Below are positions 1 to 64,000 of a DNA stretch of 64,000 nucleotides, piece after piece. The translations under genes were made by a program, and so were the position numbers. The notes under the pieces are model-generated. The model ran no database searches, had not been told where the DNA came from, and saw only the letters and a program-made list of their open reading frames with translations. Each line of letters opens with the position of its first letter. Position 1 is the stretch's first letter. Location: positions 882 through 64,881 of the forward strand of contig NZ_JBLGCI010000015.1 of assembly GCF_047617075.1 (NCBI RefSeq), read 5' to 3'. Origin of the DNA: Brevundimonas sp. (GTDB lineage Bacteria > Pseudomonadota > Alphaproteobacteria > Caulobacterales > Caulobacteraceae).

Positions 1-59
1 GATGCGTCCGGCCAGACGGGAGCGGAGACCGCTGCATCACCGGATCGGGTTCACGGCCG

Positions 60-734
60 TCATCCCGTCGGCATCAGGAAGATCTCGTTGACGGCGCAGC
101 GGGGGTCGGCCTCAAGGGCGAACAGGGCAGCGTCCGCCACGTCTTCGGGCTGAAGCTTGTCCGGTTTGGGCTCATCGAAGAAGGGGGTGTCGACCATGCC
201 CGGCGCGATTACCGTACAGCGACCGCCGAACGCCTTCATCTCTTCGGCGAGATTGCCTCCATACCCGTGCACGAACCACTTCGTCGCGCCGTAGACGGAA
301 CCGGAGATATGACGCCGGCCTGCGGCCGACCCTGTCAGCAGCAGATGACCCGCACGCTGTTTCAGATGCGGCATGGCCGCCTTCACGGTCCACAGAAGGC
401 CGAGGACGTTGACGTCGATCATGCTCGCCCATTCCTCCGGGTCGCCCGCCTCGGCGCCCGACGTCGACAATCCCATGCCGGCGTTGGCGAAAGCCGCATC
501 CAGTCGGCCGGTCCGGTAGGTGAATTTCGAAATGGCCGTCGTCACCTCTTCGAGCCTGGTCACGTCCCCCGGCAGGGCCACGGCCTTCTCGCCGAGTTCA
601 TCCACGAGCGCGTCGAGCTTGTCCCGGGATCGGGCGAACAGCCCGACCTGCCAGCCCCTGGCGACGGCGAGACGGGCCGTCGCCGCGCCGATGCCGCTCG
701 ATGCGCCGGTGATGAAAAGGGCTTTGGAGCTCAT
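60..734 (-). CDS. Classical short-chain dehydrogenase/reductase (SDR)
   Basis: TGASSGIG Rossmann motif, NAG, catalytic YGATK (YxxxK); start moved to MSSKALF ATG at 734. Confidence 0.85.
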   Translation of the reverse strand: MSSKALFITGASSGIGAATARLAVARGWQVGLFARSRDKLDALVDELGEKAVALPGDVTRLEEVTTAISKFTYRTGRLDAAFANAGMGLSTSGAEAGDPEEWASMIDVNVLGLLWTVKAAMPHLKQRAGHLLLTGSAAGRRHISGSVYGATKWFVHGYGGNLAEEMKAFGGRCTVIAPGMVDTPFFDEPKPDKLQPEDVADAALFALEADPRCAVNEIFLMPTG

Positions 735-874
735 GTCCTGGTCTTTCGTGTGATGGGCGTCGGAGTGTCCAGCGCCCGGGCAGCCATTCCGTTGCGTTCC
801 CTGCGAAGGAGCCTTTAGCCGGCCTGCCACCGGCGCCGTGAGGCAGATCCCAGGGCAATTCCGGGTTCACAGAA

Positions 875-899
875 GCAACGCCTGGCGCCGGGCGGCGTT
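875..899 (+). promoter_or_regulatory. Possible EcfG/sigmaT-type (general stress) promoter for the ALDH gene
   Basis: GCAAC-N16-CGTT, one mismatch to the GGAAC-N16/17-CGTT consensus, 27 nt before the ATG at 927. Confidence 0.35.
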
Positions 900-926
900 G
901 CCTTGTGTCATCCGGAAAGGGCCAGC

Positions 927-2303
927 ATGCCGACCATCACCACGATCAATCCCGCAACCGGGAAAGAACTCCAGACCTATGACGTCATGAGCCGGCAAGA
1001 GGCGAGCGACCGGGTCGAGGCCTGCCACGCAGCATTCCTGGACTGGCGTGGGCGGACACACATGGAGCGGGCGCCGGTCCTGAAAGCGGTCGGGCAAAAG
1101 CTGCGCGATCATGCCGATGAGCTGGCCGCCCTCATGACCCGCGAAACCGGAAAGCTCCTGAAGGACGGCGCGACCGAAGTCGAGCTCTGCGCTGCGATCC
1201 TCGACTACACAGCGGCTAACGGGCCAGACCTCCTCGCCGATGAGGAGCGCACATACGGCGCCGATGGACAGCGCGGCGTCGTCAGCTATCAGCCGGTCGG
1301 CGTCATCTATTCGATCCAGCCGTGGAATTTTCCGCTCTACCAGCCGGTCCGCGTCCTGGCCGCCAGCCTGATGGCGGGCAACGGCTGCGTCCTCAAGCAT
1401 GCCAGCATCTGCACCGGGTCGGGTCTGCGGCTGCGGGAGCTTTGCATAGAGGCCGGTCTGCCCGAGGACCTGTTCCAGGTTGTCGTCATCGACCATGACA
1501 CCAGCGACGCCCTGATCGCCCATCCCCGGGTGCGCGGTGTGACCCTGACCGGCAGCGACGAGGCAGGACGGCACGTCGGAGCGGTCGCGGCCAAGGCGCT
1601 GAAGAAGACCGTGCTCGAGCTGGGCTCGAACGATGCCTATCTGGTCCTGGAGGACGCTGACATCGAGACGGCCGTGAAATTCTCGGTCATGGGGCGGCTC
1701 TTCAACAATGGCGAGACCTGCGTATCCGCCAAGCGCTTCATCGTGACCGACAAGGTCTACGACGACTTTGTCGACCAGTTCGTGGCCCGGATGGAAGCCA
1801 TCACCCTCGGCGACCCCATGGACGAGGACTGCCAGCTCGGCCCGCTCTCCAGTGAAGAGCAGCTCCAGACCGTAAAGGGGCAGGTCGAGGACAGCGTCGC
1901 GAAAGGCGCGAAGGTCCTTTGCGGGGGTGAGGCGGCGGACCGCCAGGGCGCCTACTATCCGGCCACCGTCCTGGCCGATCTCGCCCCCGGCATGCCGGCC
2001 TATGACGACGAGATCTTCGGCCCGGTCGCCTCCATCATCCGCGCCCGGGACGACGAAGACGCCATGCGTCTGGCCAATGACAGCCGCTACGGCCTCGGCG
2101 GCGGTATCTTCTCCCGGAACGAGGACAGGGCCTTCAGGCTGGCCCGCGACCATTTCGATACGGGCATGGTGCGGATCAATTCCTTTGGCGCCGCAGATCC
2201 GAACATGCCCTTCGGCGGGGTCAAGGATTCCGGATACGGGCGAGAACACGGCGGCTTCGGCCTGAAGGAGTTCATCAACGTGAAGTCGCTCTTCCTGCCG
2301 TGA
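927..2303 (+). CDS. NAD(P)-dependent aldehyde dehydrogenase, succinate-semialdehyde dehydrogenase-like
   Basis: QPWNFP, LKHAS, TLTGS, ELGSND, catalytic Cys in NGETCVSAK, EIFGP, PFGGVKDSGYGRE. Confidence 0.9.
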   Translation: MPTITTINPATGKELQTYDVMSRQEASDRVEACHAAFLDWRGRTHMERAPVLKAVGQKLRDHADELAALMTRETGKLLKDGATEVELCAAILDYTAANGPDLLADEERTYGADGQRGVVSYQPVGVIYSIQPWNFPLYQPVRVLAASLMAGNGCVLKHASICTGSGLRLRELCIEAGLPEDLFQVVVIDHDTSDALIAHPRVRGVTLTGSDEAGRHVGAVAAKALKKTVLELGSNDAYLVLEDADIETAVKFSVMGRLFNNGETCVSAKRFIVTDKVYDDFVDQFVARMEAITLGDPMDEDCQLGPLSSEEQLQTVKGQVEDSVAKGAKVLCGGEAADRQGAYYPATVLADLAPGMPAYDDEIFGPVASIIRARDDEDAMRLANDSRYGLGGGIFSRNEDRAFRLARDHFDTGMVRINSFGAADPNMPFGGVKDSGYGREHGGFGLKEFINVKSLFLP

Positions 2304-2440
2304 GCCCGCCGCGCCCCGCCGGTCTCCGGGCCGGCGCCGGCCAGAGTCCGTTATTGAGGCGGCCCCTGCCGCGCCGGGGGCGTCCCGATCAAACCTGACG
2401 GCGAGCGGATCGTCGGCTCTCTCCCCTGAAAGGATTTCCC

Positions 2441-3049
2441 ATGACCATGTCCGTCCTCGTCGCCGGCGCCACCGGCAAGACCGGTCTGCACCTCGTCCGC
2501 TATCTCCTCGATCAGGGCGCGGCGCCGACCGCCCTGGTGCGGGAGGAATCTGACACCTCCGCGCTGCCGTCCGGTGTGCAACTGCGACAGGGCGATCTGA
2601 CCGATCTGCCGGATGATGTGTGCGCGGGCATGGACGCGGTGGTGTTCGCCGCCGGCGCGGGCGGGTCGTCCAGTTCCGAAATGACGGACGCTGTGGATCG
2701 CGACGGCGCCAGACGCCTGATCGATCTGGCGCAGCAAGCCGGGGTGAACCGGTTCGTGATGCTCAGTTCTGTTGGCGCCGATCAGGCCAACCCTTCGGGC
2801 GACCTCGCCCATTATCTCAAGGCCAAACATGTCGCCGACGAGCACCTCAAGCGCTCGGGTCTCACCTACGCCATTCTGCGTCCGGTCGCCTTGAGCGACG
2901 ACGGGCCGGGGGGAGAGCCCATTCTGGGCGAGGCGGTGGACATAACCGCATCGGCGTCGCGCGCGGATGTCGCCCGGCTGCTGGCCGAGGCGGCCGTCAA
3001 CGGACGGCTCGACGGTCAGGTGCAGACCATGCAGTCGGCGGAATCCTGA
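2441..3049 (+). CDS. Atypical SDR / NAD(P)H-binding oxidoreductase
   Basis: VLVAGATGKTG, VVFAAGAG, RFVMLSSVGA, YLKAK, ILRP motifs. Confidence 0.8.
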   Translation: MTMSVLVAGATGKTGLHLVRYLLDQGAAPTALVREESDTSALPSGVQLRQGDLTDLPDDVCAGMDAVVFAAGAGGSSSSEMTDAVDRDGARRLIDLAQQAGVNRFVMLSSVGADQANPSGDLAHYLKAKHVADEHLKRSGLTYAILRPVALSDDGPGGEPILGEAVDITASASRADVARLLAEAAVNGRLDGQVQTMQSAES

Positions 3050-3323
3050 CGGACCGGTTTACCGGGCAGTTTTATACGCGCCATACCGCCGTGTGTGGCG
3101 GTTCGCGAGGTACTCAAAAAACGCAACTGACAGGCGGAACAGGTGGCGGCGGGTGAAACCGGGTGTGCCCCAAAGCGGGCAGAGACGTGCATCGCCGTTT
3201 GGCGGGTCATGGCGTCACAGCGTCGGAAACGAGGGCCGAACGGTCAGGCCGCAGGCGAAGATGGGCCGTGTTGTCGGGGGCTTGGCGACTGGTGCGTGAA
3301 GCAAGAGGCCCAGGGCAGGCCGG

Positions 3324-3413
3324 TGGCGGACAGAGAGGGATTCGAACCCTCGGTACGCTTTCACGTACACACGCTTTCCAAGCGTGCGCGATCGACCACT
3401 CCGCCACCTGTCC
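3324..3413 (-). tRNA. tRNA-Ser(GGA), 90 nt, encoded CCA
   Basis: Minus strand GGACAGG acceptor stem, D-arm GGAGTGGTCG, anticodon arm CACGC-TTGGAAA-GCGTG, long variable arm, GGTTCGAATCC T-loop, ends TCCGCCA. Confidence 0.95.
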
Positions 3414-3542
3414 GTTCCACGCCGTGCGCGGCCCGCCGGACGGTCGATCCAGCGGAGGCGAGGCTGATAGAACAGGCGGAGCGTCTGGGCAAGCGCCGTC
3501 GGGCTTCCCATATGCGGCTGGACCCATTTAAGAGGCGATCCC

Positions 3543-4193
3543 ATGCTGTTTTCCAAATCCGCCGACCTGCCCACCGCCGAAACCGCCTTGCCCGGCCGCG
3601 ACCAGCCGTTGCCCACCGACGAGGTGCATTTCGTCTCGGGCCGCCCGCTCAAGGGGCCGCACCCCGAGGGCTTCCAGAGCGCCGTGTTCGGCATGGGCTG
3701 TTTCTGGGGCGTGGAGCGGGTTTTCTGGCAGTTGCCGGGCGTCTGGGTGACGTCCGTGGGCTATGCGGGCGGGATCACCCCCAATCCCACCTATGAAGAA
3801 GTCTGCACCGGCCGCACCGGGCATACCGAGGCGGTGGAGGTGATCTTCAACCCCGAGGAGATCACCTATGACGACCTGCTCAAGGCGTTCTGGGAGAACC
3901 ACGACCCCACCCAGGGCATGCGTCAGGGCGGCGACACGGGCACCCAGTACCGCTCGGCCATCTATTACGCCGACGACGCCCAGAAGGCGGCGGCCGAGGC
4001 GTCGAAGGACGCCTATGAGGCGGCGCTGAAGCGGGTCGGCATGGGCCCCATCACCACCGAGATCGCCCCGCGCCCAGCGTATTATTTCGCCGAGGGCTAC
4101 CATCAGGGCTATCTGGCCAAGAACCCCGCCGGCTATTGCGGCATCGGCGGCACCGGCGTGGCCTGTCCCGTCGGCATCGGCGTGGACGCCTGA
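3543..4193 (+). CDS. msrA: Peptide-methionine (S)-S-oxide reductase
   Basis: GMGCFWGVE active site, [33 protein letters not shown]. Confidence 0.95.
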
Positions 4194-4195
4194 TC

Positions 4196-4537
4196 ATGGA
4201 CCGGGCGGGGATCAAGCGGTTGTGCCTGTCCCTGCCCGCCGCGACGCTGGACCATCCGTTCGGCGAGGATCACGACGCCTATCGGGTCGGCGGCAAGATG
4301 TTCTGCATGGTGGGCGCGCAAGGCGGCGTTTCGTTCAAGGTCAGCGACATCGCCTATGAGGTTCTGACCGAAACCGGCCAAGCCCGCCCCGCGCCCTATC
4401 TGGCCCGGGCCAAATGGGTCAACCTGGCCGACCCCGCCGACTGGCCCGACGACGAGCTCGCCGACCATCTGGCGACGGCGCACGCGATCATCGCCGGAAA
4501 GTTGACGAAGAAGACGCGGCAGGACCTGGGCCTTTAG
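4196..4537 (+). CDS. MmcQ/YjbR family protein
   Basis: [32 protein letters not shown] pattern; ATG at 4196. Confidence 0.8.
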
Positions 4538-6333
4538 TCCTCCGCCGTCTGCTCCGCGATCCATGCGTCCATGCGCTGGTCCAGCAGGTCCAGCGGCAGG
4601 GGGCCGTCCACCAGCAGGGCGTCGTGGAAGGCGCGCACGTCGAAATCCTCGCCCAGGGCCGCTTCGGCCCGGCCGCGGATCTCGCGCAGGCGGATCTCGC
4701 CGATCTTGTAGGCCAAGGCCTGGCCGGGCCAGCCGATGTAGCGCTGCAGCTCGGTCTCGATGTTGTGCGGCGCCAGGGCCGAGTTCTCGGTGAAACAGGC
4801 GCGCGCCTGTTCGATCTCCCAGCCCAGCCAGTGGATGCCGGTGTCGGCCACCAGACGGCAGGCCCGCCACATCTCGTAGGACAGGCGCCCGAACCGCTCA
4901 TAGGAGGTGCGATAGAAGCCCATCTCCTCGCCCAGATATTCGGCGTACAGGCCCCAGCCCTCGGTGAAGGCGGTCACATTGGCGCCGCGCCGGAAATAGG
5001 GGCCGGCCTCGGCCTCCTGCTGCAGGGCGATCTGCAGGTGGTGGCCGGGCACCGCCTCGTGCAGGGTCAGGGCCGGCAGTTCGTACAGCGGGCGCTGGTC
5101 CAGCCGGCTGGTGTTGACGATGTAGCCGCCCGGCAGGCCGGCTTCCATGGAGCCGGCGAAGTAGCGGCCGGTGGTGTAGTTGGCCTCGATCTCCTCGGGC
5201 ACGGGCCGCACGTCATAGGGCAGGCGCGGCAGGGTCCCGAACAGGGCCGGCAGGCCCCCGTCGGCCCGCTTGGCCATTTCGGACGCCTCCTTCAGCAGGT
5301 CCTCGCGGCTGGTGGCGTAGAACTGCGGATCGGTGCGCAGGAAATCGAGGAAGCTGGCGAAGTCACCCTCCCATTCCGCCGCCGCCATTTCCTCGTCCAT
5401 GCGGGCGCGGATGCGGGCGACCTCGGACTGACCCAGCGCATGGATCTCGTCCGGCGTCATGTCGGTGGTGGTGTAGCTGCGCGCCAGGAAGGCGTAGTAC
5501 TCCCGGCCGCCCGGCCGGTGAACCAGACCCAGGGTCTCGGGCGCGGCGGGCAGGTACTCCTCGCGCAGGAAGGCGGCCCAGGCGCGGCGGCGCGGGGCGA
5601 TCTCCTCGGCCACGATCTCGCGGGCCCGGGCGCGCCAGCCCTCCTGCAGGTCCGCCGGGATTGAGGCGGGCAGGCTGGCGAACGGGCGCAGCAGAGGATC
5701 GTTTTCGGCGGTGAAGGCCGCGTCGGTCTCGGCCAGCATCAGGGCGTTCTCGACCACCGAGCGGGTCTGGACCATGCCGGACTCAAGCCCCCGCGCCGCG
5801 TCGATGCGGGCGTTGTCGTAGAAGGCGCCCAGCCCGGACATCCGCTCCAGCCAAGCCTCGCCCTCGGCGCGCGTTGTGATGCGGGTCGAGCCGGCCATGT
5901 AGCCGATCCACTGACCGGGTCCGCCCTCGGAATCGAAGGCCAGACGTCCGCCGTCGAAATCCACCCGCTCCACGGCCATGTCGATGATCCACGAGATGAA
6001 GGCGTGGTTCAGTCGGTCTTCCTCGGTCAGACCCGCCGGGTCGATGGCGTCCAGCCGGGCGGCGAACCCGCGCAGGGTTTCGGCCCGCGCCAGCTCGGCC
6101 TCGCGCGAGGTGTCCGGCACCTCAGACAGAGCGTCGTCGTCTCCTTCGCGGCCCGCGCTGATGGGGTCCTGGGACCGGTCGAAGGCTTCATAGTCGGCCA
6201 GGACCGCCGCCAGGGCCGGGTCTTGCGCCTGGGCCTCGGCCGGGACCGGCTGGGCCTGGACCGGCTGCGACAGCGGCGCGGCGGCGCTCAGGGCCAGAAC
6301 GGCGGCGCCCATCAGGGCGATGGATCGGGTCAT
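4534..6333 (-). CDS. DUF885 family exported protein (putative metallopeptidase)
   Basis: Signal peptide; [54 protein letters not shown] motifs. Confidence 0.85.
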
Positions 6334-6497
6334 GGAATGAAGCCCCCTTGATTCATAAACGGCGCGCATGGGGCCCGGCGCGGTCGCCCGCGTCAATGCC
6401 TCGCCGATCCACAGACCGCCGTTTGTCCAAGTCCGCTTGACCCGCGGGGCGACGCACGCTGGATTACGGACCGGGGGATGCATGGGGAGGGCGGCTC

Positions 6498-7052
6498 TTG
6501 AGCCGACGATTGCTGACGCGGCTGATCGCCATTCTGATCGGTGCGTTTCTGGTGGCCTATTTCGCTTCGCCGGTCTTCGCGGTGCGTTCGCTGATCAATG
6601 CGGCGCGCACCGGCGACGAGGCGCGGCTGGAGCGTCTGGTGGACTTCCCCGCCGTTCGCGACGACCTGAAGGCCCAGCTGAACGCCCAGCTGGTGCGCCG
6701 CATGCGCGAGGATCCGGAGATGCGCGACGATCCGCTGGCTGGTCTGGGCCTGGTGCTGGCGCCATCGCTGATCTCCGGCGTGGTGGACGTCTTCGTCACG
6801 CCCCAGGCCATCGCCGCCATGGTCCAGACCGCCGAGGCGCCCGACATCATCGGCGACGAGGACGAGGTGGCGCTGGAGCCGCCCGAGGACCGCCAAAAGG
6901 ATATCCGCATCGGCTACGGCTATCGCGGCCTGAACCGCTTCGCCGGCACCCTCACCGACCGCGACCGCCCCCATGAGCGCATCGACCTGATCATGGAGCG
7001 CCGGGGCGTGTTCAGCTGGAAGCTGGCCCAGGTTCGGCTGCCGCGGGAGTAG
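6498..7052 (+). CDS. DUF2939 domain protein
   Basis: N-terminal TM, SPVFAVRSL, LVDFPAVRDDLKAQL, C-terminal RRGVFSWKL; TTG start. Confidence 0.7.
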   Translation: MSRRLLTRLIAILIGAFLVAYFASPVFAVRSLINAARTGDEARLERLVDFPAVRDDLKAQLNAQLVRRMREDPEMRDDPLAGLGLVLAPSLISGVVDVFVTPQAIAAMVQTAEAPDIIGDEDEVALEPPEDRQKDIRIGYGYRGLNRFAGTLTDRDRPHERIDLIMERRGVFSWKLAQVRLPRE

Positions 7053-7063
7053 AGGGTGAAGGC

Positions 7064-8020
7064 CTAGTCAGGCTGATCCTCAAGCTCCAGTTCCCGGGCG
7101 AGGGTCAGCGCGATGGATGACAGGTTGGCGCCGGCGCCGCCATATTCCTGCGATGCGCCGTACACGGCGCGTAGATAGGCCTGATCCCAACGTGTCAGGC
7201 TCTCTTCCTGGGGCCCTTCACCGCTGAAAATCCTGAGAATCGATGGATATGCAGGTTCAGCGTCCGCCTGTATCTGGGCTAGGGCGACCATAGTGACGTA
7301 GTCGCTGATCTGGCTGAAGTTGGCCTGATCGAACACCGCCACATCGAGAACGATGATCGCCTGCATCAGATCATCTCGGGTCTGGTCGGCGATAAGCGAC
7401 GACGTGACCCGCCTCCCGTAAGAGCCGAAATCGGACGGCGACGCCAACCGGGGCGGGGCAGCGAAGGGCGGTTGTCCCGGCAAGCGGCCGATGGGCAGCC
7501 CGGTATCGCCGTCTACGGGAAGACTCACGTGCCACCAGCGGATCAGACGACCTGAGGTCTGAAATCTTTCGAGCGCTGCGGCCCCCTGGTCGGCCCCGGA
7601 CATCCCCGTGCGGAAATCGTCGGGACGAGCAGCCACCAGATCGCGAGCCGTCCCATCGCCATCAGTCGTCGCGACGACGAATATCTGCGGTCGACACCCG
7701 GGCGGCTCGACGGTCAGGCCGAGCTGATGCGCCCAGTCGGAGACCCGGTCCACCAATAGCTGAGCCGCTTCAGCCCGCATGCCGCCCACACCGACACAGA
7801 CCGAGTTCCGCCATGCCGCCGCCTTGCGGCCGCCCACAGGCGCGGCCACCGAGCGCACGAAAGATTCAGCCGCCTCTCGGGTGCGTTCGCCGACGACGAC
7901 GACTGCCTCCACCTCGGTCGGAACAGATTGCTCCGATGCAGATGTGGTGGAATCCCCCTCCGGGAGCTGTCCCGCCATCAATGTGGCGGCAAAGATCAAT
8001 GAGGGGATTGTGGCGTCCAT
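7064..8020 (-). CDS. Hypothetical exported protein
   Basis: 318-aa ORF with signal-like N-terminus, co-oriented 8 nt after alaS; more A/T-ending codons than neighbours. Confidence 0.65.
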   Translation of the reverse strand: MDATIPSLIFAATLMAGQLPEGDSTTSASEQSVPTEVEAVVVVGERTREAAESFVRSVAAPVGGRKAAAWRNSVCVGVGGMRAEAAQLLVDRVSDWAHQLGLTVEPPGCRPQIFVVATTDGDGTARDLVAARPDDFRTGMSGADQGAAALERFQTSGRLIRWWHVSLPVDGDTGLPIGRLPGQPPFAAPPRLASPSDFGSYGRRVTSSLIADQTRDDLMQAIIVLDVAVFDQANFSQISDYVTMVALAQIQADAEPAYPSILRIFSGEGPQEESLTRWDQAYLRAVYGASQEYGGAGANLSSIALTLARELELEDQPD

Positions 8021-8028
8021 TTACGTCC

Positions 8029-10677
<2,649 letters not shown>

Positions 10678-10807
10678 AAGTCGTTCGCTGGGCGTTCGGG
10701 AAGAGGAACAGCGGTCATATAGGGCTTTCGCCCCGAACGCATCACCCCGGCGTGATCCAACGCGCCTGAGGCACAGGCAAAAGGCCCGCGACGCGGTGTC
10801 ATCAAAC

Positions 10808-10902
10808 TGTGGAAAACCCAGCCGATTGATTCAGTTTTGTGAATCGAAGCCGTCCACAGTCTTTCACAGACTTGTGCACCGGACGGCGGGTCCTCATGCA
10901 CA
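10808..10902. promoter_or_regulatory. Cluster of DnaA-box-like 9-mers with two GANTC (CcrM) sites
   Basis: TGTGGAAAA 10808 (reverse = TTTTCCACA, fits TTWTNCACA), TGTGAATCG 10838, CCGTCCACA 10850, TCTTTCACA 10860, TGTGCACCG 10873, TCATGCACA 10894; GATTC 10828, GAATC 10841. Confidence 0.5.
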
Positions 10903-10949
10903 GCGGGAGGAATTCGGGCGCTTGCCGAATAGACGATTTCGCGGGAACG

Positions 10950-11320
10950 TCAACGGGCCGAGGGACACGGCGGCGCGGAAATCCCGGGAGACCGGGAACT
11001 TCAAGCGGGTCGGTCCGGCTCTCTGATCCAGGCTTTCAGGCGTCTTCGGACGGCTCGATTGACCGGACAGGGCCAAGGCTCCCGAACCAGACGCCCTCGG
11101 GCGGAGGTTCACGGAGAACCGGGCCGGGATCGACGGACGACGACAGGGGAGACCCTGACGGAACGCCGAAGACCAGGAGCCGCCAGGAGGCCGCGTTTCA
11201 ACGCCGGGTTCGCCCGCCGGTGAAACGGTCAGGTTCCTGACCCTAAGGTCAAGTCCCAACCCGGACTTGGCGAGGGGACGAGAGCAACGGTTCGACCGGG
11301 CTGTCGTCCCCTCGCTCAAT
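10950..11320 (+). ncRNA. Candidate large structured non-coding RNA (family unassigned; ends approximate)
   Basis: About ten hairpins including GAGA-capped stems (10982-10997, 11144-11157), UUCG stem (11041-11052), GUGAAA loop (11216-11229) and a 12-bp closing stem 11270-11281/11304-11315; no credible ORF. Confidence 0.6.
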
Positions 11321-11360
11321 TCGGGCTCCCGCTAATTCGGCAGTGCCGCCTCAACCGGCC

Positions 11361-12224
11361 TCACCGCTTCTGGCACGTGGGGCACCAGAAGGTGGAGCGG
11401 CCGCCCTGAACCGTGCGGCGGATGACGCCGGTGCAGTCCGGTCTGCGGCAGGGGTCGCCCTCGCGGCCATAGGCGTCGAAGCTGTGCTGGAAATAACCCT
11501 GGCCGCCGTCGGCGTTGGCGAAGTCACGCAGGGTCGAGCCGCCCGCCGTGATGGCGTCGTTCAGGACATTGCGGATCTCGCCGGTGAGGCGCTCGAGCCG
11601 GGGGCGGGACACCTTGCCCGCCGCCGTCAGGGGCGAAACGCCGGCCCGGAACAGGGCCTCGCACACATAGATGTTGCCCAGCCCCGCGACGATGCGCTGG
11701 TCCAGCAGGCTGACCTTGATCGACTGTTTCCGGCCGTGAAACGCCTCGCCCAGATGGGCGGCGGAAAAGGCGTTGCCCAGCGGTTCCGGCCCCAGCCCCG
11801 CGAACCAGGGGTGTGCCTCCACCTGGTCGGTGGCGATCAGGCCCATGAAGCCGAACCGGCGTGCATCGGCGAAGCCCACGCGCGTGCGCCCCGCCGGCCC
11901 CTCGGCGCACAGGCTGACATGTTCGTGCTTGCCGGCGATGGGCGCCGGCTCCTCGAACTCGCCCAGTTGGCGGCCGTCCAGGGTGAAGCGGCCGGTCATG
12001 CCCAGGTGCGCCACCCAGGTCTCGCCGGTGGACAGGGGCATCAACAGATACTTGGCGCGGCGGTCCACCCGCTGCACGGTCGCCCCTTCAAGGCGCGAGA
12101 CGAAATCGCGCGGAAAGGGAAAGCGCAGATCGGGCCGGTTCTGGCGCACATGGGTCAGGTGCGCGCCGGTCAGGATCGGCTCCAGACCGCGCCGCACCGT
12201 CTCGACCTCGGGAAGTTCAGGCAT
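11361..12224 (-). CDS. mutM: Formamidopyrimidine-DNA glycosylase
   Basis: MPELPEVET N-terminus, RRAKYL, HLGMTG, LLDQRIVAGLGNIY, C-terminal Zn finger CRRPDC..CPTCQ. Confidence 0.97.
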   Translation of the reverse strand: MPELPEVETVRRGLEPILTGAHLTHVRQNRPDLRFPFPRDFVSRLEGATVQRVDRRAKYLLMPLSTGETWVAHLGMTGRFTLDGRQLGEFEEPAPIAGKHEHVSLCAEGPAGRTRVGFADARRFGFMGLIATDQVEAHPWFAGLGPEPLGNAFSAAHLGEAFHGRKQSIKVSLLDQRIVAGLGNIYVCEALFRAGVSPLTAAGKVSRPRLERLTGEIRNVLNDAITAGGSTLRDFANADGGQGYFQHSFDAYGREGDPCRRPDCTGVIRRTVQGGRSTFWCPTCQKR

Positions 12225-12292
12225 GGCCCGGCCATAGCGCGCGTCACACCGGGCGCCTACATCGAAGTCTTCACTCAGACAGGGAGATCACC

Positions 12293-12721
12293 ATGGACGT
12301 GCTCTACAAGGCTCATGCGACGGCCACCGGCGGCGGACGCGAGGACGGACGCTCGCGCACCGACGACGGCAAGATCGATGTGAAACTGTCCACCCCGACC
12401 GAAATGGGCGGCAAGGGCGGCGAGGGAACCAACCCCGAGCAGTTGTTCGCCACCGGCTACGCCGCCTGTTTCCTGGGCGCCCTGCGGCTGGTTTCCGGCC
12501 GAGAGAAGCATCCCGTCGCCGCCGACACGGCGGTTCAGACGACCGTCGGCTTCGGCAAGAACGACAAGGGCGAGGGCTTCAATCTGGATATCGAGATCAA
12601 GGTGACCGGGCACGGGCTGGACGCGGACGTCATCGACGACATTCTGGAGAAGACCCATCAGGTCTGTCCCTACTCCAACGCGACGCGCGGCAATGTCGAT
12701 GTTCGAATCGGGCGCGATTGA
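12293..12721 (+). CDS. ohr: Organic hydroperoxide resistance protein (Ohr/OsmC family)
   Basis: LYKAHATATGG, TNPEQLFATGYAACF, HQVCPYSNATRGN. Confidence 0.93.
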   Translation: MDVLYKAHATATGGGREDGRSRTDDGKIDVKLSTPTEMGGKGGEGTNPEQLFATGYAACFLGALRLVSGREKHPVAADTAVQTTVGFGKNDKGEGFNLDIEIKVTGHGLDADVIDDILEKTHQVCPYSNATRGNVDVRIGRD

Positions 12722-12741
12722 GGCTTTTTCTCACGAACCCG

Positions 12742-12766
12742 TGAACCTTTTCGGCATGGGTGAGTT
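12742..12766 (+). promoter_or_regulatory. Possible EcfG/sigmaT-type promoter
   Basis: TGAAC-N16-AGTT upstream of the small lipoprotein gene. Confidence 0.3.
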
Positions 12767-12798
12767 CATCAAGCTCCACACCAACGGAGACCCTTCCC

Positions 12799-13068
12799 AT
12801 GAAGAAGATCGCCATTCTGACGACCGGCGCTTTCGCCGCCCTGGCCCTGGCCGCCTGCGAGCCCGCCGATCCGGTGGCCGAAGAACAGGCCGATGCGGTT
12901 GAGGCCCAGGCCGACGTGGAGGCCGCCCAGCTCGAGGAGCAGGCCGACGCCGCCTACGACCAGGGCATGGACGAGCAGGGCGACGCCCTGAACGAAGAAG
13001 CCGACCAGGTTCAGGAAGAGGCCGACGAGCAGGCCGACCAGATCACCGAGAACAGCGAAGGCATGTAA
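12799..13068 (+). CDS. Small acidic lipoprotein
   Basis: MKKIAIL...LALAAC lipobox, GGAG RBS, E/D/Q/A-rich helical body. Confidence 0.8.
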   Translation: MKKIAILTTGAFAALALAACEPADPVAEEQADAVEAQADVEAAQLEEQADAAYDQGMDEQGDALNEEADQVQEEADEQADQITENSEGM

Positions 13069-13095
13069 GCCTTCCGGTCATTCGGATGTCATGAA

Positions 13096-13130
13096 GGGAG
13101 CCCCTCGCCTCGGCGGGGGGCTTTCTTCGT
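13096..13130 (+). terminator. Intrinsic terminator
   Basis: AGCCCCTCGCC-TC-GGCGGGGGGCT stem followed by TTCTTCGTTTG. Confidence 0.7.
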
Positions 13131-13174
13131 TTGTGGCGGTCGCACCGCTGGACCCGGCGGCGCGGAGTTTCTAG

Positions 13175-14194
13175 ATGGACGTCATGGCCTCATCCACTCC
13201 CCTCGACGCATCGCCCGACCCCATGCTGACGCTGGAGCCGCACCGCAAGGTGACGGTGAGGGAGGCGTTCGGCGTGGATTCCGACATGACGGTCCCGTGC
13301 TTCGACACGAAGGACAGCCACGTACCCGAGATCGACGAGGCCTATCAGTTCGATCCCCAGACCACTCTGGCCATCTGTGCGGGCTTCGCTTTCGACCGCC
13401 GGGTGATGGTTCAGGGCTATCACGGCACCGGCAAGTCCACCCATATCGAGCAGGTTGCGGCGCGGCTGAACTGGCCCATGGTTCGGGTCAATCTGGACGC
13501 CCACGTCAGCCGCATCGATCTGGTGGGCAAGGACGCCATCGTCCTGAAGGACGGCAAGCAGATCACCGAGTTCCGCGAGGGCATCCTGCCCTGGGCCATC
13601 CAGCGGCCGGTGGCCCTGGTGTTCGACGAATACGACGCCGGGCGGCCCGACGTGATGTTCGTGATCCAGCGGGTGCTAGAGGCGCAAGGACGCCTGACTC
13701 TGCTGGACCAGAACCGGGTCATTCGCCCGAACCGCTGGTTCCGCCTGTTCGCCACATCCAACACCGTGGGTCTGGGCGACACGACGGGCCTGTATCACGG
13801 CGCCCAGCAGATCAATCAGGCCCAGCTGGACCGCTGGAACATCGTCACCACCCTGAACTATCTGGACCACGACGTGGAGGCCGAGATCGTGGCCGCCAAG
13901 GTGCCCGAGTGGCGCGACGCCGAAGGCCGCCGCAAGATCGCCGCCATGGTCCGCGTGGCCGACATGACCCGCAACGCCTTCATGAACGGCGACATCTCCA
14001 CGGTGATGAGTCCGCGCACGGTCATCACCTGGGCCCAGAACGCCCTCATTTTCGGCGGCGACGTGGCCCTGTCCTTCCGCCTGACCTTCCTCAACAAGTG
14101 CGACGAGCTGGAGCGGCCCACCATCGCCGAGTTCTACCAGCGCGCCTTCGGCGAGGACCTGCCCGAGGCGGCGACGCGGGTGAAGGTGGGCTAG
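13175..14194 (+). CDS. cobS: Cobaltochelatase CobS-type AAA+ ATPase
   Basis: Walker [56 protein letters not shown]. Confidence 0.9.
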
Positions 14195-15150
14195 GCGGCC
14201 TCCTGGCCCCGCGCGGCGGCCAGGGTGCGGTCCAGACGGGCCATGACCTCGTCGCGGCGCGCTTTCGCGGCGTTCAGCGCGGCCTCGGCCCGATCAATAA
14301 CGGACAGAAGCGCCTCACAGGCGTCGTTGAGCGCCCCCTGATCCGGGTTCACACGCCGAAGCGGGGTCAGCTTCTTGCCGTCGGCGCCCAGCGCCTTCAG
14401 CAGATCATCGCGCCAGCCCATGGCCGCCTCCGCAACCTGTCCCGCCGTCTCGGCCAGACGGGCGTCCACGTTCTGGACCATGCGGGTCAGGGGCAGGTGC
14501 TTCAGCCCGCCGTCCCGTGCCGGGTCGGCGCGCTCGGGAAAGGCCATCAGGGCCTCGTCCAGCTCTGTGATGGCGGTCAGCAGGCCCTGATGGTGCTCGT
14601 TCAGGGCTCCGTTGCGGCGGGCCAGTTCGGCGGCGGCGTCGCGCAGCTTGACCGCGGCGGTGGAGATGGACGGCGCCAAGTCCGTCACATGATCACGGAA
14701 GCGGGCCAGCCGCTTCTTGCGGCTGTCGAATATTCCGCCCAGACCTGTGCGCGGGGTCAGCTCGGACGGCCGCACCGTCGCGACACGCGCGCGCAGATCC
14801 TCAAGCTGTCCCCGGATGAAATCTGCGTCGGCGCCCTGGCACGTCTGGTTCAGCCGCTCGCACCCGGCGATGACCGCGGCGCGCAGACCTTCCAGCGGAC
14901 CGGCGTCGGCAGGTGCTCCGTCGTCGGCGGGCGTTTCGTCAGCGATATCTTCGGCAGTCGGCTCGGCGCCGGGGGCCTCGCCAACCGCATCCGCCCCAGC
15001 GGTCTCGTCCGCCGGGGCCTCGGCCACGGTGCCTTCCCCCGGTTCCCTGACGGGTTCCGTCACGTCCAAAGGCTTCTCCTCGGTTCGCGCGTCTGACACT
15101 GACCCCTCCACGTCCTGAACATCCGGGTCTTTCGCCCGGCGGAACGCCAC
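14191..15150 (-). CDS. Hypothetical protein, possibly TelA (toxic anion resistance)-like, with acidic N-terminal tail
   Basis: [16 protein letters not shown] followed by coiled-coil segment resembles TelA; GTG start. Confidence 0.45.
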
Positions 15151-15809
15151 TATGCCAGCGAACTAACCTTTTCGGAAACCGTGAAGTCGGCTTCGGTCTT
15201 CTCGCGTACCTCGTCCAGGGTGACGCCGTCCGCCAGTTCCACCAGCTCCAGACCCGATCCGTCCGGCTTTACGTCGAACACCGCCAGATCGGTGATAATG
15301 CGGCTGACCACGCCGGTTCCGGTCAGCGGCAGGGTGCAGGATTTCAGCACCTTTGACTGGCCGTGCTTGTTGGCGTGATCCATGACCACCACCACGCGCT
15401 TGACGCCGGCCACCAGATCCATGGCGCCGCCCATGCCCTTCACCAGCTTGCCGGGGATCATCCAGTTGGCGATGTCGCCGTTCTGGGCCACTTCCATGGC
15501 GCCGAGGATCGACAGGTCGATGTGCCCGCCCCGGATCATGGCGAAGCTGTCGGCGCTGCTGAAATAGGCGCTCTCGGGAATCTCGGTGATGGTCTGCTTG
15601 CCCGCATTGATCAGGTCCGGATCCACCTGATCCTCATAGGGAAACGGCCCCATGCCCAGCATGCCGTTCTCCGACTGCAGGGTCACGGTCATGCCCTGGG
15701 GGATGTAGTTGGCCACCAGGGTCGGGATGCCGATGCCCAGGTTCACATAGAAGCCGTCCTGCAGCTCCTTGGCGGCGCGTTCGGCCAGTTGTTCGCGGGT
15801 GCGGGCCAT
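15150..15809 (-). CDS. scoB: 3-oxoacid CoA-transferase subunit B
   Basis: [15 protein letters not shown] (catalytic Glu), [23 protein letters not shown]. Confidence 0.92.
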
Positions 15810-16513
15810 TATGCGCTCTCCTTTTGACGGACGGTGCGCTGTTCGATGCGCTTCTCGAAGGTTCCCTGGATCAGGCGGTCCACATAGATCCCCGGGGTGT
15901 GGATGTGGTCAGGGTCCAGCGAGCCTGTGGGCACGATCTCCTCCACCTCCACCAGACAGACCTTGCCGGCGGTGGCCATCATCGGGTTGAAGTTGCGGGC
16001 GGTCTTGCGGAACACCAGATTGCCGCGCTCGTCAGCCTTCCATGCCTTGACGATCGACAGGTCGGCGACGAGGCCGGTCTCCATCACATAGTCGCGGCCG
16101 TCGAAATTGCGCACTTCCTTGCCCTCGGCCACCAGGGTGCCGACGCCGGTGGCGGTGAAGAAGGCGGGGATGCCCGCGCCGCCCGCGCGGATGCGCTCGG
16201 CCAAGGTGCCTTGGGGATTGAACTCCAGCTCCAGCTCGCCAGCCAGATACTGGCGCTCGAACTCCTTGTTCTCGCCGACGTAGGAGCTGATCATCTTCCT
16301 GATCTGGCGCGTCTCCAGCAGCTGGCCCAGGCCGAAGCCGTCCACGCCCGCATTGTTGGAGATGACGGTCAGGCCCTTCACGCCCGACGCCTTCAGGCCG
16401 GCGATCAGGTTCTCGGGAATGCCGCACAGGCCGAAGCCGCCCGCCATGACGGTCATGCCGTCGAACGTCAGGCCCTCCAGCGCGGCCTTAGCGTCAGGAT
16501 AGATTTTTCCCAT
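15809..16513 (-). CDS. scoA: 3-oxoacid CoA-transferase subunit A
   Basis: [48 protein letters not shown]. Confidence 0.92.
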
Positions 16514-16618
16514 GAGTGCGTCCCTGGCGTCCCTGATTTTCACCGACTAATGAATAACGCGGCCTGCGCGCTTCCTAGCCGGAGGCGGCCGCGCGGGCAA
16601 GACCGACTGTCTACCCGG

Positions 16619-17401
16619 TCAGCGCGCCGAACCCAAGGTCACAGGCTGGGACGGGGGCGCCCCGCGCGAGCGATACTTCGCGCCCTTGATCAGGCTGACC
16701 GCCGCCTCCCAGTGAATGCCCCACATGACCTTCCAGGTCAGCAGCGGGTGGGTGACGAAGGCGCGGATCAGGGCGCCGTTGGTCAGGGGGCGTCGTTCGC
16801 CCGCGAAACTGGCGGTCAGGATCGGCGTCTGGCCCCGGCGCACGGCGATGGTGACGCCCACCGCCTCGCCCGGCGGGCGCACGGTGAAATCATAGGTCAG
16901 ATCCATGTCCATCAGGGGGGAGACGAAGAACGTTTTGTCCGCGCTCTGGCGCACCGGGCCGTCCCCGGCGGGCGTTGCGATCAAATAGCTGTGGCGCTCA
17001 TGGAAGGTGTTGGTGACCTCGTACAGGATGGCCGCCAGCGTCCCGTCCGGGCGGTGACAGAAGAAGACGCTCAGCGGATTGAAGCCGTAGCCGAGGATGC
17101 GCGGCATGGTCAGCAGGCGGATCGGCCCTCCCGCCAGGTCGATGCCCGCCTCGGCCAGATGCCCCTCCACCTGAGTGCGCAGCGGGCGGCCGGACCGGTC
17201 GCCGTGGTCGGCGGCGCGCCAGCTCATCAGGCCGAACCGTCCCCGGCCCAGCAGGCTGGGCCGCCGGTCCTCGATGTGGTCCAGATCCAGCAAGAGCATA
17301 TAGACCCGGTAGGCCAGCCGGTGCCGGATGCCGTGCATGCGCTCGTGGATCACCCGCCCCACATAGAGCGCACTGGCGTCAGGCGAGGCGGCCTTCAGCA
17401 T
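16619..17401 (-). CDS. DUF1365 family protein
   Basis: YVGRVIHER, LLTMPRILGYGFNPLSVFFC, YEVTNTFHERHSY, KTFFVSP, IHWEA. Confidence 0.88.
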   Translation of the reverse strand: MLKAASPDASALYVGRVIHERMHGIRHRLAYRVYMLLLDLDHIEDRRPSLLGRGRFGLMSWRAADHGDRSGRPLRTQVEGHLAEAGIDLAGGPIRLLTMPRILGYGFNPLSVFFCHRPDGTLAAILYEVTNTFHERHSYLIATPAGDGPVRQSADKTFFVSPLMDMDLTYDFTVRPPGEAVGVTIAVRRGQTPILTASFAGERRPLTNGALIRAFVTHPLLTWKVMWGIHWEAAVSLIKGAKYRSRGAPPSQPVTLGSAR

Positions 17402-17405
17402 GGGA

Positions 17406-18827
17406 TCAGGCCACCTGCACCGCAGGCCGACTCATGGAGGCGCTTCGCCCAACGCCTTGGGGCGTGGCCACGTGGATGCGACCGCTCTCGTTCTCGACGC
17501 TCCAGGGGCGGCGTACGCCGCCCAGCTGTTCCGCCACAGCCAGGCCGGACTGGATGCCGTCCTCATGGAAGCCCGATCCGAACCAGGCGCCGCAGAACCA
17601 CACATTGCGCGCGCCCTGCAGGGACCACAGCTCGCGCTGCGCGGCGACAGCGGCGCGGTTGAACACCGGGTGCTCATAGTCCCATTCGCCCAGCACCGTG
17701 GCGGGGTCCGGCTCCTGCGCCGGGTTCAGGCTGACGAACAGGTTGGGCCCGGGCAGGGACTGCAGATCGTTCATCCAGTAGGTGACGCCGCCCTCACCGC
17801 ATCGGTCGCTATGACCCAGGTGATTCCAGGCGGCCCACGCCTTGCGGCGTTTGGGCATCAACGCGGCGTCACGGTGCAGGACGGCGCGGTTCTTCTGATA
17901 GGGGACGGCGCCGATCAGGCGACGTTCCTCGGCGGCGGGCGCCTCCAGAAGGGCGAGGGCCTGATCCGAGTGGACCGCCAGCACCACGGCGTCGAACCGC
18001 TCCAGCGAGCCGTCCGGCAGCCGCACCGCCGCCGCGTCGCGCCCGCGCGCCACGCCGGTCACCCGTGTATGGCGGACTGTGCCGGAAAAGTCGGCCAGGA
18101 TGCGCTGGACATATTCGCGACTGCCGCCGTCCACGGTGCGCCAGGTGGGCCGCGTGTCATAGGTCAGCAGGTTATGGTTCATGTAGAAGCGCACGAAGGA
18201 TGCGGCCGGATAGTCGCTCATCTGGGCCATGGACGAGGACCAGATGGCCGCCGCCTGGGGCAGCAGATGGGCGTCCCGGAAAAGGGGGCCATAGCCGCGC
18301 CGGTCCAGATATGCGTCCAGGGTTTCTCCGCTGGCTTCCAGCTCGGCCAGATCAGCGGGCGCCTCCTTCTGGAAGCGCAGCACGTCGCCGATCATGCGCC
18401 AGAAGCGGGGGCTGGCGTAGTTGCGCTTCTGGGCGAACAGGGCGTCGACTCCGTGGCTGGAATATTCCAGCGCTCCCCCGTCCAGCGAAACAGCGAAGGA
18501 CATGTAGGCCGCCTTGTTGGGCACATTCAGGTGCGCGAACAGGGCGGTCAGATTGGGGTAGTTGGCCTCGTTGTAGACGATGAAGCCGGTGTCCACCGCC
18601 ACCGGCCCGTGGGGCGAAGGCGCGTCCACGGTGTTGGAATGGCCGCCGATGCGATCCTCGGCCTCGTACAGCGTCACATCATGGGCCTTGCCCAGCAGCC
18701 AGGCGGCGGACAGGCCGGCGATGCCAGAGCCCACCACTGCGATGCGCTTGCGCTCGCCGGGGGCGGCGTCACTGGAGGCGACGAGATGGGGCGGCAAAGG
18801 GAACCTCCGGGTCCGAACGGGCTTCAC
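17406..18827 (-). CDS. NAD(P)/FAD-dependent oxidoreductase (amine-oxidase/desaturase-like)
   Basis: IAVVGSGIAGLSAA, RIGGHSNT, VDTGFIVYN..NYPN, GAWFGSGFHEDG; start uncertain (GTG 18827). Confidence 0.85.
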   Translation of the reverse strand: MKPVRTRRFPLPPHLVASSDAAPGERKRIAVVGSGIAGLSAAWLLGKAHDVTLYEAEDRIGGHSNTVDAPSPHGPVAVDTGFIVYNEANYPNLTALFAHLNVPNKAAYMSFAVSLDGGALEYSSHGVDALFAQKRNYASPRFWRMIGDVLRFQKEAPADLAELEASGETLDAYLDRRGYGPLFRDAHLLPQAAAIWSSSMAQMSDYPAASFVRFYMNHNLLTYDTRPTWRTVDGGSREYVQRILADFSGTVRHTRVTGVARGRDAAAVRLPDGSLERFDAVVLAVHSDQALALLEAPAAEERRLIGAVPYQKNRAVLHRDAALMPKRRKAWAAWNHLGHSDRCGEGGVTYWMNDLQSLPGPNLFVSLNPAQEPDPATVLGEWDYEHPVFNRAAVAAQRELWSLQGARNVWFCGAWFGSGFHEDGIQSGLAVAEQLGGVRRPWSVENESGRIHVATPQGVGRSASMSRPAVQVA

Positions 18828-18832
18828 GAACA

Positions 18833-18887
18833 GCTACGGCCCGCCGCGCCCGCCGGATGACATCCGGATGTGAAGCTGCGCCGTATA
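18833..18887. promoter_or_regulatory. Two overlapping divergent ECF promoters, RpoE-ChrR (ECF11)-like
   Basis: Minus: TCATCC(18860-18855)-N16-CGTAGC; plus: ACATCC(18860-18865)-N16-CGTATA; compared from memory with the TGATCC-N16-CGTA type consensus. Confidence 0.6.
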
Positions 18888-18922
18888 TGCACTGAAATGC
18901 CGCGCCTTAGGAGCCGTTCCGA

Positions 18923-19951
18923 ATGAATCTGGCCAATGCCGCCATCCGCCGTCTGCAGGACGCCCCCTTTCCCGATTTCGTGACCCGTCCTGCGGTGGCC
19001 AGCCTGGTGGCCGAGGCCAGGAAGCGCCTGGCCAAGGACCCGCCCCATACGGAGTTCGACTTCGCTTGCCAGATGGCCGCCCGGCCGGTGGCCGAGCACG
19101 CCGACGCGGCCAATGAGCAGCACTATGAGCTGCCGCCGCAGTTCTTCCGCCTGTGTCTGGGACCGCGCCTGAAATACTCCTGCTGCCTGTATCCGACCGG
19201 CGGCGAGACCCTGGCCGAGGCCGAGGAATTCGCCCTGGCGGAAACCTGCCAGCACGCGGACCTCAAGGACGGCCAGTCAATTCTTGAGATGGGTTGCGGC
19301 TGGGGTTCGCTGAGTCTGTGGATGGCCGAGCGCTATCCGAACGCGCGGATCACGGCGGTGTCCAACTCCTCGAGCCAGCGCGGCCACATCGAGGCTGCGG
19401 CCGTGGCCCTGGGGTTGAAGAACCTGACCGTCGTCACCCGCGACATGAACGATTTCCAGACCAGCGAACGGTTCGACCGCATCGTCTCGGTGGAGATGTT
19501 CGAGCACATGGCCAACTGGCGCGAGCTGCTGACACGGGCGCGCGGCTGGCTGAAGCCGGATGGGCGGATGTTCATCCATGTGTTCACCCACAAGGACGCG
19601 CCCTATCGCTTCGACCATACCGACAGCGGCGACTTCATCGCCCAGCATTTCTTCACCGGCGGCGTGATGCCCAGCCACCGTCTGATCCGCCAGTTCCCCG
19701 ACCTGTTCGAGGTGGAGGAGGAGTGGCGCTGGTCCGGCGAGCACTATCAGCGCACCGCCGACCACTGGCTGGAGAATTTCGACGCCCACAAGGGCGAGGT
19801 CATGGAGCTGATGCGCCAGACCTATGGTGCGGATGCGAAGCTGTGGGCGCGGCGCTGGCGGCGTTTCTTCATGGCCACGGCCGGCCTGTTCGGCGACGAC
19901 GGCGGGCGCACCTGGGGCGTCAGCCACTACCGGCTCAAGCCGTTCGTTTGA
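18923..19951 (+). CDS. Cyclopropane-fatty-acyl-phospholipid synthase family SAM methyltransferase
   Basis: ANEQHYE, LKYSCCLY, ILEMGCGWGSL, FDRIVSVEMFEHM, FFTGGVMPS. Confidence 0.88.
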   Translation: MNLANAAIRRLQDAPFPDFVTRPAVASLVAEARKRLAKDPPHTEFDFACQMAARPVAEHADAANEQHYELPPQFFRLCLGPRLKYSCCLYPTGGETLAEAEEFALAETCQHADLKDGQSILEMGCGWGSLSLWMAERYPNARITAVSNSSSQRGHIEAAAVALGLKNLTVVTRDMNDFQTSERFDRIVSVEMFEHMANWRELLTRARGWLKPDGRMFIHVFTHKDAPYRFDHTDSGDFIAQHFFTGGVMPSHRLIRQFPDLFEVEEEWRWSGEHYQRTADHWLENFDAHKGEVMELMRQTYGADAKLWARRWRRFFMATAGLFGDDGGRTWGVSHYRLKPFV

Positions 19952-19972
19952 TGGAATAATGGGAGACGACCG

Positions 19973-20386
19973 ATGATCAAATATGTAGCCGCCTATGTGG
20001 GGGCGGGCGTGGCCTTCGCCGCCATCGACGCAGTGTGGCTGACCACCATGGCTGACCGGCTGTACCGCCCGACCATCGGGCCGATCATGGCCGACAAGCC
20101 GAACATGGTGGCGGCGGTTGCCTTCTACCTGATCTATCTGTTCGGGGTCGTCTTCCTGGCCATCGCGCCGGCGCTGAAGGACGGCCATTGGACCCGCGCC
20201 CTGATCACGGGGGCGGTGCTGGGGCTGGTGGCTTATGCGACCTATGACCTGACCAACCAGGCGACCCTGGCCGTCTGGTCCACCAAGATGACGATCATCG
20301 ACATCATCTGGGGCACGGTCCTGACCGCCAGCGCATCCACGGCGGGCTATTTCGCCGCCAGCTGGGCCGAGGGGCGCTGGGGCTGA
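19973..20386 (+). CDS. DUF2177 family membrane protein
   Basis: IDAVWL, YATYDLTN, IDIIWG motifs; four hydrophobic segments. Confidence 0.85.
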   Translation: MIKYVAAYVGAGVAFAAIDAVWLTTMADRLYRPTIGPIMADKPNMVAAVAFYLIYLFGVVFLAIAPALKDGHWTRALITGAVLGLVAYATYDLTNQATLAVWSTKMTIIDIIWGTVLTASASTAGYFAASWAEGRWG

Positions 20387-20481
20387 TCCGGCTCGCCCCG
20401 CGCAAGCTGCGTTAACCTTTTCCCTCGCCTGAGACGGGTTCGGGCTGGCACGCTGATCCCTTGTTGGGTTAACAGGGGGCC

Positions 20482-21408
20482 GTGAACCAGTCTGGTTTCC
20501 GGGGGGCGATAGGGTTGCGCGCCAGCATCAACGCACTGACGGCGGCATTGATCGTGGGGGTGATCATGGGCCTGGCCCTGACGCCGGACGGTCGCGGCTG
20601 GCTGCGCAACCCCACCCTCATGCTGGGCTCGGCCAACGCATCGGCCAGCCCGCCCGCTCCGCAAGTGACGGCGGCCGTGGCCCGGCCCGAACCTGTCGCT
20701 CCCGCCGCCCCGCGCATCACCCCGCTCAGCCGGCGTCTGGCCGAGGGCGAGCTGGTGGTGGGAGTGATCGGCGACTCCATGGCCGACGGCCTGTGGACCG
20801 GCGTCTATCGCGATCTGCGCGACGTGGACGGCGTCCGCGTGGTCCGCATGGCCGAGGTCTCCACCGGCCTGTCGCGCTATGACTATGTGAACGTTCAGGA
20901 CAAGACCGCCCGCCAGCTGCGCGAACAGCCCATCGACGCGGCGGTGGTCATGTTCGGCACCAACGACGCCCAGGCCATCGAGCACGACGGGGTGATCCAC
21001 CAGTTCGGCACGCCGGGCTGGCGCGAGATCTACGCCCGGCGGGTGGATGATCTGGTGGGCCTGCTGCGCGAGAACGACGTGGCGGTCTACTGGGTCGGCC
21101 TGCCGCGCATGAAACGGGAGTCCTTCGACGGGCGCATGGCCCAGATCAACGAGCTTGTGGCCGGGCGCATGGCGGCGCTGGACGTGCCCTATATCGACAC
21201 CGTGGCCCTGACCTCCAACGAGGGCGGCGATTACGACGCCTATCTGGCAGCCTCTGACGGACGTCGCCGCCTGATGCGGGCCCACGACGGCATCCACATG
21301 TCCATGGCCGGCTATCTGCGCCTGACCGAGCCGGTGACCGAGCGCCTGCGCGCCGACGCGGGCCTGAACCGCATAATGGACGGGGCGGCGGACGGGGCCG
21401 CGGGGTGA
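20482..21408 (+). CDS. SGNH/GDSL protein, DUF459/PatB-like O-acetyltransferase
   Basis: TM anchor, GDSM block I, STGLSR, GTND block III, DGIH block V. Confidence 0.75.
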   Translation: MNQSGFRGAIGLRASINALTAALIVGVIMGLALTPDGRGWLRNPTLMLGSANASASPPAPQVTAAVARPEPVAPAAPRITPLSRRLAEGELVVGVIGDSMADGLWTGVYRDLRDVDGVRVVRMAEVSTGLSRYDYVNVQDKTARQLREQPIDAAVVMFGTNDAQAIEHDGVIHQFGTPGWREIYARRVDDLVGLLRENDVAVYWVGLPRMKRESFDGRMAQINELVAGRMAALDVPYIDTVALTSNEGGDYDAYLAASDGRRRLMRAHDGIHMSMAGYLRLTEPVTERLRADAGLNRIMDGAADGAAG

Positions 21409-22631
21409 GACCGGCCCGGCTGGCCGGGCTGGTCGCGGCGCTCATGACGATGATCACGCCAGCGGCCGCGCAGGACTCCATGACCGCTCTCGAACGCCCT
21501 GAAACCCTGGCGCGCTTCTTCGCCGCCCTGGACGCGGCCCAGGCCGGGGAAGGCGAGCGGCCGGTGCACATCCTGCAACTGGGCGACAGCCACACGGTAG
21601 GCGATCTGATCACCGCCTCGCTGCGGTCGCGCCTGCAGAACAGCATCGGCCGGGGCGGGCGCGGCGTCCTGCCGCCCGGCAAGCCCTATCCCCTTTATCA
21701 ACCCCGTCAGGTGGAGCTGTTCGAACAGGCGTGGACCGCCGTGACCCCGTCGCCGGGTTCGGACGCCATGGCCGGCGTGGGACTGAGCGGATCGCGGGCG
21801 TTGATCTGGGGCGAGGGATCGTCCCTGCGCATCGAGGCCGAGGGCTCCGCCGCCTTCAGCCGCGTGGTGCTGTGCGCAGCCACCGGCCCCGCCGCCGGGA
21901 GCCTGACGGTGCGGGCGGGTTTCAGCGAGACGGCGGTCAGTTTCGCGGAGCCGGTTCCCGGCGCCGCCTGCCGCGAGGTGCGGCTGGAAGAACCGACGCG
22001 CGCGGCGACCATAATCGGCGGGACCGGCGCAGTTGACCTGCATTCCGTGGGCGCGTTCGCCGACGGCCCCGGCGTCGCCGTGTCGGCGCTGGGCGTCATC
22101 GGCGCGACCCTGAGAGACCTGGCCGTGCGCGATCCGGCGGTGGTGCGCGCCGAGCTGGACGCCTGGCGACCGGACCTGATCATTCTGGCCTTCGGCACCA
22201 ACGAGGGCTTCGATCCCTTCCTCGACCCCGCCGCCTATGAGCCCCTGCTGCGCGGCCAGATCACCCAGCTGCGGACGCTGGCGCCTCAGGCCGACATCCT
22301 GATCCTGGGCGCGCCGGACGCCCAGCGGCCGGAAGGCGGCGGAACCTGCGGCGACGAAGAGAGCCTGTGGCGCATACCCCGCGAGCTGCCGCTGGTCCGG
22401 GATGTGCAGCGCCGGGTCGCCGCCGACATGGGTGTGGCGTTCTGGGACTGGCATGCACGCATGGGTGGGGACTGTTCAGCGCACCGGCTGGCCACGGCGT
22501 ATGAGCCCCTGATGCGGGGCGACCATGTGCATTTCAACTCCGCCGGGGGCGACTGGATCGGACAGATGCTGTCCGAAGACCTGACCGCCGCCTGGCGCGC
22601 GAGGGCCGTCCCGGCCGCCGCGGAGGAATAG
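21405..22631 (+). CDS. SGNH/GDSL hydrolase, Ape1-like O-acetyl esterase
   Basis: Signal peptide, ILQLGDSHT, GVIGAT, FGTNE, DHVHF; GTGA overlap with previous gene. Confidence 0.75.
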   Translation: MRPARLAGLVAALMTMITPAAAQDSMTALERPETLARFFAALDAAQAGEGERPVHILQLGDSHTVGDLITASLRSRLQNSIGRGGRGVLPPGKPYPLYQPRQVELFEQAWTAVTPSPGSDAMAGVGLSGSRALIWGEGSSLRIEAEGSAAFSRVVLCAATGPAAGSLTVRAGFSETAVSFAEPVPGAACREVRLEEPTRAATIIGGTGAVDLHSVGAFADGPGVAVSALGVIGATLRDLAVRDPAVVRAELDAWRPDLIILAFGTNEGFDPFLDPAAYEPLLRGQITQLRTLAPQADILILGAPDAQRPEGGGTCGDEESLWRIPRELPLVRDVQRRVAADMGVAFWDWHARMGGDCSAHRLATAYEPLMRGDHVHFNSAGGDWIGQMLSEDLTAAWRARAVPAAAEE

Positions 22632-22634
22632 CCC

Positions 22635-24038
22635 ATGCTGTTCCCCACCCTGGCCTTCGGGATCTTCTTCCTGTTCGTCTATTTCACCGCCTGGTCGCTG
22701 GATCGGGAGAACGGGCGGCGCAAGATCTTCCTGCTGCTGGCCAGCTGGTTCTTCTACGCCCAGTGGGACTGGCGCTTTGTCGGCCTCTTGATCGCCTCTG
22801 CCATTCTGAACTGGGGCGTGGCGGCCCTGATCGCGTCCAGCGACGACGCGGGCCGACGAAAATGGCTGGTGGCGCTGGGCGTGGCCATCAATCTGATCAT
22901 TCTGGGCGTTTTCAAATACTACGGCTTCTTCGTCGAACAGGCCATCGAGCTTCTGAACCAGTTCGGCTGGGAGCGGGACGCGCCGCTGCTGCAGATCGTC
23001 CTGCCCGTTGGCATCTCGTTCTTCACCTTCCAGGGCATCAGCTATGTGGTGGACGTGCACCGGGGCAAGACGCCCCCGGCGCGCTCGCTGGTGGACGTCA
23101 TGCTGCTGATGTCCTTCTTCCCCCATCTGGTGGCCGGGCCCATCGTGCGGGCTTCGGACCTGCTGCCCCAGTTCGACCGGGTGCCGCGCCTGACCCGCGA
23201 GATGGCGGCCCACGGCCTGCTGCTGATCGCCTGGGGGCTGTTCAAGAAGACGGTGATCGCGTCCGAGCTGGCCGTGCGGCTGGTGGACCCGGTGTTCTTC
23301 GACCCGTCGGCTTATGGCGCTTTGGACATCGCGGCGGCGACCTATGGCTATGCGGTGCAGATCTATTGCGACTTCTCGGCCTATTCGGACATGGCCATCG
23401 GGCTGGCGGCGCTGCTGGGTTATTCCTTCCCGCGCAATTTCGACCAGCCCTACCGCGCCCATTCCATGCAGCAGTTCTGGCGGCGCTGGCACATCAGCCT
23501 GTCCAGCTGGCTCAGGGACTATCTGTACGTGCCGCTGGGGGGCGGGCGTAAGGGTCTGGTGTCGTCGTGCATCAACATCATGATCACCATGCTGTTGGGC
23601 GGGCTGTGGCACGGGGCGGCCTGGACCTTCATCGCCTGGGGCGCCCTGCACGGCGCGGTGCAGGCGGTGGAGCGGGTCTGGCGTCACTTCCGGGACGGCA
23701 AGGCGGGCTTGCCGCACTGGCTGGGCGTCATCGTCACCTTTCACATCGTCTGCTTGGGCTGGATCCTGTTCCGCGCCGAGAGCTTCGACCTGGCCATGCA
23801 GATGCTGGAAGGCCTGACCCGCATGGCGCCGATCATGGTGCTGACGCCCTTCCTGCTGGCGCTGATCGTGGGGGGCGTCGCCATGCACTGGCTGCCGCCC
23901 CGGGCGGTCGAAGGACTGGCCGTGCGGGTCAAGGATGCCCCGGCCATCACCATGGGCGTGCTGGTGGGGATCATGATCCTGCTGGTGGAGGCCGTGCGTC
24001 CCGAGGGCGTGGCGCCCTTCATCTATTTCCAGTTCTAG
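22635..24038 (+). CDS. MBOAT O-acyltransferase (PatA/AlgI family)
   Basis: LPVGISFFTFQGISY, FFPHLVAGPI, QIYCDFSAYSDMA, FWRRWHISLSSWLRDYLY, GLWHGA, C-terminal FIYFQF. Confidence 0.92.
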   Translation: MLFPTLAFGIFFLFVYFTAWSLDRENGRRKIFLLLASWFFYAQWDWRFVGLLIASAILNWGVAALIASSDDAGRRKWLVALGVAINLIILGVFKYYGFFVEQAIELLNQFGWERDAPLLQIVLPVGISFFTFQGISYVVDVHRGKTPPARSLVDVMLLMSFFPHLVAGPIVRASDLLPQFDRVPRLTREMAAHGLLLIAWGLFKKTVIASELAVRLVDPVFFDPSAYGALDIAAATYGYAVQIYCDFSAYSDMAIGLAALLGYSFPRNFDQPYRAHSMQQFWRRWHISLSSWLRDYLYVPLGGGRKGLVSSCINIMITMLLGGLWHGAAWTFIAWGALHGAVQAVERVWRHFRDGKAGLPHWLGVIVTFHIVCLGWILFRAESFDLAMQMLEGLTRMAPIMVLTPFLLALIVGGVAMHWLPPRAVEGLAVRVKDAPAITMGVLVGIMILLVEAVRPEGVAPFIYFQF

Positions 24039-24053
24039 GCGTTGGCATAACCG

Positions 24054-24578
24054 ATGGACCCGAACGAGCCGAAAGACCCCGACGAGCCCGCGCCCTTCCC
24101 GGCCGGCGAGCATGACCCCTTTCCGCCGCGCGGTCAGGAATTGGCGGCGGAGGACCCGACGCCCGCGCCCGCGCCCGAGGTGGCGCCGGACGAACGCAAC
24201 GACTGGATTCAGTCCGCTGACGCCCACGACCTGCCCACGCGTGAGCCGCGCCTGAAGACGCTGGGCCGGTACGCTTTCCCGCCGGAACCACCGCTGGACG
24301 AGGAGGGCGAGGCCGCCCGCGACCGGCGCTGGACCAGCCGCACCCTCGTCTTCGCGGGGCTGTTTTTGCTGATCTTCAACAGCGTCTCGATCCAGTCCTG
24401 GGCCCGCCAGCAGGAGCCGGGCTGGATCCCGTCTACGGTCCAGCAACTGGCCGACGTCTGGACCGCCCAGATCAGCCAGCTGGGCGCCGATCAGCCCCGC
24501 CAGGGTGTCCGCGAGGTTTATGAAACCGCCCGCGACCAGCGCTTCATCGGTCAGGAAGACGCGCCGCCGCCGACGTGA
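24054..24578 (+). CDS. Hypothetical single-TM protein with Pro/acidic N-terminus
   Basis: 15 nt after the MBOAT gene, same strand; TM segment TLVFAGLFLLIFNSVSI. Confidence 0.65.
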   Translation: MDPNEPKDPDEPAPFPAGEHDPFPPRGQELAAEDPTPAPAPEVAPDERNDWIQSADAHDLPTREPRLKTLGRYAFPPEPPLDEEGEAARDRRWTSRTLVFAGLFLLIFNSVSIQSWARQQEPGWIPSTVQQLADVWTAQISQLGADQPRQGVREVYETARDQRFIGQEDAPPPT

Positions 24579-24634
24579 GCGCCGGGCGTATGCGGCCTCC
24601 GGAACCGCCGCGCTTGTCCGTCGTTTCGACGCAC

Positions 24635-25195
24635 ATGAAACCCTTGTTCGCCCTGACCGCCATCGCCGCCTGCGCCCTTTTGCTCGGCGCCTGCGCCACC
24701 CTCCAGACAGGGCCCGTGGGCAATCCGGCCGTTCCGGAACCGGCGCAGTCCGTCGACCTGAACGCCTATCTGGGCCGCTGGTACGAGATCGGTCGCTATG
24801 AGGCCGGGTTCCAGCGCGGCTGCGAGGGCGTCACCGCTGACTACAGCCTGCGCGAGGATGGACTGATCGGCGTGGTCAACACCTGTCGTCAGGACAGTCT
24901 GGACGGGGAGGTCAGGTCCGTCACGGGCAAGGCGAAGGTGGTCGACGGCAGCGGAAACGCCAAGCTCAAGGTGTCGTTCTTCGGTCCTTTCTATTTCGGC
25001 AATTACTGGATCCTGGATCATGCCGAGGACTATTCGTGGTCCATCGTGGGCGAGGGCTCGGGCCGCTATCTCTGGCTGCTCAGCCGCACGCCCCAGCCGT
25101 CGGAGCAGGTGCGCGACCAGATCATGACCCGCGCCCGGGAGCTGGGCTATGACCTGTCGATCCTGCGGCCCACCCAACAGCCTTCCGACGGCTGA
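24635..25195 (+). CDS. blc: Bacterial lipocalin (Blc-like lipoprotein)
   Basis: Lipobox LLGAC, YLGRWYEIGR (GxWY), AKLKVSFFGPF, YWIL, YLWLLSRTP. Confidence 0.88.
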   Translation: MKPLFALTAIAACALLLGACATLQTGPVGNPAVPEPAQSVDLNAYLGRWYEIGRYEAGFQRGCEGVTADYSLREDGLIGVVNTCRQDSLDGEVRSVTGKAKVVDGSGNAKLKVSFFGPFYFGNYWILDHAEDYSWSIVGEGSGRYLWLLSRTPQPSEQVRDQIMTRARELGYDLSILRPTQQPSDG

Positions 25196-25296
25196 CCGGG
25201 GCACGCCGGGGCATTGCGAAGACAACCCCGCTGCGTGCTTGACCTCGGGCCTCGCCGCTCTAGCTTGGCGGCCTCATCGGTTCGGGAGTTCTCCAC

Positions 25297-27756
<2,460 letters not shown>

Positions 27757-27854
27757 AGCCAGACCGGCGCCCGACTTCGTTGCGAGCGGGTTCGGGCGTC
27801 GGCGCACCCTGTGCTAGGTGTTAACCTCTTTCACGAGACGACAGGGGGCTCTCG

Positions 27855-28562
27855 ATGCTGGGGATCATCAATCTCGTCCGCCGCACGGTGGAGGGCTCGA
27901 TCATTTCTTTCGTGGTGATCGCCGTGGTGGCGATCTTCGGTCTCTCTGCCACGGTCAATGCACTGCTGGCCGAGGTCACCGTGGCGTCCATGGCCTTTCT
28001 GGTCGTGATCGCCGTTGTGCTGGCGGACCTGATCGGACGGTTCATCGCCATCCTGAGCCTGACCTTTCCGGACCTGATCCCCGACGTTGGGGAAGGTGAG
28101 CGGAAGCGCGCCTCCCTGATCCAGCGCCTGCGGCCGGGGCAGACCATGGCCCTGTTGTCCGGGGCCTATGCGGCGCGCCTGGTGTTGTTCCTCGTTATCT
28201 TCGCCCTGATGGGCGTCAGCTATGCCCTTGCGCCCGCGCCGGCGCAGCAAACCCTGTTCGGCGATCTGGGCGTGCTGGAGGCGGTCGAGACTTTCCTGCG
28301 CGAGGGGATCGCCGGTTCCGTCGGCTATTTCCTGTTCTTCCTCGGCCCCCGGGACCTGCAGGCGATCACCGGCCTCATCGTTGCGGAGCCGCTGGCGCCG
28401 TCCACCGTCAACGGCGACATCTTTCTGGTGGGCATCCGGCTTTACGGGCTGGCGTTCGCCCTGTCCGTCCTGCGGACCCTGGCGACCCCGATTATCTATC
28501 TGCGCGCCCGGCGCCGCGCCGCCAACCTTCCGACCGCTGCGGAACCGTCACCGGCAGCCTGA
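27855..28562 (+). CDS. Hypothetical multi-pass membrane protein
   Basis: 235-aa ORF with 5-6 hydrophobic segments and host-like codon usage. Confidence 0.65.
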   Translation: MLGIINLVRRTVEGSIISFVVIAVVAIFGLSATVNALLAEVTVASMAFLVVIAVVLADLIGRFIAILSLTFPDLIPDVGEGERKRASLIQRLRPGQTMALLSGAYAARLVLFLVIFALMGVSYALAPAPAQQTLFGDLGVLEAVETFLREGIAGSVGYFLFFLGPRDLQAITGLIVAEPLAPSTVNGDIFLVGIRLYGLAFALSVLRTLATPIIYLRARRRAANLPTAAEPSPAA

Positions 28563-28619
28563 GCCTCGCTCCCAAGGGGCAGGGCGCCTGGCTGTCTGTC
28601 GCTGGAAGAAGAAAGCGAA

Positions 28620-28664
28620 TGGTGGGTGATCACGGGCTCGAACCGTGGACCCGCTGATTAAGAG
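28620..28664 (-). mobile_element. att site: displaced 3' half of tRNA-Lys(CTT)
   Basis: Minus strand CTCTTAA TCAGC GGGTC CACGG TTCGAGC CCGTG ATCACCC A CCA = anticodon loop through CCA; upstream bases do not rebuild the anticodon stem or D-arm. Confidence 0.85.
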
Positions 28665-28810
28665 AGGTCGTTCCCGACCTTTCCGAATGCCGCCGAACAC
28701 CCGCCAGAGCGCGACACAAGCCATTGGCCTAATTGACTTTTATGGTAGCCGTGCGCAACTCGTCGTAGTTTTTCGCAGGCGCCCGATACAGACTCGGCGA
28801 GAGAAGTTCA

Positions 28811-28854
28811 CCGTTCTAACGCCGTTCTAAACGCCCTCGAAAACGCCGTTCTAA
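28811..28854 (+). repeat. Three direct repeats of CCGTTCTAA (putative integrase arm-type sites)
   Basis: Copies at 28811, 28822 and 28846, between the att core and the integrase start. Confidence 0.65.
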
Positions 28855-28873
28855 TGGCCTTCGAGTTAGCAAC

Positions 28874-30328
28874 ATGCCCGACCTCAGACTGCCGCTCACG
28901 GACAAGAACCTGATCGGTCTTCCGTTCGCCCAAGCCGGTCAGTATCGCGCCCGCGACACCGATCTCGGCGGCTTCTTCGTCCTCATCGGAAGCCGCACCA
29001 AGAGCTTCATGATCCAGGCCGATCTGCGCGCAGACGGCCAGCGGAAAAGCATCCGGATGAAGGTGGCGGAGGTCGGCGAGCTGTCCGCCCGGGACGCGCG
29101 CGCCAAGGCCAAGACGCTGCTCGGTCGCATCGCGGACGGCGACGACCCGCGGCCCGCGCCGCCCGAACCGCCGGCCCCGCCGGACGCGTCAGCGGCGATA
29201 CCGACGCTGCGGGAGGCCTGGACGCGGTTCCGGGTTTCCCATCTGGAGCGGAAAGGACGGAGCAAGGCGACCCTCCGGCTCTACAAGGACCACATGGAGC
29301 GGCTGTTCGCCGACTGGCTGGACTGGCCTCTGTCCAAGATCGGAGACGAGCCGCGGCTGTTGGCGGATCGCCATGACAGAATCTCGGCCGACAACGGACC
29401 TTCGATCGCCAACGGCGCCATGCGCAGCTTCCGGGCCGTCTACAACCACGCCAGAAAAACCTGCCGTGCGCTGCCGCCCGAGAACCCCGCCCTGGCGATC
29501 GACTGGAATCCCGAGAAGCGCAAGGACACGGCCATGGGCGTGGCGGACCTGCCGGCCTGGTTCGAGCAACTCGCCGCCGTGCCCAATCCGATCCGGCGCG
29601 AATACCACCTCCTGATGCTGCTCTGCGGGTCGCGGCCCGAAGCGCTGAAATGCGTCCGCATCGAAGACCTGAATCTGCGCGAGCGGGTGATGCATATCCG
29701 CGCGCCCAAGGGCGGGACGGCCAAGGCTTTCGACATCCCGCTGTCCCGCGCGATGATGGAATCCATTTTCCGCCTGCGCCGCATCGGCCCCGTCATCTAT
29801 CCGCAGAGCGGATGCGTCTGGCTGTTCCCGAGCGACAGCCCGAGCGGTCACATGGAAGAGCACAAGGAGAAGCGGACGGTCCTCAGCCACTGGGGCAACG
29901 ACCTGCGCCAGACCTACCGCACGCTGGGCCAGGCCGCGGAGATTTCCGAGGTGGACATGCATCTCCTGATGAACCACGCGCTGCCCGGCGTGAATCCGGG
30001 CTATATCACCCGGTCGAAGCTGATGCGGGACCATCTGAGGAGCGCGCAGGACAAGCTGTCGGTGTTCGTCTTGAGCGGCGTCGTCGGGCGGGGGAGGCGG
30101 CCATCGGCGGACCTGTCCCGGTGGTTGAACAGCACGAGCCGGACGCTGCTGGACGACCTAATGGCGATCGATCCTGACGTGGCGCGCCTAAAGGCGGGGC
30201 CGAGGGCCGCTTTGCGCAGACTCGAGGTGCAGGCAGCCCGCCTCGCCACGCACAACCTCCCCGGCGTCCTGATAGATCCGCCGAGCCGGCGGCTTCGATC
30301 AGAGGCAAGGCGAACTCGCGTCGTATAG
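28874..30328 (+). CDS. int: Tyrosine recombinase/integrase with N-terminal arm-binding domain
   Basis: RDTDLGGFFVL arm-domain pattern; GSRPE (R), PKGG (K), NDLR, LMNH, GYI (Y). Confidence 0.9.
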   Translation: MPDLRLPLTDKNLIGLPFAQAGQYRARDTDLGGFFVLIGSRTKSFMIQADLRADGQRKSIRMKVAEVGELSARDARAKAKTLLGRIADGDDPRPAPPEPPAPPDASAAIPTLREAWTRFRVSHLERKGRSKATLRLYKDHMERLFADWLDWPLSKIGDEPRLLADRHDRISADNGPSIANGAMRSFRAVYNHARKTCRALPPENPALAIDWNPEKRKDTAMGVADLPAWFEQLAAVPNPIRREYHLLMLLCGSRPEALKCVRIEDLNLRERVMHIRAPKGGTAKAFDIPLSRAMMESIFRLRRIGPVIYPQSGCVWLFPSDSPSGHMEEHKEKRTVLSHWGNDLRQTYRTLGQAAEISEVDMHLLMNHALPGVNPGYITRSKLMRDHLRSAQDKLSVFVLSGVVGRGRRPSADLSRWLNSTSRTLLDDLMAIDPDVARLKAGPRAALRRLEVQAARLATHNLPGVLIDPPSRRLRSEARRTRVV

Positions 30329-30426
30329 GTTTCGAGTAGAGAGCGCCGCGGCAGGGGAACGGCGTGCGCGCGCGACTGTGCTGAATTTTCGCGCGGTGAC
30401 GCGCAGCTGCAAGCTAGAGTGAGAGC

Positions 30427-31032
30427 ATGAGAAGCGGAGCCATTCCTTTCCAATTCGACGTGTCGCAGTTCATCGCCCGAGCGAAGCGCATGGCGAGCAA
30501 TCACGTCGGCGACGTGACGCTCAACCTCCCGTTCGTCAGCGTCGCCGTCAGTCCCAGGGATCGGGAAAAGGCGGCAGCGCGCGAGATCGTCATCCGGCTG
30601 CGGGATCGTCGCGTCCTGAGCAGCCACGAATGCTGCGACAACTGCATCGACGCCTCTCTGGCCTCCCTTCAGGAAATCCGCGCCATTCTGGTCGACCAAC
30701 AGGTGGCGCTTTCTGATTTCCAGGACGGACCGTTGTTCCTGATGATCGATATGATCCGGCAGGGAATCCGCCAGTTCGTCACCTATGAGGAGCGGCTAAG
30801 GGCGGCCGGCGACGACCCGACCCCAGGGCTTCCAAGCGATTTCAGGCGGGATCCCCAAGTGCGCCAGGACTATTTTGATGCGCTGGAACTGTTGCGCGCC
30901 CATGTCAGTCACTGCCTCCACGAAATCCGCACGATCGCAGACATGGACGAGCAGGTGGCAGCCCTGGAGTACGCGGGCCCGTGGCTACTCCAGTCCTATG
31001 TCGCCCCCGCGCTTGCCCCGCCGCGAGCATGA
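30427..31032 (+). CDS. Hypothetical protein (LRDRRVL..ECCDNC; distantly DUF6650-like)
   Basis: 201-aa ORF; ATGA overlap with the next ORF. Confidence 0.65.
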   Translation: MRSGAIPFQFDVSQFIARAKRMASNHVGDVTLNLPFVSVAVSPRDREKAAAREIVIRLRDRRVLSSHECCDNCIDASLASLQEIRAILVDQQVALSDFQDGPLFLMIDMIRQGIRQFVTYEERLRAAGDDPTPGLPSDFRRDPQVRQDYFDALELLRAHVSHCLHEIRTIADMDEQVAALEYAGPWLLQSYVAPALAPPRA

Positions 31033-31469
31033 CCATCCTTCTAACGGAGCAGGACGTCACCTACTTCGACGCGCTCAAGCGGCGTCGCTCCGAGGCTCAG
31101 AGCCCCGGGCGCCCGGTGGTCGTCTTTAGAGACGGAACCTCGCCTCGACGAAACGACTGCCATTCAAACGCGGCTCGGTGGGCGTCGGAAGATCACCATA
31201 CGGTCCCCGTCCATGGGTGGTTGATCGAAGCAGACGACGGCTATCATCTCCGCTTGGCCGCGCACTCGCTTCTCAAGGACAAGAAGGGGGGGCTGCTCGA
31301 TATCACGCCGATGGACCCTTTCAGTCCGCTGTTCCTTGCCCATGACGGACCGGCTGAAACCTTCTTCGCTCTACTGCCTCGCTTCAACACAATCACCTGG
31401 CCGCCCTCGGAGACGATGGCGCAACTGCCCGCGGCCGACCCCGATGCGAGTCGGGGTCCCGATTTCTGA
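31029..31469 (+). CDS. Hypothetical protein with papain/transglutaminase-like Cys-His-Asp pattern
   Basis: NDCHSN, VHGWLI, AHS, LLDITP; ATG at 31029 coupled to the upstream stop. Confidence 0.6.
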   Translation: MTILLTEQDVTYFDALKRRRSEAQSPGRPVVVFRDGTSPRRNDCHSNAARWASEDHHTVPVHGWLIEADDGYHLRLAAHSLLKDKKGGLLDITPMDPFSPLFLAHDGPAETFFALLPRFNTITWPPSETMAQLPAADPDASRGPDF

Positions 31470-31479
31470 CCGCGAGATC

Positions 31480-31573
31480 TGTTGGCGCCGCCAGCCGCGC
31501 GTCGCTTGCGCTTGAGGATGTCCCGACCGCTCGACCAATAGAGCAGCATCATTTGGTTGACAGCGACCGTCCT
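31480..31573 (-). pseudogene. N-terminal remnant of a DUF1016/YhcG-like gene
   Basis: Translates AVNQMMLLYWSSGRDILKRKRR, resembling the family's VN.ELV.LYW.IGRDIL segment; similarity lost afterwards. Confidence 0.45.
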
Positions 31574-31594
31574 TTCGCGGGGATGGCGTTCCGC

Positions 31595-32065
31595 TCAGGC
31601 CCGCGGGTGTGCGACTGAAGAAGTCCGGTCGTGCCCCGCCGTGCACAGATCATGATCGTGCAACACCTCGATCACCTTGCACGCCGACACCCGACCGCCG
31701 GCGCATTCAGCGGTCATGCGCGTCAACTCCGTGCGCAACGCCTGGAGTTGAGCGATCTTCTCGCTGACGTTCACAAGGTGCCGTTCCGCAATGGTGCTGG
31801 CCTCGTCGCAGGACCGGTCCGGATGATCCGAAAGATCGAGCAGGGACCGGATGGCGTCCAGATCGAACCCCAGCTGGCGCGCATGGCGGATGAACGACAG
31901 CCGCCGCAGGGCGGCGTCGTCATAAAGTCGGCGGTCGCTCGCGGTCCGCGGCGGCTCGGGCAGCAGACCGATCTGTTCATAGAACCGGATCGTCGGAATC
32001 TTGACGCCCGTGGCGACCGACAGCTTGCCGATCGACATTGGGCGTGAGGCGTAGGAACTGGTCAT
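31595..32065 (-). CDS. MerR-family regulator, CadR/PbrR/ZntR-like
   Basis: SIGKLS..TIRFYEQIGLL HTH, RRLSFIRHARQLGF, Cys in RSCD and CAGGRVSAC, His-containing tail. Confidence 0.9.
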   Translation of the reverse strand: MTSSYASRPMSIGKLSVATGVKIPTIRFYEQIGLLPEPPRTASDRRLYDDAALRRLSFIRHARQLGFDLDAIRSLLDLSDHPDRSCDEASTIAERHLVNVSEKIAQLQALRTELTRMTAECAGGRVSACKVIEVLHDHDLCTAGHDRTSSVAHPRA

Positions 32066-32082
32066 GGTCGAAAAATAGGGTG

Positions 32083-32113
32083 TTGATCCTCTAGCGGCTA
32101 GAGCATCTATACC
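32083..32113 (+). promoter_or_regulatory. MerR-type promoter/operator 1
   Basis: -35 TTGATC, dyad CTCTAG-CGG-CTAGAG, 19-bp spacer, -10 TATACC. Confidence 0.85.
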
Positions 32114-32140
32114 GTTCTCGCATCATGTGCGGAGAGCGGC

Positions 32141-32794
32141 ATGGCCGAAACGACACCGGGCGATACGTCCGTCGCCAGCGACGGCTGCGGTTGCACCGTA
32201 GCCGTCAAGTTCGACGGGGCCACGCCGGCCTACCGCCGCGTCCTGCTCACCGTGATCGCCATCAACTTCATCGCCTTCATGGCGCTTGTTGGCGGAGCTT
32301 GGGTTCAGGGCTCGGCCTCGCTGGCCGCCAACTCGCTCGACTTCCTCGCGGACAGCGCCACCTACGCCATCAGTCTCTGGGCGATCGGCAAGGCCGTGCG
32401 GGTGCGAGCGGGCGCGGCGCTCCTGAAGGGCGCCAGCCTCGGCCTCCTGGCCGTCGGCATCCTGGTCTTCGCCGTCTGGCGGGCGGTCTCCGGCGCGCCG
32501 CCGGAGGGCGAGGTGATCACGGGCCTGGGGCTGTTCGGGTTCGTCGCGAACGCCGTCGCCGCCGTGCTGCTCGTGCGCTATCGAGAGGGCGACGCCAACG
32601 TCAGGTCGGTCTGGCTATGCACTCGCAACGACCTGATCGAAAGTCTGGCCGTCGCAGGGGCGGGCCTCCTTGTGTGGCTGACCGGCTCGCGATGGCCCGA
32701 TCTGGCCGCGGGTGTGATCCTCGCCGGCGTCTTCCTTCAGTCAGCTTGGTCGATCGTGCGCCAGTCACGGCAAGAACTGACAGACGACCGATGA
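32141..32794 (+). CDS. Cation diffusion facilitator lacking the cytoplasmic C-terminal domain
   Basis: SLAANSLDFLADS, DANVRSVWLCTRND, WPDL; CxC N-terminus. Confidence 0.85.
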   Translation: MAETTPGDTSVASDGCGCTVAVKFDGATPAYRRVLLTVIAINFIAFMALVGGAWVQGSASLAANSLDFLADSATYAISLWAIGKAVRVRAGAALLKGASLGLLAVGILVFAVWRAVSGAPPEGEVITGLGLFGFVANAVAAVLLVRYREGDANVRSVWLCTRNDLIESLAVAGAGLLVWLTGSRWPDLAAGVILAGVFLQSAWSIVRQSRQELTDDR

Positions 32795-32871
32795 GCGATC
32801 CGCGCCGCCCCGGGACCCGGCTTGCGACCATCGGGCGATTGCCGGCGCGGCGGCCCGTGCTATGGGGGCGC

Positions 32872-33222
32872 ATGGGACTCGCCTCGTTCAGGCATGGGCT
32901 GATGGCGACGCTTCTGGCGGCGTTCGTGGGCCTTTTTGTCCTGACCTCCGTCGTCGACGCCGCCGCCTGCACGCCTAAGGCGGCCGGTTCCCATGCCGCG
33001 CAAACCGTCGTCGGCGAACCGTCCGACACCGATTCAGGCGCCGGACGGGACCAGGACGCGATCTGCGCGCATGGCCACTGTCAATATGGCGGCGTCCCCG
33101 CCGTGGACGCCCCCGACATGACCGCCGGCCCGACGCCTCGTCGCGAACCGCGACGCCTGGCGGCCGAGCAGCCGCTGCGCTCATGCGCGCCGGCCGGGCT
33201 GGATCGCCCCCCCCAAGCCTGA
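32872..33222 (+). CDS. Small exported Cys/His protein preceding the efflux operon (CzcI/DUF2946-like)
   Basis: Signal/TM segment, CAHGHC, C-terminal LDRPP; ATG at 32872. Confidence 0.65.
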   Translation: MGLASFRHGLMATLLAAFVGLFVLTSVVDAAACTPKAAGSHAAQTVVGEPSDTDSGAGRDQDAICAHGHCQYGGVPAVDAPDMTAGPTPRREPRRLAAEQPLRSCAPAGLDRPPQA

Positions 33223-33274
33223 CGGGATCGCGCGCGACCGCGCCCTTCCACGTCAACCACTCGGGATACAGCCC

Positions 33275-34531
33275 ATGCCATACCCTCACCGACGTCGGCC
33301 GCGTTTCGCGGCGGTCTGCGCCGTGGCCGTCCTCGCGGCCGCCTTGACCGGCCCAGCTTGGGCCGATCCCGCCCCGGCCTACGAGACCTTGCTCGCGCGC
33401 CTCGGACAGACGCCCGTGACCCTGGAGGCCGACGCCGTGCTCGACGCGGCGGAGGCGCGGGTGCGCCAGGCCCGCGTCCGGCCCAATCCGGAACTCGGCC
33501 TGGAGGCGGAGAACGCCTTCGGCAGTGGGCCTTTCGAAGGCTACGACAACGCCGAAACCACCCTGTCGCTGAGCCAGGATCTGGAGCTGTGGGGCCGCCG
33601 CGGCGCCCGGGTCGAGGTGGCCCGGGCCGAAGCCGGAACAGCCGCCTTGCGTCGTGATCTGGCCTCAGTCGAAGCCGCCGGTCGCCTCGCCCTGGTCTAC
33701 GCCGAGGCCGAGGCTGCGGAACGTCGCTTCGCCCTCGCCGAAGAGGCGTTGACCGTCACGATCGCCGACACGCGAGCGGCCTTGACCCTTGTGGAAGAGG
33801 GCCGTGAGCCCCTGCTGCGCGGCATCCAGGGCGAGAGCGAGGCCGCGGCCGCCCGCGCGGCGCTGGATGAGGCCGAGGCCGAACGCGACGCCGCCTTCGC
33901 CCGGCTGACCGCGATCGCCATGCTGCCGACGCCGGTCACCTCCATTCACGTCAGCCTGATCGACCGGACCCCGGCGGGGCTGGCCGACGTGGACGCAGAG
34001 GGGACCCTCGAAGTTCGCGTGGCCGAGGCGGAACGGGCGGCCGCCGAGCGCCGAATCGACGTGGAGCGGGTGCGGGTCCGCCCCGATGTGCGCGCTTCGG
34101 TGGGCGTGCGGCGCTACGAAGCCGAGGACGCCACCGCCTTCACTTTCGGCCTCAGCCTGCCTCTGCCGTTGTTCGACAGGAACCGCGGCAACATCGATGC
34201 GGCGCAGGCCGAGTTCCGCGCGGCCGACGCCAGGCTGATGGGCGCCCGGCAGGAGGCGCAAGCCGACCGCGAGGCCGCCGAGGCTCGCCTCCGCGCCTCG
34301 GTCAGCCGTGTCAGGGCCGGGGACGCCGGAGTCGCGGCCGGCGAGGAGGCCTATCGGCTCTCCCGGATCGGCTTCGAGGCCGGACGCATTTCGCAGCTCG
34401 AGCTTCGCTCCTCTCGCGCCGCCCTGATCTCCGCTCGCAACGCCGCCGTGGACGCTCGCCTCGCGCGCGCCCGCGCTGAAATCGACCTCGCGCGCCTGCA
34501 AGGCCGCGCCCCGTTTGGAACATCGCAATGA
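33275..34531 (+). CDS. czcC: TolC-family outer membrane factor, CzcC-like
   Basis: Signal peptide, RPNPELGLEAEN, LPLPLFDRNRGNI, GFEAGRIS. Confidence 0.85.
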   Translation: MPYPHRRRPRFAAVCAVAVLAAALTGPAWADPAPAYETLLARLGQTPVTLEADAVLDAAEARVRQARVRPNPELGLEAENAFGSGPFEGYDNAETTLSLSQDLELWGRRGARVEVARAEAGTAALRRDLASVEAAGRLALVYAEAEAAERRFALAEEALTVTIADTRAALTLVEEGREPLLRGIQGESEAAAARAALDEAEAERDAAFARLTAIAMLPTPVTSIHVSLIDRTPAGLADVDAEGTLEVRVAEAERAAAERRIDVERVRVRPDVRASVGVRRYEAEDATAFTFGLSLPLPLFDRNRGNIDAAQAEFRAADARLMGARQEAQADREAAEARLRASVSRVRAGDAGVAAGEEAYRLSRIGFEAGRISQLELRSSRAALISARNAAVDARLARARAEIDLARLQGRAPFGTSQ

Positions 34532-35712
34532 AGCGCCCCTCGTCGATCAACAAGACCTGGCTCATGGCCGGAGCCGCCGCCGTCGTCGTCCTTGGCGGGG
34601 CTGGGCTCTACACGGTCTTCGGTCCGAGCGGACAGCCCGCCGCGGCTCAAGGCGAGGCAGGCTCCGCCGAGGAGGAGGCGGGCCACGCGGAAGAGGGCGG
34701 GGAGCAGGGCGTCGTCGTGCTGTCGCCCGCCCAAATCCAGGCCGCAGGCATCGCGGTCGTCACGGTCACCGGCGGCGGCGGGGGCGAGACACGGCTGGCC
34801 GGCCGAGTGGAGCCCATGGTCGATGCGCGGGCCGCGGTCGCCGCCTCGGTCGGCGGGCGCGTGGAGCGGGTGCTGGTCGCGCCCGGTCAGTCGGTTCGCA
34901 TCGGCCAACCCTTGGCCGTGCTGGTCAGCGGCGACGCCGCCGCCTACCGCGCGGACGCCGACGCCGCCGTGGCGTCCGCCGACGCCGCCCGGCGCGCGTA
35001 TGACCGTGACCGCAATCTGGAGCAGGCCGGCGTTGTCGCCCGTCAGGATGTCGAGACCTCCCGGGCCCAGTCGCTCAGCGCCGAGGCGTCCGCTCGCGCC
35101 GCCCGCGCAAGGGTCTCGGCCGCCGGCTCGCCTAGCGCTTCCGGCCGACTCAGCGTCACCAGTCCGATCAATGGCGTCGTCACGAGTGTTCTGGTGGGGC
35201 CGGGCGGCTTCGCCGCCCAAGGCGGCGTGATCGCCGAGGTCACCAACCCGGCGCGCGTCGAGATCGTGTTCAACGCGCCTCCGGCCCTTGCCGCCCTGGT
35301 GCGCACCGGTTCGCCCGTGCGTGTTCAGGGGGCGTCCGGCGAGTTCGACGCCGTGGTCACCGGCGTCGCCGCCGGGGCCGGCGCCGAAAGCGGCGCCACG
35401 ATCATCCGCGCGCGCCCGACGGGAGGCGGCCTTCCACCCGCCGGTTCCGCAGTCAGCGCATCGATCGTCACCGGCGAGGTCGCAGGCGGCCTGACGGTGC
35501 CGTCCGAAGCGGTGCAGACCCTCGAGGGGGCTACCGTGGTTTTCGTGCGCACGGCAGAGGGCTTCCGCGCGGCGCCGGTGCTGGCGGGCCGCCAGGCCGG
35601 CGGCCGGACGGAGATTCTTCGGGGCCTTGTCGGAACGGAGCGCATCGCAGGCGCCAACGCCTTCCTCCTGAAAGCCGAGCTCGCCAAGGGCGAGGCCGAA
35701 GAAGAAGAATAG
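34528..35712 (+). CDS. czcB: RND periplasmic adaptor, CzcB-like
   Basis: TM anchor, EEEAGHAEE, lipoyl-like motifs, VPSEAVQ, FLLKAELAKG. Confidence 0.85.
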   Translation: MKRPSSINKTWLMAGAAAVVVLGGAGLYTVFGPSGQPAAAQGEAGSAEEEAGHAEEGGEQGVVVLSPAQIQAAGIAVVTVTGGGGGETRLAGRVEPMVDARAAVAASVGGRVERVLVAPGQSVRIGQPLAVLVSGDAAAYRADADAAVASADAARRAYDRDRNLEQAGVVARQDVETSRAQSLSAEASARAARARVSAAGSPSASGRLSVTSPINGVVTSVLVGPGGFAAQGGVIAEVTNPARVEIVFNAPPALAALVRTGSPVRVQGASGEFDAVVTGVAAGAGAESGATIIRARPTGGGLPPAGSAVSASIVTGEVAGGLTVPSEAVQTLEGATVVFVRTAEGFRAAPVLAGRQAGGRTEILRGLVGTERIAGANAFLLKAELAKGEAEEEE

Positions 35713-35724
35713 AGAGCGACGCGC

Positions 35725-38700
35725 ATGTTCAACGCCATCATCGCGGCGTCGGTCCGGTTCCGCTGGTTCGTCGTCATCGCCGTCGCCCTCGTCGCCGGCC
35801 TGGGGCTGTTCGAGCTGACCCGGCTGCCGATCGACGCGGTGCCGGACATCACCAGCCGGCAGGTCCAGATCACCACGGTCGCTCCGGCGCTCGCGCCCGA
35901 GCAGATCGAAAGGCAGGTGACCTTCCCGCTCGAGACCGCGCTCTCTGGCATCCCTGGCCTGACCAGCACCCGCTCTCTGTCGCGCAACGGCTTCAGCCAG
36001 ATCACCGCGGTCTTCACCGACCAGACGGACATCTACTTCGCCCGCCAGCAGGTCGCCGAGCGCCTGGCTTCGGCTCGCGAGGGCCTGCCCGACGGCGTCG
36101 AGCCCAATCTGGCGCCGATCACCACCGGACTGGGCGAGGTTCTGATGTGGACGGTCGACTATACGCCGTTCAATAGCCGCAACCTCGCGCGGCCGGGCCA
36201 GCCCGGCTGGCAGCCGGGCGGTCATTATCTGACGCCGGAAGGCGAACGGCTGACCACGCCGGAGCAGCGCGCCACATACCTTAGGACGGTGCAGGACTGG
36301 ATCATCGCCCCGCAAATGCGCGGGACGGAAGGACTCGCGGGCGTCGATACGATCGGCGGTTATGTGAAGGAATACGCCGTTCGTCCCGACGTGGCCCGGC
36401 TGTCCAGCTATGGACTGGGTCTCGGCGATCTGGTGGAGGCGCTGGAACGGGCCAACACCCAGGCTGGGGCGGGCTATGTTCACCGCGCCGGCGAAGCGCT
36501 GGTGGTGCGCACTGATGCGCTCGCCCTTACCGTGGACGATCTCGCCCAGGCGCCGGTCGTCAATCGCGGCGGTCTGGTGCTGCGCGTGGCGGATGTCGCC
36601 ACGGTGGAGATCGGACAGGCGCCCAGGCTCGGTGCTGGCAGTCGGGACGGTCACGAGGCGGTGCTCGGCACCGCCCTGATGATCGCCGGCGGCAACAGCC
36701 GCACCGTCGCTGAGGCGGCCGCCGAGCGGCTGGCGGAGGTCGACGACAGCCTGCCGCCCGGCATCGTCGCCGCGCCGGTGCTTAACCGCAGCGAACTGGT
36801 CAACTCGACGATCGCCACCGTCGCCCGCAACCTGACCGAGGGCGCGCTGCTGGTGGTGGTGGTGCTGTTCCTGTTGTTGGGCAACATCCGCGCCGCGACC
36901 ATCACCGCCCTGATGATCCCGCTCAGCTTCCTGTTCGCCGTCATCGGCATGAACCGGTTCGGAATCAGCGGAAATCTGATGAGCCTCGGGGCGCTGGACT
37001 TCGGGCTGATGGTCGACGGCGGCGTGGTCGTCATCGAAAACACCCTGCTGTTGCTCACCCAGCGCCGCGCCGCGCTCGGCCGCATGCTTACCCGCCACGA
37101 GCGGCTCGATGTGGCCGTGCAATCGGCGCGGCAGATGATCAAGCCGGCCGCCTTCGGTCAGCTGATCATCCTGCTGGTGTTCGCGCCGCTGCTGATGCTG
37201 GAGGGCGTAGAGGGCAAGACGTTCCAGCCCATGGGCGCCACCGTCATGCTGGCGCTCGTCGGCGCGTTCATCTTCTCCTTCACCTTCGTGCCAGCCATGA
37301 CTGCGCTCCTCGTGCGCGACCCAAAAGCGGTGCAACTGGGTCCTGACGGTCGTCCGGCCGAACATGAGACCTGGATCCTCCGTTTCGCGCGCCGCCACAT
37401 CGAGCCTGCCATCCAGGCGGCGGTCGCGCGGCCGAAGGTCGTGCTGATCTCGGCCGTGGCGGCCGTGGCGGTCGGCGCCATGTCCTTCATGGCGCTCGGA
37501 CGGGAGTTCATCCCCACCCTTGATGAGGGCGACGTCTCCATGTTCGTGGTCAAGCCGCCGGCCACCTCTCTCGATCGATCGCTTCGGATGCAGCGGAGCC
37601 TTGAGCGCGCCTTGCTCGCCGCCCCGGAGGTGCGCTCGGTCTTCTCGAGAACCGGAACCGCCGAAGTGGCGATCGATCCGATGACGCCCAATGTGTCGGA
37701 CGCCATCATCATGCTGAAGGATCGAAGCGACTGGCCCGACCCGGGCTTGGCGAAGGAAGACCTCGTGGAGCGTCTGGAGGCGATCGCACAGGGTCAGCTC
37801 GGAAACGTCTTCGAATTCAGCCAGCCGATCGAGCAGCGCTTCAATGAGTTGAGTTCGGGCGTGAGAAGCGATGTGGCCGTCATGGTCTATGGCGACGACT
37901 TCGCCACCCTTCAGCGAGTCGCCGATCAGGTCGCGGCGTCGCTCAGTGAAACTCCGGGTTCCGCGGACGTTCGTGTCGAACAGGCTTCCGGCCTGCCGAC
38001 GCTGACGGTGAGCGTGGACCGCTTCGCGGCGGCGAGCTACGGCCTCTCGGCGGCCGACGTCAGCGAGGCGGTGTCGGTCGGCGTGGGCGGCGCTGAGGCT
38101 GGTCGCGTCTTCGAAGGCGATCGCCGCTTCGATGTCGTGGTGCGTCTTCCCGACGCCGCCCGCAACGATCCCGCGGCCCTCGCGGCCCTACCCGTTGTGT
38201 CGCCCTCCGGCGTCATTGTGCCGCTCTCCTCGGTCGCCCGCATTCAGGTCGCCGAAGGCCCGAACCAGATCAGCCGCGAGAACGGCAGCCGCCGGATGGT
38301 GGTCCAGGCCAATGTGCGCGGTCGCGACCTCGGGGGCTTCGTCGCCGACGCCGAGGCGAAGGTGTCGCGCATTGATCTTCCGGCGGGGCTCTACCTCGAC
38401 TGGGGCGGTCAGTTCGAGAACCTCAAACGGGCCGAACAGCGGTTCAGCGTCGTCATCCCCATCGTCTTCATCCTGATCGGGGTTCTGCTGTTCCTGGCGC
38501 TGGGCTCCTTCGCCGAGGCCGGCCTGGTCTTCGCTTGCGTGCCCTTGGCCCTCGTCGGCGGGGCCTTGGCGTTGTTGCTGCGTGGCATGCCGTTCTCGGT
38601 CTCGGCCGCCGTTGGCTTCATCGCCGTGTCGGGCGTGGCGACCCTCAATGGTCTGGTGCTGATGCAGGCGATCCGCGAACGCCTGACGGCCGGCCTGGCG

Positions 38701-38946
38701 CCACGCGAGGCGGCCATCGAGGGCGCGTCTAGCCGCCTGCGCGCGGTGTTGACGACCGCGCTGGTCGCCATCGTCGGCTTCATTCCCATGGCCCTGGCTC
38801 ACGGGGCGGGGGCCGAGGTGCAGAAGCCGCTGGCGACGGTCGTGATCGGCGGCCTTTTGACAGCCACGGCGTTGACACTGCTGGTTTTGCCGACGTTCGC
38901 CGCCAAGGCGGTTCGGCATCGGGCCTCGGAAGGAGTGGACGATTGA
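35725..38946 (+). CDS. czcA: Heavy-metal efflux RND transporter, CzcA family
   Basis: LPIDAVPDIT, NLMSLGALDFGLMVD, FIAVSGVATLNG, QKPLATVVIGGL. Confidence 0.92.
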   Translation: MFNAIIAASVRFRWFVVIAVALVAGLGLFELTRLPIDAVPDITSRQVQITTVAPALAPEQIERQVTFPLETALSGIPGLTSTRSLSRNGFSQITAVFTDQTDIYFARQQVAERLASAREGLPDGVEPNLAPITTGLGEVLMWTVDYTPFNSRNLARPGQPGWQPGGHYLTPEGERLTTPEQRATYLRTVQDWIIAPQMRGTEGLAGVDTIGGYVKEYAVRPDVARLSSYGLGLGDLVEALERANTQAGAGYVHRAGEALVVRTDALALTVDDLAQAPVVNRGGLVLRVADVATVEIGQAPRLGAGSRDGHEAVLGTALMIAGGNSRTVAEAAAERLAEVDDSLPPGIVAAPVLNRSELVNSTIATVARNLTEGALLVVVVLFLLLGNIRAATITALMIPLSFLFAVIGMNRFGISGNLMSLGALDFGLMVDGGVVVIENTLLLLTQRRAALGRMLTRHERLDVAVQSARQMIKPAAFGQLIILLVFAPLLMLEGVEGKTFQPMGATVMLALVGAFIFSFTFVPAMTALLVRDPKAVQLGPDGRPAEHETWILRFARRHIEPAIQAAVARPKVVLISAVAAVAVGAMSFMALGREFIPTLDEGDVSMFVVKPPATSLDRSLRMQRSLERALLAAPEVRSVFSRTGTAEVAIDPMTPNVSDAIIMLKDRSDWPDPGLAKEDLVERLEAIAQGQLGNVFEFSQPIEQRFNELSSGVRSDVAVMVYGDDFATLQRVADQVAASLSETPGSADVRVEQASGLPTLTVSVDRFAAASYGLSAADVSEAVSVGVGGAEAGRVFEGDRRFDVVVRLPDAARNDPAALAALPVVSPSGVIVPLSSVARIQVAEGPNQISRENGSRRMVVQANVRGRDLGGFVADAEAKVSRIDLPAGLYLDWGGQFENLKRAEQRFSVVIPIVFILIGVLLFLALGSFAEAGLVFACVPLALVGGALALLLRGMPFSVSAAVGFIAVSGVATLNGLVLMQAIRERLTAGLAPREAAIEGASSRLRAVLTTALVAIVGFIPMALAHGAGAEVQKPLATVVIGGLLTATALTLLVLPTFAAKAVRHRASEGVDD

Positions 38947-39545
38947 CGGGTTTCAGCGCGGAAGATCATGAGCAACGCCGAACCCTGCTCCTGGTCCTGA
39001 TCCTCAACGGCCTGCTGTTTCTAGGGCTCGGTGTAGGGGGGCTGATCGCCGACTCGAGCGCGCTTCTCGCCAATGCGGTCGACAACGCGTCGGACTCGGC
39101 GGTCTACCTGATCAGCTTCCTGGCCGTGGGCAGGGCGGCGACCTGGAAGCGCGGCGCCGCCCGCATTTCGGGCGTCCTGCTGCTTCTCTTCGCGGCCGGG
39201 GTGCTGATCGACGTCGGTCGGCGCTGGTGGTTCGGAACCGAGCCTGTCGGCTGGACGATGATGAGCATGGCGCTGGTCGCCGCTGTGGTGAACCTGATTT
39301 GCCTTGGCCTGCTCCGGCGGATTCGAACTGACGACGTCAACATGCGCGCGGCCGAGACCTTCAGCCTCAACGACTTCGCCTCCAATGGCGGCATCCTGGT
39401 CGCAGGCGGACTGGTCCTGTGGCTCGACCGGGCCTGGCCTGACCTGGTCGTCGGGCTGATCGTGGCCGGCATCGCGGTCAAGGGCGGCCTTGAAATCCTG
39501 GAGGACGCCCGCAAGGAGTCCGAGGGGCGGGAGGGGGCGGTTTGA
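38943..39545 (+). CDS. Second short CDF cation transporter
   Basis: SALLANAVDNASD, DDVNMRAAETFSLND, WPDL; TTG start overlapping the czcA stop. Confidence 0.8.
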   Translation: MTGFSAEDHEQRRTLLLVLILNGLLFLGLGVGGLIADSSALLANAVDNASDSAVYLISFLAVGRAATWKRGAARISGVLLLLFAAGVLIDVGRRWWFGTEPVGWTMMSMALVAAVVNLICLGLLRRIRTDDVNMRAAETFSLNDFASNGGILVAGGLVLWLDRAWPDLVVGLIVAGIAVKGGLEILEDARKESEGREGAV

Positions 39546-39676
39546 TGGTCTGGCACGACCACCAAGACGCCGGGACCCATGACCATACAGCCGGCTCCAA
39601 CGCCCGCCAGTTGATCGTCGCCCTGGCCCCTGACCGGGACCTTCCTTGGCTCCGCGGCCGGTCTCTACTCCGCTGA
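39545..39676 (+). pseudogene. Frameshifted, truncated czcD-type CDF remnant
   Basis: TGATG coupling; MVWHDHQDAGTHDHTAGSNARQLIVALA, then LTGTFL in the +1 frame (extra C in GGCCCCTG), then no similarity. Confidence 0.6.
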
Positions 39677-39713
39677 CCGAACCGCGCGTCTGTCTTAGAG
39701 AGGACCAGGGCCG

Positions 39714-40175
39714 TCAGGCCCCGTTGTGTCGGCCGAACACGCGGGTTGAGCCGTCATTGAGGATCAGCAAAGTCGTGTAGGGCTCGCGGCCGGCGGCTTC
39801 CATGCCCGGCGAGCCCGCTGGCATGCCGGGGGCGCTCAGCGCCCGGGCGGCGGGACGTTCGCGCAGCAGCCGGTCGACATCGCCGGCGGGAACATGGCCC
39901 TCGATGGCGTAGGCGCCCACGACGGCGGTGTGGCAGCTCGCCCATCGGTCGGGAATGCCGTGCCGGGCCCGGGTGGGCGCCAGATCCTCTCGTTCGATGA
40001 CTTCCACGGTCCAGCCGGCCTGACGCATGTGGGCGATCCAGCCGCCGCAGCAGCCGCACCAGGGCGTCTTGTAGGCGGTCATCCGCTTGTCCGACGCGGC
40101 CTGGGCGCCGCCGGCCAGGGCGGCGAGAGGCAGGCCGATCAGTACGGCGCGGCGAGAGGTTGAAACTTGAGCCAT
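39714..40175 (-). CDS. DUF411 family metal-binding protein
   Basis: Tat-like SRR signal, YKTPWCGCC..W, SCHTA, IEGHVP, PGMPAGSPGME. Confidence 0.88.
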   Translation of the reverse strand: MAQVSTSRRAVLIGLPLAALAGGAQAASDKRMTAYKTPWCGCCGGWIAHMRQAGWTVEVIEREDLAPTRARHGIPDRWASCHTAVVGAYAIEGHVPAGDVDRLLRERPAARALSAPGMPAGSPGMEAAGREPYTTLLILNDGSTRVFGRHNGA

Positions 40176-40280
40176 CCGAAATCTCCTGAAGGCGTTGCGA
40201 GGCGGCAAGGCGGGATCCCGATCGCGGTTGATCCTTGGCCGATTTCAAGGCGAGGGTCGCCCCTATCGCCTTGGCGGGTC

Positions 40281-40817
40281 CTACCGGCCGAGGCCAATGA
40301 GCACCGCCGCGATCCCGAGCGCCGCGATGAGAGAGCCGCCGGTCAGCGCCATGCCGAAGGCGCGCGCGGTCGCGCCGCGAGGGTAGGCGACGGCGAAGGC
40401 GACGCGGCCGATGAGGTAGAGGCCGACAAGGGCCGGCAGGACGATCAATTCGTCTCCCCGAAGGACCGTCGCCAGGACCAGGTGGCTGCCGATGGCCAGG
40501 ACCGTCTGTTCGAGCGAGTTCTGCAGCACCGCGGCGGCCACGGCGAGGCGGGGGCTCGGGGGAGCATAGGCCGAGCCGGGCCGATCGGCGTCGGACCGAA
40601 ACCGGATGGAGGCCACGACACGGACGCAGCCGGCCAACCACAGCAGAATCAGGAGATCGACCTTGAGCGCGTAGGCTAGGCGCTCGGCGACGCCGGGTTC
40701 GGCGGGGACGCCGAACCAGTGCGCAGGAACCGCCAGCTAGGCGACCGCGACCGCGGCGGCGGTCAGCACGACCGCCGCCGCGGACGATAGCGCGATCAGG
40801 CGCTGCTCGCCGGTCAT
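40281..40817 (-). pseudogene. MAPEG-family membrane protein with in-frame TAG at codon 27
   Basis: ATG 40817 coupled to the lspA stop; MTGEQRL...AVAVA*LAVPAH...; TAG 40739-40737; downstream LQNSLEQ, YLIGRVAF in the same frame. Confidence 0.75.
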
Positions 40818-41329
40818 ACCGCCGACTGTCCTGACCGGGCGGTCAGCCAAAACAGGACGGCCACCCCGCAAACGATCGCCGCGTCCGCCAGGTTGAACGT
40901 CGGCCAACGCCAGGCGCCGACGTAGAAGTCGATGAAGTCGGTCACCGCGCCCTGGCGGACGCGGTCAATGATGTTGCCGACCGCGCCGCCGGCGACGGCG
41001 CCGAGCGCCAGGGCCAGCGGAAGGCGGCGCGTCCTCCAGGCCGCCACCAGAACCGTCGCAGCGACGGCGCCGGTGAGCGCCACCAGCAGCCAACGCCCCA
41101 TGTCGCTGTCGGCCGACAGGAGGCCGAAGGTGACGCCGCGGTTGAAGCTGAGGTCGAGATTCAAGAAGGGCGCGACCTCGATAGCGGCGGTCAGGGTCCT
41201 GGCCCACGCCTTGGTCAGTTGGTCGATCCCGACCGCGGCGAGGGCAAGGGCGACGCTCGCCAGTCTGATCGATCGGATGTCGTCTTTGGAAGCGATCAAA
41301 GGTGCGAGGGCTGATTTTCGGTCAGGCAT
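40814..41329 (-). CDS. lspA: Lipoprotein signal peptidase II (PbrC-like copy)
   Basis: DQLTK, FNRGVTFG, GAVGNIIDR, VTDFID, WPTFNLAD. Confidence 0.92.
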   Translation of the reverse strand: MPDRKSALAPLIASKDDIRSIRLASVALALAAVGIDQLTKAWARTLTAAIEVAPFLNLDLSFNRGVTFGLLSADSDMGRWLLVALTGAVAATVLVAAWRTRRLPLALALGAVAGGAVGNIIDRVRQGAVTDFIDFYVGAWRWPTFNLADAAIVCGVAVLFWLTARSGQSAV

Positions 41330-42029
41330 GCGGTTCTTCCGTTTGATCAAGCGGCCGATGGCGTGGCTTTTCGGCGCGGTACAGGGAGATCGACCCGGTG
41401 GCGGTCGCGATCACCGCCCGCTCCTCGACGCCCTCGAACCCGGCCTCGGCGATCAGGTCGGGCAAGCCGCCGGCGGCGCTCAGCCGGGTGTTCTCGACCC
41501 CGTCGAGGGCCTGGACCTGGCGGAAGAGAAGCCGCATCGACGCCGTGCGTTGCCAGCCGTAGTCGGCGATGTGCAATTCCCCGCCCGGCCGAAGGGCGGC
41601 GTGGATCGACGCTAGCCCCGCCCTCTTGCCGGCGATCGGCACCTGGTGAAACACGAGGCTGGACACGACCTTGTCCGCCCGGTCCCGGCCGACCAGGCCC
41701 GAGACGTCGCCAGCGAAGCCCTGACGAAAATTCACGTCGGCCCCGCGGTCGCGGGCCTTGGCCCGGGCTCGGTCCAGCACCTCCGGGTCGGGGTCGATGC
41801 CGATCACGGCGGCCTCCGGGGCGGCGGCCTTGAGCAGGGTCGCGAGAGTGCCGGTGCCGCAGCCGACATCGACGATCGTTTCGCCGTCGCGTGGCGCGAG
41901 CTGCGCCAGGAGGGCCGCGCGCCAGATCCTCTCGCGCGTCATCAGGGCGATGACGGCGTCATACAGTCCCGTCAGGCTGCGGTGCCCGAGAGCCGGTGTG
42001 AATTCGGCCGAGGATGCGGAACGAGTCAT
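41322..42029 (-). CDS. Class I SAM-dependent methyltransferase
   Basis: IVDVGCGTGT motif I, GIDPD, VVSSLVFH, LRPGGELHIADY; GGAGG RBS before ATG 42029. Confidence 0.85.
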   Translation of the reverse strand: MTRSASSAEFTPALGHRSLTGLYDAVIALMTRERIWRAALLAQLAPRDGETIVDVGCGTGTLATLLKAAAPEAAVIGIDPDPEVLDRARAKARDRGADVNFRQGFAGDVSGLVGRDRADKVVSSLVFHQVPIAGKRAGLASIHAALRPGGELHIADYGWQRTASMRLLFRQVQALDGVENTRLSAAGGLPDLIAEAGFEGVEERAVIATATGSISLYRAEKPRHRPLDQTEEPHA

Positions 42030-42061
42030 GAAGCCTCCAGGATTAGGCGTCATGCTGCATC

Positions 42062-42082
42062 CTCTAGTCGCTAGAGGGTCAA
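42062..42082 (-). promoter_or_regulatory. MerR-type promoter/operator 2
   Basis: Minus strand TTGACC-CTCTAG-CGA-CTAGAG. Confidence 0.85.
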
Positions 42083-42118
42083 GCGAAGATTTCGTCCGTC
42101 GTCGGGGCCGTCCCGGCC

Positions 42119-44056
42119 CTAGATTTCGGCCTCCGACCGGCTCTTGTGATCCGCCCACCAGAAACCGACGATGACGGCCGCCAGCGCCAGCAGCTGGGCG
42201 GTCACGCCTTCCCAAGTCGGGAAGACGCCGAGGATTTCGATACGCGGCAGGGCGGTCAGGGGATGGACGTCCATGACGCCCGCCTCCTGAAGGCCGGCCA
42301 CGCCCTTGCCCGCGAGGACTACCGCCAGCGCCGCGATCAGCAGGGCGCTGTAGGCGAAGAACTGCGAGATCGGCAGCCGCTTGCTGAACATCAGCAGGCC
42401 CCAGGCGATCGCGGCGAGGCAGACGATCGCCAGCGCAGCGCCGCCGAGCAGGGCGCCTTGGGTCCCCTGGCTCCATAGCGCGGCATAGAAGAGGATGGTC
42501 TCGAACACCTCGCGGTAGACCACGATGAAGGCCAGCAGGAACAGGAACCAGGCCGAACGCTTCGAAAGCGCCGTCGACAGCTTGTCGCGGATATAGGCCT
42601 GCCAGGCGCCGGCCTGGGCCTTGCCGTGCATCCAGACCCCCACGGACAGAAGCACGACGGCGGAGACCAGCGAACCGACGCCTTCGGTGAGCTCGCGACT
42701 GGCCCCGCTGATGGCGATCAGCCAGGTCGCCGCGGCCCAGGTGGCGCCCCCCGCGACAAGGGCGGCGACCCAGCCGCCATGCACATAGGGAAGCACGTCC
42801 GTGCGCTCGGCCTTGCGCAGGAAGGCGATCATCGCGATCACGATGAGCAGAGCCTCCAGCCCCTCGCGCAGCAGGATGGTGAAGGCGCCGAGGAACGTCG
42901 ACAGGGCCGAGGCCTGGGACGGCGCGAGCGCCCGGCCGGCCTCGTCGAACAGCCCGCTCAGCGCCGTGACTTGTCCGGCTACTTCGTCCGCAGGAGCCCC
43001 GCGGTTGAGGCTGGCGCGAAGCTCGCCCATCGCAGCCTCGATCCGGGCCATCAGCTTGCCGTCCCGGGCCCGCAGCAGCGGCTCCACGGGCTCGAAGCCG
43101 TCGAGATAGGCCGAAAGGGCCAATTCCTAGGCCTTGCGCGCGTCGCCGGCGCGATAGGCGGCCAAGCTCTCGGCGAGCTTGCGGCGCGCCAGATCGAGCC
43201 CGTCCGTGCTCCCGACCGCAAGGGCTTCCGGATGGCTGCGCAGATAGGCGACCACCTCGTTGGACCGCGGCTCCCCGAGACGGGCCGCCAGCGCCGCCGG
43301 CGTAACCTGGGTCAGGGCTTCGAGGTCCGGCACGGCGGCGCGCAGATCGGGGTCGTCGCGCCAGGCGCGCTCTCCGGCGCGGCTGGCTCCCTCGGGATAG
43401 GCGAAGCCGCCGACGTAGAAGGCGAGCGCCCACCGGTCCTCGGCCGAGAGATGGGCGAAGCTTGGCATGGCGGTGCCGTCCAGACCCTGGCCGATCACCT
43501 GATACAGGCCGAACAGGCTGCGTTCACGGGCGCGGTCCCGATCGGTGAAGGCGATCGGCGCCGGCTCGAGTCCGGCCGCCCCGGGGCCATCGCCGCGGCC
43601 GGTCGCGCCATGGCAGACGGCGCACTGCTCGGCGTAGAGCGCCGCGCCGCGCGGCAGGTTCGGAATGGTCTGCGGCGCCAGCGGCGTTGGATAGGCGGCG
43701 AGCAGGTCATCAGCGAGGCTCCGCGCCTGTCGTGCGACCGCCTCCGGCGCCGCCCGCGTCTCGACCGCCGAGATCAGGGCGGATGATGCGGCCAGGAGCC
43801 GGGGCCGGGCCTCGTGCGCCGGAAGCGCGGCGATGCGGGTCCGCACCGAAGTCGAGAACTCGCGCATCTCGGCATACTCCGCCTCGCTGATCACCCGGCC
43901 GCCTGAGACGGCGCCCGGATAGTCGACGGCGATGTAGTCCAGCAGCCGCCAAGCGGTTTCCGCCCCGGGGGTCGCCTCCTGGGCGGCGGCGCGCTGGGGT
44001 ATCGCGACGCCCAGCAGAAGGGCGAAGACGAGGAAGAGGCGAAGCGTCGCCGGCAT
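42119..44056 (-). pseudogene. Cytochrome c / FTR1 permease (PbrT-like) with in-frame TAG at codon 310
   Basis: LLDYIAVDY, heme motif CAVCH, ...ARKA*ELALSAYLDGFEPVE (TAG 43129-43127), REGLE and REVFE FTR1 motifs. Confidence 0.85.
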
Positions 44057-44102
44057 GGTGGCATCCTGTTCGTGAGATTGGGTCTCACTAGCAGCATGCA
44101 TG

Positions 44103-44123
44103 CTCAAGCCGCTAGAGGATCAA
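44103..44123 (-). promoter_or_regulatory. MerR-type promoter/operator 3
   Basis: Minus strand TTGATC-CTCTAG-CGG-CTTGAG, one mismatch to operator 1. Confidence 0.85.
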
Positions 44124-44226
44124 GGGACGCCGGCCTCGACCGGGTTCGACTGCTCCCGCTGCGACTGACCGGCGCGAGGCGGTCGAGGAGGTGTTCGCCT
44201 ATGACGACCAGGCGCCAAGCGCTACG

Positions 44227-45144
44227 TCATGACGGCCAGACGGCGCGCAGGCCTTCCACCAGACGATCGCGCCGGTCGGGCGCGAGCTGGTCCAGGTTTC
44301 GCTGCTTCCAGCGCACGGCCGGCAGGTCGGCGACGCCGGGCAGGCCGATGAGATCCCAGTCCGGTTCGCCGCTCTTGAAACCAATCAGGAAGGCCCGGTG
44401 CTCGGCCGGCATCTCATCGACGATGACCGCGATCATCGCTTCTCGCGCGGCGATCAAGTCGTCGAGGCTGACCGGTTCTTGCGTCATGCCGACGAAGCCT
44501 CGCCGAAACTCCTCGGCGATGTCCTTGCGGCGCGGACGCAGCACTTCAGCCATCGGGCGAGGGTGGCTGATCAGATAGGCGATGAAGGCCTGGCGCAGTT
44601 GATCGTCCACGCCTTCATTGGCCAGCAGGTCGCGCACGTCGAACAGATCGCGCGGATGCTGGCGGTCCAGGGCGGCGGCGATCTTGCCCGCGTAGAGGTC
44701 GGGCAGGGACACCATCCGGGCCTCGGCGAAGCCGAAGCGGTCTTCGACGGCCGGCGCGACGGGCCGCAGTTCAGGCGCGAACACCGTGCCGCGCAAGACG
44801 GGCGTGACCTCGATCTTGATCTGGACCCCGTCGGCGGCGACGAGAAGTTTGTCGATCGTGCCTTCGGGCCGCGCCTGGCCAGGCGTCACCATCACTCCGG
44901 GCAGCCTGGCGGCCATGGCGGCCGCGATCCGCCTCAGGCCGGCGTCGATGGCGGCCAAGGACTCCGCCCGTTCGCGGACGGGCAGATAGGTCAGATCGAT
45001 GTCGACCGAAAGGCGCGGCAGGTCGCGGACGAACAGATTGATCGCGGTGCCGCCCTTCAGGGCGAATTCGGTCTCGGCCAGCACGAACGGCAGGGCGCGG
45101 ATCAACAGCCGGACCTGGCGTTCGTAGAGATCACCGAACGGCAT
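44227..45144 (-). CDS. abiEii: AbiEii-family nucleotidyltransferase toxin (type IV TA)
   Basis: FALKGGTAINLF, RLSVDIDL, LYAGKIAAALDRQHPRDLFD. Confidence 0.9.
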   Translation of the reverse strand: MPFGDLYERQVRLLIRALPFVLAETEFALKGGTAINLFVRDLPRLSVDIDLTYLPVRERAESLAAIDAGLRRIAAAMAARLPGVMVTPGQARPEGTIDKLLVAADGVQIKIEVTPVLRGTVFAPELRPVAPAVEDRFGFAEARMVSLPDLYAGKIAAALDRQHPRDLFDVRDLLANEGVDDQLRQAFIAYLISHPRPMAEVLRPRRKDIAEEFRRGFVGMTQEPVSLDDLIAAREAMIAVIVDEMPAEHRAFLIGFKSGEPDWDLIGLPGVADLPAVRWKQRNLDQLAPDRRDRLVEGLRAVWPS

Positions 45145-45955
45145 TGAAGTCCTCCGGCACGGTGATGCGGTAGGTCGGGTCAAGGCGGCCGCCCTTGGCC
45201 AGCATGCGGTTGCCGCTGCCGAGGTCGATCGAGGTTCGATCCAAGCGCTTCAGCCAACCGTGGCCGTGACGGTCGGCGAAGAAGAAGAACAGCCGTTTGA
45301 CCTTGATGCTCCGGCAGTCGTCGAGGAGCAGTTGCAAACGGCGCGGGCTGAGATTGGCCAGGCCCTCCACCAAGGCGTCGACCTGGTCGAACGTCTCGCG
45401 ATCGGGGAGTTCGTCGAGCAGTTCGAGAAGGGCCCGTTCGGGCGTCGAGACGAGCATCGGCCATTTCCAGTGACCTATGGGCATCTCGGCCACGCCCGCC
45501 TGGCCCCAGGCGAAGGGATCGGCGGGCCCGGAAGGCTCCTGGCCGCGGAGCCCGAACCAGGCGGCGTGGCCGAACAGCCTGGCCGGATTGTGATAAAGGA
45601 AGGCGACGCCGAGCTTGAGGTCGTTCAGCCAGGTCGGCGGCCGGGTCAGGCCGTACAGATGAACCTCCTGGACCTCGCGGCTCAGGTAGTGGCCGAACCC
45701 CTGGAGTTCGAGGGCGGTGCGGCCCCCCACCACCAGCTGGTAGTCGAGCAGCGTCTGCAGCGACAGCACGACCAGCTGCCAGTCCAGCGTGCCGCGCGGG
45801 CGGCGATAGACGCGGCGCGCGGGTTGTTCGAGCCAGCCGGCGGCGACGTATTTGGCGCGGAGCGAATTATAGTAGCCGTGTTCGTTGAGCCAGGTGGAGT
45901 CCACCACCAGCCCCTCCGGCAACAGCCGCTCCAGCTTGTTTAGCTTTCCTAGCAT
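45131..45955 (-). CDS. abiEi: AbiEi-family antitoxin / transcriptional regulator
   Basis: KLNKLERLLPEG N-terminal wHTH, GGRTALELQG, STPERALLELL, KVKRLFFF; overlaps the toxin start. Confidence 0.88.
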   Translation of the reverse strand: MLGKLNKLERLLPEGLVVDSTWLNEHGYYNSLRAKYVAAGWLEQPARRVYRRPRGTLDWQLVVLSLQTLLDYQLVVGGRTALELQGFGHYLSREVQEVHLYGLTRPPTWLNDLKLGVAFLYHNPARLFGHAAWFGLRGQEPSGPADPFAWGQAGVAEMPIGHWKWPMLVSTPERALLELLDELPDRETFDQVDALVEGLANLSPRRLQLLLDDCRSIKVKRLFFFFADRHGHGWLKRLDRTSIDLGSGNRMLAKGGRLDPTYRITVPEDFNAVR

Positions 45956-46039
45956 TTGAGCACTTATGGTGCTCAAAGTGGAGAAATGTCAAATATGAGG
46001 TTTTACAGAGCCGCCGTTTGAGCACTGTGAGTGATCAAA
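45955..46039. promoter_or_regulatory. Two 9-5-9 inverted repeats (AbiEi operators) and a sigma70-like promoter
   Basis: TTTGAGCAC-TTATG-GTGCTCAAA (45955-45977) and TTTGAGCAC-TGTGA-GTGATCAAA (46017-46039); minus-strand TTGACA at 45992-45987. Confidence 0.85.
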
Positions 46040-46061
46040 CTTGCATGCCGCCAAACCAAAC

Positions 46062-47177
46062 CTACACGGGTCTGAGGCGGACCACCTTCGGATCGTCGAT
46101 CGACGGCGCAGGCTCCGGGAAGCTGGAGCCGGTGATCAATTCGAGCATGGCGGGGGCCAGACCGATCTCGCGCCCGATCCCCCCGGCGCCCCCGACCACT
46201 GCATCCTCCAGCGCCGAAAGCGCCGACGGCAGCAGCTCAGGCTGTTCGACCGGCAAGGCGCCGTCCGCGTCATAGGTCTCGACCTTGGCCTGTCCTGTCT
46301 TCACCAGATGAATGTTGGCGGTGCGGTACTGGGCCGGGGTCAACAAACCCAGGTCATAGCCCCGCCGAACCAGCGCGCGGACGGACATCTTCCACCTGAG
46401 TTTGAGCTCGAAAAGTGCGCGCCAATTGATCGCACGGCCCCGTGGAAATTCCCGCAGGACAGCCCCACGCGGAAACAGGAACGCGCTCGCGAAACGGTGG
46501 GCCTGGTCTTCGGTCGCGCGGTCTCCCGTCTGCATGCCACGATGCATGATCAGATGGCCGCACTCGTGGGCGAAGTCGAACCGTTGCCGACACAGGCTCT
46601 CCTTGAGAGAGCTGCGGACGATGATCGGCCTGCGCCGATCCATCGAGAAGGCGTCGACCCGATCCGACAGGTCGCCGAAATAGGTGACGACGGCGCCGGC
46701 GTTCTCGACCACTCGCATCATGCTGGTGATCGGACCCGTCGTTCCGAGCCCCCAATATCGCCGGGCCTCTTCGGCCGCCTGTTCGATCTCCTCGGCCGTG
46801 GCCGCCGGCAGATCGGGGAAGGACACGGCCGGCAATTCCAGGTGGACTTCGATGGCCGCGACGAATTTGTCGAGCAGCGTGCCCCGGGCCAGGACCTGGC
46901 TGGTGATCGAGGCCGGCCGGGTGATGTGCCCGCGGAAATGGCACTGTTCCGGCCGCACCGTCGAGGGGATCGGTTGCGCCAGAAACGCCGGCGTGACGCC
47001 CAGCACATCGGCCAGGGCGTCCACCACTTCGTCCGATGGCGACCGGGAGCCGGTCTCGAGTTGGTGGATGAACTGGCGGGTCGCCCCGATCAGCTCGCCG
47101 ACCTCCTCAAGCGAATAGCCATGCGCCAGCCGGGCGAGCCGGAGTTGCTCGCCCGCGATTTTCGAGTTGGTTTCCAT
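46062..47177 (-). CDS. XRE HTH + ImmA/IrrE (M78) Zn-peptidase, RmrA-like antitoxin
   Basis: QLRLARLAHGYSLEEVGE..IHQLETG HTH; RFDFAHECGH (HExxH); EDQAHRFASAFL. Confidence 0.88.
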   Translation of the reverse strand: METNSKIAGEQLRLARLAHGYSLEEVGELIGATRQFIHQLETGSRSPSDEVVDALADVLGVTPAFLAQPIPSTVRPEQCHFRGHITRPASITSQVLARGTLLDKFVAAIEVHLELPAVSFPDLPAATAEEIEQAAEEARRYWGLGTTGPITSMMRVVENAGAVVTYFGDLSDRVDAFSMDRRRPIIVRSSLKESLCRQRFDFAHECGHLIMHRGMQTGDRATEDQAHRFASAFLFPRGAVLREFPRGRAINWRALFELKLRWKMSVRALVRRGYDLGLLTPAQYRTANIHLVKTGQAKVETYDADGALPVEQPELLPSALSALEDAVVGGAGGIGREIGLAPAMLELITGSSFPEPAPSIDDPKVVRLRPV

Positions 47178-47229
47178 GACTGGCCGGTCTAGCGACCGCC
47201 CCCCACCCACATCCGTGCGGAACGGCCGA

Positions 47230-47823
47230 TCATTTGGTCGTCCCGTCTTTCCGCTTCCTTGCCGCGATTCCGACGGCAGGGGCAGGCAGGTCGACGCCGT
47301 CGCTGCCAGCAACCCAGAGCGGCGACACCTTGGTCACCGGTTCGTCCAGCGGCACCTGCCAGGTCAGCACCGGCGTATCGCCCGCCAGCACGACGAAGGT
47401 CACGGCCGTGATCGCGCCGTCCAGATCAGTCTCGATCGCGAAACGGTACAGGGGCTCGGAGGTCAGTTTGACCAGTTCGTCGGCGCCGAAAAGGCTCAGC
47501 TGCTGAAGTTCCGAGAAGGTCTGCTTCAGGGTCCGCGCGTTCGGATCGTCCGGCTCGCCGCGATAGAAGCGGATCGGCACGCCGCCCACGCTGAACACGA
47601 ACTGCATCGTCGGATTCAGGATCTCCAGCCAGTCGACGTCGGGCGCCGTCGCTTCGATCTGGTGCTTCTGGAAGGCGAAGGCCTCGCAGCCGAGGGTCCA
47701 TCCCGTGCAGCCCGCGCTCGCGTCGAAGCGATCCAGGGCGTCGTTGCGGCCGCGCTCGATCAGTTTCCCGATCGTGATCAGACGATCGCGGGTGAGGGCG
47801 GTGTGATGTTCCCAAGGGGTCAT
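47230..47823 (-). CDS. Hypothetical protein, putative RosmerTA-type toxin
   Basis: 197 aa, directly upstream of and co-oriented with the HTH-peptidase; basic C-terminal tail. Confidence 0.6.
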   Translation of the reverse strand: MTPWEHHTALTRDRLITIGKLIERGRNDALDRFDASAGCTGWTLGCEAFAFQKHQIEATAPDVDWLEILNPTMQFVFSVGGVPIRFYRGEPDDPNARTLKQTFSELQQLSLFGADELVKLTSEPLYRFAIETDLDGAITAVTFVVLAGDTPVLTWQVPLDEPVTKVSPLWVAGSDGVDLPAPAVGIAARKRKDGTTK

Positions 47824-47945
47824 GCGGAGCTCCAAGCCTGCCAAACCATAATGGGCAAACTCGATAATTCGTCAACTAACTCGGAGAAAGTAAGCTGGGG
47901 ACGATTTTGTAAACAAGGAAGCGCTAAGGGCTCCGCCCTCGCGCA

Positions 47946-48151
47946 GGCCAGGGTGAAGCGGCTCCGCCGCCGGACCGGCCGGTCTCCCCGACCTTCCGCG
48001 CCGGCGATGATCGTCATCATCGTCATGACCGTCAGGCTTGTGCAGGCCGGGCGATCCCCCTCCGGCCGGTCCGCCCTGGCCTTTGCTACCCCGCTCTCGC
48101 CGAGGGGCATGGGTTGCAGGCGCGCAGTTCGCGTGCCTGCAACCCATGCCC
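47946..48151 (+). other. Multi-stem inverted-repeat region ahead of the ParB-family gene
   Basis: 47946-47953/48074-48081, 47971-47982/48062-48073, 48005-48022 and a 21-bp stem 48105-48151 abutting the AAGGAGG RBS. Confidence 0.7.
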
Positions 48152-48164
48152 AAAGGAGGCAGAC

Positions 48165-50183
48165 ATGACGACCCAATCCACCCAAACCGCCGCGACCGAG
48201 CCGCAACACGGCGCCGAGATCATCGTGCCGCTCAACCGGCTCAAGGCGTCGGACAAGAACGCCCGCAAGACCCCGCACAGCCCGGCCACCATCGAGGCCT
48301 TCGCCGCTTCCATCAAGGCCAAGGGGGTGTTGCAGCCGCCCGTGGTCGAGATCGAGCGGAACGGCGAGGGCGCCCCGACCGGCGCCTACCTCGTCACCAT
48401 CGGCGAGGGGCGTCGGCTGGGGCTGCGGCTGCTGGCCAAGCGCAAGGCGATCAAGCGGACCTATCCGGTGCGCTGCATCGTGGACGCCGAGAACGACGCC
48501 CACGAGATCAGCCTCGACGAGAACGTCACCCGCGCTGACATGCATCCCGCCGACCAGTTCGAGGCGTTCAAGCGGCTGGCCGAGGAAAGGGGCTACGGCG
48601 CCGAGGAGATCGGCGCCCGGTTCGGGGTGTCGGCCCATGTGGTGCGTCAAAGGCTGCGGCTGGGCGCGGTGGCCCCGGCCTTGATGCAGACCTACCGCGA
48701 GGGCGGGCTGACCTTGGAACAGTTGATGGCGTTCGCCGTCAGCGAGGACCACGACCGGCAGGAGCAGGTGTTGGGCATGATCGGGCCGCATACGCCCGCC
48801 TACGCCATTCGCCGCGTCATGACCGAAACCAAGGTCCGGGCCGACGACCCCCGCGCCCGTTTCGTCGGCGTCGAGGCCTACGCCGAGGCGGGCGGGGCGG
48901 TGCTGCGCGACCTGTTCACCGAGGACGGCGGCGGCTGGCTGGAGGACGCGTCCCTGCTGGACCGGCTGGTCATCGGCAAGCTGGATGGGCTGGCCGAGGA
49001 GGTCCGCGAGCGCGAGGGCTGGAAATGGGCCGAGGCCTATCCGGATTTCCCGCACGGCCTCGGCCTGGGCCGGGTCTATCCCGAAAAAGTCGAGCGGTCC
49101 CCCGAGGACGAGGCGGCGATGACGGCCTTGGCCGAGGAGTATGACCGCCTCATCAGCGACAACGATTCCGCCGAGGTGCTGCCGCCCGAAGTGGACGCCC
49201 GGCTGGAGGAGATCGACGCGGCCTTGCAGGCCTTCGGCGACGACCATGCCTACCGGCCCGACGATCTGGCCCGCTCCGGCGTGATCGTCACGCTGAGCCA
49301 TGACGGCGTGGCCCGGTTCGAGCGCGGGCTGGTCCGGCTGGAGGACGCCCTGCCGGAGCCGGAGGACGAGGCCCCGGAGCAGGGCCGCGAAGACGCCGGT
49401 GACGCGGAGGCCACGGCCCCCGCGACCAGCGGGGTCGCCAGCGGCGCGGCGGAGGCGGACGAGGGCTTGGCGCCCCTGTCCGAGAAGCTGGTGCTGGACC
49501 TGACGGCCCACCGCACGGCGGACTTGAGGGACGCCTTGGCGGCGGATGCGAGCATGGCCCTGACCGTGGTGGTTCACGCCTTCGCCTTGCAGGTCTTCTA
49601 TCCGCCCTACGACCAGCCGACGGTCCTTCAGTTGCGGTTGAGCCTGACCGGGCTGGAGCGGTTCGCGCCGGGCGTCTGCGAAGGCCCAGCCGGACGGCGC
49701 ATCGCCGACCGGAGCGAGGCTTGGGCCACGCGTCTGCCGAACGAGGCGCGCGACCTGTGGGCGGTGCTGGTCGATATGTCCGGTTCGGACCTGTTGGACC
49801 TCCTGGCCCATTGCGCCTCGCTGGGGGTCAACGCCGTGCGCGACCCGCACGACCGGCGCCCCGGCGCCTGGGCCCAGGCCGAGACGCTGGCGACCGCTTT
49901 GGGTCTGGACATGACCGGGACGTGGACGGCGACCGCCGCCTCCTACTTCGGTCGGGTGTCCAAGGCGCGGGTAATGGAGGCGGTGGAGGAAGGCGTTTCC
50001 AAGACCGACGCCGACCGTCTCGCCGGAATGAAGAAGGCCGACATGGCCGAGGCGGCGGAAACGCTGATCGCGGGCAAGGGCTGGTTGCCGCCGCTGCTTC
50101 GCACGGCGCCGCCGCAAGTCGCGGACGCCGGAGAAGAGGCCGCATCTCCGAACGAGGACGCCTATCCGTTCGCGGCGGAATAG
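48165..50183 (+). CDS. ParB/RepB/Spo0J-family protein, long ICE/plasmid type
   Basis: GVLQPPVV, IGEGRRLG, SLDENVTRADMHPADQFEAF, HTH EEIGARFG, C-terminal KKADMAEAAE..GWLP. Confidence 0.88.
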   Translation: MTTQSTQTAATEPQHGAEIIVPLNRLKASDKNARKTPHSPATIEAFAASIKAKGVLQPPVVEIERNGEGAPTGAYLVTIGEGRRLGLRLLAKRKAIKRTYPVRCIVDAENDAHEISLDENVTRADMHPADQFEAFKRLAEERGYGAEEIGARFGVSAHVVRQRLRLGAVAPALMQTYREGGLTLEQLMAFAVSEDHDRQEQVLGMIGPHTPAYAIRRVMTETKVRADDPRARFVGVEAYAEAGGAVLRDLFTEDGGGWLEDASLLDRLVIGKLDGLAEEVREREGWKWAEAYPDFPHGLGLGRVYPEKVERSPEDEAAMTALAEEYDRLISDNDSAEVLPPEVDARLEEIDAALQAFGDDHAYRPDDLARSGVIVTLSHDGVARFERGLVRLEDALPEPEDEAPEQGREDAGDAEATAPATSGVASGAAEADEGLAPLSEKLVLDLTAHRTADLRDALAADASMALTVVVHAFALQVFYPPYDQPTVLQLRLSLTGLERFAPGVCEGPAGRRIADRSEAWATRLPNEARDLWAVLVDMSGSDLLDLLAHCASLGVNAVRDPHDRRPGAWAQAETLATALGLDMTGTWTATAASYFGRVSKARVMEAVEEGVSKTDADRLAGMKKADMAEAAETLIAGKGWLPPLLRTAPPQVADAGEEAASPNEDAYPFAAE

Positions 50184-50192
50184 GCCCTAGCG

Positions 50193-50216
50193 TCGGGGCC
50201 GCTTCGGCGGCCCCGA
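50193..50216 (+). terminator. Terminator-like hairpin
   Basis: TCGGGGCCGC-TTCG-GCGGCCCCGA, 10 nt after the ParB stop; weak U-tract. Confidence 0.65.
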
Positions 50217-50562
50217 TTGCCCGACAGAGCTTGGCCCGGCGCTCGCGACGCTGACGCGTCGCTCGCGGAATCATCTCAGAGCGCCGCCCGGAAACGGGCG
50301 GCGTCTTCGCGCCATAGACCCACATCACAGATCAGAAGGGTTCGTTGGACTCGCTCGAAATGCTGGTCGAACTTCGCCTCCAACCGATCCACAAGTCGGG
50401 CGATCGTCTCGGTCATCCCGGTGCGATCGCAGTAATCGCAGGCGGCATTCTCACCACTGCTTCGCCAGTCCCGAGCCTAGCGACGGCGCTTTCGAGGCTT
50501 CACAGTTCGGAACATCGTCGCGGCTCTGGGGTTGCTCTTCGATCACCCCAAGGAGCCCTCCG

Positions 50563-50976
50563 ATGCAAATCCAGCCCATGATCAGGACCCATCCCGACGT
50601 GCGCGGCGGCGTCAACGACAGTCTCGTTCGCGCGATCGAGGCGGCTTACGGCTGCGCCGCCGTGTGCCACATCTGCGCCGACGCCTGCCTCGCCGAGGAG
50701 ATGGTCAAGGATCTCACCCAGTGCATCCGCCTAAATCTCGACTGCGCCGATGTCTGCCTGGCCACAGCCGGCATCGCTGCGCGTCGCACCGGCAGCAACG
50801 AAGCCCTGATCAAACGCATGCTCGAAACCTGCGCCGAGGCCTGCGCCGATTGCGCCGTCGAATGCGAGAAGCACGCCGACATGCATGAACACTGCCGTAT
50901 CTGCGCCGAGGAATGTCGGCGTTGCGAGCAGGCCTGCCGCGATGCCGCCGCAACGATCAGCCCGTCACAACACTGA
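50563..50976 (+). CDS. Four-helix-bundle copper-binding protein (DUF326/Csp3-like), copy 1
   Basis: 16 Cys in CxxxC/CxxC spacing, CIRLNLDCADVC, HEHCRICAEECRRC; GGAG RBS. Confidence 0.88.
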   Translation: MQIQPMIRTHPDVRGGVNDSLVRAIEAAYGCAAVCHICADACLAEEMVKDLTQCIRLNLDCADVCLATAGIAARRTGSNEALIKRMLETCAEACADCAVECEKHADMHEHCRICAEECRRCEQACRDAAATISPSQH

Positions 50977-51211
50977 GAACGACCGCAGTCCAACCGCTTG
51001 GCTTCCCGAATAAGCTGGAACCCGGATCATGATGCCCATGCTACTGCTCCTCGCGACCGTGTCTGACAGTCCGCCCTGCGGAGAACTATGAATCAGCATC
51101 TCTGACCGCGTGAATCGCCAGATGTAGATCGGACCTGGTCCTAGCGGCGAGCGCTCAAGGATCGCCGACCATGCAGATCATAAGCCAAGCCGATCGTATC
51201 CGCGTAGCCGT

Positions 51212-53758
51212 TCAGACGATGAACCGATCCCAAGAACCGTAGTGCTCCTGACTCCGCCGCCCTCGCGGCAAACTGAGCGCCAGGGTCGTCAGTCCGACGA
51301 TCTGGTTCGAGAAGGTTCCTGCCAAGGATCCGCCGTCTATCATCCAAGGCGAGGCGATCAGCCATGCGGCAAAGCCTATGTTTAGGAAGCGGAGGGGACG
51401 TCCGACTTCGGCCATCGCGATGACGGAGACCGTGACCACCAGGGCTCCGATCAGATGATCCGTGTCCGCTAGGGGCGGTTCTGTGCCCAAAACCAGCCTT
51501 GAGAGCATCAGCCAGACGCCCAGCCCTGCGCTGACCACGAGGGTCCACGGAAGCGTCGCGCCCCGCAAAGCGGAAGCGGTCGCCCGTCCCCAGCCATCGG
51601 AAAAGCCCGGCCGCTTGTCGACCGTTCCGCCAGGCAGGGCGTCGCCTCGGAAGAAGGCTCGCCAGAAAGGTCGTCCGCGCCGCGTGTTCAGGACCAGGAA
51701 CTGACCCATCGCCACGAGTTCATCCAGCGAATAGGGGATCATGATCAGCATCGCCGCTGCCGCGAGCAGACAGATCGTGCAGTAGGTTCCTATGGCGATC
51801 GGCTGCATGATGATGAAGTAGATGCTGACCACACCCAAGGGCACGACGACGATGCCGAACAGCACCACCATCCACGGCATGGTCCGCCACCGCGCCCGTC
51901 CGCCCATGGCACCCATCAGTATCTCGGCCATGTAGGTGATGGCGCCCACGCCGCCGTCGGCGACCGGCCAGGCCTTGGACATCGCCGAGGTGATGATGTG
52001 TTCCGTTCCGTTGAGGGGCCCAGGCGCCTCGAAGAACGGCTCCCACACATTGTCGACGTGGCCGAGCTGATAGGCCGTCAGAATTCTGGCTAGCACCAGC
52101 CCGACCACGCCCAGGGCGATGATCGGGATGCGCTGCAGATAGGTCGATGGACAGTAGGTCCAGCCCGGCGGCGTGTCGGTCTCGTCCATCATACCCTCCA
52201 TGCTCATTCCGGGCATCATCGGAATGAGGAGGGTGAGGGCGACGACAAGGGCGCCGACGAGCATGTCGTTGCTGTAGACCGCCGCGCTCGGCGCCCAGAA
52301 CAGGATCCCGGCGCCCAGCAGCCAGACGCCGATGACGGCATTGGCCCACTGCGCCCAGCCGTTCCGGGGAGACATGGAGAAGGCGGCGAACACCATGATC
52401 AGTCCGCCGCAGATCACGTCGTTCCAGCCCGTCAGCGTATTTCTGAAAGCCGCCGGCCACAGGCCGCGATCTTCGGTGACGGACTGTACGGCGGAGGAAA
52501 ACTCGGTTTGGTCGAAGACGCCGAAAACGAAAGGCGCCGTGGCCAGCCAGAGACCCAGTCCCATGGTCAGCCAATGCACCCAGAGCATGCTGAAATGCAT
52601 GCCCTGCATTGACCGGGCGTGATCGGACAGCATCGCCCGGTGCTGTTCGGGCGGGATGGCGTGCGTCTCCGACGCGGCGACTTCGGCCTTGTCGTCCGCC
52701 ACACGGGCCGCGTTTAGCTTGTTGGCGCGATACCAGGCGAACGGATCGGCCTTAAGGCCCGCAACGATGTCCGGAAGACTCTGGCGAAGGCTGTGTCTGG
52801 ACGACCAGCCCAGGTGGGTTCGCGCCGCGGTCAGATCCAGTTCGTAGTGGTCGTCGGAGATGTCGACCATCCAGGGGCGGATGAAAGCGTCTTCATCTAG
52901 AACGGTCTCCGCCCAAACGCCTGCCTTGGCGGCCGTCTTCGGAATGGTGTGAGTTGCCCAAGCTTCGTCGTGGATCAAGCGGCCGAGGTCGCGCTGCAGT
53001 TCGTCATAGGTCATGACGTCGGCCTCGCCGAGTAGGACCGGGAACTCTGTCGGCAGATCGCGTCGCCGGTCGATCACCCGCTCGATGGCGTCGAGCAGGT
53101 CTTCCAAGTGCAACGAAGGTTGTCCCGTGGCGAGGTCGCCCGGATAGACGTGCGAACTCAGGCGCCGTTCGTAGATGCGCGCTATCTGTTGGGCGAGGAA
53201 CGCCGAGTGGCCGCCGTCGTCATAAACGCCCGCCGGGCGCAGGAAAACGGCCGGAATCCGGCCTCGCTTCTCGCGGACGAGGGCTTCAGCGAGAATTTTG
53301 GACTCCCGGTACGGCAAGGCGGCGCTCAGAGACGCCGCCTCGTCGATGGGACGTCCACGCTCCGTGGCTTGGTGAACTAGCATAGTGCTGGAGAAGACGA
53401 ACTGCTCGGCGTTGAAGGCCTTCAACGCTTCGAGCATGCGCTCCGTGCCTCGGACCGTGACTGCCTCGTAGCGGGGGTCAGGGTCCCCGCTGAGGTCAAA
53501 GAAGGCCGCGAGGTGGACCACGGACGCGATCTGCTTGCCGTACCCGGCGCGGACGCGATCGAAGGCGGCCTTGACGCTGGCGTCGTCGGTGAGATCGATG
53601 CACACGCATTCCGCCTCGGCCGGCGGATGGGGCGGCATGTCCCGATCGAAGCCGATGACCCTGAAGCGCTTGGCCAGCCGCTCGACCAGAGCCGAGCCGA
53701 TAAATCCGCTGGAACCGGTGACGATGACCGTCTCGGGGGTTTTGGCAGAGGTCGCCAT
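51212..53758 (-). CDS. Extended SDR (epimerase) - SPW repeat - VKOR-family fusion membrane protein
   Basis: TGSSGFIG, YRESK; His/Met linker; SPW-type helices; VKOR-like PGWTYCPS...GTYCTIC (CxxC). Confidence 0.8.
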   Translation of the reverse strand: MATSAKTPETVIVTGSSGFIGSALVERLAKRFRVIGFDRDMPPHPPAEAECVCIDLTDDASVKAAFDRVRAGYGKQIASVVHLAAFFDLSGDPDPRYEAVTVRGTERMLEALKAFNAEQFVFSSTMLVHQATERGRPIDEAASLSAALPYRESKILAEALVREKRGRIPAVFLRPAGVYDDGGHSAFLAQQIARIYERRLSSHVYPGDLATGQPSLHLEDLLDAIERVIDRRRDLPTEFPVLLGEADVMTYDELQRDLGRLIHDEAWATHTIPKTAAKAGVWAETVLDEDAFIRPWMVDISDDHYELDLTAARTHLGWSSRHSLRQSLPDIVAGLKADPFAWYRANKLNAARVADDKAEVAASETHAIPPEQHRAMLSDHARSMQGMHFSMLWVHWLTMGLGLWLATAPFVFGVFDQTEFSSAVQSVTEDRGLWPAAFRNTLTGWNDVICGGLIMVFAAFSMSPRNGWAQWANAVIGVWLLGAGILFWAPSAAVYSNDMLVGALVVALTLLIPMMPGMSMEGMMDETDTPPGWTYCPSTYLQRIPIIALGVVGLVLARILTAYQLGHVDNVWEPFFEAPGPLNGTEHIITSAMSKAWPVADGGVGAITYMAEILMGAMGGRARWRTMPWMVVLFGIVVVPLGVVSIYFIIMQPIAIGTYCTICLLAAAAMLIMIPYSLDELVAMGQFLVLNTRRGRPFWRAFFRGDALPGGTVDKRPGFSDGWGRATASALRGATLPWTLVVSAGLGVWLMLSRLVLGTEPPLADTDHLIGALVVTVSVIAMAEVGRPLRFLNIGFAAWLIASPWMIDGGSLAGTFSNQIVGLTTLALSLPRGRRSQEHYGSWDRFIV

Positions 53759-53883
53759 CAACGCCTGCTGAACAAATATTTGATCAAGCAAGCTATGGCG
53801 AGAATCAGGGCGATGACGACCAGTAGTCCTACCAGCCCCATACCGCTCATCATCGAGCCGGCATCCATCATACCGTTCATCAT
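53758..53883 (-). CDS. 41-aa Met-rich single-TM peptide (not in ORF track)
   Basis: GAGGAGG RBS; MMNGMMDAGSMMSGMGLVGLLVVIALILAIACLIKYLFSRR; TGATG coupling to the downstream gene. Confidence 0.7.
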   Translation of the reverse strand: MMNGMMDAGSMMSGMGLVGLLVVIALILAIACLIKYLFSRR

Positions 53884-53993
53884 GGTTAAGCCTCCTCGTA
53901 GACTAAAGTCCGCAAGTCTGCGTCAAGGTTCCCTCAGATCGATTTGGGCGACCGGCCTATTGCCGAACCTTCGGCGCAACGGGCCGGTCGACG

Positions 53994-54362
53994 TCACTCG
54001 GGTCGAATGGCCGTGATCTCGTTGACGCCGTCGCGGACGGAGACATCGAACGCGATGCGCTCGCCTGTCTCGGCGGATTCCGCTACGGCGGGCGAAGCGG
54101 TGAAGCGCATGGTCATCGCCGGCCAGCCGACGCCGGGGATAGGTCCATGATCGACGGTTATCGTGCCGGCGTCCGGGTCAATGGCGGTGACTACGCCGGT
54201 CCCGGTCCCGGTCTGCGCGCCGGCGTCAGCCGTCATCGGTATAGTCGCTACGTCAGCTTCTCCCGTCGCTGGCTCTTCGGTCGAGGCCAGCGTCTCCTGC
54301 GGTTGGTTGCAAGCCGCCAGGCCGAGCGCCATACCCGTCGCCAGGATCAATGAGTATTTCAT
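53994..54362 (-). CDS. cusF: CusF-family copper-binding lipoprotein
   Basis: Lipobox LAAC; ITVDHGPIPGVGWPAMTMRF (H-W-M-M). Confidence 0.88.
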   Translation of the reverse strand: MKYSLILATGMALGLAACNQPQETLASTEEPATGEADVATIPMTADAGAQTGTGTGVVTAIDPDAGTITVDHGPIPGVGWPAMTMRFTASPAVAESAETGERIAFDVSVRDGVNEITAIRPE

Positions 54363-54374
54363 GGGAAAATCTCC

Positions 54375-57300
54375 TCAGGTTGAAAGGGTCTGATCGAGTT
54401 TGCGCCGCCGGAGCAGCAGATAGCCCGCCGGGATAACGAGCATGGACAGCAAAGGCGCCGTCACCATGCCGCCGATGACCGGAGCAGCGATGCGGCTCAT
54501 GATCTCCGATCCGGCCCCGTGACCGATCAGGATCGGGAACAGGCCGGCGAGGATGACCGCCACGGTCATGGCCTTGGGGCGAACGCGCAACAGCGCGCCC
54601 TCACGCACGGCCGCTTCCACAGCGGCGCGGTCCGGGTTGTCTCCCCGGGCCTTCAGCGCCTGTTTCAGGTAGATCAGCATGACCACGCCGAACTCGGCCG
54701 ACAGTCCGGCCAAGGCGATGAAGCCGACCGAGGTCGCCACCGACTGGTGATAGTCCAGCAGGTAGAGCGTCCAGACGCCGCCGGTCAGGGCGAACGGCAA
54801 GGTCGCCATGATCAGCGCCGCCTCGTCCAGCCGGCCGAAGGTCAGATAGAGCAGCAGGAAGATGATCGCCAGGGTCGCCGGGACGACGATCTTCAGCCGC
54901 TCCGCCGCGCGCTGGAGATATTCGAACTGCCCGGAGTAGGCGATGCTGACGCCCGGGGTCAGCTCCACCTCGTCGGCCACCGCGGCCTGCAGGTCGCCCA
55001 CCACCGAGGCCAGGTCGCGGCCGCGAACGTCGATATAGACCCAGGTGGTCGGCCGGCCGTTCTCCGACTTCAGCATCGGCGGGCCGTCCGCGACATCCAG
55101 CGACGCGACCGAGCCCAGGGTGATCTGCTGTCCCGACGGGGTCAGGATCGGCAAGGCCCGAAGCTCCGCCAGGCTGTCGCGGATTTCGCGCGGATAGCGC
55201 ACGCTGATCGGGTAACGCGCCACGCCCTCGACGGTCTGGCCGATGGTCTCTCCACCCACCGCCCCGGACACGATGGACTGCACATCGGCGATGTTGAGGC
55301 CGTACCGGCCGGCCGCTAGGCGGTCGATGTCGACGTCGATGTAGCGGCCGCCGGTCAGACGCTCGGCGAAGGCGGAGCTGACGCCCGGAACAGCGCCGGC
55401 GACGTCGGCGACCTGCTGGGCGATCCGGTCGATCTCGGCGAGATCGGCGCCGGAAACCTTGACGCCGATGGGGCTCTTGATGCCGGTCGCGAGCATGTCG
55501 ATCCGGTTGCGGATCGGAGGCACCCAGACGTTGGTCAGGCCCGGGACCTGGACGGCGCGATCCAGCTCCTCGACCAGCCGGTCCGGCGTCATGCCGGGAC
55601 GCCACTCATCGCGTGGCTTGAAGCGGATCGTCGTCTCGAACATCACCAGCGGCGCCGGATCGGTGGCGGTGTCCGCCCGCCCGGCCTTGCCGAACACGCT
55701 TTCGACCTCCGGCACGGTCGCGATCATCCGGTCGGTCTGCTGCAGAAGCTCGGACGCCTTGGCGGCCGACAGGCCCGGCAGCGCGGTGGGCATGTACAGC
55801 AGATCGCCCTCGTCCATCGGCGGCATGAACTCCCCGCCCAGCTGACTCAAGGGCCAGGCGGCGGTGGCGAAGGCGATCAGGGCCATCAGCAGGGTCGCCC
55901 GTGGCCGCCGCAAGACCCAGTCGAGCGGTCTCCGATAGACGAAAACAAGCGCCCGGTTGATCGGGTTGCTGTGCTCGGCCGGGATGCGTCCGCGGATAAG
56001 AAATCCCATCAGCACCGGCACGAGGGTGATGGAGAGGATGGCCGCCGCCCCCATGGCGTAGCTCTTGGTGAAGGCCAGGGGCGAAAACAGCCGCCCCTCC
56101 TGCGCCTGCAAGGTGAACACCGGCACGAACGACAGGGTGATGATCACCAGGCTGAGGAACAGCGCCGGCCCCACCTCGACGGCGGCCTCGGTGATCACCC
56201 GCCAGCGCGCCTCGCCCTTAAGCCGGTCGTCCGGATGATCGTGTTCCCATCGCTCGATGTGCTTGTGGGCGTTCTCGATCATGACCACCGCCGCGTCGAC
56301 CATGGCGCCGATGGCGATGGCGATGCCGCCCAGCGACATGATGTTGGCGTTGACCCCCTGCAGATGCATCAGGATGAAGGCCGCCAGCACGCCGAGCGGC
56401 AGGGTCAGGATCGCGACCAGCGCCGAGCGGGCGTGCCACAGGAACAGTCCGCAGACGATGGCGACGACCACGAACTCCTCGATCAGCTTGGTGCTGAGGT
56501 TCTCGATCGCGCGATCGATGAGTTCGGACCGGTCGTAGACCGGAACCACCTCGACCCCGGGCGGCAGGCCCGACTTGAGCGTCTCGAGCCGTTCCTGCAC
56601 CGCCGCGATGACGGACCGCGCATTGCCGCCGGATCGCAGGATCACAACCCCGCCGACCACCTCGCCCTCGCCGTTCAGCTCGGCGATCCCGCGGCGCATC
56701 TCCGGCCCGATCTGGACCGTGGCGACGTCGCCGAGCTGAACCGGAACGCCGCCGGCCGCCGCCCGGATCGGGACGGCGCGAAAGTCGTCCAGGTCGGTCA
56801 GGTAGCCGTTGGCGCGGACCATGTATTCGGTTTCCGCCAGCTCGAGCACGGAGCCGCCAGTCTCGGCGTTGCCCTGCCTGATGGCCTCCACCACCGCCTG
56901 GTGGGTGACGCCGAAGGCGGCGAGCTTCACCGGGTCGAGCACGACCTGATATTGGCGGACCATGCCGCCGATGGTGGCGACCTCGGCCACGCCGGGCACG
57001 GTCTTCAGCTCGTAGCGCAGGAACCAGTCCTGCAGGCTGCGCAACTGGGACAGATCGTGCCGGCCGGTTCGGTCGACCAGGGCGTATTCGTAGATCCAGC
57101 CCACCCCCGTCGCGTCCGGGCCCAGCGCCGGCCTCGCCGTCTCGGGCAATCGCGACTGGACCTGGCTGAGGTATTCGAGAACCCGCGACCGGGCCCAGTA
57201 GAGATCGGTTCCCTCATCGAACAGGACATAGACGTAGCTGTCGCCGAAGAACGAATAGCCCCTCACCGTGCGGGCGCCGGGCACCGACAGCATGGTCGTG

Positions 57301-57509
57301 GCCAAGGGATAGGTGACCTGGTTCTCGACGATCTGCGGCGCCTGGCCGGGATAGGCTGTCCGGATGATGACCTGGACGTCCGACAGGTCCGGCAAGGCGT
57401 CGACGGGCGTGCTGCGAACGGCCCAAAGCCCGCCCGCCAGCAGGGCGAGCGCGGCCAGCAGGACGAAAATCCGCGCCCGGACCGACGCGCGAATGACGGC
57501 GGCGATCAT
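54375..57509 (-). CDS. cusA: CusA/SilA-family heavy-metal RND transporter
   Basis: [67 protein letters not shown]. Confidence 0.93.
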
Positions 57510-58978
57510 CGGGTTGCTTCCTTGCGGGTCAGGCTGCGCACCGTCGGTTCGCTGTCCGCCGCCTCGAAGGTGAAGTCCACCTGGTCGCCGATCGATACGT
57601 CCTGATCGACCGTCTCCGGAATCCGGAAGGTCATGGTCATCGCCGGCCACTGCAACGCCGGCACCGGTCCGTGGGCGAGGGTTATGGTCCCCTCCCCGAT
57701 CGCCTGGACCCGTCCGCTGGCCCGGTGGATGGCCGGTCCGTCGGCGGCCGCGGCCTGGTCGAGGTTGCGCGCCTCCACGCCCGACAGGCTGGCTTCCGAA
57801 TCCAGCAGGAACTGCCCGGACGCGACCACCCGCTCGCCTTCATTGAGTCCGGCGAGGATCTGCGTCTGCCCGCCGGCTTCGCGCCCGACCCGGACCTCTG
57901 CGGGTTGATAGCGGCCGCCCTCCAGCGCGAGCATGACGAGCGTCCGCCGGCCGGTCCGGATCACCGCCTCGGACGGTACGAGCAGGGTGGTCCCGGACTC
58001 GCCGCCGAAGACGATCTGCCCGTACATGCCCGGCCGCAGCCGACCTCCACGATTGGTCATCTCGATGCGGGCCGTCACGGTCCGGCTGTCGCCCGCGATT
58101 TCCGGCAACAGGGCGGTCAGCCGCCCCGTCATCCGCTCGCCGGGGAAGGCCGCCAGCGTCACCCCGACGGTGCGCCCGACGCGCAGGCGGCCCGCCATGG
58201 CTTCGGGTATCGCTGCGTTGAGCCACACGGTCGAAAGCCCATTGATCTCGGCCAGGGTCATGCCGGCGGGCACGCTCATCCCGGCCCTGACGCCGAGCGT
58301 GCGAATGGCGCCGCCGATCGGGCTGGACACCGTCACCGTCGTCCGGGGCCGGCCCGAGCGCTCGACCGCAGCGACCAGGCTTTCGGGCATGCCCAGCAGG
58401 ATGAGGCGTTGGCGCGCAGCGGCCGTGAGGGCCGCATCTCCCGTGCGCCGGAGCGCGAGATACTCGAGCTGGGCGCCGCCCCACTCAGGCACGAGCAGAT
58501 CGACCAGCGGCGCGCCGGCCCGGATGACGTCGCCGGGCGCGCGGTCATAGACGCGTTCGACGAAGCCGGCGGCGCGAGCCTGGACGACGGCCACGTCGCG
58601 CGCGTTGAAATCGACGACGGCCGTCGCCGCGACATCGCCCTCCAGGGTTCCTGATCGAACCGTGGCGAAGCGGGCGCCGAGCGACTGGACGAGAGCGGGA
58701 TCGATGCGAACGCCGGCCCCGGTGTCCGAGGCCTCGTCGGCGTATCGGGGGACCAGGTCCATATCCATGTAGGGGGACTTGCCCGGCCGGTCGAACCGCT
58801 GGTCCGGGACCATGGGATCGTACCAGTAGAGCACCTCGCGCTCGCCCGACGCGGCTTCGGGCGCCTCCGCGCGATCCGCCCCAGGTCTGGAGAGTCCCCA
58901 TCCGAGGCCGGCGCCGATGATGATCAGACCGGCGGCGGCCGTCGCCCACCGGAGATGGTTGCGCTCGAGCCGGATCAT
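57506..58978 (-). CDS. cusB: CusB-family adaptor with N-terminal heavy-metal-binding motif and C-terminal CusF-like domain
   Basis: [19 protein letters not shown]; LRPGMY; [13 protein letters not shown]; [16 protein letters not shown]. Confidence 0.9.
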
Positions 58979-60246
58979 TGGCCGCTCCCGTAGGTCAGGG
59001 TGATCTGGACGGCGAGCCGCGCCACCTCGGCTTCCCGGTCCAGGGCGTCGAGGCGGGCATTGGCCAGGGCGGTAAAGGCGTCGATGACCCCGGACATGTC
59101 CGCGGAGCCGGCCGCATAGCCGGCGGTCTCGACATCGGCGCGGGAGCGCAGGTTGGGCAGGACCACGTCCCTCGCCCGGATCCAGCGCGTTCGCGCCGAT
59201 TCGTACCGGGCCAGATCGCCCTGGAGCTCCGCCGAGAGGGCGCGCTCGAGCGCCTCACGCTCGGCGGCGACGCGTCGCGCATCGGCTGCGCGGGCGGTGA
59301 TCAGCGGCGCCTGTCGTGTCGATTGAAACAGCGGGAGGCGGACGCTGGCGCCGACGGAGACGAGATCGCCGAACATCGGGTCGCGGCGCGAATAACCCAC
59401 CTCGAACGACCAGTCGGGCCGCCGGCCCGCGCGGGCCAGATCGACATCCGCCTCGGCGCGCTCGGCGGCGGCGCGGTAGGCCCGCAGGGGCGGCAGGTCC
59501 GCAAGGCTGATGCGCCGGGCGGTCGGATCGAGATCGATGTCCGGCGGCGGGCCGTCCGTTGTCGGCGCCGGATCGCCGGTCCAGCGCGAAAGTCCAGCGC
59601 GCGCCTCGGCGATGTTCGCGTCCAGGCCGTCGCGCCTGTCCTCAAGATCGGCCTTCAACTCCACAGGTCCGAGGGCCTGGGCCGGGCGGAGCCGGGATGA
59701 CGCCACCGCGGCGGGCGCCGCCTCCCAGAGCGGCTCGAGCGACGCCAGAAGCTCATCGAGGACGGCCAGCCGGCGCTCGGCGTAGTGCAGATCAATCCAG
59801 GCCTGGCCGGCGGCGATGCGCACCTCCCAGAGGGTGGTCGCCGCCCTCGCCCGGGCCACGTCGACATCCGCCCCGGCGACTTCACGTTCGGCGCGCCGGC
59901 GCGCCCGGCTTGGAACATCCTGCTGAACGCCGACCTGAAACATGGTCATCGCGCTCTCGTCGAACCGGCCGGCCGAAGGACCCGACACCGGATAGTTGCT
60001 CAGGCCGACGCGCAGGCGGGGATCCGGCAGCCGACCGGCGGCGATCGCAGAGGCCCGGGCGGCGTCCACGCCCAGTTCGCTGGCGCGCAGGGACGGCGCG
60101 TCCGAGCTGGCCTCCAAGGCCTGTTCGAACGTCAGAGGTTCAGCCTGGACCGAGCCTGCGATGAGCAAGGCGCAGCCGCCGAACGATGCGGCGCGGAGCC
60201 AGAGCGGCGCGCCGCGGCGCGCCCGACCGGCAGATGATTTTAACAC
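58975..60246 (-). CDS. TolC-family outer membrane protein (CusC position)
   Basis: Signal peptide, GRLPDPRL, RPDWSFEVGYSRR, VRLPLF; GTG start. Confidence 0.82.
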   Translation of the reverse strand: MLKSSAGRARRGAPLWLRAASFGGCALLIAGSVQAEPLTFEQALEASSDAPSLRASELGVDAARASAIAAGRLPDPRLRVGLSNYPVSGPSAGRFDESAMTMFQVGVQQDVPSRARRRAEREVAGADVDVARARAATTLWEVRIAAGQAWIDLHYAERRLAVLDELLASLEPLWEAAPAAVASSRLRPAQALGPVELKADLEDRRDGLDANIAEARAGLSRWTGDPAPTTDGPPPDIDLDPTARRISLADLPPLRAYRAAAERAEADVDLARAGRRPDWSFEVGYSRRDPMFGDLVSVGASVRLPLFQSTRQAPLITARAADARRVAAEREALERALSAELQGDLARYESARTRWIRARDVVLPNLRSRADVETAGYAAGSADMSGVIDAFTALANARLDALDREAEVARLAVQITLTYGSGQ

Positions 60247-60346
60247 GACAAGGAACTCCGAAACCCTCGGACCCGTCGCCGTCAGGCTACGGGTTCAGCT
60301 GCTCGAATGGTCGGCGTCCAATGGTGCGCCGCCCGCGAAGACAGTG

Positions 60347-60706
60347 TCAGGGCTGGAGTCTGGGAGGATCTCGAAGCGGACACGGGGTCGTCCCCGTCAG
60401 GCGCGTCACCACCCGGTCGTAGGCCGCTGGTGCGCCCACCGACGGATGAGACAGTATCGATTCAGGCCTCAGCACCGGCGAAACCGCCGTGCATCCCATC
60501 TGGACCATGCACTCCGGCGTCATCTCGTCGCACGGCATGCGTTTCCCGTCTGATGGGTCGGCTTGGTCCATCGCCATTTCCGCGCAGTCCGAGGACATCT
60601 CGACCGCGTCGGCAGCGACAGGCAACGGAGCGGCGCGCGCCATCGACTGGTCAAGAAAGCCAACGAACGCCAAGGCGATGATGAATGTGCGGATGACATT
60701 CCACAT
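60347..60706 (-). CDS. Small exported Cys/Met protein preceding the cus operon (DUF2946/CopL-like)
   Basis: Signal segment, DCAEMAM, CDEMTPECMVQMGC, C-terminal LRDPPR. Confidence 0.65.
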   Translation of the reverse strand: MWNVIRTFIIALAFVGFLDQSMARAAPLPVAADAVEMSSDCAEMAMDQADPSDGKRMPCDEMTPECMVQMGCTAVSPVLRPESILSHPSVGAPAAYDRVVTRLTGTTPCPLRDPPRLQP

Positions 60707-60954
60707 GCGGAAGACCTTAGCACGACCGGTTGACGGGCGCAACTCGGTCCGGCGGCTGAGCAGGCGACGGACGCTCCGTTCGCGGCGGAATAGGCGGGAA
60801 AGCCGGGGCCGCGTCAGCGGTCCCGGCGCCCGTTATCCGACAAGGCCAGACGCTCGCGCCGCCGTCGGCGGGGCTCGCGGATGAATAGGGAACGCCAGGC
60901 GCGGGAACAGCGGCAATCGGTCTGACTTGTTCCGGGAACCGTGAGGAGCTTCCC

Positions 60955-61368
60955 ATGCATATCCAACCGATGATCAACAGCCACCCCGACGTGCGAGGCG
61001 ACGTCAACGACTCCCTCGTTCGCGCCATCGAGGCCGCCTACGGCTGCGCCGCCGTCTGCCGCATTTGCGCCGACGCCTGCCTGGCCGAGAAGATAGTGGC
61101 GGACCTGACCCAGTGCATCCGCCTGAACCTGGACTGCGCCGATGTCTGTCTCGTCACGGGCGGTCTGGCCGCGCGGCGCGCGGGCGGCAATGAGGCCCTC
61201 ATCAAGCGCATGTTGGAAGCCTGCGCCCAGGCCTGTGCCGACTGCGCCGCCGAATGCGACAAGCACGCCGACAAGCACGAGCACTGCCGCCTCTGCGCCG
61301 ACGAATGCTGCCGCTGCGAAGAGGCCTGTCGCGAGGCCGCCGTCACCATCACCGCGTCCCGACACTGA
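60955..61368 (+). CDS. Four-helix-bundle copper-binding protein (DUF326/Csp3-like), copy 2
   Basis: 17 Cys; about 80% identical to copy 1 by manual alignment (27 differences in 137 aa). Confidence 0.88.
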   Translation: MHIQPMINSHPDVRGDVNDSLVRAIEAAYGCAAVCRICADACLAEKIVADLTQCIRLNLDCADVCLVTGGLAARRAGGNEALIKRMLEACAQACADCAAECDKHADKHEHCRLCADECCRCEEACREAAVTITASRH

Positions 61369-61421
61369 AACGAGCCTCGCATGCGGCGCCGCCTCTGCGC
61401 AAAGGCGTCAACCGACGAAAC

Positions 61422-61811
61422 TCACCCGGCGCCGAGCGCCTCGATGACGGGGCAGCGCGCCTGATCGCCGTCCTCGCAGCCGTCGAGGGCGCGACCCAGC
61501 ACCGTTCCCAGCCGCTCGAGGTCGGCGATCTTCTCATCCACCAATTCCAGATGGCTCCGCATCAAGTCCCGCACAGCCCCGCAGGCTTCAGTCTCGGCAT
61601 CGCTAAGCGCCACGAGATCGCGGATCGTGGGAATCCCAAAGCCCAGATCACGCGCCCGCCGGATGAAGCGCAGTTGCTGGGCCTCCTGCTACCCATAACG
61701 GCGATGACCGTTGCTGGTCCGTCCAGGCGGAGGTAAAAGCCCGATCCGTTCATAATAGCGGATCGTTTCGAGGTGGACCCCCGCCCGCGCCGACAGTTCG
61801 CCGATTTTCAT
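61422..61811 (-). pseudogene. merR: Hg-type MerR regulator with in-frame TAG at codon 41
   Basis: MKIGELSARAGVHLETIRYYERIGLL...HRRYG*QEAQQLRFIRRARDLGF...EAC...GCEDGDQARCPVIEAL; TAG 61691-61689. Confidence 0.82.
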
Positions 61812-61825
61812 CGCACACACCACTC

Positions 61826-61856
61826 TTGAACCCGTAGCCGCTACGGGTTGTAGAGC
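61826..61856 (+). promoter_or_regulatory. mer-type promoter/operator
   Basis: -35 TTGAAC, dyad ACCCGTAG-CCG-CTACGGGT, 19-bp spacer, -10 TAGAGC. Confidence 0.85.
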
Positions 61857-61885
61857 GGGTGACTGGCGCTGAACAGGAGCTGCCG

Positions 61886-62272
61886 ATGACTCCCGATCCT
61901 ACCGACCGCGACAAGGCCGAAATTGCCGTCGGCGCCTCAGCCGCTATTGCCGGCGCGGCGTCGGTTCTCGCTTGGGCCGCCTGCTGCGTCCTGCCGCTAG
62001 CTCTGTCCGTCGTCGGGCTTTCCTTCGCCGGCGCGGCGATGCTCGCGGGCCTGCGCCATACGCTGACCCCGATCGCCCTGCTCATCGTCGCGGTGGGCTG
62101 GCTGCTGCACTTTTGGCGCTTGCGGCGCTGCCGAACCGATGCGAGCTGCGACCGGCCATCGCGTCTGTCCTTCTGGGTTCTAGTAGTTGCGACGGCTCTT
62201 GTGGCGACGGCCTTCGTCTGGGAACCCCTGATTGAACCATTCCTCATGCTGCGCTTGGCAGCCCTCCGATGA
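61886..62272 (+). CDS. merT: MerT-like mercury transporter
   Basis: AACCVLPL Cys pair in TM1, second Cys pair CRTDASC, three TMs; AGGAG RBS. Confidence 0.75.
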   Translation: MTPDPTDRDKAEIAVGASAAIAGAASVLAWAACCVLPLALSVVGLSFAGAAMLAGLRHTLTPIALLIVAVGWLLHFWRLRRCRTDASCDRPSRLSFWVLVVATALVATAFVWEPLIEPFLMLRLAALR

Positions 62273-62487
62273 GCACGCCCGTGGTTCTGACCTCGACGCT
62301 CGTCTGTCCGCACTGCCGCCACGCCGCGACGGAGACGATGCCGACCGACGCCTGCCTCTGGTTCTACAACTGCCTCGGATGCAGGCGCCAGCTAAGGCCC
62401 CTGCCCGGAGACTGCTGCGTCTTCTGCTCCTATGGCGACACCGCCTGTCCGCCGGTTCAGGTGGATGGCAAGGGATGTTGCGGCTAG
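62269..62487 (+). CDS. GDCCVxC-domain small Cys-rich protein
   Basis: CPHC..ETMPTDAC..YNCLGC..PGDCCVFCSYG..CPP. Confidence 0.88.
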   Translation: MSTPVVLTSTLVCPHCRHAATETMPTDACLWFYNCLGCRRQLRPLPGDCCVFCSYGDTACPPVQVDGKGCCG

Positions 62488-62496
62488 GCTCAGTCC

Positions 62497-62859
62497 ATGA
62501 CCGATCACGCCACGCCGAATCTACCCTCGCGGGATTTCGAACTCACGTCGCGGTTCTATGCGGCGTTGGGCTTCGTCGAAGGCTGGCGCGACGAGGGCTG
62601 GATGATCCTCAAGCGCGGCGATCTCACGCTTGAGTTCTTTCCCTATGCCGACCTCGACCCGACGACCAGTTCGTTCAGCTGCTGCCTACATCTCGACAAC
62701 CTCGACGGCTTTTACGCCGTCTGCAAGGCCGCCGGCCTGCCCGGGCAGTGCTGGGGAGCGCCCCGGCTTCACGCGCCCGCCGTCGAAGCATCAGGACTGC
62801 GCATTGGTGCCTTGATCGACCTCGACGGGACACTGCTCCGTTTGATCCACAACGCCTAG
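62497..62859 (+). CDS. ble: Bleomycin-binding VOC protein, Ble-MBL-like
   Basis: TPNLPSRDF, GWMILKRG, LEFFPY.DLDP, SSF.CCL, EASGLRIG. Confidence 0.8.
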   Translation: MTDHATPNLPSRDFELTSRFYAALGFVEGWRDEGWMILKRGDLTLEFFPYADLDPTTSSFSCCLHLDNLDGFYAVCKAAGLPGQCWGAPRLHAPAVEASGLRIGALIDLDGTLLRLIHNA

Positions 62860-62928
62860 GATTCACGACGCGCGCTCCACTTGGACGCGAGGCTTGCTGT
62901 TCGAGCCGCCATCAGGGAGACTCTGGCG

Positions 62929-63846
62929 ATGAAGAAGAGTCTCGATCATCTGCCGCTGCGCAAGCAGGCGGAATTGCGCCGGGTGGTGGAGGTGGTTCGG
63001 GAGTCGTTCGAGGAGGCGATCTCGACGCGCCGGGCCGCGCGGCTGAAGAACGGCAATATCCTCAAGATCATCCTCTACGGATCATACGCGCGCGGCGACT
63101 GGGTGCACGATCCGGTCGGCCGCTACTTCTCCGACTTCGACCTGCTGATCGTGGTCGACCACGAAGACCTGACCGACGGCGAGTTCTGGCATGACGCCGA
63201 AAACCGGCTGATGCCCTTGGGGCCGGACATCAAGACACCGGTCAGCCTGATCGTTCACAGCCTGGACGACGTGAACGAGCAGTTGGACCGGGGTCGCTAC
63301 TTCTTCGCCGACATCGTGCGGGAGGGCGTGGTTCTGCACGACACGCCTGGCGCCAAGCTGCACAAGCCAGCGGACCTTAAGGCGCAGGTGGCGCTGGCGG
63401 AAGCCGAGCAGCATTTCGAGAAGTGGATCACCAGCGCCACCGGAGCGCAGGCTGGCGCGAAGTTTTATATCGAGATGGGAGACCGCAACTGGGCGGCCTT
63501 CCTTCTTCATCAGGCTGCTGAGCACCTTTACCACTGCATCTTGCTGGTGGTGACGCTGTATAGCGGCAAAGCGCACAACCTCGCCTTTCTACGCAAGAAG
63601 GGCGAGGCGATCGACGCGCGCCTCACGGCGGCGTGGCCGCGTGAGAGCAAGTTCGAGCGGCGCTGCTTCGAGCTGTTGCGCGAAGCATACGTCAAGGCGC
63701 GCTACTCCAAGCACTACAAGATCAGCGACGAGGAACTGGCCTGGTTGACGGAACGGGTAGAGGTGCTGCGTGGGCTGGCGGAGATGGTCTGTGAAGAGCG
63801 GCTGGTGCAACTGCGCGACGAGGTCGACGATGACGCTGGGGCTTGA
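62929..63846 (+). CDS. Fused minimal nucleotidyltransferase + HEPN protein
   Basis: ILYGSYARGD..SDFDLL (GS/DxD); AAFLLHQAAE, AHNL, LREAYVKARYS. Confidence 0.85.
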   Translation: MKKSLDHLPLRKQAELRRVVEVVRESFEEAISTRRAARLKNGNILKIILYGSYARGDWVHDPVGRYFSDFDLLIVVDHEDLTDGEFWHDAENRLMPLGPDIKTPVSLIVHSLDDVNEQLDRGRYFFADIVREGVVLHDTPGAKLHKPADLKAQVALAEAEQHFEKWITSATGAQAGAKFYIEMGDRNWAAFLLHQAAEHLYHCILLVVTLYSGKAHNLAFLRKKGEAIDARLTAAWPRESKFERRCFELLREAYVKARYSKHYKISDEELAWLTERVEVLRGLAEMVCEERLVQLRDEVDDDAGA

Positions 63847-63875
63847 TTTGAACCTACAGGGACTCGCCGAAATCC

Positions 63876-64000
63876 ATGACCGGTCATGACGGCGACCGTT
63901 GGAACGACGTCTATCGGTCGAAGACGTCCGATCAGGTCAGCTGGTTCGAGGCGACCCCGACCGCCTCGCTTGAGGCGCTGCGCCGCGTGGGCGCCGGTCC
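63876..64000 (+). CDS. Class I SAM methyltransferase, partial (cut by window edge)
   Basis: WNDVYRSK..QVSWFEATPTASL N-terminal pattern. Confidence 0.6.
   Translation, partial: MTGHDGDRWNDVYRSKTSDQVSWFEATPTASLEALRRVGAG

Follow-up and report, generated by a model that had tools for sequence, protein, structure and literature searches.

A region of a Brevundimonas sp. genome (RefSeq assembly GCF_047617075.1, contig NZ_JBLGCI010000015.1) encodes a highly folded, structured non-coding RNA of about 366 nt that belongs to an uncatalogued family found in Caulobacteraceae and that is preceded, in all four genera that carry it, by DnaA-box-like sites. Coordinates below refer to the window, which is the whole 64,000-nucleotide stretch that was analysed, and the RNA occupies positions 10956-11321 on the + strand, with both ends inferred from conserved sequence. 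Base pairs are maintained by compensatory substitutions in 100 relatives, no Rfam 15 family matches the locus and no reading frame is conserved. The RNA is probably an autonomous gene product that acts in trans and is probably regulated by DnaA, although a leader or riboswitch origin remains its main rival.

Location and exclusion of known RNAs

The spacer between alaS (8029-10677, -) and mutM (11361-12224, -) is 683 nt long. A sequence-only reading of this spacer proposed an undescribed large non-coding RNA, and all of the hairpins that it listed are present where it placed them. The + strand of 10940-11330 folds at -202 kcal/mol, with z = -4.4 against dinucleotide shuffles; the - strand gives z = -3.8, so folding energy alone does not fix the strand. 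Rfam 15 at gathering score gives only a tRNA at 3327-3413 in the whole window, and a permissive scan of 10600-11450 at E up to 10 gives only chance microRNA-like hits of 19-21 bits. Seven divergent homologues also give nothing in Rfam, and ARAGORN finds nothing at the locus. RNase P RNA (C1:252781-253153, 308.8 bits), the two-piece alpha_tmRNA (C8:116327-116693, 230.4 bits) and 6S RNA (C1:198399-198560, 49.5 bits) lie elsewhere in the same genome, where C1 and C8 denote other contigs. Literature searches found no description of this RNA.

The sequence-only reading held that no credible ORF covers the region, which needs qualification. ORFs of 133 aa (10839-11240, +) and 141 aa (10894-11319, -) overlap it, but no frame is open in more than 30% of 108 homologues, and element lengths are spread evenly over the three residues modulo 3. 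The conserved unit is also larger than first proposed; homology runs from about 10850 to 11330 and includes the upstream boxes and promoter. Its parts are as follows.

10808-10902 (no strand assigned): cluster of six DnaA-box-like 9-mers with a TNCACA core, at 10808-10816 (-) TTTTCCACA, 10838-10846 (-) CGATTCACA, 10850-10858 (+) CCGTCCACA, 10860-10868 (+) TCTTTCACA, 10872-10880 (+) TTGTGCACC and 10894-10902 (+) TCATGCACA
10922-10950 (+): inferred sigma-70-type promoter, with -35 TTGCCG (10922-10927), a 17-nt spacer and -10 GAACGT (10945-10950); predicted start at about 10955-10957
10956-11321 (+): the structured non-coding RNA, about 366 nt
10956-11020 (+): 5' domain; GGCCGAGGG (10956-10964) is the 5' strand of P1, P2 is an irregular hairpin up to 11013 capped by GAGA (10988-10991), and the local P1 partner is TCCGGCT (11014-11020)
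11023-11070 (+): P3, a CTGATC/GACAG stem with an inner GCGTC-TTCG-GACGG hairpin (11040-11053)
11071-11125 (+): P4, a GGCC..GGCTC / GAG-AA-CC..GGCC stem with a GCC-CTCG-GGC tip
11130-11172 (+): P5, a hairpin capped by GAGA (CAGGG-GAGA-CCCTG)
11177-11229 (+): GAGC (11177-11180), which pairs with GCTC at 11314-11317 (P6), followed by the P7 hairpin (11193-11229) with a UUCG loop
11242-11271 (+): long-range P1 partner CCT..GGTC (11242-11250), then the P8 hairpin (11249-11271) TCAAGTCC-CAACCC-GGACTTGG
11272-11321 (+): P9 (11272-11313), a GC-rich terminator-like hairpin (GAGGGGACG...CGTCCCCTC), and a conserved CTCAATT tail

Secondary structure and covariation

RNAalifold applied to 21 sequences predicts 90 pairs, of which 32 have compensatory changes. 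Covariance models were then built for the 3' domain (R1) and the 5' domain (R2), and 100 sequences were aligned to each. In the 5' domain 98.0% of cells are paired, and 19 pairs have changes on both sides in 340 cells; none of 500 shuffles reaches these values, and sliding the partners drops pairing to 23-54% (18-54% over the slid controls). In the 3' domain 96.8% of cells are paired and 18 pairs have double changes, which gives 37 such pairs in total. These alignments were fitted to the models, which favours the modelled structure, but the unfitted MAFFT alignment used for RNAalifold gives the same helices. Frequent G-U pairs (for example, in 92, 37, 36 and 25 sequences at four pairs) would be A-C mismatches on the opposite strand, so the RNA is read from the + strand.

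Individual helices are supported to different degrees. The P1/P2 helices are 98-99.7% paired and are also represented in a cross-genus model (R3) and in pair counts on its alignment. Several pairs in P3 are changed on both sides in 25-38 of 99 sequences, and P4 has AU to GC and UA to CG double changes in 20-33 sequences. P5 rests on fewer data and is not covered by R1 or R2; in the 21-sequence alignment (pairs 226-271), 2-8 sequences are changed on both sides at the four inner pairs 239-242 with 254-257. In the P6/P7 segment, one helix has double changes at all 8 of its pairs. P8 is nearly invariant in 95 distinct sequences, with only G-U wobble changes, whereas P9 is 97% paired with double changes at 6 pairs. 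Among the hairpins first listed, TCCCGG-GAGA-CCGGGA (10982-10997), CGTC-TTCG-GACG (11041-11052), GCC-CTCG-GGC inside GAACC/GGTTC, CAGGG-GAGA-CCCTG and the 12-bp stem 11270-11281/11304-11315 (P9) are kept with compensatory changes, and CAAGTCC/GGACTTG (P8) is also kept. Two long-range pairings proposed in the sequence-only reading are complementary here but are not the conserved ones. GTCCGG (11013-11018) was paired with CCGGAC (11063-11068), but in relatives 11066-11070 pairs with 11023-11028 instead (P3; 25-34 of 99 sequences changed on both sides). CCGAGGG (10958-10964) was paired with CCCTCGG (11094-11100), but the latter is the tip of a local hairpin. The small hairpins GCGT-TTCA-ACGC and GCCG-GTGAAA-CGGT are better read as one longer hairpin, P7 (UUUCAAC...GGUGAAA around a UUCG loop).

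The 5' strand of P1 has two mutually exclusive partners in Brevundimonas. One is local, YCCGGCU immediately after P2 (97.2% paired), and the other is long-range, CCU..GGCC before P8 (96.9% paired), which overlaps the base of P8. The choice between them is undecided and rests on fewer data than the other helices, and they may be alternative conformers. In genera g18 and g38 (see below), minimum-free-energy folds pair the 5' segment GCCGAGAGG with CCUU-GAA-GGC just before P8, which closes a multi-helix junction. That helix covaries, with GCC/GGC in about 10 sequences, GUC/GAC in 7 and GUC/GGC in 6.

Distribution in Caulobacteraceae

A 441-nt query is single-copy in its own genome and matches 22 of 24 genus relatives by BLAST at 71-79% identity, with homology ending at about 11325-11335; flanking DNA is not always shared. 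Model R2 searched against 301 genomes of the family found 37 of 39 Brevundimonas genomes plus four genomes of another genus, g21. The g21 version is only about 240 nt long and keeps P1/P2, P7, P8 and P9 but lacks P3-P5. The 80-nt P1/P2 model R3, built from an alignment that includes divergent members, hit 60 of 63 Brevundimonas genomes, 5 g21 genomes, about 38 genomes of genus g18 and 6 of genus g38 among 401 family genomes. A BLAST search with a g38 copy found it in 46 of 121 g38 genomes. Genus names for g18, g38 and g21 are uncertain, although g18 is probably Phenylobacterium because one chromosome of 3,996,255 bp appears to match P. zucineum in size. The g18 and g38 forms are 237-274 nt long and share the 5' motif UGCCGAGAGGAACUGCGGCGCGG, several GNRA-capped hairpins, a P8-like hairpin and a terminal hairpin ending in CUUGCUAU. 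Overall, versions in the three other genera are 240-290 nt long. An order-wide search with R3 gave no credible hit outside the family and only one weak hit (E 0.008). The family has over 150 representatives, with a minimal 240-nt form and an expanded 370-440-nt form that together define a core, and it occurs in genetically tractable relatives of the Caulobacter cell-cycle model.

Upstream and terminal elements

All genera share a TTGC-type -35. In Brevundimonas and g21, TTGYCN-N17-GAWCGT sits at the same distance from the first helix and ends about 5-7 nt before P1, while the other two genera have a more variable -10. This promoter is inferred from cross-genus conservation, and a scan with the E. 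coli consensus does not flag it. P9 lacks a canonical U-tract, its tail being UCAAUU here, and the consensus scan does not call a terminator; relatives end in UCCAUUUU or CUUGCUAU. Conservation stops just after the tail.

DnaA-box-like sites lie upstream of the promoter at conserved positions and orientations. Boxes with at most 2 mismatches to TTATCCACA average 2.5 per 155-nt upstream window in 106 Brevundimonas-type loci, against 0.09 in flanking DNA, which is a 28-fold enrichment. In 44 loci of other genera the figures are 2.39 against 0.14, a 17-fold enrichment. Perfect TTATCCACA boxes occur in some loci (L194-L196 and L204). In this genome, counting with at most 2 mismatches showed no cluster larger than 2 anywhere, and the TNCACA core was needed to see the cluster at 10808-10902, which is the densest TNCACA cluster in the 3.1-Mb genome (6 in 87 bp; next best 4). 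The locus is not the replication origin: in 10 complete genomes it lies 89 kb to 1.26 Mb (2.5-42% of the chromosome) from dnaA, and the window has no skew signal. The earlier suggestion that the upstream motifs matter is strengthened by these sites, but cell-cycle control is still an inference.

Genomic context and selection

The alaS/mutM setting is incidental. A tblastn search found both flanking genes only in the own genome, and alaS adjacency is shared only by L176, another genome in which the gene after the RNA differs, so that the earlier suggestion of collecting homologues from alaS/mutM spacers would have failed. Among 108 distinct Brevundimonas-type loci, 95 of about 101 with enough sequence have a substrate-binding protein (SBP) gene of NMT1/THI5 type (Pfam) downstream on the same strand, in some cases after a small secreted protein, and 76 have the ABC-F ATPase Uup upstream. 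The usual order is uup, boxes, RNA and then an NMT1-type binding-protein ABC operon, and it is also seen in g38, g21 and some g18 loci. The window is an exception. The orthologous SBP gene of this genome is on another contig (C3), preceded by an amidohydrolase gene with a 65-nt gap and no RNA, and uup lies 135 kb away from it.

Comparison with L176, whose homology to the window stops right after the RNA, provides a test of autonomy. Identity between the two genomes is 78.2% at alaS third codon positions and 80% in the alaS-proximal spacer, but 94.7% in the DnaA-box cluster, 94.3% in the promoter segment and 97.5% in the RNA. The relocated unit of boxes, promoter and RNA is therefore under strong purifying selection without its usual operon. 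In g18 many copies are followed by convergent genes, the RNA at locus L190 lies between rnd and a convergent ppx, and one genome keeps two paralogues in different contexts.

Possible functions

We favour, with moderate confidence, an autonomous RNA gene. Transcription is inferred to start at about 10955-10957 from TTGCCG-N17-GAACGT and to stop at or near P9. DnaA occupancy of the boxes at -55 to -150, inferred from sequence alone, could tune transcription and link RNA level to replication or cell-cycle state. The RNA is inferred to act in trans, most likely as a protein-binding or scaffold RNA recognized through the invariant internal loops of P1/P2 and the P8 hairpin, although no partner protein or target has been identified; simple antisense pairing is unlikely. 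The scaffold idea rests on the observation that these are the most sequence-constrained parts, whereas peripheral hairpins swap GNRA for UUCG caps and come and go between genera. In most relatives the RNA lies directly upstream of the NMT1-type operon and may additionally gate read-through there, a link that is lost in this genome. A more speculative and doubtful possibility is that DnaA switches a stable folded RNA on or off at a defined replication state, and that the RNA binds a protein, feeding back on initiation (for example, on DnaA, HdaA or a DnaA-domain-IV paralogue) or coupling nucleotide-precursor uptake to S phase. That would make it the first structured RNA dedicated to the DnaA regulon.

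The main rival, which we consider possible but unlikely, is that the RNA is a cis-acting leader of the NMT1-type SBP/ABC transporter operon, a large riboswitch or attenuator in which the junction domain senses a ligand or protein and P9 is the terminator of the expression platform; the copy in the window would then be an orphan left behind by a rearrangement. Strong synteny favours this reading, as do the terminal GC-rich hairpin about 85-100 nt before the next gene, a junction possibly closed by P1 and the two mutually exclusive, equally conserved P1 partners, as in a switch. In addition, other NMT1-type transporter genes appear to be controlled by a small riboswitch (the NMT1 motif or xanthine riboswitch). 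However, in the window the next gene, mutM, is convergent, and the SBP operon, on another contig, lacks the RNA. The orphan copies here and in L176 are under stronger constraint than the neighbouring protein gene, which argues against a leader as the sole role. Many g18 copies precede convergent genes, and one genome keeps two paralogues in different contexts. At 240-440 nt with variable peripheral hairpins, the RNA is unusually large for a riboswitch, and because uup is conserved upstream about as well, synteny may simply be inherited. No antiterminator conserved across genera was found by eye; the 5' segment resembles the 5' strand of P9 in two genera, but this resemblance is absent in g38 and is treated as coincidence. 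If the RNA is a leader, it would be an unusually large new cis-regulator of NMT1-type transporters.

It is less likely that the functional element is mainly DNA, a DnaA-box cluster that titrates or recycles DnaA, with an adjacent transcript that is incidental or only modulates access to the boxes. Cluster density, conservation of box position and orientation in four genera and location outside the origin are consistent with this view. It does not explain 37 or more base pairs kept by compensatory changes, strand-specific G-U pairs over 366 nt downstream of the boxes, or why the RNA is the most conserved segment, although the two roles are not exclusive. A small protein-coding gene or chance hairpins in GC-rich spacer DNA is very unlikely. 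The two overlapping ORFs exist and GC-rich DNA folds well on both strands, but no frame is conserved, pairing is kept by double substitutions well beyond shuffle and slide controls, and identity is 71-79% across a genus in DNA whose flanks are not always shared.

Comparison with known systems

Large, intricately folded bacterial RNAs with clear covariation are rare, and past examples turned out to be ribozymes, riboswitches or ribonucleoprotein cores. Like the raiA motif RNA and other orphan large structured RNAs (OLE, ROOL, GOLLD), the RNA is long, intricately folded and well conserved with stable tetraloops, is restricted to one lineage, is often but not always next to the same gene and has no known function. 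It has no sequence or structure match to any of these in Rfam 15, occurs in a different phylum, is uniquely coupled to an upstream DnaA-box cluster and varies in its number of peripheral hairpins between genera, giving 240-440 nt. DnaA-box clusters outside oriC (E. coli datA and DARS, B. subtilis DBCs) and DnaA-regulated promoters are similar in that the present locus has five or six DnaA-box-like sites within about 95 bp, outside the origin and conserved. Here, however, the cluster sits directly upstream of the inferred promoter of a structured RNA gene, and we know of no described DnaA-box cluster dedicated to a non-coding RNA and of no structured RNA with a conserved DnaA-box array.

CcnA, the cell-cycle non-coding RNA of Caulobacter crescentus (PMC8959179), is also a Caulobacteraceae non-coding RNA whose promoter carries sites for a master cell-cycle or replication regulator. 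CcnA is apparently about 180 nt long, lies at the origin, is driven by CtrA and probably acts by base-pairing through loop motifs. The present RNA is two times longer, lies far from dnaA, has DnaA boxes rather than CtrA boxes and looks like a compact folded RNA rather than a seed-pairing sRNA. The NMT1 motif (xanthine/8-oxopurine riboswitch) resembles it in that the present RNA, in most relatives, lies upstream of an NMT1/THI5-type binding-protein transporter gene, but that motif is likely a small two-stem RNA of about 50-60 nt, whereas this RNA gave no Rfam hit, is much larger and persists without the operon. 6S RNA and Ms1, which are abundant and bind RNA polymerase, offer a possible analogy as housekeeping, protein-binding RNAs, but a canonical 6S RNA is present elsewhere in this genome and the fold is a multi-hairpin junction rather than a long duplex with a central bubble.

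DnaA-box cluster and small ORFs matching DnaA domain IV

Two GANTC (CcrM methylation) sites lie at window positions 10829-10847, inside the DnaA-box cluster, although they are only partly conserved in relatives, in which GAATC occurs in some and GAATT in others. Small ORFs of 138-153 aa that match only the DNA-binding domain IV of DnaA (model positions about 332-434, E 1e-4 to 3e-8) were also detected at the following positions:

G000:C3:60288-60563, in the genome of the studied strain (contig C3), outside the window
G332:C1:1223524-1223805, in genome G332
G020:C1:305840-306112, in genome G020
G268:C1:1151618-1151890, in genome G268

In three complete genomes these ORFs lie 6.5-22 kb from the RNA locus. 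A stand-alone DnaA-box-binding domain could compete at the box cluster.

Paralogous copies, insertions and genomic rearrangement

One genome of genus g18 (G197) carries two paralogous copies of the RNA, loci L191 and L199, at about 557,000 and about 3,395,000 on contig C1, each with its own DnaA boxes. One copy is in the uup-RNA-SBP context, while the other follows a different upstream gene, ending RRAPKA... like the rnd of locus L190, and precedes a convergent gene. In L190, which belongs to a g18 genome (probably Phenylobacterium), the RNA lies directly after the RNase D gene, on the same strand, and before a convergent Ppx/GppA-type gene (L190:964-1599 (-) and L190:2-547 (+)), with gene names assigned by eye from the translations. 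Lineage-specific insertions sit inside the RNA in the Brevundimonas relatives L018, L065, L170 and L175, which shows which positions tolerate extra hairpins.

In the genome of the studied strain, the short spacer before the relocated SBP gene (G000:C3:178954-179030) contains UUCCAAUCCGG, which resembles, in the same sense, the 3' tail region of the RNA (UCAAUUCGGG). This resemblance may represent a remnant that marks the rearrangement breakpoint just after P9, the terminal hairpin of the RNA. In the window, an 87-nt tRNA with a long variable arm at 3327-3413 (-) is the only Rfam gathering-score hit within the 64-kb window.
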